DNA of 64,000 nt, from NCBI GenBank assembly GCA_964016885.1, contig OZ024743.1, positions 161,386,001 to 161,450,000 of the forward strand, written 5' to 3'. Positions 1 through 64,000 of the stretch are shown here, in pieces. This stretch comes from Eledone cirrhosa (taxonomy: Eukaryota). The notes beneath the pieces are model-generated. The model saw only the letters and a program-made list of their open reading frames with translations, had not been told where the DNA came from and did not search any database. The translations under genes and the position numbers were made by a program. Every line of letters starts with the position of its first letter. Position 1 is the stretch's first letter.

Positions 1-482
<482 letters not shown>

Positions 483-799
483 ATAACTAAGTTGCTTATC
501 TGTAAGAGTCGCATTGCCACAATTCATTGATAAACTGGTATAAGCAAGTAAGAGGGCTCCACATCAGTTGTATATATCCACCATTACAATGGCAATCAAA
601 TGCTACAGAGTTTTTATATATGAATTAATGTTATGCAAGATGTTACATAATCGTATTTATTGTATAATACATATTTCAGTGACACTAGTGTGCAGCCATT
701 ATGCAATCATGACAATAGCAACAGGCACCGGTGAGATATCATCAGATATTAACACAATTATGTGAAGAAGTTAACATGCTGCTGGCAAATGCTTCCATG

Positions 800-2100
800 T
801 TTGCAAAAGTCCAGTGAACATATTACTTGGCAATAATTTTTTCTTCCTTTAGTTTTTATGTGGTATTGGTGGATTCCATAAACTCTAGGATTTGTTGATT
901 AATTTAAAATAAGGCACACTTATTTTCTCACTTAGGCATACAGACTTAATCCAGGAAGAAATAAATGTCATTCATATGGTAAGGAAGACACTGATTAGAT
1001 GTAAGGACGACATTTGGATAAGAAAGGGTTAGCTGGACAATTTCCATATCACAATGGTGTCCAGCAACTCAGCTCAGGTGACTAACTGAGTAGGCATATA
1101 AATTCTGAAAAAACTGATGAAAAAGATTCTGGTCCTCTGTGGGGAACTATTGCGATGATGCCCTGTTAACATTACTCAACCATAATAGAAGTTTGCTAGA
1201 AAGAATGAAGAAGAAACAAATTAATTTTTCAAAAATGATGTAGAATTCGATAGGAACAGGAAAATAGTAGACTTCTCAGATGTAACCCTCAACTTAGAAT
1301 CTGGTCTACACTACCCTTATCTTAAGCCAAATGAAAATCTAAAATATTTTAATGCAAATCAAACCACTGCAAGTCTTTTGTTAAATGCATCATAAATAGC
1401 ATCTCCAGGATGATTTCTTCACTGTTGGCGAACCAGGAAATATTTGAAAACAATGCAATAATAGTGCCCTGACTAGAACAGGCTACAGAGAGAGGATTAG
1501 ATATATATATATATATATAAGCATGATAGGGACATGGCTAAAGGAAATGGCACTATAAACAATATTAACGTTCAGAAGAACCCAGTTAGAACAGTGGATG
1601 GAGCTACACCACCCATCCTAGGCTACACAATGCACCCCCACCACTACACACGCACATAGTTGTAAGAACCACTAGGATAAATAAAAATCAGGAAAGAAGC
1701 CAAATTAAAACTAGCCCTAGTCTACCTAGAAGTGACAGGTGATGGAAAACTGTAAATGTAGAAATAATAGCAGATACTGTCAAAGGTGGAACCCATCTAG
1801 CGACTAGGAGCCTGAATCTGGAGAAGAAAACATAGGTAAACTACAAATGGACAAAAATGTATTGACACAGGATAGCCAAATAACAGATAGGACTATTGAA
1901 ACACATAGGCAAAGACAAATGACCACCAGGATGGATTACCACATGACTTCCCTCAAACTGATGGTCACATGAGCTCTAAATCAAGCACTTCTAGATCACA
2001 GCAGCACTTTAAACACAAACTAAGCCTGAATCCACTTAATAACAACACCATGGACCACAGAACAAAGCCTAATGTAGACCTTTAAGATAGACATAATAAT
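800..2100 (+). mobile_element. Penelope-like element (PLE) RT remnant, piece 1 of 3
   Basis: Degenerate translations FHITMVSSNSAQVTN*VGI*IL (~1043), YCDDAL (~1148), KIVDFSDVTLNLESGLHYPYLKPNENLKY (~1261) and ISRMISSLLANQEIFENNA match PLE RT motifs FDVTMGSYDGAEVCELVG / YRDDGL / VNFLDVTL..YKPN. The 1520-2100 part is assigned by position only. Confidence 0.8.
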
Positions 2101-2104
2101 TTTA

Positions 2105-2858
2105 ATCATCATCCTCATCATTTTACGTCCGCTTTTTCCTGCTTACTAGTGTGGGACGGGTCCTATTCAGCACACCATCTCTCCATTCGTCACGGTCCTT
2201 TGTCATCTCCCTCGTGAGCTTCAGCGATCTGAGATCAGCTCTCACCACCTCCGCCCATGTTTTGTGTGGTCTTCCTCTACTGCGTCTCCTTCTACTGGGA
2301 ATTTTTTGGCACTTCTCTACCCAGCGGTCATCCTCCAAGCACATCACATGTCCATACCAATGCAGTCTTCTCTCCCACACACTATAACTTATCCCTCTTA
2401 TACACAGTTTCTCTCTCAACTCATCTATGCTTGGTCGTTCACACACATTGACATCTACTGCATATGTAGTTTTCCCTACCTGTTAGTTTGCCTGCTATCC
2501 CACTACATCTCTTGTGTACCCAAGATCTGCATTGTGTACATTTTATAGAATTTATACCAACTCCTTTTCTACATATCGAACAGGGTCATTTCCCTGATGG
2601 ACTCAGAGTTTTGTCCTCTCTTCTACTTATCAACACTTTAGTCTTAGCTAGGTTCACTCTCAGTTCTCTTGATTCCAACTGCTGTTTCCATAGCCAGAAT
2701 TTATTCCCTAGCTTCTCTACTGATTCTGCTATAAGTACCAGATCGTCAGCATAGAGAAGTTCCAATGGGCAGCCAGTCTTAAACTCCTCTGTTATGGCTT
2801 GGAGGACTATAATGAACAAGAGTGGGCTGAGGACCAAACCCTGATGTACTCCTACTTT
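2105..2858 (-). mobile_element. RTE-clade LINE, 5'-truncated, with (GAT)n tail
   Basis: KVGVHQGLVLSPLLF, ELLYADDLVLIAES, RRLHWYGHV, RGRPHKTW; (cat)n tail at 2105-2121. Confidence 0.92.
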
Positions 2859-3062
2859 AATAATGAAAAATAAGGACCCAACCCAACACAAGGAGGGGAA
2901 TTTGATCTTGTGATCATGTGTGGTATAATCTTCCATATTGTGCTGGATTAAGCAATAATTTTTGTCAGGGAACTTGACAGATGCCTCCCAGAGCAACATA
3001 GCTATCATATGATATTCAATAGAAACACAGTGAAGCTATTTTACTCCATGACTAGGAATTTA
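2859..3062 (+). mobile_element. PLE remnant, piece 2 (RT-endonuclease linker)
   Basis: WYNLPY...LDRCLPEQHSYHMIFNRNTVKLFYSMTRNL matches PLE linker WFNPPY...HFP..H.LHKIFNRNTVKVSYSCMPN. Confidence 0.85.
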
Positions 3063-5143
3063 GTACAGTCCCAACATAGCTTAGTTGTCAGAACTAGACG
3101 AACCTGGAAACAGAAGCCAACCTGGAGAAGAAAGATCTGGAAGCTGAAAGACCCCTCAGTCAGTAACAGATTTAAAGATATTTTACTCAACTCCTATGAC
3201 AGTAAAGAAGAAATGATAGAGACATTCAATGTAGAAGAGCACTGGGAGTTCCTAAAAAATAACTTACTAAAGGCGACGGATAAGATCTGTGGCTGGAGTA
3301 AGACCACAGGCAGGGGGAGAGTGACTTGGTGGTGGAACAGGAGGTGTTCAAGATTGCGAGGCAGTGAGTCAGAGAGAATTGTGATGTCATTGGAAAGAAG
3401 TGTATCCTGAATGATAAAGGTGAGCTTGCCCTCACAAGTGCTGAGAAGAAAGATGTGTGGAAGAGCCATTATGATAGATTACTAAATGAGGAGAATGCAT
3501 GGGAAAAAGAGACCCTATAGAGGGGCCAGCAGTACAAGTCAGCAGCAGCGTGGTAAGTAAGGCAATCAAAGATATGAAGACGGGGAAGGCAACCGGACCA
3601 TCAGGTATAGCTGCTGAGATGCTGAAGGCATCTGGGTCAGTAGGTCACACTATAACCATACGTATTGTTAACCAGGTAATACTAGAAGGTGTCATACCAA
3701 AGGATTGGTGCAGTAGCATCATTGTCAACTGCTACAAAGGTAAAGGTGATGCACTAGATAGAGGAAACTGAAAGTAACAGAAAGAGTTATAGCACAGTTG
3801 ATTAGGGGCCAGGTGAAACTAGATGAGATGCAATTTGGGTTTGTGCCAGGAAGAGGAACCACTGATACCCTCTTCATTGTGAGGCAGTTACAAGAAAAGT
3901 ACCTAGCTAAAAGTAAGCCGCTCTACTTGGCATTTGTCGATCTCGAGAAAGCCTTTGACAGAGTTCCACGTGCTATAATCTGGTGGGCTCTTAGAAAACT
4001 AGGAGTAGATGAATGGCTTGTGAAAGCTGTACAAGCCATGTATAGGGGAGCAGTCAGCAAAGTTAGGATTAGCAATGACTATAGCAAGGAATTTAGTGTA
4101 CAGGTCAGTGTCCACCAGGGCTCTGTACTTAACCCTCTCCTGTTCATCATAGTTCTGCAGGAAATAATGGAGGAGTTTAAAACTGGATGCCCATGGGAAC
4201 TCCTGTATACAGATGACCTCACACTTATAGCTGAATCTATGGTAGAACTAGAGAAGAAATTCCAAATTTGGAAGCAGGGACTAGAAAGAAAGGGTCTCAA
4301 AGTCAACCTGACAAAGACTAAGGTCCTTGTAAGTAGACGAGAAAACAGAACCCAGATCCCCTCAGGGAAATGGTCTTGCTCAGTATGTAGGAAAGGTGTA
4401 GGTAGGAACTCCATTCTCTGCCCCAAATGCAAACAATGGGTACACAAGAGATGTAGCGGGATCTCAGGAAGCTTAATTAAGAATGTAGGCTTCACATGCA
4501 GCAGCTGTGCTGGGACAGCAAGCAGCAAACAGTCACAGGAAACAAGTACCACCAAACTCTGGGAGGGTTCTGTAGAAACAGTAGACAGCTTCTGCTACCT
4601 AGGTGACCAAATTAGCAGCGGAAGTGGATGTTCGGAAAGTACAATAACTAGGGTAAGAACGGCTTTTCCCTCAAAATGAAAGGCAGACTGTATGATGCAT
4701 GTATACAAACAGCAATGTTACATGGTAGTGAGACCTGGGTGCTGTCTGTGGAAGACTTGCGTAGATTAGAAAGAGCGAAGCCTGCATGCTCCGATGGATG
4801 TGTAATAGTAATATACGCGAACGACAAGGCATAAATGAATTGAGAGAGAGACTGAGCATAAGAGGAATCAAATGCTGTGTGCAGGAGAGGCGGTTGCGTT
4901 GGTATGGACATGTGATGCGTATGAAGGATGACAGCTGCATAAAAAGGTGCAGAGCACTAGAGGTCGATGGAAACCGCGGAGTGGGGAGACCCAAGAAGAC
5001 CTGGGATGAGGTGATAAAGGCCGACCTTACTCGTATGAGCAAGGTATGGTCAGCCGACCGGACACTGCCCACAACAGGACAACCCGTCTAACCCATGCTA
5101 GCATGGACGAACGGACGTAAAATGGTGACGATGATGATGATGA
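3063..5143 (+). mobile_element. RTE-clade LINE, 5'-truncated, internally deleted, (GAT)n tail
   Basis: ORF 3798-4679 contains QFGFVPGRGTTD, AFVDLEKAFDRV, HQGSVLNPLLF, YTDD and DSFCYLG; C-terminal RRLRWYGHVMR..GRPKKTW; gatgatgatgatga tail. Confidence 0.95.
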
Positions 5144-5144
5144 A

Positions 5145-5700
5145 CATAGGTGCTATCAACTGCAGTAGACTAGTGAAAGTACAGTGATGGAAGTAGTAGA
5201 ATAGAGGAATCCTTAATATTGAACTGACCTCGCACCCCAATTCTACATACTGCCCAGCAAAGAAACCAAGCTGCCAGTTAAACTGCAGATAAACCCCCCC
5301 TCCCCCCATTTTAACAGACTATGTAGTAGGAATCCAGAGTTATGCCTCTAGAGAGTGAATGTCTTAGTAAAAATATTTATGAATGCAAGGGTAGCACTAG
5401 GAGCAAAATATATTCATATGTGGGAACCAGCAACAAGGTTTAAGGAAAGGTGGTATAACTGCTGTCACACATTTAAAAGAATAAATAAGAAAAATAATAC
5501 AGCTCTCTCGGAACTAATGTGGAGACTTATAGTAAGTAACATTCCCTTACAGGGGTGCTTCCAATGAATGTAAATTGTGTACTGCCAGTGTCATGGAAAT
5601 AATAATGAGAAGGTCACTAGTAATTGATAGAAGAATTAATATATTCAGTACCTGCCCTCATAGACAGGCCAAAACATTCCTTAAACCATTGTTAGTTTAT
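5145..5700 (+). mobile_element. PLE remnant, piece 3 (GIY-YIG endonuclease)
   Basis: CSRNPELC..ECLSKNIYEC..YVG..RFKERWYN..TFKRINKKNNTALSELMWRL..CKLC..IFSTCPHR matches the PLE GIY-YIG C-terminus. Confidence 0.82.
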
Positions 5701-5952
5701 TAGTGGCTCAGAGACAGGAGCCATGGAAGTATCATGCTACAATGTAGTATACTACAGCCTAGAGCTTTGATAGGGTAAATTATATAAATCACATAAATAA
5801 CTTGGCAGATCACTAATCCTAGGGCTCTAGTTACTGAAAACCACAGCTTTACTTTTATGGAGACCCTATTTCTTGTGTCATGGATAAGTATTTGGATTGA
5901 TAGGTACAATATTAAAGACATTTGATGTCATATTGCACACACATTATTACAA

Positions 5953-6185
5953 GGGCGGTGGATTGGCAGTATTGGTAGAGAGTCGGACACCATGCCTTGC
6001 AGCATAGAGTTACGGTCCTTTATGGTTTGAGTTCAAATCCCACCGAGGTTAACTCTGCCTTTCATCCTTACGGGTTCGATAAAATAAAGTACCAGTAATG
6101 CACTGACTAATTGTTGGCCTTGTGCCAAAAGTAGAAACAATTATTACATGTGATGGCTTTGTGCCAAAAGTAGAAACAATTATTA
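5953..6185 (+). mobile_element. tRNA-headed SINE (family A), with duplicated tail
   Basis: A-box-like ggattggcagtattgg, B-box gagttcaaatccc, core gttaactctgcctttcatccttacgggttcgataaaataaagtaccag, tail ttgtgccaaaagtagaaacaattatta twice; multiple copies in the window. Confidence 0.88.
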
Positions 6186-6626
6186 CATATGTGAATCATA
6201 CTTGCTTTTTGGAATTGTATGCATGGTATTATATGTATGATATTATATATATACAATATTCTTTACACATGTAAGACTTTTATGGATAGATTAACAAACT
6301 TTTGTTAGAACGTCTGGAAGGGAATTATTTTTAAAAGTTTTTTTTAATCTATTTTTTAAAGTTGTTTTTAATGGCATTTTTGGAATTTTTTTTTTAAATA
6401 CTTTCGAGCAGCCTTCCTCTATGCTATTTACTCTATACCTTTCTCTATCTATTTTTGCATTATTTTATTTTTACTTTTATTTTTATTTTATCCACTTCAT
6501 TGATTTATGTTATTTCATTCTATGTCCCTCTATATATTTGTAATTTAGACTATCAGTTTAATACATTCCTTTAAATAATCCCACAAATACCCCTAAATAA
6601 TTGTATATTCTCTATATTACCTCTAT

Positions 6627-6915
6627 TCATCATCACCATCATCATTTATCGTCCATTTTCCACGTTAGCATGGATTGGATGAGTTGCATTATTGTGAGAT
6701 AAGCCAGACCAGATGGCCATGTCTTGCTCCTACAGAACTTGTTTTGGCTTGGTTTCTATTGCTGGATGCCCTTCCTAAAACCAACCACATTAACAGTGTG
6801 TGCTGGGTACTTTTTGTCATGACACCACAACCATTTTACAGTGTGGGCTGGAGACTTGGGTGGGGGAGGTGGGGGAGGATTGTGGAGGTATATATAGGGG
6901 CGTGTGTGAAGGGCT
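6627..6915 (-). mobile_element. RTE-type 3' UTR/tail fragment
   Basis: (cat)n followed by gtccattttccacgttagcatgg...gctggatgcccttcctaa, shared with the RTE 3' ends. Confidence 0.75.
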
Positions 6916-7018
6916 GAGTATTATTATGATTAGTACTATTTTATTTTATACTTTTTATTTTTAATGTATATGTAGCTGATCTCTCAGATTTATATGAAAC
7001 GCTAAGGGGATAAAGTTT

Positions 7019-7193
7019 ATATAAAGAGTGGTGTACTTATGTGTGGAGATGCTTTAAAAAGGGTGAAGACCCCTGAAGAAAAACAAGTTCCCATCGGCCG
7101 GTGGCAACATCTTTTTCTGTCTTTAAGAGTCTTCATGCTTTATTATAAGCTATTTCATAGCATCTCCCCACATGAGCACACCACTCTTTATAT
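7019..7193. repeat. Imperfect palindrome (foldback element)
   Basis: atataaagagtggtgtacttatgtgtggagatgct pairs with agcatctccccacatgagcacaccactctttatat; centre gttcccatcggccggtggcaac is self-complementary. Confidence 0.9.
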
Positions 7194-7309
7194 TAATTTT
7201 TATTTTTATTTTATTTGTAGTGTCATCTTGTACCTAATTGCGGTTATTCTATCATTCTTTATTATTATTATTATTGGCCTTGTGCCAAAAGTAGAAACAA
7301 TTATTATTA

Positions 7310-7665
7310 TTGAATTATTTCACTTGGTTCTGTTCTGTTACTCTGTTGCTGGCTTCAAGCCTTTAACCTATGCTAATAGACGTTTTCATTGCAGAGAGAG
7401 CTCGTCTGAGAATGTGTGCTGTTTCTAGTAGCCCAATCTCCTGTACCTAATATTTACTGATTCTGCAGGGAAGGACACCAAGGTGCAGGTCTGCTGATTT
7501 AGGTATTAATGCTAGTGCCCCTATTACCATAGGGATAGTGTTTGTGATCATCCTCCAGATGTCTTTGGTCTCTATTTCTAGAGCTTTGTACTTTGACAGT
7601 TTTTCCATTATTTTTACAAATGTATTCTTGTTAGCTGGTTCAAACTACATGTCCTATCTGTTTAG
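7310..7665 (-). mobile_element. R4/Dong-like (RLE) LINE 3' fragment ending in (TAA)n
   Basis: Minus strand reads KLSKYKALEIETKDIWRMITNTIPMVIGAL, similar to 28490-28590; abuts (tat)n. Confidence 0.7.
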
Positions 7666-7769
7666 TTATTTTATGAAAAAGAGATGTTTGGGAGGATAAG
7701 GAAAAGGGAGACAGATAAGAGTAAAAATATAAGGGATATATATATATATAATATTGCCAGAATTAATAA

Positions 7770-8146
7770 CAGAACACACTCACTGTTTGGTTGGTTTTCG
7801 CTTCTCGCTATCTTTTATATCGGTAATCTAACTTACTCGGTCCTCAATGTTGCCATTGTCTGACCGACGGTCAAAAATAAGACAGATACAATTTAGACAC
7901 AAACACATATATATAGTTTATAATAAAATGGCGTAGACATACAACACAATATAACGCCACTGACGATGTTGCAGATGTGCAACGAAAGATTTATGATAAA
8001 CTATATATATGTGTTTGTGTCTATATTGTATCTGTATTATTTTTGACCGTCGGTCAGTCAATGGCAACATTGAGGACCGAGTAAGTTAGATTACCGATAT
8101 AAAAGACAGCGAGAAGCGAAAACCAACCAAACAGTGAGTGTGTTCT

Positions 8147-8147
<1 letters not shown>
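7770..8147. repeat. Long foldback element (~155-bp arms) embedded in (TA)n
   Basis: cagaacacactcactgtttggttggttttcgcttctcgct...atatagtttat (7770-~7927) is the reverse complement of ~7989-8147 with few mismatches. Confidence 0.97.
7916..8001 (+). ncRNA. Type III hammerhead ribozyme fold (cleavage triplet degenerate)
   Basis: Stem I tggcgt(7929-34)/acgcca(7954-59); CUGACGA 7960-66; extra U; stem II gttgca/tgcaac with GAUG loop; GAAA 7984-87; stem III continuous with the foldback arms. The NUH position reads AAA. Confidence 0.7.
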
Positions 8148-8180
<33 letters not shown>

Positions 8181-9534
8181 GAGAGAGAGAGAGAGAGAGA
8201 GAGAGGAGGGTCTTAATAAAGCACATTTGTTACATTAGATCACTAAGACAAGCCTTTAATATCTGAAAGAAGTAGAATTAGTGACAGTTTAATGAGGTAG
8301 TATGTTAAGTTATTGTTTGTCATGGAAGTTAACTGCTGAGCAAGGTAGCAGTAGTGATAATGACACTTCATTATCACAGTAGACAATACACAAAAATAAA
8401 TAGCAACCAGGAAAATAGCTTTAACATATAATTTGTAGTCACTGATAGTAGGAATTATTGGATTGTCCAAGCAAGAGATGATTAGCCATGCTGTCAGAAA
8501 GAAGCTAATGAAAAGATTAAATTAACCTTTAGTATCAATAGAAATATTGTTTGTTATAAAACTGCTTCACAATAAAGAAAGAAATGTTTGAGAGGTTTAA
8601 CTTTCTAACACATATTGTTATAAGATGTAATAAACAGGATTTGTATACTCCTCCACACATTTACACACTCACACTTGATGTTTGTAAATGTATTACAGAA
8701 GCAGCAACATCATCATCATCATCACAGTGAAGACTATTGGAAGTCCCTATCCGTTCATGGAATGCTCATCTGTTGATAGTCTAAGATCTTTTTCTCTCTC
8801 TCTCTCTCTCTGCACTTTAGCTTTAGTCCACTAAACTATCTGCAGGTGTTGGATGATAAAAAAGTTAGATGTTTTGAAACTAACAAGATGCTGCATCATT
8901 TAGCATTGGTCAGCCTGACTGTACAAATAGAATCACCTTCAAACCACACTATCACCACATCATTGTCATTATCATCATCTCCTTTATCATCATCATTGAT
9001 ACATATTTCTTTCAAATGATTTTCTCTTCTTCCACCTTCAATCATTCTGACTGTTTTTATTGTATGCTCTCTCAAGTTTGGTTTAATGTCATACTAGAAT
9101 GGTGCACACTGCTAAGTTATGTCAGCAACCCCATTAATGTCCTACACTATAGTAAGTGCAGAAATTACAAAAAAAATCAATATGTATTTTTCCCGTAAAC
9201 TGATCAATAACATCACAAGATTTTATTCATTTTTTCTTTTATTTTACCATCAGTTGTACATCAAAAGGTTTCAAGAATAGCATCAATTTCGTTGATCTGT
9301 TTGAATCATCCCTTACATCCCTTTCATCTAGAAATGTCTAATTTCAGGTGCACTATTTTAATTTTCCTTTAAAATAAACACATATTCATGAATGACAGCC
9401 TTCTTGGATATGTTAATCACAAAGCTCTGATAAGTTGATCAGTGCTTGAATTCTTTGTTTGAGGTCCTCCATTTTTCCTGACAAAATTTCTATTGAAATT
9501 GATTGTTACTCCAAAATCATACTCATTTGTTACT

Positions 9535-9735
9535 GTTTTTGCTTAACTCCAGATAAACCTTGATTGAACAAATCTATCATCCAAGTCATTTCAGCCATGT
9601 TCATCTCATCTTGTTAGAGGTATCATGACTAGCATTATTGAATGAATCTTGTATTTTTAAAGAATGTGATTTGAAACAGATTTGGCTGCAGATTCTAAAT
9701 ATTAGAGCAACCATGGAGAAGGTCTCTCAATGGCT
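9535..9735 (-). repeat. Old dispersed repeat (family B)
   Basis: Similar to copies at ~21595-21770, 27040-27175, 42205-42335, 48295-48450, 56510-56795 and 57470-57800 (motifs tagcagccaaat...gtcctagatacact...ggatggtcatggctggaatgcctttgatcatagg...gctaaacaac). Confidence 0.65.
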
Positions 9736-10000
9736 CAATTCTCTCTTATTGATAGAAATAGCATAGAAACACTAACAGACATTGACTACATTATCAAATA
9801 AAGAACAGAGGACCATATTTCACAAGTTTTTAAGATTTTCTGAATTTTATATTAGAGTGACTTGGATAGTTGGGTGTATTTTGTGTTTATAATTGTTAGG
9901 TATGTAATGGTTCTTTTTAATAGTAGGGCACTTCTATATAAATAAACTTCCTCATAGTATTTTTTCTGTACAAACTTTCATGCTAAAGTTGTAATAATTT

Positions 10001-10150
10001 AATAATTGTTCTACTTTTGGCACAAGGCCAGCAATTACCCTAGTGCATTACTGGTGCTTTATTTTATTGACCCCATAAGGATGAAAGGCAAAGCTAACCT
10101 CAGCAGGATTTGAACCTAGAACTTAATGGGTCATATGCTGCAAAGCATAG
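10001..10150 (-). mobile_element. SINE family A
   Basis: Reverse complement of the 5953 SINE core and tail. Confidence 0.85.
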
Positions 10151-10186
10151 TATTGTAACATGGTTGTGATGTTATTGACACACACA

Positions 10187-10187
<1 letters not shown>

Positions 10188-10217
<30 letters not shown>

Positions 10218-10660
10218 GTTTAACGTCCATCTTCCACGCTTGCATGGGTTTGGATGGGAGTTTTCCCACTTGAGGCAAGATTTGTTGTCCTGCTCGCATA
10301 GGACTGTCTGGTGGGTTTTCTACGGCTGGATGCCCTTCCTAACACCAACCACGTTTACAGTGTGGACTGGGAGGTTTTTACCGTGTTACCTACGCGGCCA
10401 CATTACAGTGTGGACTGTGTTTTTTTGTTGTGACACCTACACGACCTCATTTGTTTCGGACTGGATGTTGTGGTATCAACATAACTTTACATTGAAAGGG
10501 GTGGTGTAGATGGGGTGGGGTAGTGGGACGGGGGTGTATTTTTGTTAGAGGTGCCTACTGACTGTAGTAGGTTTCAATTTGTACTTAGGTAAGGCGGTCT
10601 TCTGTATTACTGTGTAGCGCCAAAGATCACGGTCCAGTGACATTGTCTTGGAGAGGTGTA
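10188..10660 (-). mobile_element. RTE LINE 3' end fragment
   Basis: (cat)n tail plus a 3' UTR nearly identical to 18612-19050 and 62880-63460; encodes SKTMSLDRDLWRY. Confidence 0.9.
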
Positions 10661-10683
10661 ACATATATATATATATATATACA

Positions 10684-11110
10684 CAAGGTTTGTCCCAAAA
10701 GTAAGGATACTGATGTTTTATTTAAATGTATATTAGATGTACATGAAATTATAAATTATCTCCTCAAAATACAATGAGGAAGTAATGCTATGCTTTCAAT
10801 GCTTTGTATGTTTTCCACAAATTATGACCCTTCAACTTCGATTTCAACTTAGGGAAGACGTAGAAATCACACAAGTCTAGATCTGAATTGTAGGGAGGAG
10901 GTAGGATAGTGAAAATCTTTTTCTTCACTAGAAATTCTCTAATTGAAAGTGTTGTGTGAGCAGGTGTATTATCGTGGTGCAGTACCCAATCTTTTGCAAC
11001 GTCCTTTCAGATTCATTGGACCCATTTTCAAAATCATTCCAAGACATCCTTACAGAATGATTACAATTTTTTTTGACAGTCGTGGCATTGTTCACAAAAA
11101 AGTTTTACCT
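10684..11110 (-). mobile_element. Mariner transposase remnant, internally inverted
   Basis: Minus strand: LHHDNTPAH (~10955-10982) and PPYNSDLDLCDFYVFPKLKSKLKG (~10826-10903). Plus strand: MITIFFDSRGIVHK (~11058-11100). TIR-like caaggtttgtcccaaaagtaagg next to (TA)n. Confidence 0.8.
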
Positions 11111-11111
11111 C

Positions 11112-11735
11112 CAGTACAATAACTAGGGTAAGAACGGGATGGAAGAAGTTCAGGGAGCTACTGCTACTGCTAGCTGCAAAAGGCTTTTCCCTCAAAATGA
11201 AAGGCAGACTGTATGATGCGTGTATAGGAACAGTAATGTTACATGGAAGTGAAACCTGGGCGCTGTCTGTAGAAGACTTGCGCTGATTAGAAAGAAACGA
11301 AGCTTGCATGCTCCGATGGATGTGTAATAGTAATATACATGAACGCCAAAGTATAAACAAATTGAGAGAGAGACAGAGCATAAGAGGAATCAAATGCTGT
11401 GTGCAGGAGAAGAGGTTACATTGGTATGGACATGTGATATGTATGAAGGATGACAGCTGCATAAAAAAGTGCAGAGCACTAGAAGTCGATGGAAGCAGCG
11501 GAGTGGGGAGACCCAAGAAGACCTGGGATGAGGTGATAAAGGCTGATCTTACCCAATTGCACCTCGCAAGGGCAATGACACACGACCGTGACCTCTGGCA
11601 TCACGCAGTAATACAGAAGACCTGACCCCCCACAGGAACAAGCCGAAGCTGAAGCATATAGACAATATGCCCCCCTCCCTCCCTCCCCCAGCCCACACTG
11701 TAAAGTGGACGTGTAGGCGCCATGGGAAAAAACAG
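11112..11735 (+). mobile_element. RTE LINE 3' fragment
   Basis: RVRTGWKKFRELL..GFSLKMKGRLYDAC..MLRWMC..RLHWYGHV..GRPKKTW (ORF 11308-11625). Confidence 0.92.
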
Positions 11736-12545
11736 CATGTTCTATTCAACCTATCTTGTGCTGAGAAATGTACGTGTTAAGCACAGTAGGTCAGTTACAT
11801 AAAGTAGGTACATAAGAACAGATTATTTTAGATATTGGTGACAATAATAATTAATAGTTACCCTCGATGGCTATAATGTTTAGATTGATTAGTCAAAGGT
11901 GTACTTGTGTATCAAATAATTGTCTCCCCCTGCTTATTAATTTTTCAGATTTTTCCAACTTCCTCACTCTTATTAAGCCCCTCTTCCCCCCCGCTTATTA
12001 AATTCTGCTAATCTGTCTTTTATTTTAAGTGGTAGCATTCCTGCAATACTTAATTTTCTTTAAACATTAAAAAACATTATGCATGACAAAAAAAAAGAAC
12101 ATTACAAATAATCCCATACATTATAAAATAAATAGGATAGGTTGGGGTTTCCATATGTAAACTAACCAACTAATTCTGGTTCTTAAAAACGTCAAGGGAG
12201 ATAATCTAGAAAAATTACCAATTCACCCCTACCCTCCGCCGTCACTTAGTCCCCCCCCCCCTCTCTCTCTATTATTTGGGACCCGAGAATAAGCTCTGAT
12301 TCAACAGACCTCTGATCTAGGATTATCTAGGACTACAGTGTTCAATGTTTCCTTTCATATTTAATAAATAAGTAGGATTACTGACTATTTATATAATGAA
12401 ATAAAGGCTGGCATTGGGCAAAATTTTCAAGCAATGAAACCAAAAGCAATGGTAATATTTATACATTTAACTAGTTATGAAGTGAGTGAAAGTGGGGTGA
12501 GAAGAGGAAATGTGTGATGTCTGAACAAGTATCCTCCACCTCGAA

Positions 12546-12780
12546 CTAACTTACCCTCTGCCTCTGGATCCTGGCCGACAGGCTGGAGAATAGATTGCCC
12601 CGGAGCACAGCGAGGGAAACATGCTGGAACAGCCATTCCATTTCACAGGACTTGCACCTGTGGGCAGCCAACTGCGCTCCAATAGCAGTAAGTAGGGATG
12701 TGGTCCAGGGGCCAAGAACGCCAAAAGTCACCGATGCTAAAGGCTCTACCATAAACCTATCAGAGAGTGGCTGATATAGA
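12546..12780 (-). mobile_element. CRE-like (RLE) non-LTR retrotransposon 3' fragment
   Basis: YQPLSDRFMVEPLASVTFGVLGP...WLFQHVSLAVLRGN, the typical C-terminal F.P...ET.G..G / QR.S.A..RGN motif. Confidence 0.75.
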
Positions 12781-13379
12781 TATCTTGTCATTTTCATTCA
12801 TTAAATTTTCTAGTTAATATTGGGTTAAGTATTTCTTATAATTATATAACATAATAGAAGCAGAGGGTTCTCATTTAATGTAGCCCTTCTTGAATTTTGT
12901 TCATTTATCCATGTTTTTAATTGCTATTACTTCCAACTTTAAGATACTATTAACCCACAGTTGAATTCTTAAAGTTTGGAAATAACAGATTTACAGTGTA
13001 AATTAGTTAACATCATTATTGGTTCCCTGCCATATCTAAAAATATAAATATATTTATATATATATCTCTATCTTTTTGTTAAAACTACCAATGGAGAAAA
13101 AACATTAAAACCAAGTTCCTGTTTTCTACAGATGGTTAATGAAATATATTTATAACAAAAACCACAATGAATCTTTTCATCATCATACATTTGTTACACA
13201 TCTGGGAATTGAATAAATCAAGACAGTGTTAACATCTGACCGTGAAGGACTGGGTTAGCCATGAATATTTAATGTCCCTCTCAATGCTGAACCATATTGT
13301 ATGAATGAAATTGTATTAATGGATCTCTGTCTGTCTCTTTTCCCTCCTCTATAAAACACACTCTCTCTCTCTCTTTCTT

Positions 13380-13413
<34 letters not shown>

Positions 13414-13727
13414 GAGAGAGAGAAATTACTAGTAGATAAAAATAAAAATCATGTTAGCTTGCCAAAGCATGTTTAAATTTACTTCATATATTGAATTTTT
13501 AATTATATGTTTATGATTGCAATCCAATTGTATTGAAACCAAATCTAGTTTACATGAATTAGCAATATTTTATCTTCCAGTCTCAATGTATTTTAATGAA
13601 AGCTATGAACATAATTTCAAAGATGCACTTATTTCATTTTGAGAGAAAATGTAAAAGAGAAAAAAAAAAACCTCACTTTCCCTTTGCCTTTATGGTAGGT
13701 TTATTTTTAAATTTTGTCTGCTTCTAG

Positions 13728-13836
13728 GCTACCAAACTTCATAGATTTAAAGTGCATTCGTATGGTAGCCCAACTTTTTGTGATCATTGCGGATCGCTAC
13801 TCTATGGGCTGATTCATCAAGGCTTCAAATGTGATG
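13728..13836 (+). CDS. PRKCA: Internal exon of conventional protein kinase C (C1b domain N-terminal part: [36 protein letters not shown])
   Basis: Acceptor ttgtctgcttctag, donor g|gtaagt; 109 nt, phase 0 to 1. Near-identical to vertebrate PKC-alpha [32 protein letters not shown]. Tyr in LLYG indicates a conventional PKC. The symbol denotes the cPKC (alpha/beta/Apl I) orthogroup. Confidence 0.97.
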
Positions 13837-14262
13837 GTAAGTTATTGTTTTTACATTTGTTTATTTTGACGTTTTCTCTTCAGTATAAACGTAGAAAAAA
13901 AAAATGAAAGCATATTATTAAAAACAAGAAAAGGGCACTCATTTGGTCAGTTATTATTCAAATGTAAAACATATATCACTCCTAACTATCCCTAGTTGTG
14001 TTACAGGTATTTGTTTTATCAACCTTGGAATAATAAATGACCAAGTTGGATTATGAAAAAATTCAACTACAAAATGGCAATCTCTTTCTGGTTTCTAGCC
14101 GCTAATAATTTTGTACTCCTATCTAATCATCAGTTTTAACTGTCTTACATTAAAATGTAGTGGTTGATTTGCTTTAACAGTGAAAAGTTTTAATTTGATA
14201 TAAGAATAACGTCGAACATTCCATCTATGCCAAACGTCTTATGATATTTGAGCTGTATTATG

Positions 14263-14480
14263 TCATCATCATCGTCCTTGTGACTGCTTTTCAATTCTTA
14301 CATGGATTTGTGGGTTGGACAGCTCTTTTCCAGTACAATTTCCTTCAACCTACTGCATTCCTGTGCCATCTCCTCTGCCAGGTTCAGAGTTTTGAAATCC
14401 TCTCTCATCGCTTCTACCCAGGTCTTCCTTGGCCTTTCTCAGTTGCCATTTCCTTCCACTCATAATTCATGGCATTCTTC
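14263..14480 (-). mobile_element. Old RTE-like 3' fragment
   Basis: (cat)n tail; acccaggtcttccttggcctt is GRPRKTW on the minus strand. Confidence 0.65.
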
Positions 14481-15092
14481 ACCCAATAGTCTTATATCTT
14501 ATTCAAATACTGTTTTTGACTGCCCAATTTATGAGATACCGGCAGATTTTGTTCTTTTAATTAGGGGAGGAAGAACAGGGTCATTGATTTATCCCATGCT
14601 CCCGTAGATCAATATGGCTGGTGTTCAGTTCTATAAAACTGCAATTCTTTGTAGGAAAGAAATGGAACAAAATTGTTTAATATAGACTTTGGTTTGGATA
14701 ATAAAAGAAGTGGGGGAAAATGAGTACATTGGACTTCGATGAAAGTGATATACAGCTTCCCATTTCAGAGAATAAAGGCTGGTATAATAATGGATGAAAC
14801 ATCGAAGAAAATCTTTATGCCTGAGCTAGTGGTTATAGTGAGTCTTTGAGTAGTTGTAGTGTAGTCTGTCTGTAGTGAGGTTGCAATGCATTAGGGAGCA
14901 AAACTTTAGTAATCAAATGTAAAGCTCTCATTTTACAGTTTCTTTTAAACTTAGTTTAATTCATCCTATATACATTTTATTTAATTTTTGATCAGATTGC
15001 TAATGTTTTTTTTTTCTTCTTTGTTTCACAAACACTATAACAAATTAATCTCGAGGTTTTCCTTCTACACTTAGAGCAGTGAATAAATTGTA

Positions 15093-15558
15093 TCATCATC
15101 ATCATTTAACGTCAGCTTTCTCTGCTATCAAGGGCTGGACGGGTCTACAGAGACCAAGTCAGTACTGAAGCAGAGCACTGTCATCCCAGGCAGGCCGGGG
15201 AGGTCTGTATCCTGCTTACATACAGTCATTATCAAGTGCAGAGATACAAACTGAAAGATCAACTTAACCCCATTTTGGCAAGCTTACTATGGCTGGTTAT
15301 CCTCCTTAACATCAACCACTTTACAGTTTGTACTGGTGGGTGCTTTTATTGTGTAGATCACCAGCACTGGGGAGGGTGTCATGTCCTTGACGTAACTAAA
15401 GAATCCTCCCAACCCTTTGTTTGGCAAGCTTTCTATGGCTGGATGCCCTTCCTATCACCAACCACTTGACAGTGTGTACTGTGTATTTATCGTGAAGATC
15501 ACCAACACTAGAGTGGTTGTTGTGTCTTTAACTCAGTTGAAGGGTCCTCTCATTTCTG

Positions 15559-15609
<51 letters not shown>

Positions 15610-15610
15610 T
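15093..15610 (-). repeat. RTE tail-derived module, two tandem units, with (CAT)n
   Basis: ggctggatgcccttcc...accactttacagt...ggtgctttt units flanked by (cat)n. Confidence 0.65.
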
Positions 15611-16230
15611 TATCTTATTTGATTCTGACTTCTTCAGGAAACTGTATGTTACAAATAGAATTAGTTCTTCAGAGAAAATAAGAATCTGTCTCTAGAAGAA
15701 AAGCTCTCGGTGATTCTGACAGATAATTTAGATATAATTATGAAATTTGTTAACTGTTTGCTAGAGGGTTTGGGTAATTGTTTTTACTATACTGACACTT
15801 ATAAGAATCGGAGTAATTTTGTTTTGCATTTAGCAGACTAATATCTCCTAAGCTTCTTTCTCCTCCTTATAATGATGCAATTACTGAGTTGGCACTCTTG
15901 TAGGAGTATCCTATTCCTCTATATCTTCCTATTGCAGGTTTATCAAACACACTTATATCTGTTGCACTGATATTTTAAGGTCCTCAAATTATAAGTGTGT
16001 ATATATTCAGTAAAAGCATGACTGAATGACTAAAAATGTTACATCATAAACATAAAATACTGTATTCAATCTCACAATGCTACAATTTAAGCAAGTCATC
16101 TACTACAGCCTAAGGCTGACCAAATAACATTTGGATAGAAAAAAACTGTGTGGAAACTTGTCACACTAAATCTGCCTGAAGATTATGCAAGTGGCTGTGA
16201 GATACTGAGCCATTTGTACTATGATATAAT

Positions 16231-16420
16231 TATCATCATCATCCATTTTTCCACTCTCACATGGGTTGGACGAGTCCTTCTCAGCACAGCATCTCTCCAC
16301 TTGCTGGGCTTCTTTGTCAACTCCTCTGGGAGTTTCAACAATTTAAGGTCAACTCTCGCCACCTCTGCCCAGGTGTTTCTTGGTCTACCTCTACTGTGGC
16401 TTCCTTCCACGAGCATTTCC
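16231..16420 (-). mobile_element. RTE 3' fragment
   Basis: ORF 16219-16416 RGRPRNTWAEVARVDL..WRDAVL, same subfamily as 2105-2450. Confidence 0.85.
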
Positions 16421-16798
16421 TGACACTTTTTTCACCCATTGATCATCAAGTAAGTAATTCTGTTAATCAAAAAGTAAAACCCCTCATTGTAAAAACAGCC
16501 ACAAAATCCATCATACCCTCTGATGTGTGTATTTGTACTTTTTTTTTCTTTTCGTGTTTTTCGCAGGATGCCCGTCTTATCGACAACCACTTTATAGTGT
16601 GGACTGGGTGCATTATTCATGCCACAAACAATAGAGGGGTTGTCTTACTAGACTCAAGAGTCCTCTCCACCCTTTGTTTGTATTTGGAGTGTCTACTCTC
16701 CTAGATAGGTTACCTTCACTACGGCTTACAGAGCCCACATCAGCCTCATGCAGTAGTTTTTAATTGGTGTTACTGCCTTAATAGACGGGTTACCGTCA

Positions 16799-16846
<48 letters not shown>

Positions 16847-16887
16847 GTGTGTGTATGTCTGTGTTGTGTGTGTGTGTATACATATAT

Positions 16888-16922
<35 letters not shown>

Positions 16923-16946
16923 CGTATATATATATATAGATATATA

Positions 16947-18228
16947 CAGGGTGTGGACGATATTTGTTCGCAAGATTACTGTCTAGGAAAAAGTAACACA
17001 GTAGTTTTATTTTTTAAGATATATTTATCAAACTTGGGTCAGTTTGTCTTCATCACTTGATCTCATTCGATAAACCCGCCATTGGCTTTGATGTCGGCCT
17101 CAAGGCGGCCCCGGAACCGGCTACAGGCCTTTGTCACTGTCCCCCGACTTAGGCCCATAAAAGCACTTGTATCCTGGCCTTCAGATCATCTTTCATATTG
17201 CAGCTAGATCCGTTGGTGTCTTGTTCCACTGCGCCCCACACAAAGAAGTCGAGGGGGTTGCAGTCAAGCGAGCCCGGAGGCCAGATGTCAGGTGAAGTGT
17301 GGTCGACGAAGTTCTCTGACAGCCTCGCTTGGGTCTTTCGGCTGGAATGGCAGGGCGCTGAGTCTTGCTGCCACACGTACGACCTACCTGCAGCTACCTG
17401 GTTGATTCAGGGCTTTACTACCTTGCTCAGAACGCAGATGTAGCCATCGGTGTTCAGCTTGAGGCCCTCAGGGAAGAAGTGAGGTGGCATGACGTCACCT
17501 TGACTGCTGACAACACCTAAGACCAATGGTGTCTGCATGACTCTGGGCACGTCTTTGGATGAGACAGTGAGCCACCTGTTGTTCTGGGAATTGATCTTCT
17601 GGTCCTGGCAGAAGTTTTTCTCGTCGGAGGAAAACCACAGCATGTCTGGCTCCAGTGAGTGTTTCAACTTGTTGATCAGCTTCTTTGCATGCTTCAGCTG
17701 CTTTTCTTGCATCGCCTTTGACAGAAATTGTCTTTTCCTCATCTTGTATGAAACGTAGCGAATGTCTTCATGTACCACCAGCCTAATGAGCTTTCCATCC
17801 ACGCCTTTCTCCCTTGCAATGGCATGCATCGACTTGCTAGGTTCATTGTTGATGATATCCTGGACTTCAGCGACGAACTCGGGCGTTCTGAGGGCGTCAG
17901 ATCGTCGATCAAGTGTTTTTCTCTCTGATGTTGCTTCATAGTCGAATCCTGAATCTTCCAATTCCTTTCTGACCTTTTCCACCATTATCCTGCAGACGCT
18001 GAGAAAGTCTGAAACTTGCTTATTTGTCCTCCCAACGCGGATTCCAAGAAGAACTCTGTGTCTCTACCACAAATTTGGAGGTTCAAAATTATTCATAATC
18101 AATTATTCTGAAAATAAATAATTGAAATATAGTCACTGTTTTTATGAAGACAAGAGTGACAACGGAAGTAAAAAAATTTGCATAAAATTAGCAGTTGAAA
18201 ATTGCGAACAAATATCGTCCACACCCTG
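16947..18228 (-). mobile_element. Tc1/mariner DD37D (maT) DNA transposon, copy 1, frameshifted
   Basis: TIRs cagggtgtggacgatatttgttcgcaa / ttgcgaacaaatatcgtccacaccctg, TA-flanked; WFSSDEKNF, WQQDSAPCH...DCNPLD with 37 residues between the 2nd and 3rd Asp. Confidence 0.95.
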
Positions 18229-18419
18229 TATAGTATCTTTTCTATCACTGTTTCTCACCAGTATCTCACAATATTGTGCAATACAATATAAATTCAATTG
18301 TCAGATAAGGCTGCACATGTTTACATTGGTAAAGCCATTTTATATTGATAATTGATTTGATCAGGATGGCCATAATAACTTTTAACTTTGTATCATTGGA
18401 TGTAAAAGCTATTTCAGAT

Positions 18420-18479
18420 ATTAAAAATTTGCATAAAATTAACAGTTGAAAATTGCGAACAAATATTGTCCACACCCTG
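18420..18479 (-). mobile_element. Extra maT terminus (~60 bp including TIR)
   Basis: aaaaatttgcataaaattaacagttgaaaattgcgaacaaatattgtccacaccctg followed by TA. Confidence 0.92.
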
Positions 18480-18567
18480 TATATACGTATATATATATAT
18501 ACATATATATATACATATATATATACACATATATATATACATATGTATATATATACATATATATATG

Positions 18568-18611
<44 letters not shown>

Positions 18612-18612
<1 letters not shown>

Positions 18613-19050
18613 GTTTAACGTCTATCTTCCACGCTTGCATGGGTTTGGACGGGAGTTTTCCCACTTGAGGCAAGATTGGTTGTCTTGCTCGTATAGGGCT
18701 GTCTGGCAGGTTATCTACGGCTGGATGCCCTTCCTAACACCAACCACATTTACAGTGTGGACTGGGAGGTTTTTACCGTGTTACCTACACGCCAACATTA
18801 CAGCGTGGACTGTGTGTTTTTTTGTCGTGACACCTACACGACCTCATTTATTTAGGACTGGATGTTGTGGTACCAACATAACTTTACATTGGAAGGGGTG
18901 GTGTGGATGGGGTGGGACGGGGGTGTATTTTTGTTAGAGATGCCTACTGACTGTAGGTTCCACTTTGTACTTAGGCAAGGCGGGTCTTCTGTATTACTGC
19001 GTAGCGCCAAAGATCTCGGTCCAGTGACATTGTCTGGGAGAGGTGTAAGT
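18612..19050 (-). mobile_element. RTE LINE 3' end fragment
   Basis: Near-identical to 10218-10660; embedded in (TA)n. Confidence 0.9.
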
Positions 19051-19057
19051 GTGATAC

Positions 19058-19088
<31 letters not shown>

Positions 19089-19379
19089 CGTATATGTATA
19101 TCATCATCATCATCATCGTTTAACGTCCATCTGGCAGGTTTTCTGCGGCTAGATGCCCTTCCTAACACCAACTACATTTACAGTGTGGAACTGGGAACTT
19201 TTTACTGTGTTACCTACATGGCCACAATATGTATTTATATATATATATATACGTATATATATATTTATGTATATATATATATATATATATAAACATAATA
19301 TATATATTAAGAAACCACTGGTAAATGGAATAATTGCCTTATGTTGTTTATATATATATATATATATATACGAATATAT

Positions 19380-19411
<32 letters not shown>

Positions 19412-19749
19412 GTATTTATATATATATACGTATATATATATTTATGTATATATATATATATATATATACGTATATGATGTGTTGTTTCCTTGAGCAAGAC
19501 ACTTTATTTCACATTGCTCCAGTTTACTCAGCTGTAGAAATGAGATGATAGTGACTGGGGTCCCTATCATTCCACTGCAAAGTGGACGTGTAGGCAGAAA
19601 AAAAGCACCCAGCACTCACTGTAAATGGGGTTGGTGTTAGGAAGGGCATCCAGCTGTAGAAATCAAGCCAGAATCAGTTCCCGTCCCACCCTTGCAATCA
19701 GGGAAAAAGAGGACGTAAAATGATGATATATATATATATATATATATAC

Positions 19750-19923
19750 ATGTAAATGTGGTTGGTATTAGGAAGTGCATCTAGCCGTAGAAAACCTGCC
19801 AGATAATCCTATATGAGCGAGACACGGTCACCCGAACTACCTTGCCTCAAGTGGGACAACTCCCGTCTAACCCATGCTAGCGTGGAAAGTGGACGTTAAA
19901 CGAGGATGATGATGATGATGATG

Positions 19924-19927
<4 letters not shown>
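19750..19927 (+). mobile_element. RTE 3' UTR fragment with (GAT)n tail
   Basis: cccgtctaacccatgctagcgtggaaagtggacgttaaacga(gat)n, matching 51870-52024. Confidence 0.85.
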
Positions 19928-20001
<74 letters not shown>

Positions 20002-20100
20002 GTATATATATATATATATACGTATATATATATATATATATATATATACGTATATATATATATATATACGTATATATATATATATATGTGTATATATATG

Positions 20101-20222
20101 TGAAGGCGTATGGCTGAGTGGTAAGAATATTGGATTCGCAATCGTGAGGTTGTGAGTTCGATTCCTGGATGCATTATGTCCTTGAGAAAAACACTTTATT
20201 TCACTTTATTTCACGTTGTTCC
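20101..20222 (+). mobile_element. tRNA-derived SINE head (family C)
   Basis: tggctgagtggtaag (A box), gagttcgattcc (B box), then tgtccttgagaaaaacactttatttcac as in 61562-61900. Confidence 0.75.
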
Positions 20223-20821
20223 TTCTACCTGGAGTTGCGACCTATAGATAGTATTAGCAATTGGAAAGACCAACGGAAACATTGTTTCCTCAGTCCGATT
20301 TGACAAAAGTCGATCGACTGTCGATATATATACATACATGCATATATATATATATATAGACACACATGTATATGTGTGTGTGTATGGAACTAAAAATCAT
20401 ATCTTTTGATGTTTCATCATCTTCATCATTCTATGGCATGGGTTGTATGAAATGTTTTTGACAGTTTTTTTTTCCTTTAGTCTGCTGCTGGGAACCCTCC
20501 CTGATGCCAAACCATACGATATTTCTAAGTATGGTATATATACTAATGGCCTCGGCTGAACTGTAAGCTGCAGAACATACTTTTTTCTTAGGCAGGACTC
20601 AAACAAATATTACTCTTTGCTTTTTGAATTGTGTTGCATTATTTCTATGAAACATAAGCAAATTTCACTGCTCAGCAACACATACATCATCATCATCCCC
20701 ATTTAATGTCAGTTTTCCACGTGAGCATGGGTTAGATGACAAGCCAGGTCAGATGACCATGTCTTGGTCCTACAGAACTGATTTGGGCTTGATTTCTACA
20801 GCTGAATAACCTTCCCAATGC

Positions 20822-21090
20822 CAACCACATTTACTGTGTGTGCTTTTTGTCATGGCATCTACACAACCACTTTACATTGTGGACTGGGCACTTTTTGTCT
20901 TGATACCAACAGGACCACTTTACATTGTGGACTGAGCACTGTTTGTCATTTCATCAACACAATCACTTTACAGTGTGTGCTGGGTGCTTTTTATCATGAC
21001 ACCTACACAACCACTTTATGGTGTGGACTGGGCTCATTTTTGTTGTGGTGTGACACCAAAACAACCCCTTTACAGTATGAACAGGGGACT
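20822..21090 (-). repeat. Tandem ~48-bp units in an RTE-type tail
   Basis: Six units of caaccactttacagtgtggactgggtgcttttt(g/a)tcatgacacc, downstream of a (cat)n tail at ~20685. Confidence 0.85.
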
Positions 21091-22214
21091 TAGGTGGGGG
21101 AGGTGCATAGGGATTGATGATTGAGGAACTATATACATATATATCATCATCATCATCATCATATATCCATTTTTCCATGCTGGCATGGATTAGACATGCC
21201 GTTACAAATCTAGTCATTACTTAATCAGAGCAACTGGTTGAGCACTCTATTTATATATATATATGTGTGTGTGTGTGTAACAGGTTTACAGTTTCTGTCT
21301 TCCCAGTTCACTTACATCATATTACTCAGTCAAAGATTAAATGGGGAGTACACTTGCCCAAGGGTGTTACGCAGTGGAATCAAACCTGAACACACATGGC
21401 TAAGAAGTGAGCATTATAAAAATTAAATATATGTGTATAAATTGGGTGAAGGTTTCAACTGAACATTGCCTGCTCTTAGAATTAAGAATGCCTTCCATTG
21501 GCAGGAATATCTTACAAGAAAGAGGCTGAGATCATATTGTAAGGTTTTGATTAACAACTGCGGATTATGTATTAGTTTTATTCTGTTCTGTTGTGCTTAT
21601 AGCAGTCAAATCTCATTTAAACCATGGCCTTATAATAAGGAAGAATCTATTGGATATTGTTTTCCTATTAGATATGTTATATCTGAATAAAAGATGGGAG
21701 ATTAGTATGGCTGAAATGCCCTTGGTCATAGGTATGATTAATCATATCTGACCTGCGAAGCTAAACAGCCATATCTTCATAACTTAGTATGAATATTGAT
21801 CTATATAGATTACAGTTTATAAGTCTGAATTTTCAAACCTCCAATAAGTCTGGTCCTAAATATCTGATTGCAACAACAACCTGTCCAACACATGCCAGAG
21901 TAGAAAGTGGACATAAAATGAGGATAGTTAGATTTTTCAAATTAAATATCTGTATGTATAACTTTTCAATTCCAATTATTTGCGCCAGCCAACTTTAATA
22001 TGTAAAATTGGGGTTTTGGTGTGTATTCTAATTTTTTGTATATGAGGAGCCCCACCAAACCTGAAGTGCCCTGGGCCCTCCAAATCTGGAGTTCCTTGGC
22101 CTCTCAAAGTTTAAATCCAGCCTTGAGCTTTGTAGTCGAACTATCTGCCAGAATGTTTGTGTTGTTATGTTGTTAGTTTCCATGGATCAGATATAGTTGT
22201 ATATATCTAATCTA

Positions 22215-22710
22215 TTGATCCAGCCGACAGGATGGAGAAGATGTTGCCCTGGAGAATGACAAGGGAGATGTACTGAAACAGCCGCAACACTTTGCAGGGC
22301 TCACACTTGCAGTTTGCCAACTCCGCTGCGATAGCAGTGAGCAAGGATGTGGTCCAAGTCATTCTTTATAATCTCATTGAGAGCAGAATGGTGTGGGAGA
22401 CGTCCAGTACTATAATGGCATGACAGTGGATCCACAGTGGCATTTATGAGGCTCACAGATCCTGAGGCTATGTGCAATGTGCAAGCAGTCGCTGTCCAGC
22501 TGGGTGCCAGTTAAAAGTGATCGTACTGCATTGAGCCAGAGGCTGCTGTGGGGTTGAGAGGTTGAGCAAAAACATACCATGGTGTGGGTCAAGCCAGCAC
22601 ACCAGCCTGTTGGAGGTCATATTGTACTGGATGGCATCCCATTTGTTTTGGGGGGACTAGACTTCTACTGAGGGGTAAGGGGGATGGACATCCAAAGAGT
22701 GTAGGACAAG
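22215..22710 (-). mobile_element. CRE-like retrotransposon fragment
   Basis: SQPHSSLWLNA...GTQLDSDCL....LRICEPHKCHCG; 3' end LFQYISLVILQGN homologous to 12546-12700. Confidence 0.75.
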
Positions 22711-23249
22711 AAAGTTCTAATGGAGAAATTCTTGATACTTAATATGAATAGTTGGAATTTCACTCCAACTATTTTCTGTATGTTCTGCAGCTCTGTCAAC
22801 AACAGTGCAATACTTAGTAACAACAATGCCAGCTGCTTAAAGAATTTATAGTTCCACAATTTATCAATTTTTTTCCATCCTGTGTAATTTCTTGTCTTCT
22901 GTCCATCCAGCTTCTCATAATTTTCTCACATTTTCTCACACATTAGAACTGTTGTTGTTGTTATCATTACTGTTATTATTATCATCATCATCATCCTAAC
23001 TTGCAGCAACACCCATTTGCTTCTTTACCTAGTTCTTAATCCCAATTTATCAACATGGCAACAATTGTTGTTTGCTTGGCAGTAACTTGAAGAGAGGTGT
23101 TTATTTAGTGCAGTTTAAACAGGATTTGCTTAACATACTTTAAGAAAGTATTTGTTAGTGTTGGGACAACCACCCAGCTGCAGAAAACATGCCTCAAAAT
23201 ATCTTATCTCGGCTTGAAAAAACCCGTAAAAATGATGATGTACATATAT

Positions 23250-23690
23250 ATAAAAGGATCAATATTCTGAGGAGATTACGCAATAGCGATTGCTTAAATT
23301 CAAGAAATGAGCTTTTTTTCACATTGTCCACACGTCTGGAAACACCTTGCATAACTACAAAGCTCCGGATTGAATAACATCAACATTCTAATATTCTAAT
23401 CAACTAAAATTATTTATTCCGGACATTCGCAGTTATCTCCCTTACACCTTTCGACCGTGGGATTATATCGCCTAGGAGAAGTGGTCATTTCTGTGCATGC
23501 ATATTCATACGGTTGTTTTTCCTTTTCCGTACCACTTCACTCAGACCGAGCTGAAGATCCGCAAGGTGAAACATTTGTTCTCGGTATGGTGAACTAACTG
23601 CTGTGATACTACTTCTACCAAACTTGTCCTGTGGACTGATTGCTCTACTACTACAGATATAATCCTCCAGTATTCTACTATTATATACAT
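23250..23690 (+). mobile_element. PLE 3' fragment (end of GIY-YIG ORF plus pseudo-LTR)
   Basis: CLNSRNELF(fs)SHCPHVWKHL matches PLE terminal LNKRSEL.SKCRH; followed by UTR with a hammerhead; bounded by (TA)n. Confidence 0.75.
23545..23585 (+). ncRNA. Minimal type I hammerhead ribozyme (Penelope-type)
   Basis: Stem I accgag(23545-50)/ctcggt(23580-85); CUGAAGA 23551-57; short stem II cc-gcaa-gg; GAAA 23568-71; stem III ca-tt-tg; GUU triplet 23577-79. Confidence 0.72.
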
Positions 23691-23711
23691 ATGTATATAT
23701 ATATATATAAA

Positions 23712-24083
23712 GCTGACCTTACCCAATTGTACCTCTCAATGGCGATGACATAGGACCGGGACCTCTGGCGTCACGCAATAATACAGAAGACTCGACTTCC
23801 CACGGGAACAAGCCGAAGCTGAAGCATATCGACAATATGCCCCCATCCCATCCCACTGCAAAGTGGTCATGTAGGCGTCACGGGAAAAAGCACCCAGCAC
23901 TCACTACTGTAAATGAGGTTGGTGTTAGGAAAGGCATCCAGCTGTAGAAATCAAACCAAAATCAGTTCCCGTATGAGCAAGACAAGGTCACCTGACCTAA
24001 CATCACCCATAACAGGACAACCCGTCTAACCCATGCTAGCGTGGAAGAATGGATGCAAAACGGTGATGATGATGATGATGATA
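23712..24083 (+). mobile_element. RTE 3' end fragment with (GAT)n tail
   Basis: Homologous to 11540-11730 and to the tail at 5070-5143. Confidence 0.88.
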
Positions 24084-24149
24084 TATAATCACCATTTAAT
24101 GTCCATTCTTGTATGCTAGCATGTACATGTCTTGCTCATACAGTACTAA

Positions 24150-25195
24150 TTTTACTTGTGTATGTAGGTGGTTTGAGATCTTCATTCTTCTTCTCATAAG
24201 GATTCTCCTGTCTCTGGGAATAATATTTTTGTGTCTGTTGGCCTTTCTTTCCAAGTAAACTTGGAGCATATGGCTTGTATTATTTCCATGAATTGCTGAA
24301 GTTGTATGTTGACATCTTCCATAGAGAGAGACTGTCAGTCCAGTTTTGCTTCAGGAGCTCCTCTTGAATCCTTTTCCAGTTAGCTTTGTGGAAGTTTAAG
24401 CTGGATAGAGACCCAGTGCTTCCTGTTGGCTGTAAATCTACAGTCTTCCTCGGACTAGACATTCCTAGTTCTACAATATTATGGTCTGAGAAAATCGTTG
24501 GTGTCACTTTCACATTTTGGATGAGCTCCATGTTATTTGTGAAGCAGAGATCCAGGGTATTTTCACCTCTTGTTAGGTGGAGTACCATGTGTTCCATGAA
24601 GAGCCTGTTTGTAAGGTTCAACAAGGATTCTGTCTGCCTTTGTTCAGGTGCCATCATTCCTGAGAGGGGCTGGCCTTCGGGCCATTTGACCTTGGGGAGG
24701 TTGAAATCTTCCAGCAGTAGGATGTTGAGATCTGATCCAAATTGATCAGCACTTCTTCAATCCTTCTGAGACTATCTTCAAGCTTCTCGTCATGTCTGGG
24801 GGCATCTGGTGGTCGATATGTGACATATATTAACATCTTGAGTTGCTTCACATGTTCTATTAGTGTGTCACAAACCGGGTTGGAATGTGACAACAATACT
24901 GACGATATATCTTCACGGATGTACAGAGCAACCCAACCATGAGTTCTTCCCCTCCTGTCAGTACGAAATAAAACATACTTTGGTATGTGCATTTCCACAT
25001 CTACTATGTTAGCTCTCAGGTGAGTTTCAGTTAGTGCTATGCATATTGCTTGATTGCTTGTGAATAGTTTTCTTAGGAAAGGGATCTTACACATGTTTAT
25101 CAAGCCTCTGACATTTAGTAGTAGCACTGGTGTGACATTTGGGGTGTCAGTGGAGGCTGCTGATATGGCATTTGTGTGGGTATCAGTAGCCATCA
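24150..25195 (-). mobile_element. CR1/L2-group LINE APE-endonuclease fragment
   Basis: LLNVRGL, IALTETHL, RTDRRGRTHGWVALYI, TYRPP, TRGENTLDLCFTNN, SDHNIV, LNFHKANW (ORFs 24654-25196 and 24280-24657). Confidence 0.9.
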
Positions 25196-27459
25196 CATAT
25201 ATATAAGCACAGATGTATACTTATACGTTGTTTTCAGCTTGTACAAGAATTTTGTCTCTAGTCATTTTCCCTAGGGATTTTGACTGTATACTGACATGCC
25301 TTTCATCTTTACGGGGTCGATAAAATAAAGTACCAGTAATGTACTGGGATAATTGCTGACCTTGTGCCAAAAGTAGAAACAATTATATATATTTAACCTG
25401 TTTGTTATTTAACCTGATTATATTTTCGTTGTTGTGGTTTCTGTGGCTTTGTCCCCTTAACCACAGTTTTCAATTTGTCACGCCATTTAACATATATTTA
25501 TTACTCTAAGATGTAACTTATCGTTTTATCGATATCTTCTTATTGGGTGCTTCGTGCACAGCTCAGAATATTGTTTCTTTCGTGGATGCTGGCCGAGCGC
25601 CGCAACTTTGATTTGACTAACTTCCACTCATATATATATATAAGTGGAAGTTAGTACATATTATATATATATATGATAAGGTAACTAAAATTTTGTTTGT
25701 GTAGGTCAAATCAAGTATTTTTTGTATGTATGTATGTATGTATGTATGTATGTATGTATGTATGTATGTATGTATGTATGTATGTATGTATGTATGCATT
25801 GATTCTGGTTGTCTGAAGTATAATATATTTTGATTTCTATTAATTCCTTAGGGAATTGTTTGACCAACTGCTTCATATTCTTCTTGATAGCAACACTTTT
25901 AATCAACATGCAGGGATAAGCATGAATATGGGGATACACATAAAAAAACATGCATGTGCGTATTCAGTTGGCCATATCATCATCATCGTTTAACGCCCAT
26001 CTTCCATGCTAGCATGGGTTTTATATATATATATATCCATTCAATGAATTACTAGTGGTGGTACCATGATGAGTATTTGAAGCACAGGCAGAGTGTGTAT
26101 AAGAAGAAGAAAATATAGTTTTGTTTACATGTTTTTTTTAATTATTGACCTGTTATGTATGTTTCACAGATGATTGGCTCAAGGTCACCTATAGAAGATG
26201 TGGATCCAATTCCAGCATTAATCTGCTATTCAAACTTGGCGATTCAATAAAAAAAAATTGTGTATTTGTAGGGATTGGTAAAGTGTTGGGTATATATAAA
26301 CATTGGCCCTAGTTTTTGCGTGGGTGTGTGCATATATATGTTTGAGTGAATAGGTATGCCCACTTGTGTGTGTGTGTATATATATATATTATATGTGTGT
26401 ATAGGTATGGATGTGTGATGATCGGAAGTGTTGATGGTCAGCCAAGAGTCCACTTTCAAGCTTTGCCAGACAGATATCACAATATTCAAAATAAAATAGA
26501 GGACAATGAATGGTGTGGAATTTGGTACTGCTAGTCAGTACTGTTGGGTTACAATTGTTCATCAAGCAGCAACAACATTTTTATGATTCCCAGAACATCA
26601 GTATGTATTTCTCAGACTGGTTCTTGTGAAACTTTTCTGGCATAAAGCTTAGATTGTTCTCTGTTAACACCCTTAAGTAACAGAAACTCTATTCACATGA
26701 CATGAATACAATAGGAAAGTTTGTTCTGGATCTTACTAACACACCATGACTCCTATTGATCTTTATTTATTTATTTATATATTTGTTTATGATACAACTT
26801 TATTCACACATCTTTTAGAAGAGCTATGTGACGTTTTTGTTTTGCTAATGATTTTTAAGAAGTTCACAAGATACAAGAAATCATTATTAGCAATGTGTGG
26901 TAAAGTCAAATTTTACACAATGAGGATTGTGGACTAGATTGTAAACTTTCAAATTTTTTACCTCTGTTAGAAAGTATTCATATTTGAGCCAGTGTAGAAG
27001 CTTCTACACAGAAATTTGACTTGTGAAAATAAAAGTATACCCTTGTATCTTTAAGAAATGAAAGTTTCATTGGATACAGTGATCTATGGAAGCAAAAAGG
27101 AAAATGGTGGGATAAACTCAACTGGAATACCATTGATCCTAGTTCTGCTCAAACAGGGCTAGCAACAGTAACAAAAATAAACTCTAAATATAGGAATATT
27201 GATAATAGTAATGATAATTATTTTTCTAACATAGGCACATTGTCACAAAGTGCGTAGTCAATTTAATCGATTCCTAGTACTTATGTTATTGATCTGAGAA
27301 GGATGATATTGAAGTCAACTCCAGCTGATTATAAACTCAGAAAGTAGAGACAATTAAATAAATATTACAAGGCATTTTATTTGATGCTTTACTGATTTTA
27401 TCACTTAATGGTGGTGGTGGTGGTGGTGGTGGTGGTGGTGCTGTTCTGCCACCACTGGT

Positions 27460-28825
27460 AACCTTAAAGAAGGAAATACTATTTGAAAACACAATTAGGT
27501 ACAGAAACTAATATAAGAGAATTTGATCAAATACAGATTTACAAATACTTAGGAATCAATGAACTAGACATGAAATAAGAATTTAGGAAGAAATATTAAA
27601 GATACATATAGATTACTATTTAAGACAGAACTAAATGCAAAGAATATGGTGATAGGCTAAGGCTTTAATATTCTTAACTGGATACTAAAATAACTAGCAA
27701 GATGACTGATAAATGAGGAAAATAAAAATTTCATTTAGAATGCACTGCCCAAAAATCAAACCTAGAAAAATGATACTTACCATGAACACGAGAGGGTGGG
27801 GAGCTTATGCAACTAGAAAATCGTTATAAAATAACTACTGTAAGGCTACAAAAATACCTAATGAAGATTATCGAAGAGTTAACACAAATAACTATGAAGC
27901 ATGAAGCAAGCAAAAAATGTTTGACTGATAGTTATGAAGAAACAATAACAGAGATGGTGTAAAGCTAAAATCTAAATTGCAAACATATCCAGAATGCATT
28001 GCTAAATCTCTTATAATGCCCATTCCTGAAAAAGTTGAATATGGAGAAGCTGGACAAGGAAAATTCACCACACTAGCTAAGAAGAGCTGGACTCAAAGCC
28101 AAGATTGAAGGATTCATCACCAGAAACATTAAAAGTACATAATGAAGCAGAATAGAGTAAGTAACTGCAAAATATGTGGAAGAGGGAAAGAAACAATCAA
28201 CCATATAGTCTATAACCTCCCAGTGTTAGCCAAAAAAGAATACATCCACAAACATGGTTGGTTTAGTATTTACATACACTGAAAGTAATGCCACCATTTT
28301 GAAACACCAACAGAAAAGAGGTGGTACAGGCATACATCAGAAAAGGTTTCTGAGAATGACAAAGCAAACACACGGACAGGGAGATCAAAGCTAATTGACC
28401 AGATATTGTAGTCAGATACCACAAATAAAAGAGATGCCTCCTAATTGACATACCAGTCACCACAAATAATAATATATCTATCATAGAAATAGGGAAATTA
28501 TCCAAATATAAAGAACTGAAGATAGAAATAATCTAAGTGTGGCTGGTGAAAACAGAAACAATCCTTATGATAGTTGCTCTAGGAATGATAGAAGAAAGAT
28601 GCAAATTTTCAAATATATGCAGCATACAGAAAATAGCACTACTAGATACTGCATGAAGAGTACTTTTAATACAATAAAAACAAAACCACAAAAAAATAAC
28701 ATTGCACATACCCAAGGCACACTGAGCTCTGTAGTGCACTGATAGCATACAATAAAAATAAGACTAACAATAATAATATCCAGTTCAGAATATTAAAAAT
28801 AAGACTAATGAAAATAATAATAATA
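27460..28825 (+). mobile_element. R4/Dong-like RLE LINE, 3' half, decayed, (TAA)n tail
   Basis: YKYLGI (~27540), TELNAKN, GGXGL, CKICGRGKETINHIV zinc knuckle (~28166), PDIVV, CLLIDIPV, KLSKYKELKIEI. Confidence 0.8.
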
Positions 28826-29267
28826 AGTTGCTGAGAAGGAGAGGGGAGGTAGCAGCAACACTAGATAAGGTTAGCTTCAATTTGCCAATCCCTAAATAAA
28901 TAAGTAACAATCATAATAATAATTCTTTCTTTATTGGCCACATGAGCCTACATATGATAGCTAAAAACTAAAATTTAAAAAAACAGCTACTGTCACTAAC
29001 ACAGAAATATTTGAAAAAAAGTAACAAATTTTTAAAAACTGACAATAATGATTGCACCATTTGCTACACAGGACTCGCATTAAGATGACACACAGATCTT
29101 TAATGATAATAAACAACAACTACAACCTAAAATATCAACACAAACCTGCAACACCACCAACACAGAAACATTAGAAAAAAAAAATAAGTAACAACTTTAA
29201 GTGAAGATACTTCTTTCAACCTCACAGCTGCCAACACCACCACAACCATAATATGATAATAATTGTT

Positions 29268-29730
29268 CCTTTATTGGCCACAAGGGCTAACATCAAGAAA
29301 AACATTACAGACGACACAGAACGGTACAGGACGATACAAAGTGGGTTTTGGCCGTGTAAAAAGGTTATAACAAGAAGATAGAAATGTGTAAAAACAAATT
29401 AAAAAATTCAAACAACAAAAATTCCCCAAAAAAGGGGGAAACCTCCGAGGGTCACTCGTGGTGAAAACCACACAAAAGACCACAGCCACCCTGATCACCA
29501 GGGCTAGCACCCGCTCTCAGTTCTCCCACTCCTCAGGCACATACACAGAACAGGCCTGTTCACTCGAACCAGACTTGCCACTGTCACCCACCGTTCAACA
29601 AACTTACTAGATGATAGCACTTGCCTCTCCACCCTGATTTTCCTCTTCAAGTGAAATTTGAAAAAGTTAATCAGGGATTCGCCGAAGAGGAAAGTGTCCA
29701 TCTTCAATCCTTTCAACCTTGTCCACCATA
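29268..29730 (-). mobile_element. L1/Tx1-like LINE 3' end
   Basis: WWTRLKGLK..LINFFKFHLKRKIRVERQVLSSSKFVERW followed by a T-rich 3' UTR ending ccttgtggccaataaa. Confidence 0.6.
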
Positions 29731-29751
29731 CAATAATAATAATAATAATAA

Positions 29752-29936
29752 TAATAATTGTTTCTACTTTTGGCACAAGGCCAGCAATTAACCCAGTGTA
29801 TTACTGGTACTTTATTTTATCGACCCCGAAAGGATGAAAGGCAAAGTTAACCTCGGCGGGATTTGAACTCAGAATGGCAAGGACCGTAACTCTATGCGTC
29901 AAAGCATGGCGTCCGACCCTCTACTGGTACTGCCAA
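29752..29936 (-). mobile_element. SINE family A
   Basis: Full reverse-complement copy of the 5953 SINE, inserted in (AAT)n. Confidence 0.9.
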
Positions 29937-31161
29937 ATAATGGTTTCTGATTTAGACTCAAGGCCAACGGTTTGGGGGAGAGGGGAGGTTGGTTGAATAC
30001 CCCAATGCATTGCTGGTGCTTTGTTTTGTCAACCCTGTGGGGATTTGGGCTCTATTCTGCGGGCATATTTTCTGATGCTCAGTACAGCATCAAATAGGGT
30101 GTGCTTTGCAGCATGGAGTTGCAGCCCTTTGTACTCTGAGTTTGAGTCCTGCCGAGGTTGGGTTTGCCTTTCAGTCTTGCAGGGTCGATGAGGTAGAGCA
30201 TGTACTGTGTCAATAACAACAATAATAATAATCACTCCCACTACCTTCTCTTTTTGGGCTCACTCTCTCTTTTCCTCTCCCTTTTGCTCTTTACTGTTCC
30301 TCCAACAGAGTTCCTTAATCAGCTCCCTCTCTTTACTAAACCTGTTCCCACCCTATCACCGACATCACGCATCTCAGGTTGACCAATGAAATATGGATGA
30401 TAGTAGCTGTCTCTCCCTATGCCAAAACAAAATATCAAGGTAGTCCAGACCCAGAGAGGAGGTGAAACATCTTACTATGCCTCAGATGCTGCTGAAATCT
30501 TAACAAGACTACAGTGGGTAGCAACAACAGCAGTAGTAGTTGTGATAATAGGGTTGATGATGATAGTGATGGTGAGGATAATAATAAGGATTTCTGTACT
30601 GACCACAAAATGTTTATATGAAGAAAACATTAAAGACGTCACTAATAATAATAAATTGTCTGGCACCCGACGAGGGAATAGCTGTGCATCATGGGCAGGA
30701 CAAGCTCACTAATCTTGCTTGATAATCATCCTAGAGATGGTGTCTTGAATAAAATTACCCCTTGGCGGTGAAGGATAAAACACACAAAGAAACAAATACA
30801 AAGCCCCACAATGTTTACAGACAAAATCACATACTGCATCGGTCATCTCTCGGGTCAACAAGGACCGCGTCCTTCAGAGAGGAATTGGTCTTGGGTCAAA
30901 AAGTTTGCAGCCGAAACGAACTCTTCTCCAAATACATAGGAACAGAATTTGGAAATTTTTGCAAAGGCTAGCATCATTAAATTTAAAGCAAAGCATGCAA
31001 AAAAGGGAAGAGGATTGTAGTGATGGAGACTGTTTTCTGGAACTAATAATGTTTAGATATTTATTACATTTAAAAGTTAATATAGTGATTATTAAATAAA
31101 CACTAATGTACATTGAGGTTGATTTTTCTGAGCTTTATATTTCTTTTCTTTTCTGTATATA

Positions 31162-31237
<76 letters not shown>

Positions 31238-31530
31238 AACAAATACTTTAACATCACATTACACAGTTGCTGCTAAGAAAGTAAATATCACAATAATAAA
31301 GTAATTGTTGTTTTCATTATTGTTTTTGCAGACAATAATATAATCGTAGTTGTTGTTGTTTATTCATTGTTGTATTCTAATTAAATGTAACAAATTTATC
31401 AGTTTTACTGTGAATATAAGCAGCAAGCAATGATAGTAGTGTTGAGAGTGGTAGTGCTTGTACTAATGGTGGTAAAAGTAGTAATAATTGGAAAAATGTT
31501 AATGGTTCTGGTAGTGGTTGTAGTGGTGAG

Positions 31531-31885
31531 GGAGCCACATGGAAAAATGGTTAAGAAGTTTGCTTCACAATCATGTGGTTCCTGGTTTGATCCCACTGCG
31601 TGGCATCTTGGGCAAGCATCTTTTAACATAGCCTTGGTTGACCCAAGCCTTGTTAGTGAAATTATGTTGACACAAACTGTTTAGAAGCCTATCTGATGGG
31701 CTGTATCTGTAATTCAAAATCTAGCATTTTTCACATATTATGCCACACTGAATTTCCATGACAATTACATTAAGGATACACATGTGTGTAATATTCAGCC
31801 ACTTACATGTTTATTTATTGAGTAGGCAATCCCATTGATCCACTAGCTGGAACATTCATCATTGAAACCAACAGAAGTACATTTA
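31531..31885 (+). mobile_element. tRNA-derived SINE (family D)
   Basis: tggttaagaagtttgcttcacaatcatgtggttcctggtttgatcccactgcgtggcatcttgggcaag; related pieces at ~16020-16215, 21285-21415(-) and 47545-47670(-). Confidence 0.7.
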
Positions 31886-32920
31886 CTTGTTGGTAGTAGG
31901 GAGGCTAACTATGGTATTAGTGGTGATTGCTGTAGTTATAGTATTGCCAGCAGATGTATTACATCATGGTCAGTGAGTTTGTTTATGATGATGGTAGCAG
32001 TAGTAATGAGGATTGTTGTTATGAAAGATATTTTGTTGAAGATGATGATTGAAGAAATGGTGTTGTGCTGAGGATATAAGAACTAATAGGAAAAAAACAA
32101 TATGGAATTGGTTATAAAAATATACATATTTTTCTGAGAGATAAGGTCTATGAATTAACATAGATGGAGAAATTTTTCATTTCCTAGAAAAATACAATCA
32201 TGATGGTGCCATTAGATTTTCATATATTGCCATAGATATCCAAAATGGTAGACATTAGATGTAACAAGACCCAAAATATTAAATTAATGCTCAAGGAAAC
32301 ATAATAGGATGGAATTTTCATCCTTTATTTCTTTTTTTTTTTTTACTTGTGTTACTAATTTGATGAATGTCTTACTGTTTTATGATATAGAAAGTTTCAT
32401 ACAGACTTACATCCTTTACATTGACAAATCTGTATAGAGAAACTAAATAGTCTGTAGGCTTTTAAATCTATATAGAATGGACATTGTTAAATATCTATTG
32501 AGAAACTATATTGTCTGGGTATAGTCAGGGGTATTTTTCCTCAACCGTATTGTTGATATTTATTGCTAACTAAATAGAATATGATTCACTGAGAAAATCT
32601 AATAAGACTGAAATATGTTGATTGCTTTCACTTTTTGTATTTAAAGATGAGATTTACACCAATCGGCATTGCCTGTATTGTCCAAAATGTTCAATCAACA
32701 GAACTTATTGAAGTTATCTCCTTTACTTATTGGTTTTAGATTGTATCGCCTCTACAGGAAGTTTCTGTTTGCTAATTGCATAAAAAATCGCAGTTAATCA
32801 GTATTCTTCAACTCACTATATAATGTGTATGTTGCCCTATCATATTTGTATATATGCATTTTATATATATATGTATGTGTGTGTTTACATATGTCTATAT
32901 ATATATATAGGTGTGTGTGT

Positions 32921-33600
32921 GTCATCATCATCATTTAATGTCCATTTTCCATGCTTGTATGAGGTAGACGGGTTGTCATGTTATGAGACATTGATCCAGC
33001 AACCATGTCTTGCTTATACGGATTCGTATTTTGGTTTGGTGTCCATGGCTGGATGCCCTTCTTAACACCAACAATGTTACAGTGCGAACTGGGTGCTTTT
33101 ATCATGGCACTGAAATAACTACTTTATAGGGTGGACTGGGTATTTTTTGTCATATCACCAACACCACGTCTTTACAGTGTGAACTGGGTGCTTTTTGTTG
33201 TTTCACCAGCACAACCACCTTACAGGATGGACTGAGTGCTTTTGTTGTTGTAGCGTCAGGGGAAGGGGATTCTACAGTACAACATGATGCCAGAGGTCTC
33301 AATCCTGTGTCATCTTTGTGAGGTTTAATTGGGCATGGTCAACTTTTATCACTTCATCCCAAGTTTTCCTAGGTCTCTGTCTTCTATAGTTACCATCAAA
33401 TTTGAGTACCCTGTACCTCTTTATATATCTGTCATCCTCCATTCACATCACATGTCAAAACCACTACGATATCCTCTCCTGTACACTGCATCTGACCTGC
33501 TTATGTCTAGTTTCTCTCTCCATTCACTGATGCTTTGACATCCATGCACACTACTATTACATATCTATCAGAGCATGTGGGCTTCATTTCTTTCCATGAC
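32921..33600 (-). mobile_element. Old RTE 3' fragment with tandem ~48-bp tail units
   Basis: (cat)n; units at 33066-33250; minus strand MLXXMC...RRGYRSGFDM/GRPRKTW-like. Confidence 0.75.
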
Positions 33601-33615
33601 TATATACCACATGCC

Positions 33616-33651
<36 letters not shown>

Positions 33652-33863
33652 CGTGTTTAGGCATGTTGAGTATGATTAATGAAGAAGACAATTGCTAATA
33701 ACTGATCTCTAGTTTGTACTTAGATTTATATATATGTATTATACAGTTTTGGCACTGTTTCTCTAGTGGATGTCAGAAAATCAAGCCTCCAACTCAAGTG
33801 GGGTTTTGTGTAGTAACTGCCACCATTAATCAATCCTATCAGGGCTGCTGATTGTTTCATGAG

Positions 33864-33938
33864 ATTGATAAAACACTGTTAAATTGATAAAACACTGTTA
33901 AATTGATAAAACACTGTTAAATTGATAAAACACTGTTA
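33864..33938. repeat. 19-bp minisatellite x4 (attgataaaacactgttaa)
   Basis: Four near-perfect tandem copies. Confidence 0.97.
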
Positions 33939-34350
33939 TGTAATTCAAAAGAATTAACAGAAACTAAATTTTCTGAATTACTTCTATCCATTGGCACTTT
34001 GAATTCCAACTGATAGTTGTTATCACCTCTGATTGGTTAAGTAGAAAAAGTTCCTACTTCAAATTCTTTTGATGTCTCAATAAGCATCTGTTTCCTCTTC
34101 ATACATAAGAGACAAGAAAAGTTTCCATAAACATCAGTGAGACAACCAGAGTTTAAAAACATCCTGAACACATGAGTTGTTTTAATATATTTTATACAAT
34201 ACATAAATTTTATCTTGTATGTACTAATATTATGTAATGCAGCACTATATTATATTTTGTACCAATATGAATTTTATCTTAATTGTATCTACCAACATGT
34301 TATCATAGAGTACCATAATATTTTGTTTATGGTTTTTTGGGGGGGTTTTT

Positions 34351-34477
34351 GCATTACTGGTGCTTTATTTTAGCGATCCCATAAGGATGAAAGGCAAAGT
34401 TAACCTTGGTGGGATTTGAACATTATGCTGCAAAGCATGGCATCCGACCCTCTACAACTACTGCTAATCCAACACCT
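34351..34477 (-). mobile_element. SINE family A (partial)
   Basis: gcattactggtgctttatttta...ggatgaaaggcaaagttaacc. Confidence 0.8.
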
Positions 34478-34559
34478 GTGAAATATACATGTGTTTTGTA
34501 AAACACATCAACTCTGTCTTACTATTATGTCCCCCTATTGTGTATTGTAATGCTATATA

Positions 34560-35849
34560 CAGGGTGCGGACGATATTTGTTCGCAAGATTACTGTCTAGG
34601 AAAAAATAACACAGTAGTTTTATTTTTTAAGATATATTTATCAAACTTGGGTCAGTTTGTCTTCATCACTTGTTCTTTAGATCTCACTTGATAAACTCAC
34701 CATTGGCTTTGATGTCAGCCTCAAGGCGGCCTCGGAACCGGCTACAGGCCTTCGTCACTGTCCCCCGACTTAGGCCCCTAAAGGCACTTGTATCCTGGCC
34801 TTCAGATCATCTTTCGTATTGCAGCTAGATCTGTTGGTGTCTCGTTCCACTGCACCCCACACAAAGAAGTCGAGGGGGTTGCAGTCAGGCGAGCTCGGAG
34901 GCCAGATGTCAGGTGAAGTGTGGTCGACGAAGTTCTCTGACAGCCAGGCTTGGGTTTTCGGCTGGTATGGCAGGGCGTTGAGTCTTGCTGCCACACATAC
35001 GGCCTACCTGCAGCTACCTGGTCGATCCAGGGCTTTACTACCTCACTCAGAACGCGGATGTAGCCATCGGTGTTCAGCTTGAGGCCCTCAGGGAAGAAGT
35101 GAGGTGGCATGACGTCACCTTGACTGCTGACGACACCTAAGACCAATGTTGTCGCTGGAAACTTTGTCTGCTTGACTCTGGGCACGTCTTTGGATGAGAC
35201 AGCGAGCCACCTGTTGTTCTGGGAGTTGATCTTCTGGTCTTGGCAGAAGTTTTTCTCGTCGGAGAAATACCACAGCATGTCTGGCTCCAGTGGGTGTTTC
35301 AACTTGTTGATCAGCTTCTTTGCATGCTTCAGTCGCTTTTCTTGCATCGCCTTTGACAGAAATTGTCCTTTCCTCATCTTGTATGAAATGTAGTGAATGT
35401 CTTCATGTACCACCAGCCTAATGAGCTTTTCATCCATGCCTTCCTCCCTTGCAATGGCACGCATCGACTTGCTAGGTTCATTGTTGATGATATCCGAACT
35501 CGGGCGATCTGAAGGTGTCAGATCATCGATCATGTTTTTTCCACTCTGATGTTGCTTCGTAGTCGAATCCTGAATCTTCCAATTCCTTTCTGACCTTTTC
35601 CACCATTCTCCTGCTGACGCTGAGAAAGTCTGAAATTTCCTTCTTTGTCCTCCTGGTGTGGATTCCAAGAAGAACTCCGTGTCTCTTCCACAAATTTGGA
35701 TGTTCAAAATTATTCATAATCAATTATTCTGAAAATAAATAATGGAAATATAGTCACTGTTTTTATGAAGACAAGAGTGACAACGGAAGTAAAAAAATTT
35801 GCATAAAATTAGCAGTTGAAAATTGCGAACAAATATCGTCCACACCCTG
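34560..35849 (-). mobile_element. Tc1/mariner DD37D (maT) DNA transposon, copy 2
   Basis: Same TIRs, TA-flanked; ORF 34802-35707 has WYFSDEKNF and WQQDSTPCH; a frameshifted ORF has WPPSSPDCNPLD. Confidence 0.95.
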
Positions 35850-36057
35850 TATAGTATCTTTTCTATCACTGTTTCCCACCAGTATCTCACAATATTGTGC
35901 AATACAATATAAATTCAATTGTCAGATAAGGCTGCACATGTTTACATTGGTAAAGCCATTTTATATTGATAATTGATTTGATCAGGATGGCCATAATAAC
36001 TTTTAACTTTGTATCATTGGATGTAAAAGCTATTTCAGATCATTTTTAGTGACTCAC

Positions 36058-36320
36058 AACTAACTAATCGATTGAGTAGAGAAAGAGAGAGCAGTAGACA
36101 TCAGTTGCTATTTTTCTGTTTCATTACATGCATGCACTGAGCTCCGTTCATAGTCAAAACACTTACTTTCGCCTGCCCAGTCAAATTAGTTGTAAGTACC
36201 ACAGAATTATAATTATAAATACAGAAAGTTAGATCTCGTGAGATACTTTAGCAATGTCGAGAGAAAAATTAGTTGTCTATTGCATGGTCTGAGAGAAGTG
36301 CGATATACAGTTAGTTAGTT
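36058..36320. repeat. Degenerate MITE-like inverted repeat
   Basis: aactaactaa...ttagttagtt ends; gcagtagacatcagttgctatttttct versus agaaaaattagttgtctattgc. Confidence 0.55.
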
Positions 36321-37155
36321 CAGAAAGGCAGAAGCCATTTTACAGTGAAGTTCATGAGAATGAAAAATGTCATATACTGTGGGGAGGAGAGGAATCTGAC
36401 AATTTGGGACTGGTTTTTTATTTGTGACAGAAGAAGTTTTTCAATTAAAAAGAAGCCATTATAGAGGCAGAGAAGTAAAAGTGCATGGCTGTGGCCGCTG
36501 TAGTGTGCTGATGATGCCAAAAATTTAGATGGCTTTTTTTCGAGGTGTAGTCTAATATGTTTGCATATGTAGCAGTATTAATGTCCCTGTGGAACTCTGG
36601 AATGTGGTTGGGGATAGGAAGGGCATCCAACCAGAGAAAACCTGCTAAACAAAGAGTTGGGCGGACTCTTCAGCTGTATCAAAGAAATGACAACCTCTCA
36701 AGTGCTGGTACTGTGATAAAATACACCTCATGAACTCTGTACAGTGAGGGGACATATGTAACCAAATCTTGATGATGATGACGATGTATGCATATCTAGT
36801 GAGACAGATGGATCTCTTTTCCAGAAATAAGTTATTTAGTAGAAACTGAAAATAAAATTTTGAGAGAAAAGAAATGAAAACAGAAAAATAATTATGAAGA
36901 TAAAATGTTTAAAACAAGATCTATCACAGTTTTTCAAAGTCCAATGTAAGGATGAGATGAGTGTGTGCAACAGATGAGAGAAAATGTTGGCAGTAATCTA
37001 TTGTTGAAAATTACTTGATGCTGAAATTACTGAAATTTATGTCCCTTTATTCTTTTCATCCTTTTCATATGAATGTACTATATGAGTACATATATCTATA
37101 TGTATATGGTTGATGGCTGAGAGAAAAGAGTACTCAATACCAGAGTGGAATTTTA

Positions 37156-37271
37156 ATGTTCATTATATTAAGGCTAAATAGAAAGTTTTGTTACTCTGGA
37201 GTTTCGCTTCTTTATCCAGGTAATTCTCCAGAGTAACAAGACTCACTATTAAACCTTAATAAAATGAATAT
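37156..37271. repeat. Short foldback next to (TA)n
   Basis: atgttcattatattaaggctaaatagaaagttttgttactctggag pairs with ctccagagtaacaagactcactattaaaccttaataaaatgaatat; 24-nt spacer. Confidence 0.88.
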
Positions 37272-37274
37272 ATG

Positions 37275-37307
<33 letters not shown>

Positions 37308-37619
37308 ATGTGTATGTAATGTTTGTAAATGAGTATAAATATTTGTGTATATATGTAAGAGCATGATGAATTCAATTGATGTTTACATTTTGTAACTGTT
37401 TTTTTTTCTGATTTCCTGCGATGTATGGCTTTGTTCTAACCTTGTTTCCTGTACTACTTTTATTTCTGTGCAAGACAGTTATTTCTATTGACCTATTTAA
37501 GATATTCGTTACTTTATTCATTTCAGTATGTGCTTAGACAAGACACTTCACTTTCTTTGTCCAAACTTGTGAATGGCTATATAAGAAAGTATCATTTATC
37601 TTGTTGCTATGATTTGGAA

Positions 37620-38185
37620 GCCATCTAGTAGTTGTTATATCTTCTTCTATGCTTCTAATACCTGTGTCACAATGAAGTTCCTCCTCTGGCTCACCCTGTC
37701 TTCAACTTGGTATCATCTTCAAAAGCATCCTTCCATGTGATGGTTGGTCTCCCAATTCATCTGCACACATCAGGTTTCCAGAAAAGAACTCTGTCAACAA
37801 GTTCATTATGATGTTTCACAAGCCTCCTATGCCTTATGATGTTAGAAAAGCAAAGGTGTGAGCCATAGAGCAATTTTTTGCTTAGCGTGTTTTCCAGGAT
37901 ATGTTCTGGACCTTTCTCAGCATTTACATGAATGTGCCATTAATCCTCTTGGTGAGTATTTTTGTTAGTGTCCATGACTTACATCCCAGAGAAGAATGGA
38001 CTCATGTTGCTTTGAATAGCCTCATTTTCATTGTTTTCTAAATCGGAGATACCCACACTTTCGATGGAGAGTTGAGAGGCCCCCATACCTTGCCTATCCT
38101 TGTGTCCACATCATACTCTGTGTTCACGAAACTGCCAAGTTATAAGAAGTCATCCACTCCTTCAATCTCCGAATCATATAGCGCA
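37620..38185 (-). mobile_element. Old RTE/BovB-like LINE 3' fragment
   Basis: Minus strand EGVDDF.*LGS..TEYDVDTRIGK..W, MRLFKAT, SWTLTK, QNISWK, GRP..TW. Confidence 0.75.
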
Positions 38186-39369
38186 TGCTATATGTAGGAT
38201 GTGAGTGAGCATCAGTTTTGAGAGTCAAAGATGAATGGTCTCTTTGGTCAATATAGTCCCCTCTTATTTGTTATATATTTATGTTTATGTGTTTGTATAT
38301 CTGTGAAGGAAAGATAGGATTCATACATAAGTGTGTACTTGTGTATGTAATATAATTTACATAATCTCTTGATCTTCATAATATTTATTTAAAAGAGAGA
38401 TGGTAAAAATCATCACACTAGAAGGCATTACAGGATCTAATTTTATCTTGCTGAATTCTGAATTCATATCCTTTTGTGGTAGATAAAATAAGTAGCAGTA
38501 ATAAACTAAGTACGTTTTTCATTCTAAAAATTAGCCTTGTGCATTTGTATTTTGCATTAAAGAATCCAGTATTAATATATGTCTGCTTTATTTTAAAAAA
38601 AGTTAATCAAAGGAAAGAGATGGATAGTCCCTGTAATTTTTGTTGGCTGTCCTTGGCTAATTGGACAGTTGTAGGTCAGTGTATTGCAAGAAAACATGAG
38701 TGGTGATCTAGACAATTGTAGTTCAGTAAAGGAAGGATTGAACAAGTGCCTAGAAGGTGAAACATAGGATTGCATGGTGGATCTGGGAAGTGGAATATAA
38801 GATTGAATGCCGTATCTGGAAGGTGAGACAAATCAAGAGTGGGAAGGGGAAAAAGAGAGATGGATGGAGAGAGTAGACAACTAGTTGGTTCAGGAGAGCA
38901 GAGACAATTGTTGTACTGATAGAAAATATAGAGAGAAGAGATAGACTATGAACAAGAGGGTGTAATGCTTTGGTAAATAAATATTTGTTAATCAGTTGGA
39001 TGGTCTTCTTTTGGATGTGGTCTGTATGTGTGTAGTTACCATCCTATACATCTGAGTCACACTCCACTATAGATCATACATAAAATTTGTTGAGCAGTAA
39101 ATTAACAGAAATTATAGAGGAGCAGACAAATTGTCTTCATTTTTAATTCCAATATTCTATGTCATCTTATTCATATAATAATACAATAACTACCAATGAT
39201 ATATTGGGTCTCAGCAATTTTTTCTACAAGTATTGATCCCATGTTAAATAGGAAATCATTGTTTAACAATCATTGAGATATATTCTCCCTATACATGGTA
39301 TATCTTGGGTATATATCACAGTACATATATGTGGTACAATATATCAACACATATTATAATATAAGTATT

Positions 39370-39905
39370 AGGGCTGTTGCCATGATAAAATGGACCCAGT
39401 ACTCTCTGTAAAGTAGTTAATGTTGATAATGGCATCCAGCTGTAAAATCATGTCTAAAGGGTTGAGAGGACTCTTCAGTTACATCATGGAGATGACAAAC
39501 TCTCACTGCTGGTATTACAAAGATGCATTCAGTACACACTATAAAGTAGTTGGTGATAGAAGGGCATCCAACTACCGAAAGCTTACCAAACAAAAGGTCA
39601 AAGAAACTCTTTGATTATGTCAAATACATTACAACCTTCATAGTGCTGGTGCCTTATTAAAATGCACTCACTGCACACTGTAAAATGCGGAAATATATGT
39701 AAGCATGTTACAACCTTCAACCCAGCTAACAAGGAAAGCAGCCATCAAATGATGATGATGCTGTGTATCCCGATTTTTAGAATAGGCACACTGTCATAAG
39801 GGTTGACTAAAAAAGTTGGCATCAAGAAGGGCATCTGGCTGTAAAACATTCTCAAACCATCCCATCCAATCCCATGGCAGCATGGAATAGTCGACGTAGG
39901 AATGT
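39370..39905. repeat. Tandem ~135-bp RTE-tail-derived module
   Basis: Repeated gctggt...aaatgcac.cagtac..tctgtaaagt.gtt...ggcatcca; similar arrays at 36590-36780 and 60455-60770. Confidence 0.65.
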
Positions 39906-40973
39906 CAAAGAGGAGGGGGATTTTATATGGGGTGGGGAGCAATATATTACAACATGTATCACAATTTGTGTATGTGGTTCAAAATTCCAGTGCCATGCCC
40001 CCAAATGAAAAATTACCCCATTACATCTTTTCTTTCTTCATCAACTCTTTCTCCCATATTTCTCATTTTACTCCTCTCACAAACTCTTGTCATTTGTCCT
40101 CACTTCTCCCCTCCAACTTCTCACATTTCATTCCACTTTTGTATTCCTTCATTATTACGACAGTATTTGATACCATCAACTGATTGAAGAACAGTAAAAG
40201 AGTCAACTTGATTAAAGGTGAACATTTAATATGCTTAGATCCTAGTTTTTAACAGAGGATCACAAAATACATCAGCTTGATAAAGAAATGACAAACAACC
40301 CTGTTTAGTGTGTAGATGAAATTCGTAGATAAAGAAGGTATGTGTTTAGATCATACCAAAGAAGTTCCAAACTTCTTGAATATAGACTTCAAAAGGTTTA
40401 ACGTTGAATGTGGTAAAGACCAAAAGTTTCAAAGTGGGGACACAATGCCAGTGTCATGAGAGAAGTGGCCTTACTAGACATATAAGAAGTCTATGCTGGT
40501 TGGTGGGTGCAAATAATGGATTCACAAAAAATGCAGCGAAATCATTGACAGACTTACAAGGTTCCAGAAATTAGATACACCGGATTTACTAGAATAGCTA
40601 GCAACAATGGCAACCATGCATCAAAGACTATAAACTGCTCTTTGTTTCATAGAATTGATGGAGAAATTTTGTGAACCCAATGATATTGGTTTTAGGATTC
40701 ATGAAAGATAGATGTTTGTGTATTCTTGAATTGTCTTTCTTGGTGTATATATTTGTCCTATATTTCAGCTGCTTTGCACAATTTAATACCTTATTGAATT
40801 AGCTACCAGTGTAAAAACTATTAGTTATAAAGCCATTAGATACATATTTTTCTGGGTATAGGATTTCTGACAATGAATCCAACTAGGTTTCCAAGACATC
40901 ATATTTCCATATGTCCCAAGAGCGCCTCTACAACTCTGACAGGAGTTGAGGGCCTAAAGAAATATATATATAT

Positions 40974-41876
40974 ACTAGCAGTGGTACCCGGCGTTGCACG
41001 AGATAAGGTATTTTGGAACTCAGGCCGCCAAGAGACCTAAATGCATGCCTGGACAATATGTAAAGAAAATAAACCGAATACTCTGATGGCTGGATAATCT
41101 TTAAGATTTTCCTCGATGAAGAAGGAAAAATGTAGGTTTTCACCTAATGCGAGCCCTAGGGCATCAAGAAAATAAATTTTTTTTATGTGCCTAATATGCC
41201 TTGAAATTTTGGGAAAATTGGCTAGACGTAACGACTCAAAAAAGCCCTAAAAAGCTGAAAAAAATGAAGTTTTTCACCTAATGGGGGCCCTAGGCCATAA
41301 AAAAGTTGGATTTTCTTTGCTCACGGTATGAAGAAGAGACTGACTAATACATAGTTACAATTTCAAGGAAATCGGCCTGACATAACGCCTAAAAAAACTC
41401 ATAAAAAAGCTGAAAAAACGCAATTGTCACCTAATGAGGACCCTAGGGGATCAAAAAGTTGAATTTTGTATGTGCATAACACTCCCTGAAACATAAGTAA
41501 TGCACATGTAAAGTTTGAAAAACGTCGGTTGGGTACTTCTCGAGTTTTAGGGATTCAAACTCACAGTGACAGACACCCTCAGGGAAGTGACGTAATGCAG
41601 ACAGTCAGACATACAAACAGATATTATAAGGATGTGACGTTATATATATGTATCTATCTAAAAGGACAAAGACTAAGAATTATAGAGAGAGATCGCCTAA
41701 TGCAGTCTCTAGGGCATTGAAAATTTGAACTTCTTTTTGCTCAGAACACTCCCTGAAACATAAGTATTACATGTATAAAGTTTGAAAACAGTCGGTTGGG
41801 TGCTTCTCGAGTTTTAAGGATTCAAACTCACACACGCACACACAGACAGACATCCTCAGTTTTATGTATATAGATA
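40974..41876. mobile_element. Non-autonomous Helitron/Helentron-like element with internal tandem repeats
   Basis: Terminus tactagcagtggtacccggcgttgcacg; internal ~140-150-bp repeats (ttcacctaatg..gccctaggg); duplicated end segment; acagacagac..ttttatgtatatagat terminus. Confidence 0.65.
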
Positions 41877-44249
41877 TAATTACATAAAAATTTACACACA
41901 TACATGGATGCACATATTCATGTATGTTTGTATCTGAGGGTGTGTTAGAAATATAGTTTTAAAAAAGGCACCAGATGTTATCAAGTACTGAATTATTTTC
42001 CAAACATGTATAAACACAGCATAGAGTTACTTAGTAATAAATATTATGTATCAACATGTGACAATTGTTGTATACACCACTATTGAATACCTTACTCTTG
42101 GTAGTACATCTCTGCAGTATTTTCTTATTCCTAATACACCACACCTGCTACCTGATCATTTTGATCTTCATTGTCAATGAGGGAACCAATATATCATCAT
42201 TCAACCCAGTAGCCAAATCTCTAAAATCATATATTAGATAAGATAGTCCTTGGTACATAATGTCAAAAATGGGGACAGGATGGTCGTGGCTGCTTGATAA
42301 AGGCTGATCTGGTGCTAAGCAACAATACTACCAGCTCTGAGCCAATAAATAAGCCTGTTGTTTTGTGATTTGAGCCACTAAAAATAGCTACCAAATATTT
42401 CTCGAATCTCAACCTACTGTTTTAAAAAAACAGCAAAAGCAGAATAACACAATGGATAATGTTTCCCTAGATTCACTGTGTATGGATTAAACACAGAATT
42501 GTCTTGTTTGAATATTTTTGATCATAGGCTTGTTGGATCAGGACTTGTTTGGGAAAGATGAACAAAAGCAACAATTCTGTTAGATATAATAAAGCTGACT
42601 CATTTAAGACAGCTTCTGAAATGTTATCAATGTAAAACTTGTCATGCATTTGAGAAATTGTGGTTATGTGCAAAATGCAAACTCAACAGTCTACTGGTGA
42701 TATATTTGTATGTCCAAACTCTATTATATCCATAAGGTCAACATGTGGAAGAAATCATTCTTGCAAGTCCAGAGAATATAGTAGATGGATTAAAACTTTT
42801 AGCCTACTTCTTCAGCTTTCAAATTGTTATGGATTTCTTTAAACAAACTTTCCTCAGAAAACATTTAATTCTCCTTTTCTCTCTTATTTAAAATTGCTAA
42901 AAGTTGGTGGGTAGAGTTAGATTTCCATGAGAAATTTACTTGAATGTTTCAGGTGCTGAGATACTGATCGTATGTTTGTCATTAACTTTACGCAAGACAT
43001 CTTAATATTTTTATCCCAGTCTGTTTGAATTCACCTGATTTCGCTCCAATTTCATAGTTAAATTGTCAATAAAGTAGAGTTGCTGCAATTATGCATAATA
43101 AATATAATTTAAACTCTGTCAATATCCATCTGCCTCAGGTTCTAAATACAAATTGTCTTGCTTTAACATGTATCTAAATTTAAACTTCTGTTACGAAATT
43201 ATTTTAGATCCATTTCTTACGTTCTAAACACCAACCTAATAATGAAAAGTTAGTTATTTTACGGCAGTCCCTCTAAATCAATTGAAAAACATAGACAGTG
43301 CTTTTCATTAGAAATATCGCAATAAAAGCTAAACTCATCTCATGGAAAATTTTCTACTGAAAGAAAAATATCTCAGAAATTTTGAAAATTCAAATCATGT
43401 ATTTTGATTGCTGAAACCTAAATGAAATCCATGTTTGACTTGTTAAATTTGCTACTCAGACTTTTTTGTCAGATCACAAGATGTAAAAGGAAAGGAAGAC
43501 ACAACAGATTAAATATAGAATTCATTACAAGAGATTATCTGAACAAATCTGTAATAATTAAAGCTGAACAAATTGTAGAATAATCCAGAACGGTCAACAA
43601 TGAAAGAATCTCTTTGAAAGAACTAATGTTTAAGGCATGCAATGAGATAATGTTTAGACAGGTTAGGAAGAAAAGATATATCACCTCCAGTTGGTGGATG
43701 CCAAGCTCATATCCCATTGCTAGCATTTTCATATTTTTTACCAGAACACTTAATTCTACTGGAAAAGAAATATCAAAACTTTCTTGGAAAGTTGTTGTTT
43801 ATTATACTAGTGTTCAAGCCAAGAGAAGATTTATTTTTTAACTTCAGCATCTAGGCTTAAGCACAAAAAACCATGAGATGTGTTCAGCTATAAAATGTGG
43901 AAATATTGTTTTTATCATTTCAGTTGTCTTGATAGTAGAATCTGTAGAGTGGCAAACAATATGTCCTGCTGTATTTAGTTATGTGCCCTTGTGTTCTGAG
44001 TTCTAGTAGCACTCCCTAGATCAACTTTTCCTTTCAGCCTTCCAAACAAAAGAAACTGTTCATTAGATCAAACCAAGGAAACTGTGTTTCCATTGGTCTT
44101 TCAATTGCTGATATTATCTGTTGTTCATAACTCTTGCCAGAAGCATCACAGCTTTTCTGGTGACAAGTGACAGGATATAAACTCAGAATTCACAGAACTA
44201 GAACAGATAGCACAAAGAATTCCATCCAACTTTTTAACACTTCCACCAA

Positions 44250-44915
44250 CCCACTGTCCCTAGACTGGTGATACAGGTCGCAGGTGGTAAATAGGAATAT
44301 GGCTACCAGATATGATGGTTAGTTGCAATATAAGCATGCTACTGCTGGACCAACAGCAGTAAATTACTTGGAGAGATGGAGTAATGGGTGACACTGTTAG
44401 CTGCCAAAAAACTCTCACAAACCAGCGATGATGAGATGAGTAAAGACTACTTCTAAAAAACTTAGTCCTCGCAGGTCTAAAAAAAGTATGAAATTGGCTT
44501 GAATGAGACCAACAAAACACTGCAATATGGCAAGAAACAGTAAAGGCATCCATACAAATTCATCCTTCATATGGGATAACAAGGAATGCATTCAAGCCTT
44601 AGGTAGAGGCACTTGTTCGAAAATATATTGCAGTCTCCACCCAATGCTGCAAGAATTGGCAACGGGCCTGCAACCTCTCCAGGAAGGTGTGGGATGGAAG
44701 CACAAAGGTTATGTATCCCAAGACCCCAGAAAGGGTCCGGAAGGGAGCACCATTGACATTTAGTAACTGGAACATTACAACCCTTACAAGCAAAAAGCAG
44801 GAACTAGTGGAGGAGGTCAGATGCTACCGGCTAGATATAGTCAAAGTTTCCTCAACAAAGTTCCATACTAGCATTACCATTATATTCTGCATGGAACCAT
44901 CATCTAAACTATAAT
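44250..44915 (+). mobile_element. RTE (Rex3/Expander-like) 5' region with start of APE endonuclease
   Basis: LTFSNWNITTLTSKKQELVEEVRCYRLDIVKVSSTK matches WNVTSL.GK..ELV.E..RY.LDIVG. Confidence 0.7.
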
Positions 44916-45527
44916 AAAGGAAGGTCTGCAGGACTTCGTACGGTTTATTTCTTTTAATCCAGTTAGTAAAATAAGTTGGATTACTTTGAATAAATAATGA
45001 ATGAATATTACATAATTTATGTACTCAATTTCGTAAATAAAAATAATTTCGTAGAAATAAATAATTTAAAATTGACTTCTTTTCAAAGTTGCACTTCCGG
45101 TATATCGTCGCCAGCACCACCACCTCAACTACCATATATATAGAAAGAGAGAGTGTGTGATGAGAGAGATAGAGAGATTATGACTTTCTACACTTGACAC
45201 GTATGATTGTGCACATACATACATCTATATGTATGAGTATATAACTATAATCGCGCAAACACAAACTTACACTCTCACGGACATAATTCACACAAATACA
45301 CATACTTTCACACAAATATACATACATTCACACATATACTTTCACACAAATATACATACATTCACACAAATATTCATACATTCACACATATACATTTACA
45401 CAAACATACATACATTCACACTAACACACACATACAGTCACGATAGCGTTCGGTTTAATTGGAGATTGGAGGGTAAAACAAGTATAATGTTTTATTTATT
45501 AACTCTTTTTTTTAAAACTTATTTAAT

Positions 45528-45716
45528 ATAATTGTTTCTACTTTAGGCACAAGGCCAGCAATTACCCAGTGCATTACTGGTACTTTATTTTATCGACCCT
45601 GTAAGAATGAAAGGCAAAGTCAACCTCGGCAGGATTTGAACTAAGATCGTAAAGGGACGTAACTATGCTGGAAAGCATTGTGTCTGACCCTCTACCGATA
45701 CTGCCAATCCACCGCT
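45528..45716 (-). mobile_element. SINE family A
   Basis: Full-length reverse-complement copy. Confidence 0.9.
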
Positions 45717-45799
45717 TATTTAATATAATGGTTACAGAATGAACACACTAACAAATATAATATATACAAAGGAAAGGGAAAGGAAAAAGAGAAAGAGAA

Positions 45800-46385
45800 A
45801 AAATACACAAGCAAGTAATACATACATCTTAGACCCCATAGAACAAAATGCAGACGAAAGGGGTGAAAAAACGAGCTGCTACCAGAGCAAAAGATAGCAA
45901 TATTGAGAGGAGCACTGGGAAACCTATCTAATAATTTTTGAGGCAGCTGAACACGCTCGCAGCGTTACCTGGGGCGATGGCAAGGCTGAGGTGCTGGAAC
46001 AACCAAGTGCCCTCACGAGCATCACCAGTTACCTCTGTTTGGTGAGCCGCCAGTGAAGATAAGAACCTCGCTGTCAGTAGCCTGACTCCCCCAAACATCT
46101 CAAACGCCACAGGCTGGATAATGAAGTTAGCTGACAAAACACAGTATTTTAGGATTTTGTTCCGTTCAGCTGCGGATGATGTAGCTCTCGCCCTTACCGC
46201 TGCATCCAGAATGTGGGAAGAAGCAAAAGTGTCACTAACTGTGATGTCCCAGGTAAGGCACCTGCCTCTTGACCAGGAGCACAGAGTTAGACAGTCAAGT
46301 TTCTCATCAATTCAGGACAACCCAGATGGTTCCAAAATTGAGGGGATGTTTGCCCAGGCCAAAGCTCTTGAGTGGCAATAGGACA
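45800..46385 (-). mobile_element. CRE-like RLE retrotransposon 3' end
   Basis: LTWDITVSDTFASSH...AERNKILKY..FIIQPVAFEMFGG...WLFQHLSLAIAPGNAASV* (stop at 45928), then T-rich UTR. Confidence 0.82.
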
Positions 46386-46574
46386 GTGTGTGTATGTGCG
46401 CGTGCATGAGTTTGTCGGCGTTTTTAAATTAGAGACACGTGTGTGTGTGTCACTGTTTTTAAGTTAGAGACATATATGTGTGTATCCCTTTCCTTCCTTT
46501 TACACACATATACATTCACACAAACACATACACATTGCGTGATGGATGGATGAACAGAAGTCCCTCAAATTTAT

Positions 46575-47220
46575 ATTCATGTGAATGAAGTTCTACTGAA
46601 GCAGTTAGAGAAGTTTAAGTATCTTGGAGCCGTGTTCATGAGTTATGGAATGCAGGAGACTGAATTAAGTGCAAGAATTGCAAAATCTGATGCAGTAAAG
46701 CACCAGCCTCAGCATTCAGATGAAGTGGGGTAGGTGTAAAAGCCAAACTCGCTGTCTACCTGGTATTCCTCCTGCCAACTCTTACCAAGGATCATTAATC
46801 TTGAGTAATGACCAAAATACATTTGCAAATAAAAGTGGCAGAAATGGGATTCCTCCGAAGGGTCTTTGGAGTAACGTTACTCGATAAAGAGCATAGCTCA
46901 GAGACCAGAGAGTCGCTCCTGGTAGAGCCGCTATTTCTCCGAATTGAGAGATCACAACTCCGATATTATGAGCATGTGGTTAGAATGTCTCAGTAAAGAA
47001 TCACTAGATGCATTTTACTGGCAAAACCAACTGGCAAGAGACCCAGAGGTAGACCTTGAGCAAGATAGTTGGATAACATCCATGAGCTTGGCTGGTCACG
47101 CTTTGGGATCCAGCTGGATCAGTTAGAGATGTTTGCTACTGACAGACTCGCTGGAAGGAGTGTTTGAGAAGAACTCTGCCCCCACGACCCTCTCAGAAAT
47201 AAGTGGGTGAAGAAGAAGAT
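46575..47220 (+). mobile_element. RTE (Rex3-like) 3' fragment, (GAA)n tail
   Basis: EKFKYLGAVF, AEMGFLRRVFGVTLLDK, EPLFLRIERSQLR, GKRPRGRP. Confidence 0.85.
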
Positions 47221-47999
47221 ATTGTCAATTTACTTTTCAATTTACATATATCTATATGCATATATATTTGCGTATAATACCAATATGTACACCGAACGGC
47301 GGTTTTTCTGCTAGTTACATATAATTTATGTAGGATCAGCATTAAAAGATATACAATGTATGACATAAGTATTACCAGATATATGCACATATGAAAAACA
47401 CAGAGCTCAGTAATATTTTGATAAGCCACTTGGGGAGAGCATGTAATGAATTGACATACTGCTGTTAAAAATTATGGATGTAACATGAAATCAACACTTA
47501 ATTCTGTAAAATATATCACACACAGACATACACACATAGGACAGGCTTTCACAGAATTTCCTTTCATGAAATTCAACCTAAAGCTATTGTTTAGGACACT
47601 TTCCCAAAGTGTTGCACTGTTGAATCATACCTAGAAACATTGTGAAGCAAACTCCTTAACCACACATCTATGCCAGCACCCATTATAACCTGGAGGAATT
47701 AAATTAAACAAGTAGCTCTCATATGTTTCTGCCACATCTGCTATCTGAATCTACAATATCACCCTTATTTTGTCAATCTTGCAAGGCATGTAAGTTGTAC
47801 AATATAAACATTTACAAAGCAAGTGGGGCGATAGTGTAAAATTACACACACATGTATATCAGGTCCAAACACAGAGGAACCAAACTCCCACTGTCATCGC
47901 CTTCATCTCTCTTGCCCTCCCCGTCTTTCATTTTAATGAGCATATGGAGTCCGGCGGACAATAGAGAAGGCGAAACATTTACAGTCCAGTATATTATAT

Positions 48000-48282
48000 T
48001 GTCAACATTATGAGACATATAATATGTACAATGTCAACATTTCCTCACCAGTATATCTTGTCAACATTTACAAGTTAGTATGTATTGTGAATATTGTCAA
48101 CTTGTCAGCATTAAGAAACATGTAAACTTAAAGTATCATCTCCAAGCCAGCATATAATGTCAACATTGCCAAGAACACATGTAATGTCAATAACAGACAG
48201 GCATGTAGTATTGACATTACTTGGCTACCTGATAATGTTGACATTACATGACTATGCTGCTACCTAGGAATGATGACATTAC
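48000..48282. repeat. Cluster of TGTCAACATT motifs in palindromic arrangement
   Basis: Forward copies at 48000, 48032, 48059, 48095, 48103, 48158, 48185; reverse copies at ~48209, 48234, 48269. Confidence 0.85.
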
Positions 48283-48767
48283 ATTTGACCTGACAGAAAT
48301 AGCTGCCAAATTTCCTTCAAATCACATTACTCTCTGGAAAAAGGAGGAAGTGTGGATAATGTGGTCCTAGATATAGATTGTCTAACAAAATGAAAGGATG
48401 TTGTGGCTAGAATGCCTTTTATCGTAGGTCTGTAGCACCTAACAACAACAATATCCAGTGTTCAAATCTGACAGTTTTGATTAGTTATTGATATATATGA
48501 TATTCATTAAAAATATCATTTAAGTATTTAGGTGATAATCAATACCTAATTACTGACAGTTATGTCTGTTTGATTGTATTTCATGGTTTGTGTTTGATCT
48601 GTTCACTTCATCATAGTTCTCAATAAGAAGTAAATGTTTGCAGACTTCAGTTTTATGATCACACAAGTTTGTGTGGCAGCTTTTTTTTTTTAATATGTAT
48701 TTTATCTATTGTTATTACAAGTGTTTATCTGTGTTTTCGCCTAAATATAATATGAAACAGGAACTGA

Positions 48768-48958
48768 CTGGGGGGGATTGGCAGTATCAGTTGAAGGTCG
48801 GACGCATGCTTTCCAGCATAGTTACGTCCCTTTACGGTCTGAGTTCAAATCCTGCCACGGTTAACTTTGCCTTTCATCCTTACGGGGTAGATAAAATATA
48901 GTACCAGTAATGTACTTGGTAATTGTTGGCCTTGTGCCAAAAGTAGAAACAATTATTA
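48768..48958 (+). mobile_element. SINE family A
   Basis: Full-length copy with head, core and tail. Confidence 0.9.
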
Positions 48959-49164
48959 ATATGGTGACACGATAAAAAGCACCCAGTCCACACTGTAACA
49001 TGGTTGGTGTTAGGAAGAGCATACAGCCATAGAAACCAAGCCAAAATACAGATCCACATGTGCATGTGGTCTCCGGACCTCACTTGTTTAATAGTATGAC
49101 AAAGCATCTAACTGATGCAAGTGTGGAAAAATAGACCTTAAATGATGATGATGTTATATATATA

Positions 49165-52024
49165 ACACAAACTTCAAAAAACGAAACAATCACTTGATCA
49201 TCACTTGATCAGGGAAACAATCACTTGATCAGGGGAACATGCCAGCCAGATAGATTATATCCTTACTAGAAGATGTGACAGAGTGTCGGTTAAAACACTA
49301 AGTCCCTTCTCCGTGAGGAATGCACCTCCCAACATAGCCTATAGTTAGTGACCTCCTAGTCAGAACTAGATGTACTCGACGACAGAGGAGGACTACCCCA
49401 AGGAGAAGAATATGGAATCTGAAGGACCCCACAACCAGTGACAAATTGAAAAACATATTACTTGTTGTTTTTGACAGTAAGGAAGAGCAATTAGAGATGT
49501 ACAATATAGAGGAACAGAGGGAATTCTTGAAAGTTAACCTGCTAAAGGCAGCAGATGAAATTTGTGGCTGGAGCAGACCTATAGGCAGGAGGAGAGTAAC
49601 TTGGTGGTTGGGGAGACAATCAAGGCCAAAATGCAGGCTTGGAAAGTATGGCGGGATGGGAGAAGTAGAGAACACTATCAAATGGCCAGGAGAGAAGCTA
49701 GGAGACAAGTGTACCTTGCAAGAAGGAAAACATAGGATAGAAAGTTCAAACATGTTCTACAACGCGAGGACAAAAAATGTGAGGTGTTCAGGATTGCAAG
49801 ACAATGTGTCAAGGAAAACCATGTTATTGTCGGGGAGAAGTGTGTCCGTAATGATGATAGTGTACTTGCCCTCACTGATACTGATAAGAAGGTAGCTTGG
49901 AAGTGTCACGACGAGAGACTACTAAATGAGGAGAATAAATGGGAAAAAGATAGTCTGCCCCAAATCAATCCAATAGAGGGACCAGCAGTGCATGTTAGTG
50001 GTAGTATAATAAGTAAGGCAATCAAAGATATGAAGACAAGCAAGGCAACTGAGCCTTCGGAGATAGTTGCTGAGATGTTGAAAGCATCTGGAATGATGGG
50101 ACATACTATGGTCACCCGGATAGTAAACCAAGTAATGGGGTCATACCAAAGGACTGGCATAGCAGCATCACCATTAACTGCTACAAGGGTAAAGGAGATG
50201 CTCTAGATAGGGGAAACTATAGAGGCATTAAGTTAGTTGACCAGGTCATGAAGGTCACAGAAAGAGTTATAGCACAACTAATCAGAGATCCAATTAATCT
50301 AGATGAAATGCAGTTTGGGTTTGTTTCAGGTAAAAGTACTACAGATGCTCTTTTCCTTGTACGACAACTACAGGAGAAGTACCTAGCTAAAAGTAAACCT
50401 CTCTACTTAGCTTTTGTTGACTTGGAGAAAGCCTTTGACAGAGTCCCATGCCCCATTATCTGGTGGGGCCTTAGATAGTTAGGAATAGATGAATGACTTG
50501 TGAGAGCTATACAAGCCATGTATAAAGAAACAGTCAGCAAAGTTAGAATTAACAATGAATATAGTGAAGAATTTACCTTAAAAGTTATCAAGTTCATCAA
50601 GGCTCTGTCCTTAGCCCCCTCCTGTTTATTATTGCCCTTCAGGCTATAACAGAGGAGTTTAAGACTGGTTGCCCGTGGGAAATTCTATATGCAGATGATC
50701 TAACTCTCATAGCTGAATTTATGGCTGAACTAGAGAAGATATTCCAACATGGAAGCATGGCCTAGAATCAAAAGGCCTTAAAGTTAACTTGTCTAAGACT
50801 AAAGTTCTAGAATGTAGAAAGGAGAATAGAGCACAGGTGCCCTCTGGGAAATAGCCATGCTCAGTGTGTAGGAAAGGAGTAGGCAGGAATTACATTTTAT
50901 GTCCCAAATGCAAACTATGGGCACATAAAAGATGTAGTGGGATCACAGGTAAACTATCTAAGAATGTTCATTTTATATGTGGCCAGTGCTCAGGTGTAAT
51001 AAGTAGCAAGTGCCTACAGGATACTGCCCAGATGGTTCTATAGAAATAGTGGACACTTTCCGTTACCTGGGTGACAAAATCAGCAGTGGTGGAGGGTGCT
51101 CTGAAAGTACAGTAACCAGAGTTAGAATGGGATGGGAAAAGTTCAGAGAGCTTATACCGCTGTTGACTACAAAAGGTTTCTCTCTAAAAATGAAAAGTAG
51201 ATTGTATGATGCTTGTATTCAAACAGCAATATTAAATGGCAGTGAGACATGGGCATTGTGTGAAGAGGACCTGTGCAGACTGGAAAGGAACGAAGCATGC
51301 ATGCTCCGTTGGATGTGTAATAGTAACATACGTGAACGGCAAAGCATAAATGACCTAAGTGAGATATTAGGAATAAGAGGGATCAGATGCTGTTTACTTG
51401 AGAGAAGATTATGTTGGTATGATCACATGATGCGCATGAAAGACGACAGCTGTATAAAAAAGTGCAGGGTAATCAAAATTGATGGAAGTTATGGAGTGGG
51501 TAGACCCAAAAAACCTCGGACGACATGATAAATTCTGACTTTGCACACTTGCACCTCTCTAAGACAATGTCACTAGATCGAGATCTCTGGCGCCACGCAG
51601 TAATACAGATGACCTGCCTTCCCTACTTGCAAAGTTAACCTATAGACAGTAGTCCCCTACAAACCAAACATACATCCCAACCCACTACCCCTACTCCATT
51701 CTTCCACTCTCACCAACACCACCCCTTTCTCTATAAAGTTATGTTGGTACCACAACATCCAGTCCAAACTAATGAGGTCATGTAGGTGTCACGACAAAAA
51801 TAATACAGTCCACGCTGTAATATGGTTGTGTAGGTAACACTGGAAAAAAGATCCTAGTCCACACTCTAAATGTGGTTGGTGTTAGGAAGGGCATCCAGCC
51901 GTAGAAAACCTGCCAGATAGTCCTATACAAGCGAGACACGGTCACCCAACCAATCTTGCCTCAAGTGGGACAATTCCCGTCTAACCCATGCTAGCGTGGA
52001 AGATAGACATTAAACAATGATGAT
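49165..52024 (+). mobile_element. RTE LINE, ~2.9 kb, 5'-truncated, multiple stops and frameshifts
   Basis: NYRGIKL, QFGFVSGKSTTDA, AFVDLEKAFDRV, YADD, Cys-rich insert, DTFRYLGD, RRLCWY; 3' UTR and (gat)n tail. Confidence 0.95.
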
Positions 52025-52349
52025 GGTGTGTGTGTGTGTGTGTGTGTGAGACCGGGGTTGTATATTGAATTTTATTCAAAATGTTTATGTAAATAAGTAC
52101 ACTTGTAGCTTTGCTATAAGCACCCAGTCAACCCTGTGGATGCAGTGAGGATGAATCATGTCACCCTATGACACCTATTTACTCCTAACTTTCTTTAGAG
52201 TTATGTATTGGTACATATCTGCAGTTAGAAGAACTGTGCTGTTGACAGTTGTCTTCCCATGAGCTCAGTGCAGTGAGAATGAGAGTATCCAAACCATTGA
52301 TCTTTCTTGATTATTCACCTAACACACCAACTCAGCCATCTATATATTC

Positions 52350-52725
52350 TCATCATCATTACCATCATCGTTTTTATGTCCGTTTTTCCATGCTTGCATG
52401 GGTTGGACAGGTCCTTCTTAGTACAACATCTCTCCACTAACCGCATTTCTTCATCATCTCCTCTGTGAGTCTCAGTGATTTGAGGTCAGCTCTCACCACG
52501 TCTGCCCAGGTCTTTCTTGCTGTATCTCTACTGTGGCTTCCTTCTACTACCATTTCTTGGCAGCTCTTCATCCATTGATCATCATGTCCATACTAATGCA
52601 GTCTTCTCTCCAGCACACCACCTCAGTTTCCACTTAAACCCAGCTTCTCCCAGTTCATCCAATCTCTGCCTTTTTTTTTCACATTTTCATTGTACACTCC
52701 AATGAAGTATGGTTGCTTCATTTTT
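52350..52725 (-). mobile_element. RTE 3' fragment
   Basis: Homologous to 2105-2450 (tcagctctcaccacgtctgcccaggtc; catgtccatactaatgcagtcttctc). Confidence 0.8.
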
Positions 52726-54669
52726 ATATTCTATTGATATTAATGATGATGATGTGGAGAAGGATGACGACTGGAATGATAATTGTTATTTTGATGATTT
52801 GTTCTGATACAATGTGAGTAAGTGCAGTTGTCCAAATGAACATTTTCTATGACTGATGTTATTTTAGCAACACCAGACATTTCATCTACCTTTCACCAAC
52901 CGCACAACTTTCCATCTCTCTATAGCAATCACTAGCCACTGTTTTCTGTCCTTAGGGGTATTTTTACCCAAATTGCATGTTGTTGCCATTGACAGAATTC
53001 AGCTGTTTTAACAGCTGTTCCATGTGTTCAAGTTTTCAACTTATTTCTATGAATTTCAAATACACTGAATCTCCATCTCGATTTTTTAGGCAACCAATGT
53101 TTATATATATATGAAATAAAATCATAGAAAATTCTTGAATTTAACATTCCAACATTGTTCTATGTGAGATTAACAGAAGAGTTTACCTCCTGCAAGTGTC
53201 CTTGTTGGACTAAATTCACTAGCAAAAGAAGAGAAAATCCTAGAAATAATTTTAAGCCACTTGTGTTTGACAATAAAATGTTAAAACCTTATGTCTTTCT
53301 AAATATAAATGATCATTTACTTTGCCTGGTTTATTTTCATCTCATCTTATTGATTTTTGCATGAGAGGTCAGTTGTATCAGTAGATGTGTTTATATAATT
53401 GGTCAATGACAACAGTAAAGTTTACATCAGAGGTTAATAGCATGTTTGGATGTTTTGTCTAAGAGGTCAATTGCATCTGTAGATATGTTTACATCAACAG
53501 TAAGAATCATCTGTTGATGTATATCGAGATAAAGATGTTTTAATATTTACATCATCACTGTTTCAATTAGTTGGATCATCAGTTGTATTATACTAAACTG
53601 GATTGGAGTTCAGAAAGAATTTTTATTTGCTCAGCTAATCCACTAAGCCACTGATATATGCTCAATTTAAGCTGTATTTTTTCGAGTTTCTTTTTGTGGG
53701 GTGATGGTTATTAGTTTATAGAGAGAAATGAGTTATGTAAAATATACATTCTTTAATAAGAAATACCCAGCTCATCATATAAGACTCTCAAGCATGAACA
53801 GATTATCTAAGAAAGTCAGCGGATTTGTAACACACATAACATCAAAAATGTTTAAAAATAAGACTACCCTTTCTAAATTTAAACTAAAGTTAAACCTACC
53901 TTGGAATAGCTAGAGCATAAGAACTACGTTTGTAGAGTCTCATGCATTTGCAGATGTTACAAAGGAGACACTGGGAGGCTCCTAAAGATCAGTAAAGAGG
54001 AACATAGAAAGTTTTAATGTGAGGAGAACCATGGAAGTCAGGAATAGCTGATCATATATGGTGTAAAAAAAAGAAACATTATATTGCTATGATATGAAAT
54101 TTCCATACTTGATAGAGAACCATATTCACATTCTAGATCACATCCTCACTAAAGACCATTTGCATCATAATTAAACTTTCACATTTCAACACTCTTTAAT
54201 CATTTGCTGAGCTGTCTTTTCTTTATATAATATACTATACAGCAATGGGCTGTTCCTCTGAATTTTTTAATTGTATAGCACTTAAGTTTCTTCATGTGCC
54301 TTTCCTCCACCAATCATATTTAGAGGATAAACTATTCCGTTTGTCAATCCTTCCTTTAACAAACTCATCATACTGGAATTCTCTTCTCAAATAGGGTCCA
54401 TCATTCAACCTTAGACTTTGAAAATCTAACCAACTGTTCTTCCCAATTTTGGGATGGCTTACAAAGGCAACATTCATTGCACCCCTCCTGACACTAGATT
54501 TAATGTTATATAAAACATGAAATGAAATAATATATTGCAATAGAAGGAGAATGTGGCAAGCTGTAAGGCCACCACCTGTATGATATTAATGTGATTAGTT
54601 TTGGAAGATAAGTTGGAATATATTTACAAATAAATAAGAGAAGTAGCTTGAAGTGTTGTGTAAAGTGTT

Positions 54670-55001
54670 GAAAATAGTGTTGTTCTAGAAGGCTTCAGCA
54701 ATGCAAATGGGATACTGTTAAAAATGATGATAATAAAGTTGTTATTTTCAGGTTGTTTAATAGTACTTTATATTTCAGGATAAAATCCTTTCATCAAACA
54801 AAGAGTTGAGGAAATTAATTTGGAGCAGATATTTTAATTTTAATTTGTTTTCTCAACTCTTTTTTTCACAAAAGGATTTTGTCCTGAAATATTAAGGACT
54901 ATTAAACAACTCAATGGTAACATTCCATCTTTATCATTATTTTTAACATGTAATGTCCCATTTGCCTTTCTATATAGCCTTCTTATAAATACACTATTTT
55001 C
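54670..55001. repeat. Degenerate ~330-bp foldback
   Basis: gaaaatagtgt..agaaggct..gcaaatggga..gttgtttaatagtactttatatttcaggataaaatccttt..aaagagttgag is mirrored by ctcaactcttt..aaaggattttgtcctgaaatattaaggactattaaacaac..tcccatttgc..agccttct..acactattttc. Confidence 0.88.
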
Positions 55002-55060
55002 TATACAAATAAATAGTTATATTCATGGAACATCATTATACCAGTACTATCCAATCAGAT

Positions 55061-55252
55061 AATTATTGTTTATACTTTTGGCACAAGACCAGCAATTATC
55101 CCAGTGTATTACTGGTACTTTATTTTATCGACCCTGTAAGGATGGAAGGCAAAGTTAACCTCGGCGGGATTTGAACTCAGACCATAAAGGGCCATAACTT
55201 TTTGCTGCAAAGCATGGTGTCCAACCCTCTACCGATACTGCCAATCCATCAC
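55061..55252 (-). mobile_element. SINE family A
   Basis: Full reverse-complement copy ~590 bp upstream of the exon. Confidence 0.9.
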
Positions 55253-55632
55253 CTATCCAATCATAATAATCGATAATAATAATAAATGGTTCTTTTCAGA
55301 ATGAATGTGTGTATAAATTGCAGTCTTTGGTTTAAGAATAGAAAAAAAATCTGTTTAGTTGATCAATTGGTTAGTTCAGATATTGTAAACAAATCTGACT
55401 TCATCATATAAGGCCTAACAGAGGAAAAATTCATTCCCTCTGGAATTCTCTCTATGTAAGGACTTATCTGAAGAAATTTAGATGTTATTACTAGAAACAA
55501 TAGGCACTAATCCAAAAACTCAGTCTTTGGCAACGTGAAAGAGTTGATAATGCAATACAAAGATCTACCAATCTTCTCTAACAAATAAAATAGTTTTCAA
55601 ATATTTTATTTCTTAGAGAAATTATTTAAAAC

Positions 55633-55839
55633 TTGTTTTTCTCTCTCTTTCTCTTTCCTCATCTTTCTCCCACTGTCCTCCTCTCTCTCCTTTCATCTCT
55701 TTCCTTTCAGCTCAACTTACTTCACTCTTTTCAATTTTCTCTCACATTTTTCTTTTCTTTCTCCCTATCTGTCTCTGTTCTTTCTCTCCTCTCTCATATA
55801 AATGTTACTAATATTGGTCTCTTTTTTTCTCTCCACAAG
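55633..55839 (+). promoter_or_regulatory. Extended polypyrimidine tract, branch point and 3' splice site
   Basis: ~170-nt CT-rich tract; branch-like tactaat 55806-55812; acceptor ctttttttctctccacaag. Confidence 0.8.
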
Positions 55840-55968
55840 CATGTGATATGAACATACATAAAAAATGTCAGAAAAATGTTCCACAACTGTGTGGTATTGA
55901 CCACACTGAAAGACGAGGTCGCATTAAACTCAACATTACATTCAAGAAGAATGAACTGATTGTTAGAG
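55840..55968 (+). CDS. PRKCA: Next internal exon of conventional PKC (end of C1b, start of C2: (A)[42 protein letters not shown])
   Basis: 129 nt, phase 1 to 1, in frame with the 13728 exon (G|CA = Ala); donor g|gtaggt. Matches PKC-alpha [28 protein letters not shown]; completes all 8 Zn ligands of C1b. Confidence 0.97.
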
Positions 55969-56056
55969 GTAGGTCATATTTATGTTTTGTTTAATTCAGT
56001 ATTTGCTGCAAGCTAATCAATTAATCAGTTATATAATTAATAGTTATATGCTGTAA

Positions 56057-56238
56057 TAGTCTTCAGAATTATTAGCATGCTGGATAAAATGCTTTGCAGG
56101 ATTTGTTCCGAATCATTACATTTTGAGTTCAAATCCTGCCACGGTCAATCTTCCCTCTGATTCTTCTGGGGGTCAGTTTCATTGACTTTCTCCTTCCCAA
56201 AAAATTGGTGGCCTTTTGCCTAAATTAGAAACCAATAT
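56057..56238 (+). mobile_element. Diverged SINE family A relative
   Basis: gagttcaaatcctgccacggtcaatcttccctctgattcttctgggg...ggccttttgcctaaattagaaaccaatatt; an opposite-strand relative follows at ~56250-56430. Confidence 0.7.
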
Positions 56239-59200
56239 TCCTTCTGAAATAATGTTTTCTATTTCAGGCACAATTTGGGGAGAGGGGAAATGTCAATTAA
56301 ATCGACTCCAGTATCTGACAGGTATTGTATTTTATTGGCCCAGAAAGAAAGAAAGGGGAAATTGACTGTGGCAAGATTTGAACTCAAGTTACTAGAATTC
56401 TGTCCAACACACTAATGATTCTTCCATAACATGAACTTTGTAAAATTTGAATTTAGAACTGCAAGCTATAACCTGCCTTTCATGTGAACCAATCTGCATG
56501 ATGTTTGACACAGCTAAATCTCCCTCAAATCTCCCTCTACCATTGAAAAACTAAAGTCACACTAAATGATATAGTCCTAAATACACTATGTCTAAATAAC
56601 AGACAGGATGGCCATAATTGAAATACATTTCATTATATGGGTCCCTATCATGAAAACACCACATGAGATGAAACCGTGTAGGAAGCTGGTTAAACCTTAT
56701 AAGTATGAAATGATCATCGTGTACACAGCTATAACAATAAGAACATTATAAGTAGGTCTTCTGGATCAGTGCTGATATTGGGGCTAAACGACCATAACAT
56801 CAAGCTGATTTTACAATATAGTCTTATTTTCCACTGGAATGATGATCTTGTAGAGAGCAAGAACAATCAATTGAACCTCACCTGTAGAAAATAAAAATTA
56901 TTTGACTACATCTTTATCAGCAGAATACCAATTTGAAAGACAGAATAGGCATCACAAGCATCCAAAACTCCAGGAAATCACTCACTACTGTATAAATAAA
57001 AAGGGACAAACTGGACAATGTTGTCACTGATATACAAAAAGACAGGAGAGTAGACACTCCAAATAATTTTAAAAAAACTGATCTAGTGCTGGTGGCATGA
57101 ATAATGCACCCAGTCCATGCTTTAAAGTTGTTGTTGATAGGAAGGGCATCCAGCCAGAAAAACCCTGCCAAAACTATGACAATAACAAATCTAATTATAC
57201 AATTCTGATTTTAGTATTCAGTTTATATATATATGATCATCAACATTTATTTAACCTCTGCTTTTGTGTTGACATTATATATATGTGATGTCAACAGAAA
57301 AATGCACACAGAAAAATATTTACATATGACGGAGAGAGAGCTTGGTGATTGATGACCTTCACCAAACTGACTTTTAATACCCAAAAGGAAGGTTATATAC
57401 ATTACAAGGACAACACAATAGTTAATTGGTCTCACTGCTACTATAGGCAAGGACAAACTAGAAAACAACACATTGGATAATTTAGTCCTAGATACACTAC
57501 TCTACACTCGAAAAAATACAGGATAGTCACGGCTGGAATGCCTTTGCTCATAGGTCTGCTCAGTCAGATATGACATGGGAGCTAAATATCAACAATGAAT
57601 TATTTCTTTCAGCTTTGAATGTTGTCATTGTATAGTTACAAGTCATCCCTAATCAAGCAAAGCTCTGATCGAAGGAGATTCAGCTGTGACCATCAAGTCC
57701 TCTTTCATACATAGTGTATGAAGGACATTATTTGATGATTTCTTGTTTAAGAACTTAGTGATCTTGTGTAGATTTGGCTGCTATTTCGAGCAAGTAAAGC
57801 AACTATGTCTCAACGTTATTATTGGCACAAAAAGGCTCTCTTATTGTAGCAGCTTTAGGAGGAGATTTTATGCCAAAATTCAATAACTCTTGGGTATATT
57901 TAGATTATGTCTGAGAACTAGACCATATCTGACATATTGGTACACCAGGTGTTGAACGTTACTTTGGATTGGCTGGTTCACTATATTAATATAATGGTTT
58001 GACAAATGACCGTAGTATATACCATATGTAACTAACATAAACTAAGAGTTGGCATCAGGAAGGATATCTGGATATAGATAACCTGCTAGAAAAGATATTG
58101 TCTACCCCATGGAAGCATGGAAAAATGGACATAAAAAATGATGTTACAGATATGTTACAGTTAGGTTTCTTTTTTGGGGGCGGGTGCGGGGGTTTCACCA
58201 TCTTCATCCTGCTCTTAATGTGAGCAAACTTTTAACTTGACATTTGCATAGCACCATTAATGATATGACTAAAATAAAGTTACTATGCATTGACATAACA
58301 TCATGATCTGGGCTTGCCAAGAGCTAAACTCATGCTCTATATTGTTTAGCACCATCCCCTCAACCATCAATACCCCCACCACTGCCACTATCATCATCTA
58401 CACAACAACTACCACTACAATAATCACTACTACTAACAATAATTAACGGTTTTTTGTTTTTTTTCTTATTAGCCTTTTTACATTGATCTTTGTTAAAGAC
58501 CATCTTGCACTACAACACTTTTAAGATATAATGAACACATCCATCTTTCTCATCTCTATTTCTAGAAATTTAAACATTTATTCATTGCTTTTTGCAATGA
58601 TGTTATTATTGTTGCTGATGTTATTATTATTTTCTTAAATTTTAATATCATTCTTTGTTGCTTTAATTTCGAGATTTTTCTTTTTTTATGTGTGTACTTT
58701 TTCATATATAATTCTAGGCTGTTCTGTATTCATATGTAAACTATCTATAATGCATTTAAATGGGGGATAGTAGTAGTAGATGCAGTGTACCGTGTAGGAG
58801 AGAGTAGCAGAGGCATATATTAGCTTTCAATTAAGACACACCCTCAGGACCTAGACTCAGTTAACTTTCCTTTATATTAATAGAAATAATTCATTGGGCT
58901 GCCAAAGGGGAATGGCAACTGATAGTGGTGGTGGAAGTTGCAATGGGTGTGTTTATGGATTGTTCTGGTGATAGTGATGCTTGTATTGAAGGCTGTAATG
59001 GTGGTTACTGAATAGCAGTGGTAATAGCTGTGGTACTGACTATAATGGTTACGTAGCAATGATGGTGACAGTGGTAATAGTATAGCAAGGGTGGGTGGGG
59101 ACAGCGGACAAGCTGAATTGGAAAAAGAATCAATACTATGCAACATACTCAAAAGCTGCATTAATGCATTACTGCATACACACCTGCACACATAGATACA

Positions 59201-61561
59201 CACACCAACACAGCATGTAACATGCACAATGCAAATAATACTTAATGCTATAATAACTATAATAAATTATTACCCAGTGTGGAGGTGAGATATCTAAATG
59301 GGTATAGTATGAGGGCTATCTACTCATAGATTATGAATTCAAATTTGCTGCAAACCTTTTTGTTGTCTATCTGGGCTGAACTAGAATATTTATTCTACAT
59401 GAACTGAGATTATCTATCAATTGTAAATAGGTACCAGAAAATCTAGAAATGTTTTCTGAGATAAATATACTGGTAACTTATCGGGGAGAGATTTATCTCA
59501 CACCCACTTTATATGATGAGAGTTAAACACCAGTTCTGTAAACTCCTTGGGTACTAAGAGGCATTTGTATATATATGAAAAATACATAATACTCACACAT
59601 TACCTCTAATTTGGCTTAAGAGTGAAATATATATTTTCCTCTACTATTTTATTCACATTAAGACATTTTGTTTCATGTCTTTTTGTTTATTGGTTTGATC
59701 TGAAAAAAGGAGCTATGCCCATGATCTTTGCAGGTGCTACAAAACTGGTGAGATCTTGTAAGGTCTGTAAAGGGGTGAGTCAGGAATACATGAGAGGAAG
59801 TAGCACAAGACAAGTTAACTGCAATGAGCAGAAGCCACTGCAATAGCAGTAGAAAAGAGAATAGACATGGTATATCTCCTATCTCTGCTGAGAAATAAAG
59901 AGTCCCCTCTACCCTATGCTGTCTTCATTCATTCGCTAGCACTAAAAGCTTGTTGACCTTGGCACCTGCACCAGAGGTTCATCTTGTCTTTGGCAGCTAG
60001 AAAAATGATTAAAAAGAACCAAATTGATCGTGGAAAGAGTAACAAAAGAGAACCAGTGTGAAAGGAACTTGACAATCATAGAAAAGGGAGAGAGAGTCTG
60101 TGTGTGATAGGCAGCAGTTACAGTTTGGATGTTGGTAAGGAGATTCAATAGAAACATCAGAATCAGTATGATGGAGGAAGGAGACAGTATGATAGAAGAA
60201 AGAGTACTGAAAGTGTGAGAATGCTTGAGAGAAGTAATTGATCATATCGTTTGGGGAGATATGTAAGCCTACTCACCTGTTTTGCGCCTGCCTGTGAACT
60301 TATCATTGTGCTTCAGATACCAACTGCTTGTCACATACCTATGATAAAGCTATCATCTTTCTTACCTTCTCCATCTTATTTCCAGTCTACGCCCCCCCCC
60401 CCAAAAAAAAAACTAGAAAGGCCCTTCAAGGCAGTCTATGACTGGCAACCTATCTAGTGCTGGTGCCACAATAAAATGCACCCAGCACATTCCGTAAACT
60501 GGTTGTTGTTAGGAATAGCTTCCAACCATAGAAACTATATCAAAAAGAGTTGAGAGGACCTTCCAATCACAACACAATATCCTCTCTAGTACTGGTATCA
60601 AGAAATGCACCCGGTACACCACGTAAAGTGGTTGGTGATAAGAAAAATATTCAGCTGTAGAAATCATGCCAAAAAGGTCACAACCTCTCTTGCGTTGGTG
60701 ACCTACACTATAAATGCACCTGAATACTCTGTAAAATGGTTGGTGTTTGGAAAGTCATCCAGCTATCATTTCATATTCATTTTTCCATTCTTGCATGGGC
60801 TGTTTGAGTCATCATATGGTCAGTACTTAACTAGAGCTACTAATATGCCAGGGGATCATATTTTGTCAATTTTGGCAGGGTTTCTATAACTGGATGCTCT
60901 TGCTAATGTTGAACACTTTACCGAGTATACTGGATGCATTTTATGACACTAGCACATGTGTATATATCAATATATATGTATACTCACTCTCAAACATACA
61001 CATGCATATAAACCTAATAGTATGTTCATAGTCTTGGGGTTAATCCTTGTTACAAATATTGAATTCAGGTGGGCACTTCAATATGTAAGGATTAAGTTGT
61101 TGTCATGTTTAATTATGCATTTTAGCACTGTTTAATTAAACTCAGTTATTACATCCTCATTGGAGAATACACTCAATGTAATAAAGCAGAGAGACAGGTA
61201 TTGAATCAATTCAATGAAATTATTGATCTCTAGAATGGAGCAATTAAGATTAAAATGTTAATTGCATCTAAATACCCTCTCCTGTTAACCACCTTATTCA
61301 GTCATTTGGGATCAGTTCACTAATTTCCCCTTTTATTAGATATTGCTTATGACTAGCATTTGTGTGTCTGAGTTATGTTTTTACCAGATTATTTCAAATA
61401 CCTGTGTAAATGAGATGAGCCATTACTAAATATTCAGATATGTGTGTGAGGAGTTATTAAATTATTTCACATGTATTTTGTCTGAGATGAATTATTACAA
61501 GTATTATCACTAGATTCTTATGTTTGCATGCTTAAGATGAGTTCTTGTATTATTACCTAAT

Positions 61562-61900
61562 GTGAAAGTGTTTGGTGTAATGGTTAGAGAGTTGAGCTCA
61601 CAATCGCAAGGTTGTGAGGTTGAATTCTGGACTGGGTGGTGCACTGTGTTCTTGAGCAAAACACTTGATTTCATGTTGCTCCAGTTCACTCGGCTGTAGA
61701 AAAGAATTGCGACGTCACTAGTGCCAAATTGTATTGGCCATTGCCTTTCCCTTAGACAACATCGGTGATGTGGAGAGAGGAGACTGGCATGCATGGGTGA
61801 CTGCTGGTCTTCCACAAACACACCTTGCCCAGGCTTGTATCTCGGATGGGAAATTTCCAGGTGCAAAAACATGATCATTCATAACTGAAAGTGGCCTACA
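61562..61900 (+). mobile_element. tRNA-derived SINE (family C, CORE-like middle)
   Basis: tggtgtaatggttagag..ggttgaattc head; tgtgttcttgagcaaaacactt.atttca.gttgctccag core. Confidence 0.78.
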
Positions 61901-62879
61901 ATATTACCTAATAATCAACCATTTTTATTCAAAATGGTTGATTATTCAAAATCATTTTCATTATTGTAATTGAAGCATTCAATTTTCCATGCTGGTATGG
62001 AAATATTGCATGATTTCATCTGTGAGAGCTGAATTTCTAAAATCTGATGAAACTACTTTTAGCTAAAACCTTACAGTTCATAATAGACTTTGCATTTCAT
62101 GACATTTTGTTTAGTAAAGGAAAAGGGGAGGCTGGATGTCTTCATCATGACACTTGCTCTAAAGCAATTCTTTTCACAAAACAGTATAGGAGGTATCTTT
62201 TCCTCCTACATTTTCATCATTATCACCAGTAGCATCACCACAAACTATTGAGGATTTTAATTTTTTCAGATTGTAAATTAAAAAGTCAACCTACATTACA
62301 GTAACATGGAATTAATTATTTCAATGTACGTTATCTGAAAGAAAAAATTTCATCATAGTATGTGTATGTGTGTATAGTGAAGGGACTGCATGTTTTTTTG
62401 TCAATAACATTTCTCTTCTTCTCAATCAACATTCCTGGAACTGCAGTTATGACAAAGGCACTATGAATAAGGCTTTCTTCTTTCAATTTCATCTGACATA
62501 GCTTTGTAGCTTTATTCATTATCATCATCACCATCATCCTTATTATCATTATCATTATCATCATCATTATTATCATCATCATCATCAATATTTCTACCTA
62601 ACTACTACTGCTGAGAGCAGTCTATATCAAATACATTTTTGCTTTAGTTCTTTACATTTAGCAGAAATTACAAAAAAACTGTTTTCCATGGTAACAGTGT
62701 ATCATTTAGATTTAAGAAGCCTTCTATAGTTATAGCAATGAGAAGTTAAGTTGGAGAAAGGATTGTATTGATGATAATTTTTCAATAACATCCTTATAAA
62801 AAGTAAAAAATAATTATGTGTGTCTGTGTGTGTATATTTATATATTCTTGTTAGTAAGGAGAACAGCTGTTAAATGATA

Positions 62880-64000
62880 TCATCATTATCATCATCAGGT
62901 TTAGCGTCCGTGTTCCACGCTTGCATGGGTTTGGACGGGGGTTTTCCCACTTGAGGCAAGAGTGGTTGTCTTGCTCGCATAGGACTGTCTGGCCGGATTT
63001 CTACAGTTGGATGCCCTTCCTAACACCAACCACATTTACAGTGTGGGGCTGGGAGGTTTTTACCGTGTTGCCTACACGGCCACATTACAGCGTGGACTGT
63101 CTGGCGGGTTTTCTACAGCTGGATGCCCTTCCTAACACCAACCACATTTACAGTGTGGGGCTGGGAGGTTTTTACCGTGTTGCCTACACGGCCACATTTA
63201 CAACGTGGACTGTGTGTTTTTTGTCGTGACACCTACACGATCTCATTTGTTTCGGCCTGGATGTTGTGGGACCAACATAACTTTACATTGAAAGGGGCAG
63301 TGTGGGTGGGGTGGAGGTGGTGGGACGGGGGTGTGTTTTGATAGAGATGCCTACTGACTGTAGTAGGTTTTTACTTTGTATTTAGGTAAGGCGGGTCTTC
63401 TCTATTACTGAGTACCGCCAAAGGTCTCGGTCCAGTGACATTGTCTTGGAGAGGTGTAAGCGTGTGAGGTCGGAATTTATCAGCTCGTCCCATGTTTTTC
63501 TGGGTCTGCCTACTCCGTGGCTACCGTCTATCTTTATTGCCCTGCACTTTGTTATACAGCTGTCGTCTTTCATGCGCATCACGTGACCGTACCAACGTAG
63601 CCTTCTCTCGAGTAAACAACATCTGATCCCTCTTATTTCTAATTTTTTCCTTAGTTTGTTTATGCTTTGCCGTTCACGTATATTACTATTGCACATCCAG
63701 CGGAGCATGCAAGCTTCGTTCCTCTCTAGTCTGCGTATATCCTCTGCACACAATGCCCAGGTCTCACTGCCATGCAGCATTGCTGTTCGTATGCAGGCAT
63801 CGTATAACCTGCCTTTCATTTTTAGGGAGAACCCTCTAGCGGCTAATAGTGGTATAAGCTCTCTGAACTTTTTCCATCCAGTTCTGACTCTAGCTACTGT
63901 ACTTTCAGAGCACCCTCCCCCACTGCTGATTTTGTCACCCAGATAATGGAAGCTGTCCACTATTTCTATAGAACCCTCTGCGCAGTTGAAGGAGCTAGTA
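62880..64000 (-). mobile_element. Young RTE LINE 3' end (runs off the window)
   Basis: Open 192-aa C-terminus (ORF 63382-63960) DSFHYLGD..GWKKFREL..RRLRWYGHVMR..GRPRKTW; 3' UTR with an ~110-bp internal duplication; (gat)n tail. Confidence 0.95.

Follow-up and report, generated by a model that had tools for sequence, protein, structure and literature searches.

Penelope-like elements (PLEs) are known to carry minimal hammerhead ribozymes, for which Cervera and De la Pena (2014, PMC4209133; cited, like the other papers named here, for selected passages) give the consensus CUGANGAH GNNNNN..NNNNNC GAAAN-palindrome-NUH. In D. virilis, helix I has 2 bp, and this form cut poorly in vitro (PMC4209133). 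Head-to-head inverted, 5'-truncated copies have been described for PLEs (PMC8557442), their targets are biased towards (TA)n (PMC3846280), and one PLE protein, once purified, was able to nick both strands and extend them in vitro (PMC11167929). The passages and supplement of PMC4209133 searched here contain no match for 'Octopus'.

The stretch of Eledone cirrhosa DNA analysed here (the window, 64,000 nt) contains a long inverted repeat with arms at 7766-7927 and 7990-8151 (162 nt each, 96% complementary) and a spacer of 62 nt, in agreement with the near-perfect foldback and spacer of about 60 nt reported in an initial annotation made from the sequence. The arms are mismatched at 6 of the 162 positions and are also unequal in length. 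The predicted fold has a free energy of -272.6 kcal/mol (z = -41), and none of 100 shuffled sequences reached equal stability. The extent first given for the hairpin, 7770..8147, describes a real structure, but its left arm begins at 7749. The features of the locus and its host gene are as follows:

7736 to 7748, no strand: (TA)n target tract, left part, read from the sequence
7749 to 7921, minus strand: inverted, more deeply 5'-truncated copy of a PLE pLTR, forming the left arm and lacking the ribozyme core (BLAST)
7922 to 8148, plus strand: sense, 5'-truncated pLTR/3' UTR of a Penelope-like element (29-copy alignment; BLAST to a full unit)
7922 to 7927, plus strand: head-to-head junction, with a 5-nt microhomology, ATAAA (7923-7927), common to both pieces
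7925 to 7936, plus strand: AAAATGGCGTAG box, kept in a sister family; it holds what was first annotated as the 5' strand of 'stem I'
7958 to 7959, plus strand: 5' strand (CA) of type I helix I, able to pair with 7994-7995 in 79 and 81 of 81 young cores
7960 to 7967, plus strand: hammerhead box CUGACGA plus an extra U, as in PLE minimal hammerheads (CUGANGAH; consensus of Fig. S3 in PMC4209133)
7968 to 7983, plus strand: helix II, 6 bp, loop GAUG (predicted fold; two compensatory pair changes in the sister family)
7984 to 7993, plus strand: GAAA, 2-bp helix III with palindromic AU loop, and NUH = UUA at 7991-7993 (pattern count 8,502)
7994 to 7995, plus strand: 3' strand (UG) of type I helix I, predicted from pair probabilities to be held in the long hairpin here
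8149 to 8176, no strand: (TA)n tract, right part, followed by (GA)n, read from the sequence
13728 to 13836, plus strand: next downstream exon of the host PKC gene, C1 domain (PF00130, E 1e-10; AG/GT borders)
55840 to 55968, plus strand: second C1-domain exon of the host PKC gene within the window

The tract on both sides bears out the proposed insertion into (TA)n, and the C1-domain exons on the plus strand confirm that the hairpin, which is intronic, lies sense to the pre-mRNA of a classical-PKC-like gene. Two upstream exons of this gene, the first coding exon among them, lie about 83 kb (L195) and 191 kb (L206) before the element. The intron that holds the hairpin is about 89 kb long, and the next exon follows 5.6 kb downstream of the element. 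At 8079-8086 the right arm contains a strong 5' splice-site-like motif, GAGTAAGT, in the sense orientation of the PKC transcript, which may serve as donor for an intron in the PLE 5' UTR.

When the window element was used for a DNA search of the genome, 653 candidates were returned, and most of the 40 scored matched only query positions of about 155-378, i.e., the core and the right arm. The 31-nt hammerhead core has 8,405 exact copies in the genome (0 for the control), and the 22-mer downstream of it has 9,508. Longer copies continue upstream, where an ORF encodes an RT (YVDD), then a C-x4-C-x2-C linker and lastly a GIY-YIG endonuclease, which reads VVY..YIGET with downstream R, H, E and N and a Cys/His pattern that is that of PLEs. 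A tandem array yielded a unit of 4,145 bp, whose ORF start (MTLPKYNN) lies just 3' of the hairpin arm. The tie to PLEs that had been suspected is thereby borne out, the core being located in a PLE pLTR that spans the 3' UTR and the start of a single ORF encoding RT and then GIY-YIG. Like the endonuclease-bearing Neptune/Nematis PLEs of Craig et al. (2021, PMC8557442) and Arkhipova et al. (2013, PMC3846280), the source element has an RT followed by a C-terminal GIY-YIG, a CX2-5CxxC linker (here CTNRKCIIC), partial tandems, head-to-head inverted copies, an optional 3' tail, (TA)n targets and an asparagine-rich insert in the ORF; it has two alternative 3' ends. By the linker criterion of PMC8557442, it is classed as an endonuclease-bearing PLE of Neptune/Nematis type. 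The window insertion differs from the elements in those papers in that it lacks the ORF and both of its partners are under 230 nt, which gives it the look of a MITE-sized hairpin. Full-length tandem units of 4,145 bp are found at L169/L170 (G000:C1:14.380-14.398 Mb), with an inverted truncated copy at the 5' end of the array; the one unit analysed has a single frameshift and the asparagine-rich insert in its ORF.

The 120 homologues listed for the source PLE protein include no named PLE reference, and the best named match was to Octopus vulgaris (71%). Pfam matched neither of the two ORF pieces taken from the family itself; on homologues it returned RVT_1 at E 0.004, below the cut-off, and GIY-YIG at E 1e-6. 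A PDB profile search gave weak RT matches alone (best E 6e-4). The sister family, about 70% identical in the ORF, has 2,407 candidates in the genome. In both families an AA(A/G)ATGGCGTAG box is conserved about 75 nt before the predicted ribozyme cut. This box, whether written AAAATGGCGTAG, AA(A/G)ATGGCGTAG or AANATGGCG, is one that we take to resemble a YY1 promoter site. We sampled 101 copies of the element, namely the first 100 anchor matches on contig C1 and the neighbours in those loci, and 7 of the 101 have 5' ends at -89 to -74 relative to the cut, with none at -73 to -14; this cluster may correspond to a site where transcription starts or where the RT stops.

The spacer of the hairpin had been read as a type III hammerhead, and all of the core parts are found where they were annotated: TGGCGT at 7929-7934, preceded by AAA, ACGCCA at 7954-7959, CTGACGA at 7960-7966, an extra T at 7967, the helix II strands GTTGCA (7968-7973) and TGCAAC (7978-7983), and GAAA at 7984-7987. 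Nevertheless, the topology that the family conserves is that of type I, in which GAAA precedes the cut site. Judged from its sequence, the ribozyme is the native type I minimal hammerhead of the PLE, in which GAAA-G-NN-Y-U-H is followed by a UG that pairs with CA, and the cut is predicted between 7993 and 7994. This pattern (GAAA-G-NN-Y-U-H|UG) occurs at 8,502 places in the genome, a count that forms no strict ratio with the 8,405 core copies because the type I pattern starts 5 nt later than the core pattern.

Pairing was counted in 164 cores from all loci examined, kept if helix II had at least 4 pairs (a non-random sample, 9 of them irregular), and covariation was judged between families within this genome. 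The first two pairs of helix I, like helix III, are intact in 79-81 of the 81 young cores, in 34-36 of the 36 old ones and in 37-38 of the 38 from the sister family. The young cores read G-AU-U-U-A and the older ones G-AA-C-U-U, so that pair 15.2-16.2 is G-U in the former but G-C in the latter, and H17 is A or U, respectively. The main family has A-U as pair 4 of helix I, against G-C in the sister family (36 of 38), where helix I is a 4-bp GUCA/UGAC in 36-37 of 38 cores. Covariation in stems I and II, which had been proposed as a check, is thus seen against the sister family when the ribozyme is read as type I, but not in the type III 'stem I', whose fourth pair forms in only 5 of 81 young and 1 of 30 old main-family cores.

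Helix I is weak in the main family: its pair 3 is a mismatch in 80 of the 81 young cores and 35 of the 36 old ones, and pair 4 holds in only 40 of 81 young ones. The computed probability of helix I is at most 0.03 there versus 0.45-0.48 in the sister family, and so weak a helix suggests that the main-family ribozyme may be decayed or in need of help. In nearly all copies an upstream UGG is able to pair with the CCA/UCA before the core, an alternative and possibly inhibitory pairing. The features that the source PLE shares with the metazoan PLE type I minimal hammerheads of PMC4209133 (D. virilis and Oikopleura variants) are the pLTR location, CUGANGAH with its extra nucleotide, a 6-bp helix II opening with G-C, a 2-bp helix III with a 2-nt loop, a 2-bp helix I, mostly solo and truncated copies, and opposite-strand pairs lying close together. 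Unlike the hammerheads in that paper, it has a palindromic loop 3 (AU) in the young subfamily only, with AA in the older and sister cores, and its helix I runs on past a mismatch.

A type III ribozyme by descent was considered and rejected, the G that completes 'stem I' being present in 21 of 8,405 copies. A UH lies ahead of the upstream strand in just 5 of 143 cores (young, 1 of 81; old, 3 of 30; sister family, 1 of 32), which goes against the expectation that the family consensus would carry NUH before 'stem I' and is an outcome that the initial annotation had itself named as refuting its reading; TH before TGGCGTAG occurs at 170 places in the genome. The window copy has AAA in place of U16.1-H17, and a conserved, covarying, looped helix I was not found. 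The AAA triplet before TGGCGT had been noted correctly, but the 'tct' thought to have been lost was never there in the family. With no UH upstream, the window copy is predicted not to cut as a type III ribozyme, as was first proposed. The type III look of this copy is, on these sequence comparisons, accidental. Its predicted fold has the type III geometry of plant LTR retrozyme hammerheads; unlike those elements it has no UH and no LTR, and the geometry is not conserved across the family.

An Rfam search of the window locus returned no hammerhead among 7 matches at E <= 10, and for the family cores L211, L155, L242 and L048 there was none among the matches listed (best 150 of 171). These blanks are uninformative either way because the models miss minimal variants. 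The idea that 5' ends of copies mark the ribozyme cut was also rejected; among the 101 copies, the ends near the site lie at -13, -13, -4, -3, +1, +8, +9 and +16, and the copy ending at +1 has a longer arm with one substitution.

The two arms were then compared with the family. The left arm matches one full unit over 7920-7749 (BLAST, 89%) and begins about 3 nt past the position at which the type I cut is predicted. The sense piece begins at 7922, 72 nt ahead of the predicted cut, and when aligned with 29 other copies it shows a private deletion of about 11 nt near 7948-7950. Relative to L005, a copy of the nearest subfamily, there are 5 substitutions, all in the left arm (one at the junction), and 0 in the right. 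About 20 nt of element sequence present in the left arm are absent from the right, and both arms end before the usual 3' ends of the family. An exact search for the central junction found 1 occurrence in the genome.

We consider it highly probable that the hairpin is a short 5'-truncated pLTR joined head to head with a shorter inverted copy of itself, likely in one insertion into (TA)n of the PKC intron; the family membership, copy numbers, architecture and single-copy junction behind this reading are direct observations. The window hairpin is accordingly a pLTR fragment of a known kind of retrotransposon; both its ribozyme type and its insertion pattern are known from PLEs, and the suggestion of a new kind of system is not upheld. 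In the proposed mechanism, the PLE endonuclease would nick (TA)n, the RT would make two short cDNAs by priming on both strands, or else one self-primed cDNA, and the cDNAs would be joined through the ATAAA microhomology. The extra 20 nt or so in the left arm favour priming on both strands, or a later deletion. A simple insertion model does not explain the short 3' ends and the one-sided substitutions.

Those same features, trimmed ends and unequal change counts in the arms, are what would be expected if a solo pLTR fragment had inserted first and the inverted arm had arisen later at the DNA level, by foldback in replication or repair; palindromes in (TA)n are moreover unstable. We regard this sequence of events as unlikely, since the left arm contains about 20 nt missing from the right, and so was not copied from the present right arm, and since inverted partners are too common in the family for rare repair accidents. 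In the 101 sampled copies, an inverted piece adjoins at least 30 of 56 truncated ones, with junctions from -2990 to +440 of the predicted cut. In this strict count, which was kept in place of a looser one of 48 of 58, some pairs contribute each of their arms, one tandem contributes four units, and several visible cases go uncounted.

The initial annotation had proposed a family of non-autonomous, rod-like 'ribozyme-hairpin' elements that carry a type III hammerhead and are possibly mobilised by PLEs. A wider pattern did retrieve 15 foldbacks of similar layout genome-wide, three of them with one and the same junction (a 4-nt AAAG overlap), the window hairpin does fold with type III geometry, and a UH in the type III position is seen at three other loci. 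The 15 look-alikes, however, have 13 different junctions, come from different subfamilies and end at different places; the window junction is unique, the stem-completing G is as rare as described above, and each type III locus is single-copy. Many copies of one junction, or head-to-tail tandems, as a retrozyme or other non-autonomous family would have, were not found for the window junction, which has 1 copy. A family of this kind is thus very improbable. The three foldbacks with a shared junction differ in their insides, which fits repeated origin; they are possibly a tiny subfamily. At L143 2970-4080 (G000:C1:42.1495-42.1506 Mb) a small head-to-head pLTR fragment that lacks the ribozyme core is repeated in tandem as four units of about 290 bp; all have one junction, and they are a local amplification of a foldback. 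The window element is like animal non-LTR retrozymes (bioRxiv 10.64898/2026.07.22.740005, cited for selected passages) in being non-coding and PLE-related with a type I hammerhead; unlike them, with their head-to-tail tandems and a hammerhead per unit, it is head to head, with one core and an unamplified junction.

An assembly or sequencing artefact, i.e., a read turned back on itself, is scarcely credible. In its favour, all arm changes are on one side, and in the contigs from four of 24 sequencing runs the central junction is never spanned and the left one is covered by no more than 17 letters. Against it, 6 of 162 positions differ between the arms, whose lengths are also unequal, and such inverted pairs are common in the source PLE and described in other species.

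Returning to the single insertion of a head-to-head pLTR pair, the native hammerhead is predicted to have weak activity, limited to dimers in tandem PLE transcripts. The native cut site of the window copy, UUA, is intact. In the predicted fold, the left arm pairs with this UUA and the UG after it, the probability of helix I is 0.000, and the type I fold would cost 9.4 kcal/mol. The long hairpin likely blocks the ribozyme by burying its cut site in the PKC pre-mRNA. With the type I site buried and no UH upstream, neither topology is predicted to cut, and the window copy would be a silent ribozyme within about 160 bp of intronic double-stranded RNA.

Three other foldbacks carry a UH in the type III position. 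At L155 1320-1430 (G000:C1:47,244,4xx), the core is intact with CUU, and helix I consists of U-A, G-C, A x C, U-A and G-C; at L242 1500-1620 (G000:C5:79,697,7xx), in the sister family, the core is again intact with CUU, and helix I has three pairs. L183 1500-1620 (G000:C14:31,608,4xx) has CUA, and its core has an A9-to-G change. In L155 and L242 the foldback arm ends a few bases further and complete type III cores are formed by chance; their type III fold lies 8-9 kcal/mol above the predicted minimum, which ignores core contacts. Each of the three junctions is single-copy, a count that is a lower bound since the patterns need exact matches. L238, L241 and L243 were tried as type III junctions and rejected as unrelated sequence.

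A tentative reading, which we think less probable than not by some distance, is that PLE foldbacks occasionally rewire the dimer-dependent type I hammerhead into a complete type III one whose helix III is the whole hairpin, and that L155 and L242 would cut as monomers, releasing long double-stranded RNA. The window copy would be a near miss of this route. A search of the literature, in sources mostly outside subscription journals and seen in part, found no report of type I to type III conversion by foldback. If L155 and L242 do cut as monomers, a retrotransposition accident can permute hammerhead topology, and there would be a natural, repeatable route for the circular permutation of a ribozyme.

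With these results an octopod PLE family joins the elements known to carry minimal hammerheads, and a striking hairpin is accounted for as an insertion by-product. With about 8,500 copies in several subfamilies, the family also offers natural variation in helix I and helix III as useful material. The host lineage is known for heavy A-to-I editing, and the many intronic PLE hairpins would be substrates for it.

Other hammerhead-like motifs were seen in unrelated repeat families, at L155 1894-1965 (minus strand) and 2268-2339 (plus strand) and at L003, L006, L007, L011 and L016; the two in L155 match Rfam HH9 below the gathering score, with E 1e-6 and 2e-5, on opposite strands. Elsewhere in the window, positions 2123-5091, 11061-11625, 49298-51528, 17407-18063 and 34802-35713 hold fragments of mobile elements, presumably RTE-like LINEs and Tc1/mariner-like transposases, judging by their motifs. 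A second inverted repeat, MITE-like, lies at 7012-7059 and 7153-7200, with 48-nt arms that are 85% complementary and 93 nt apart.
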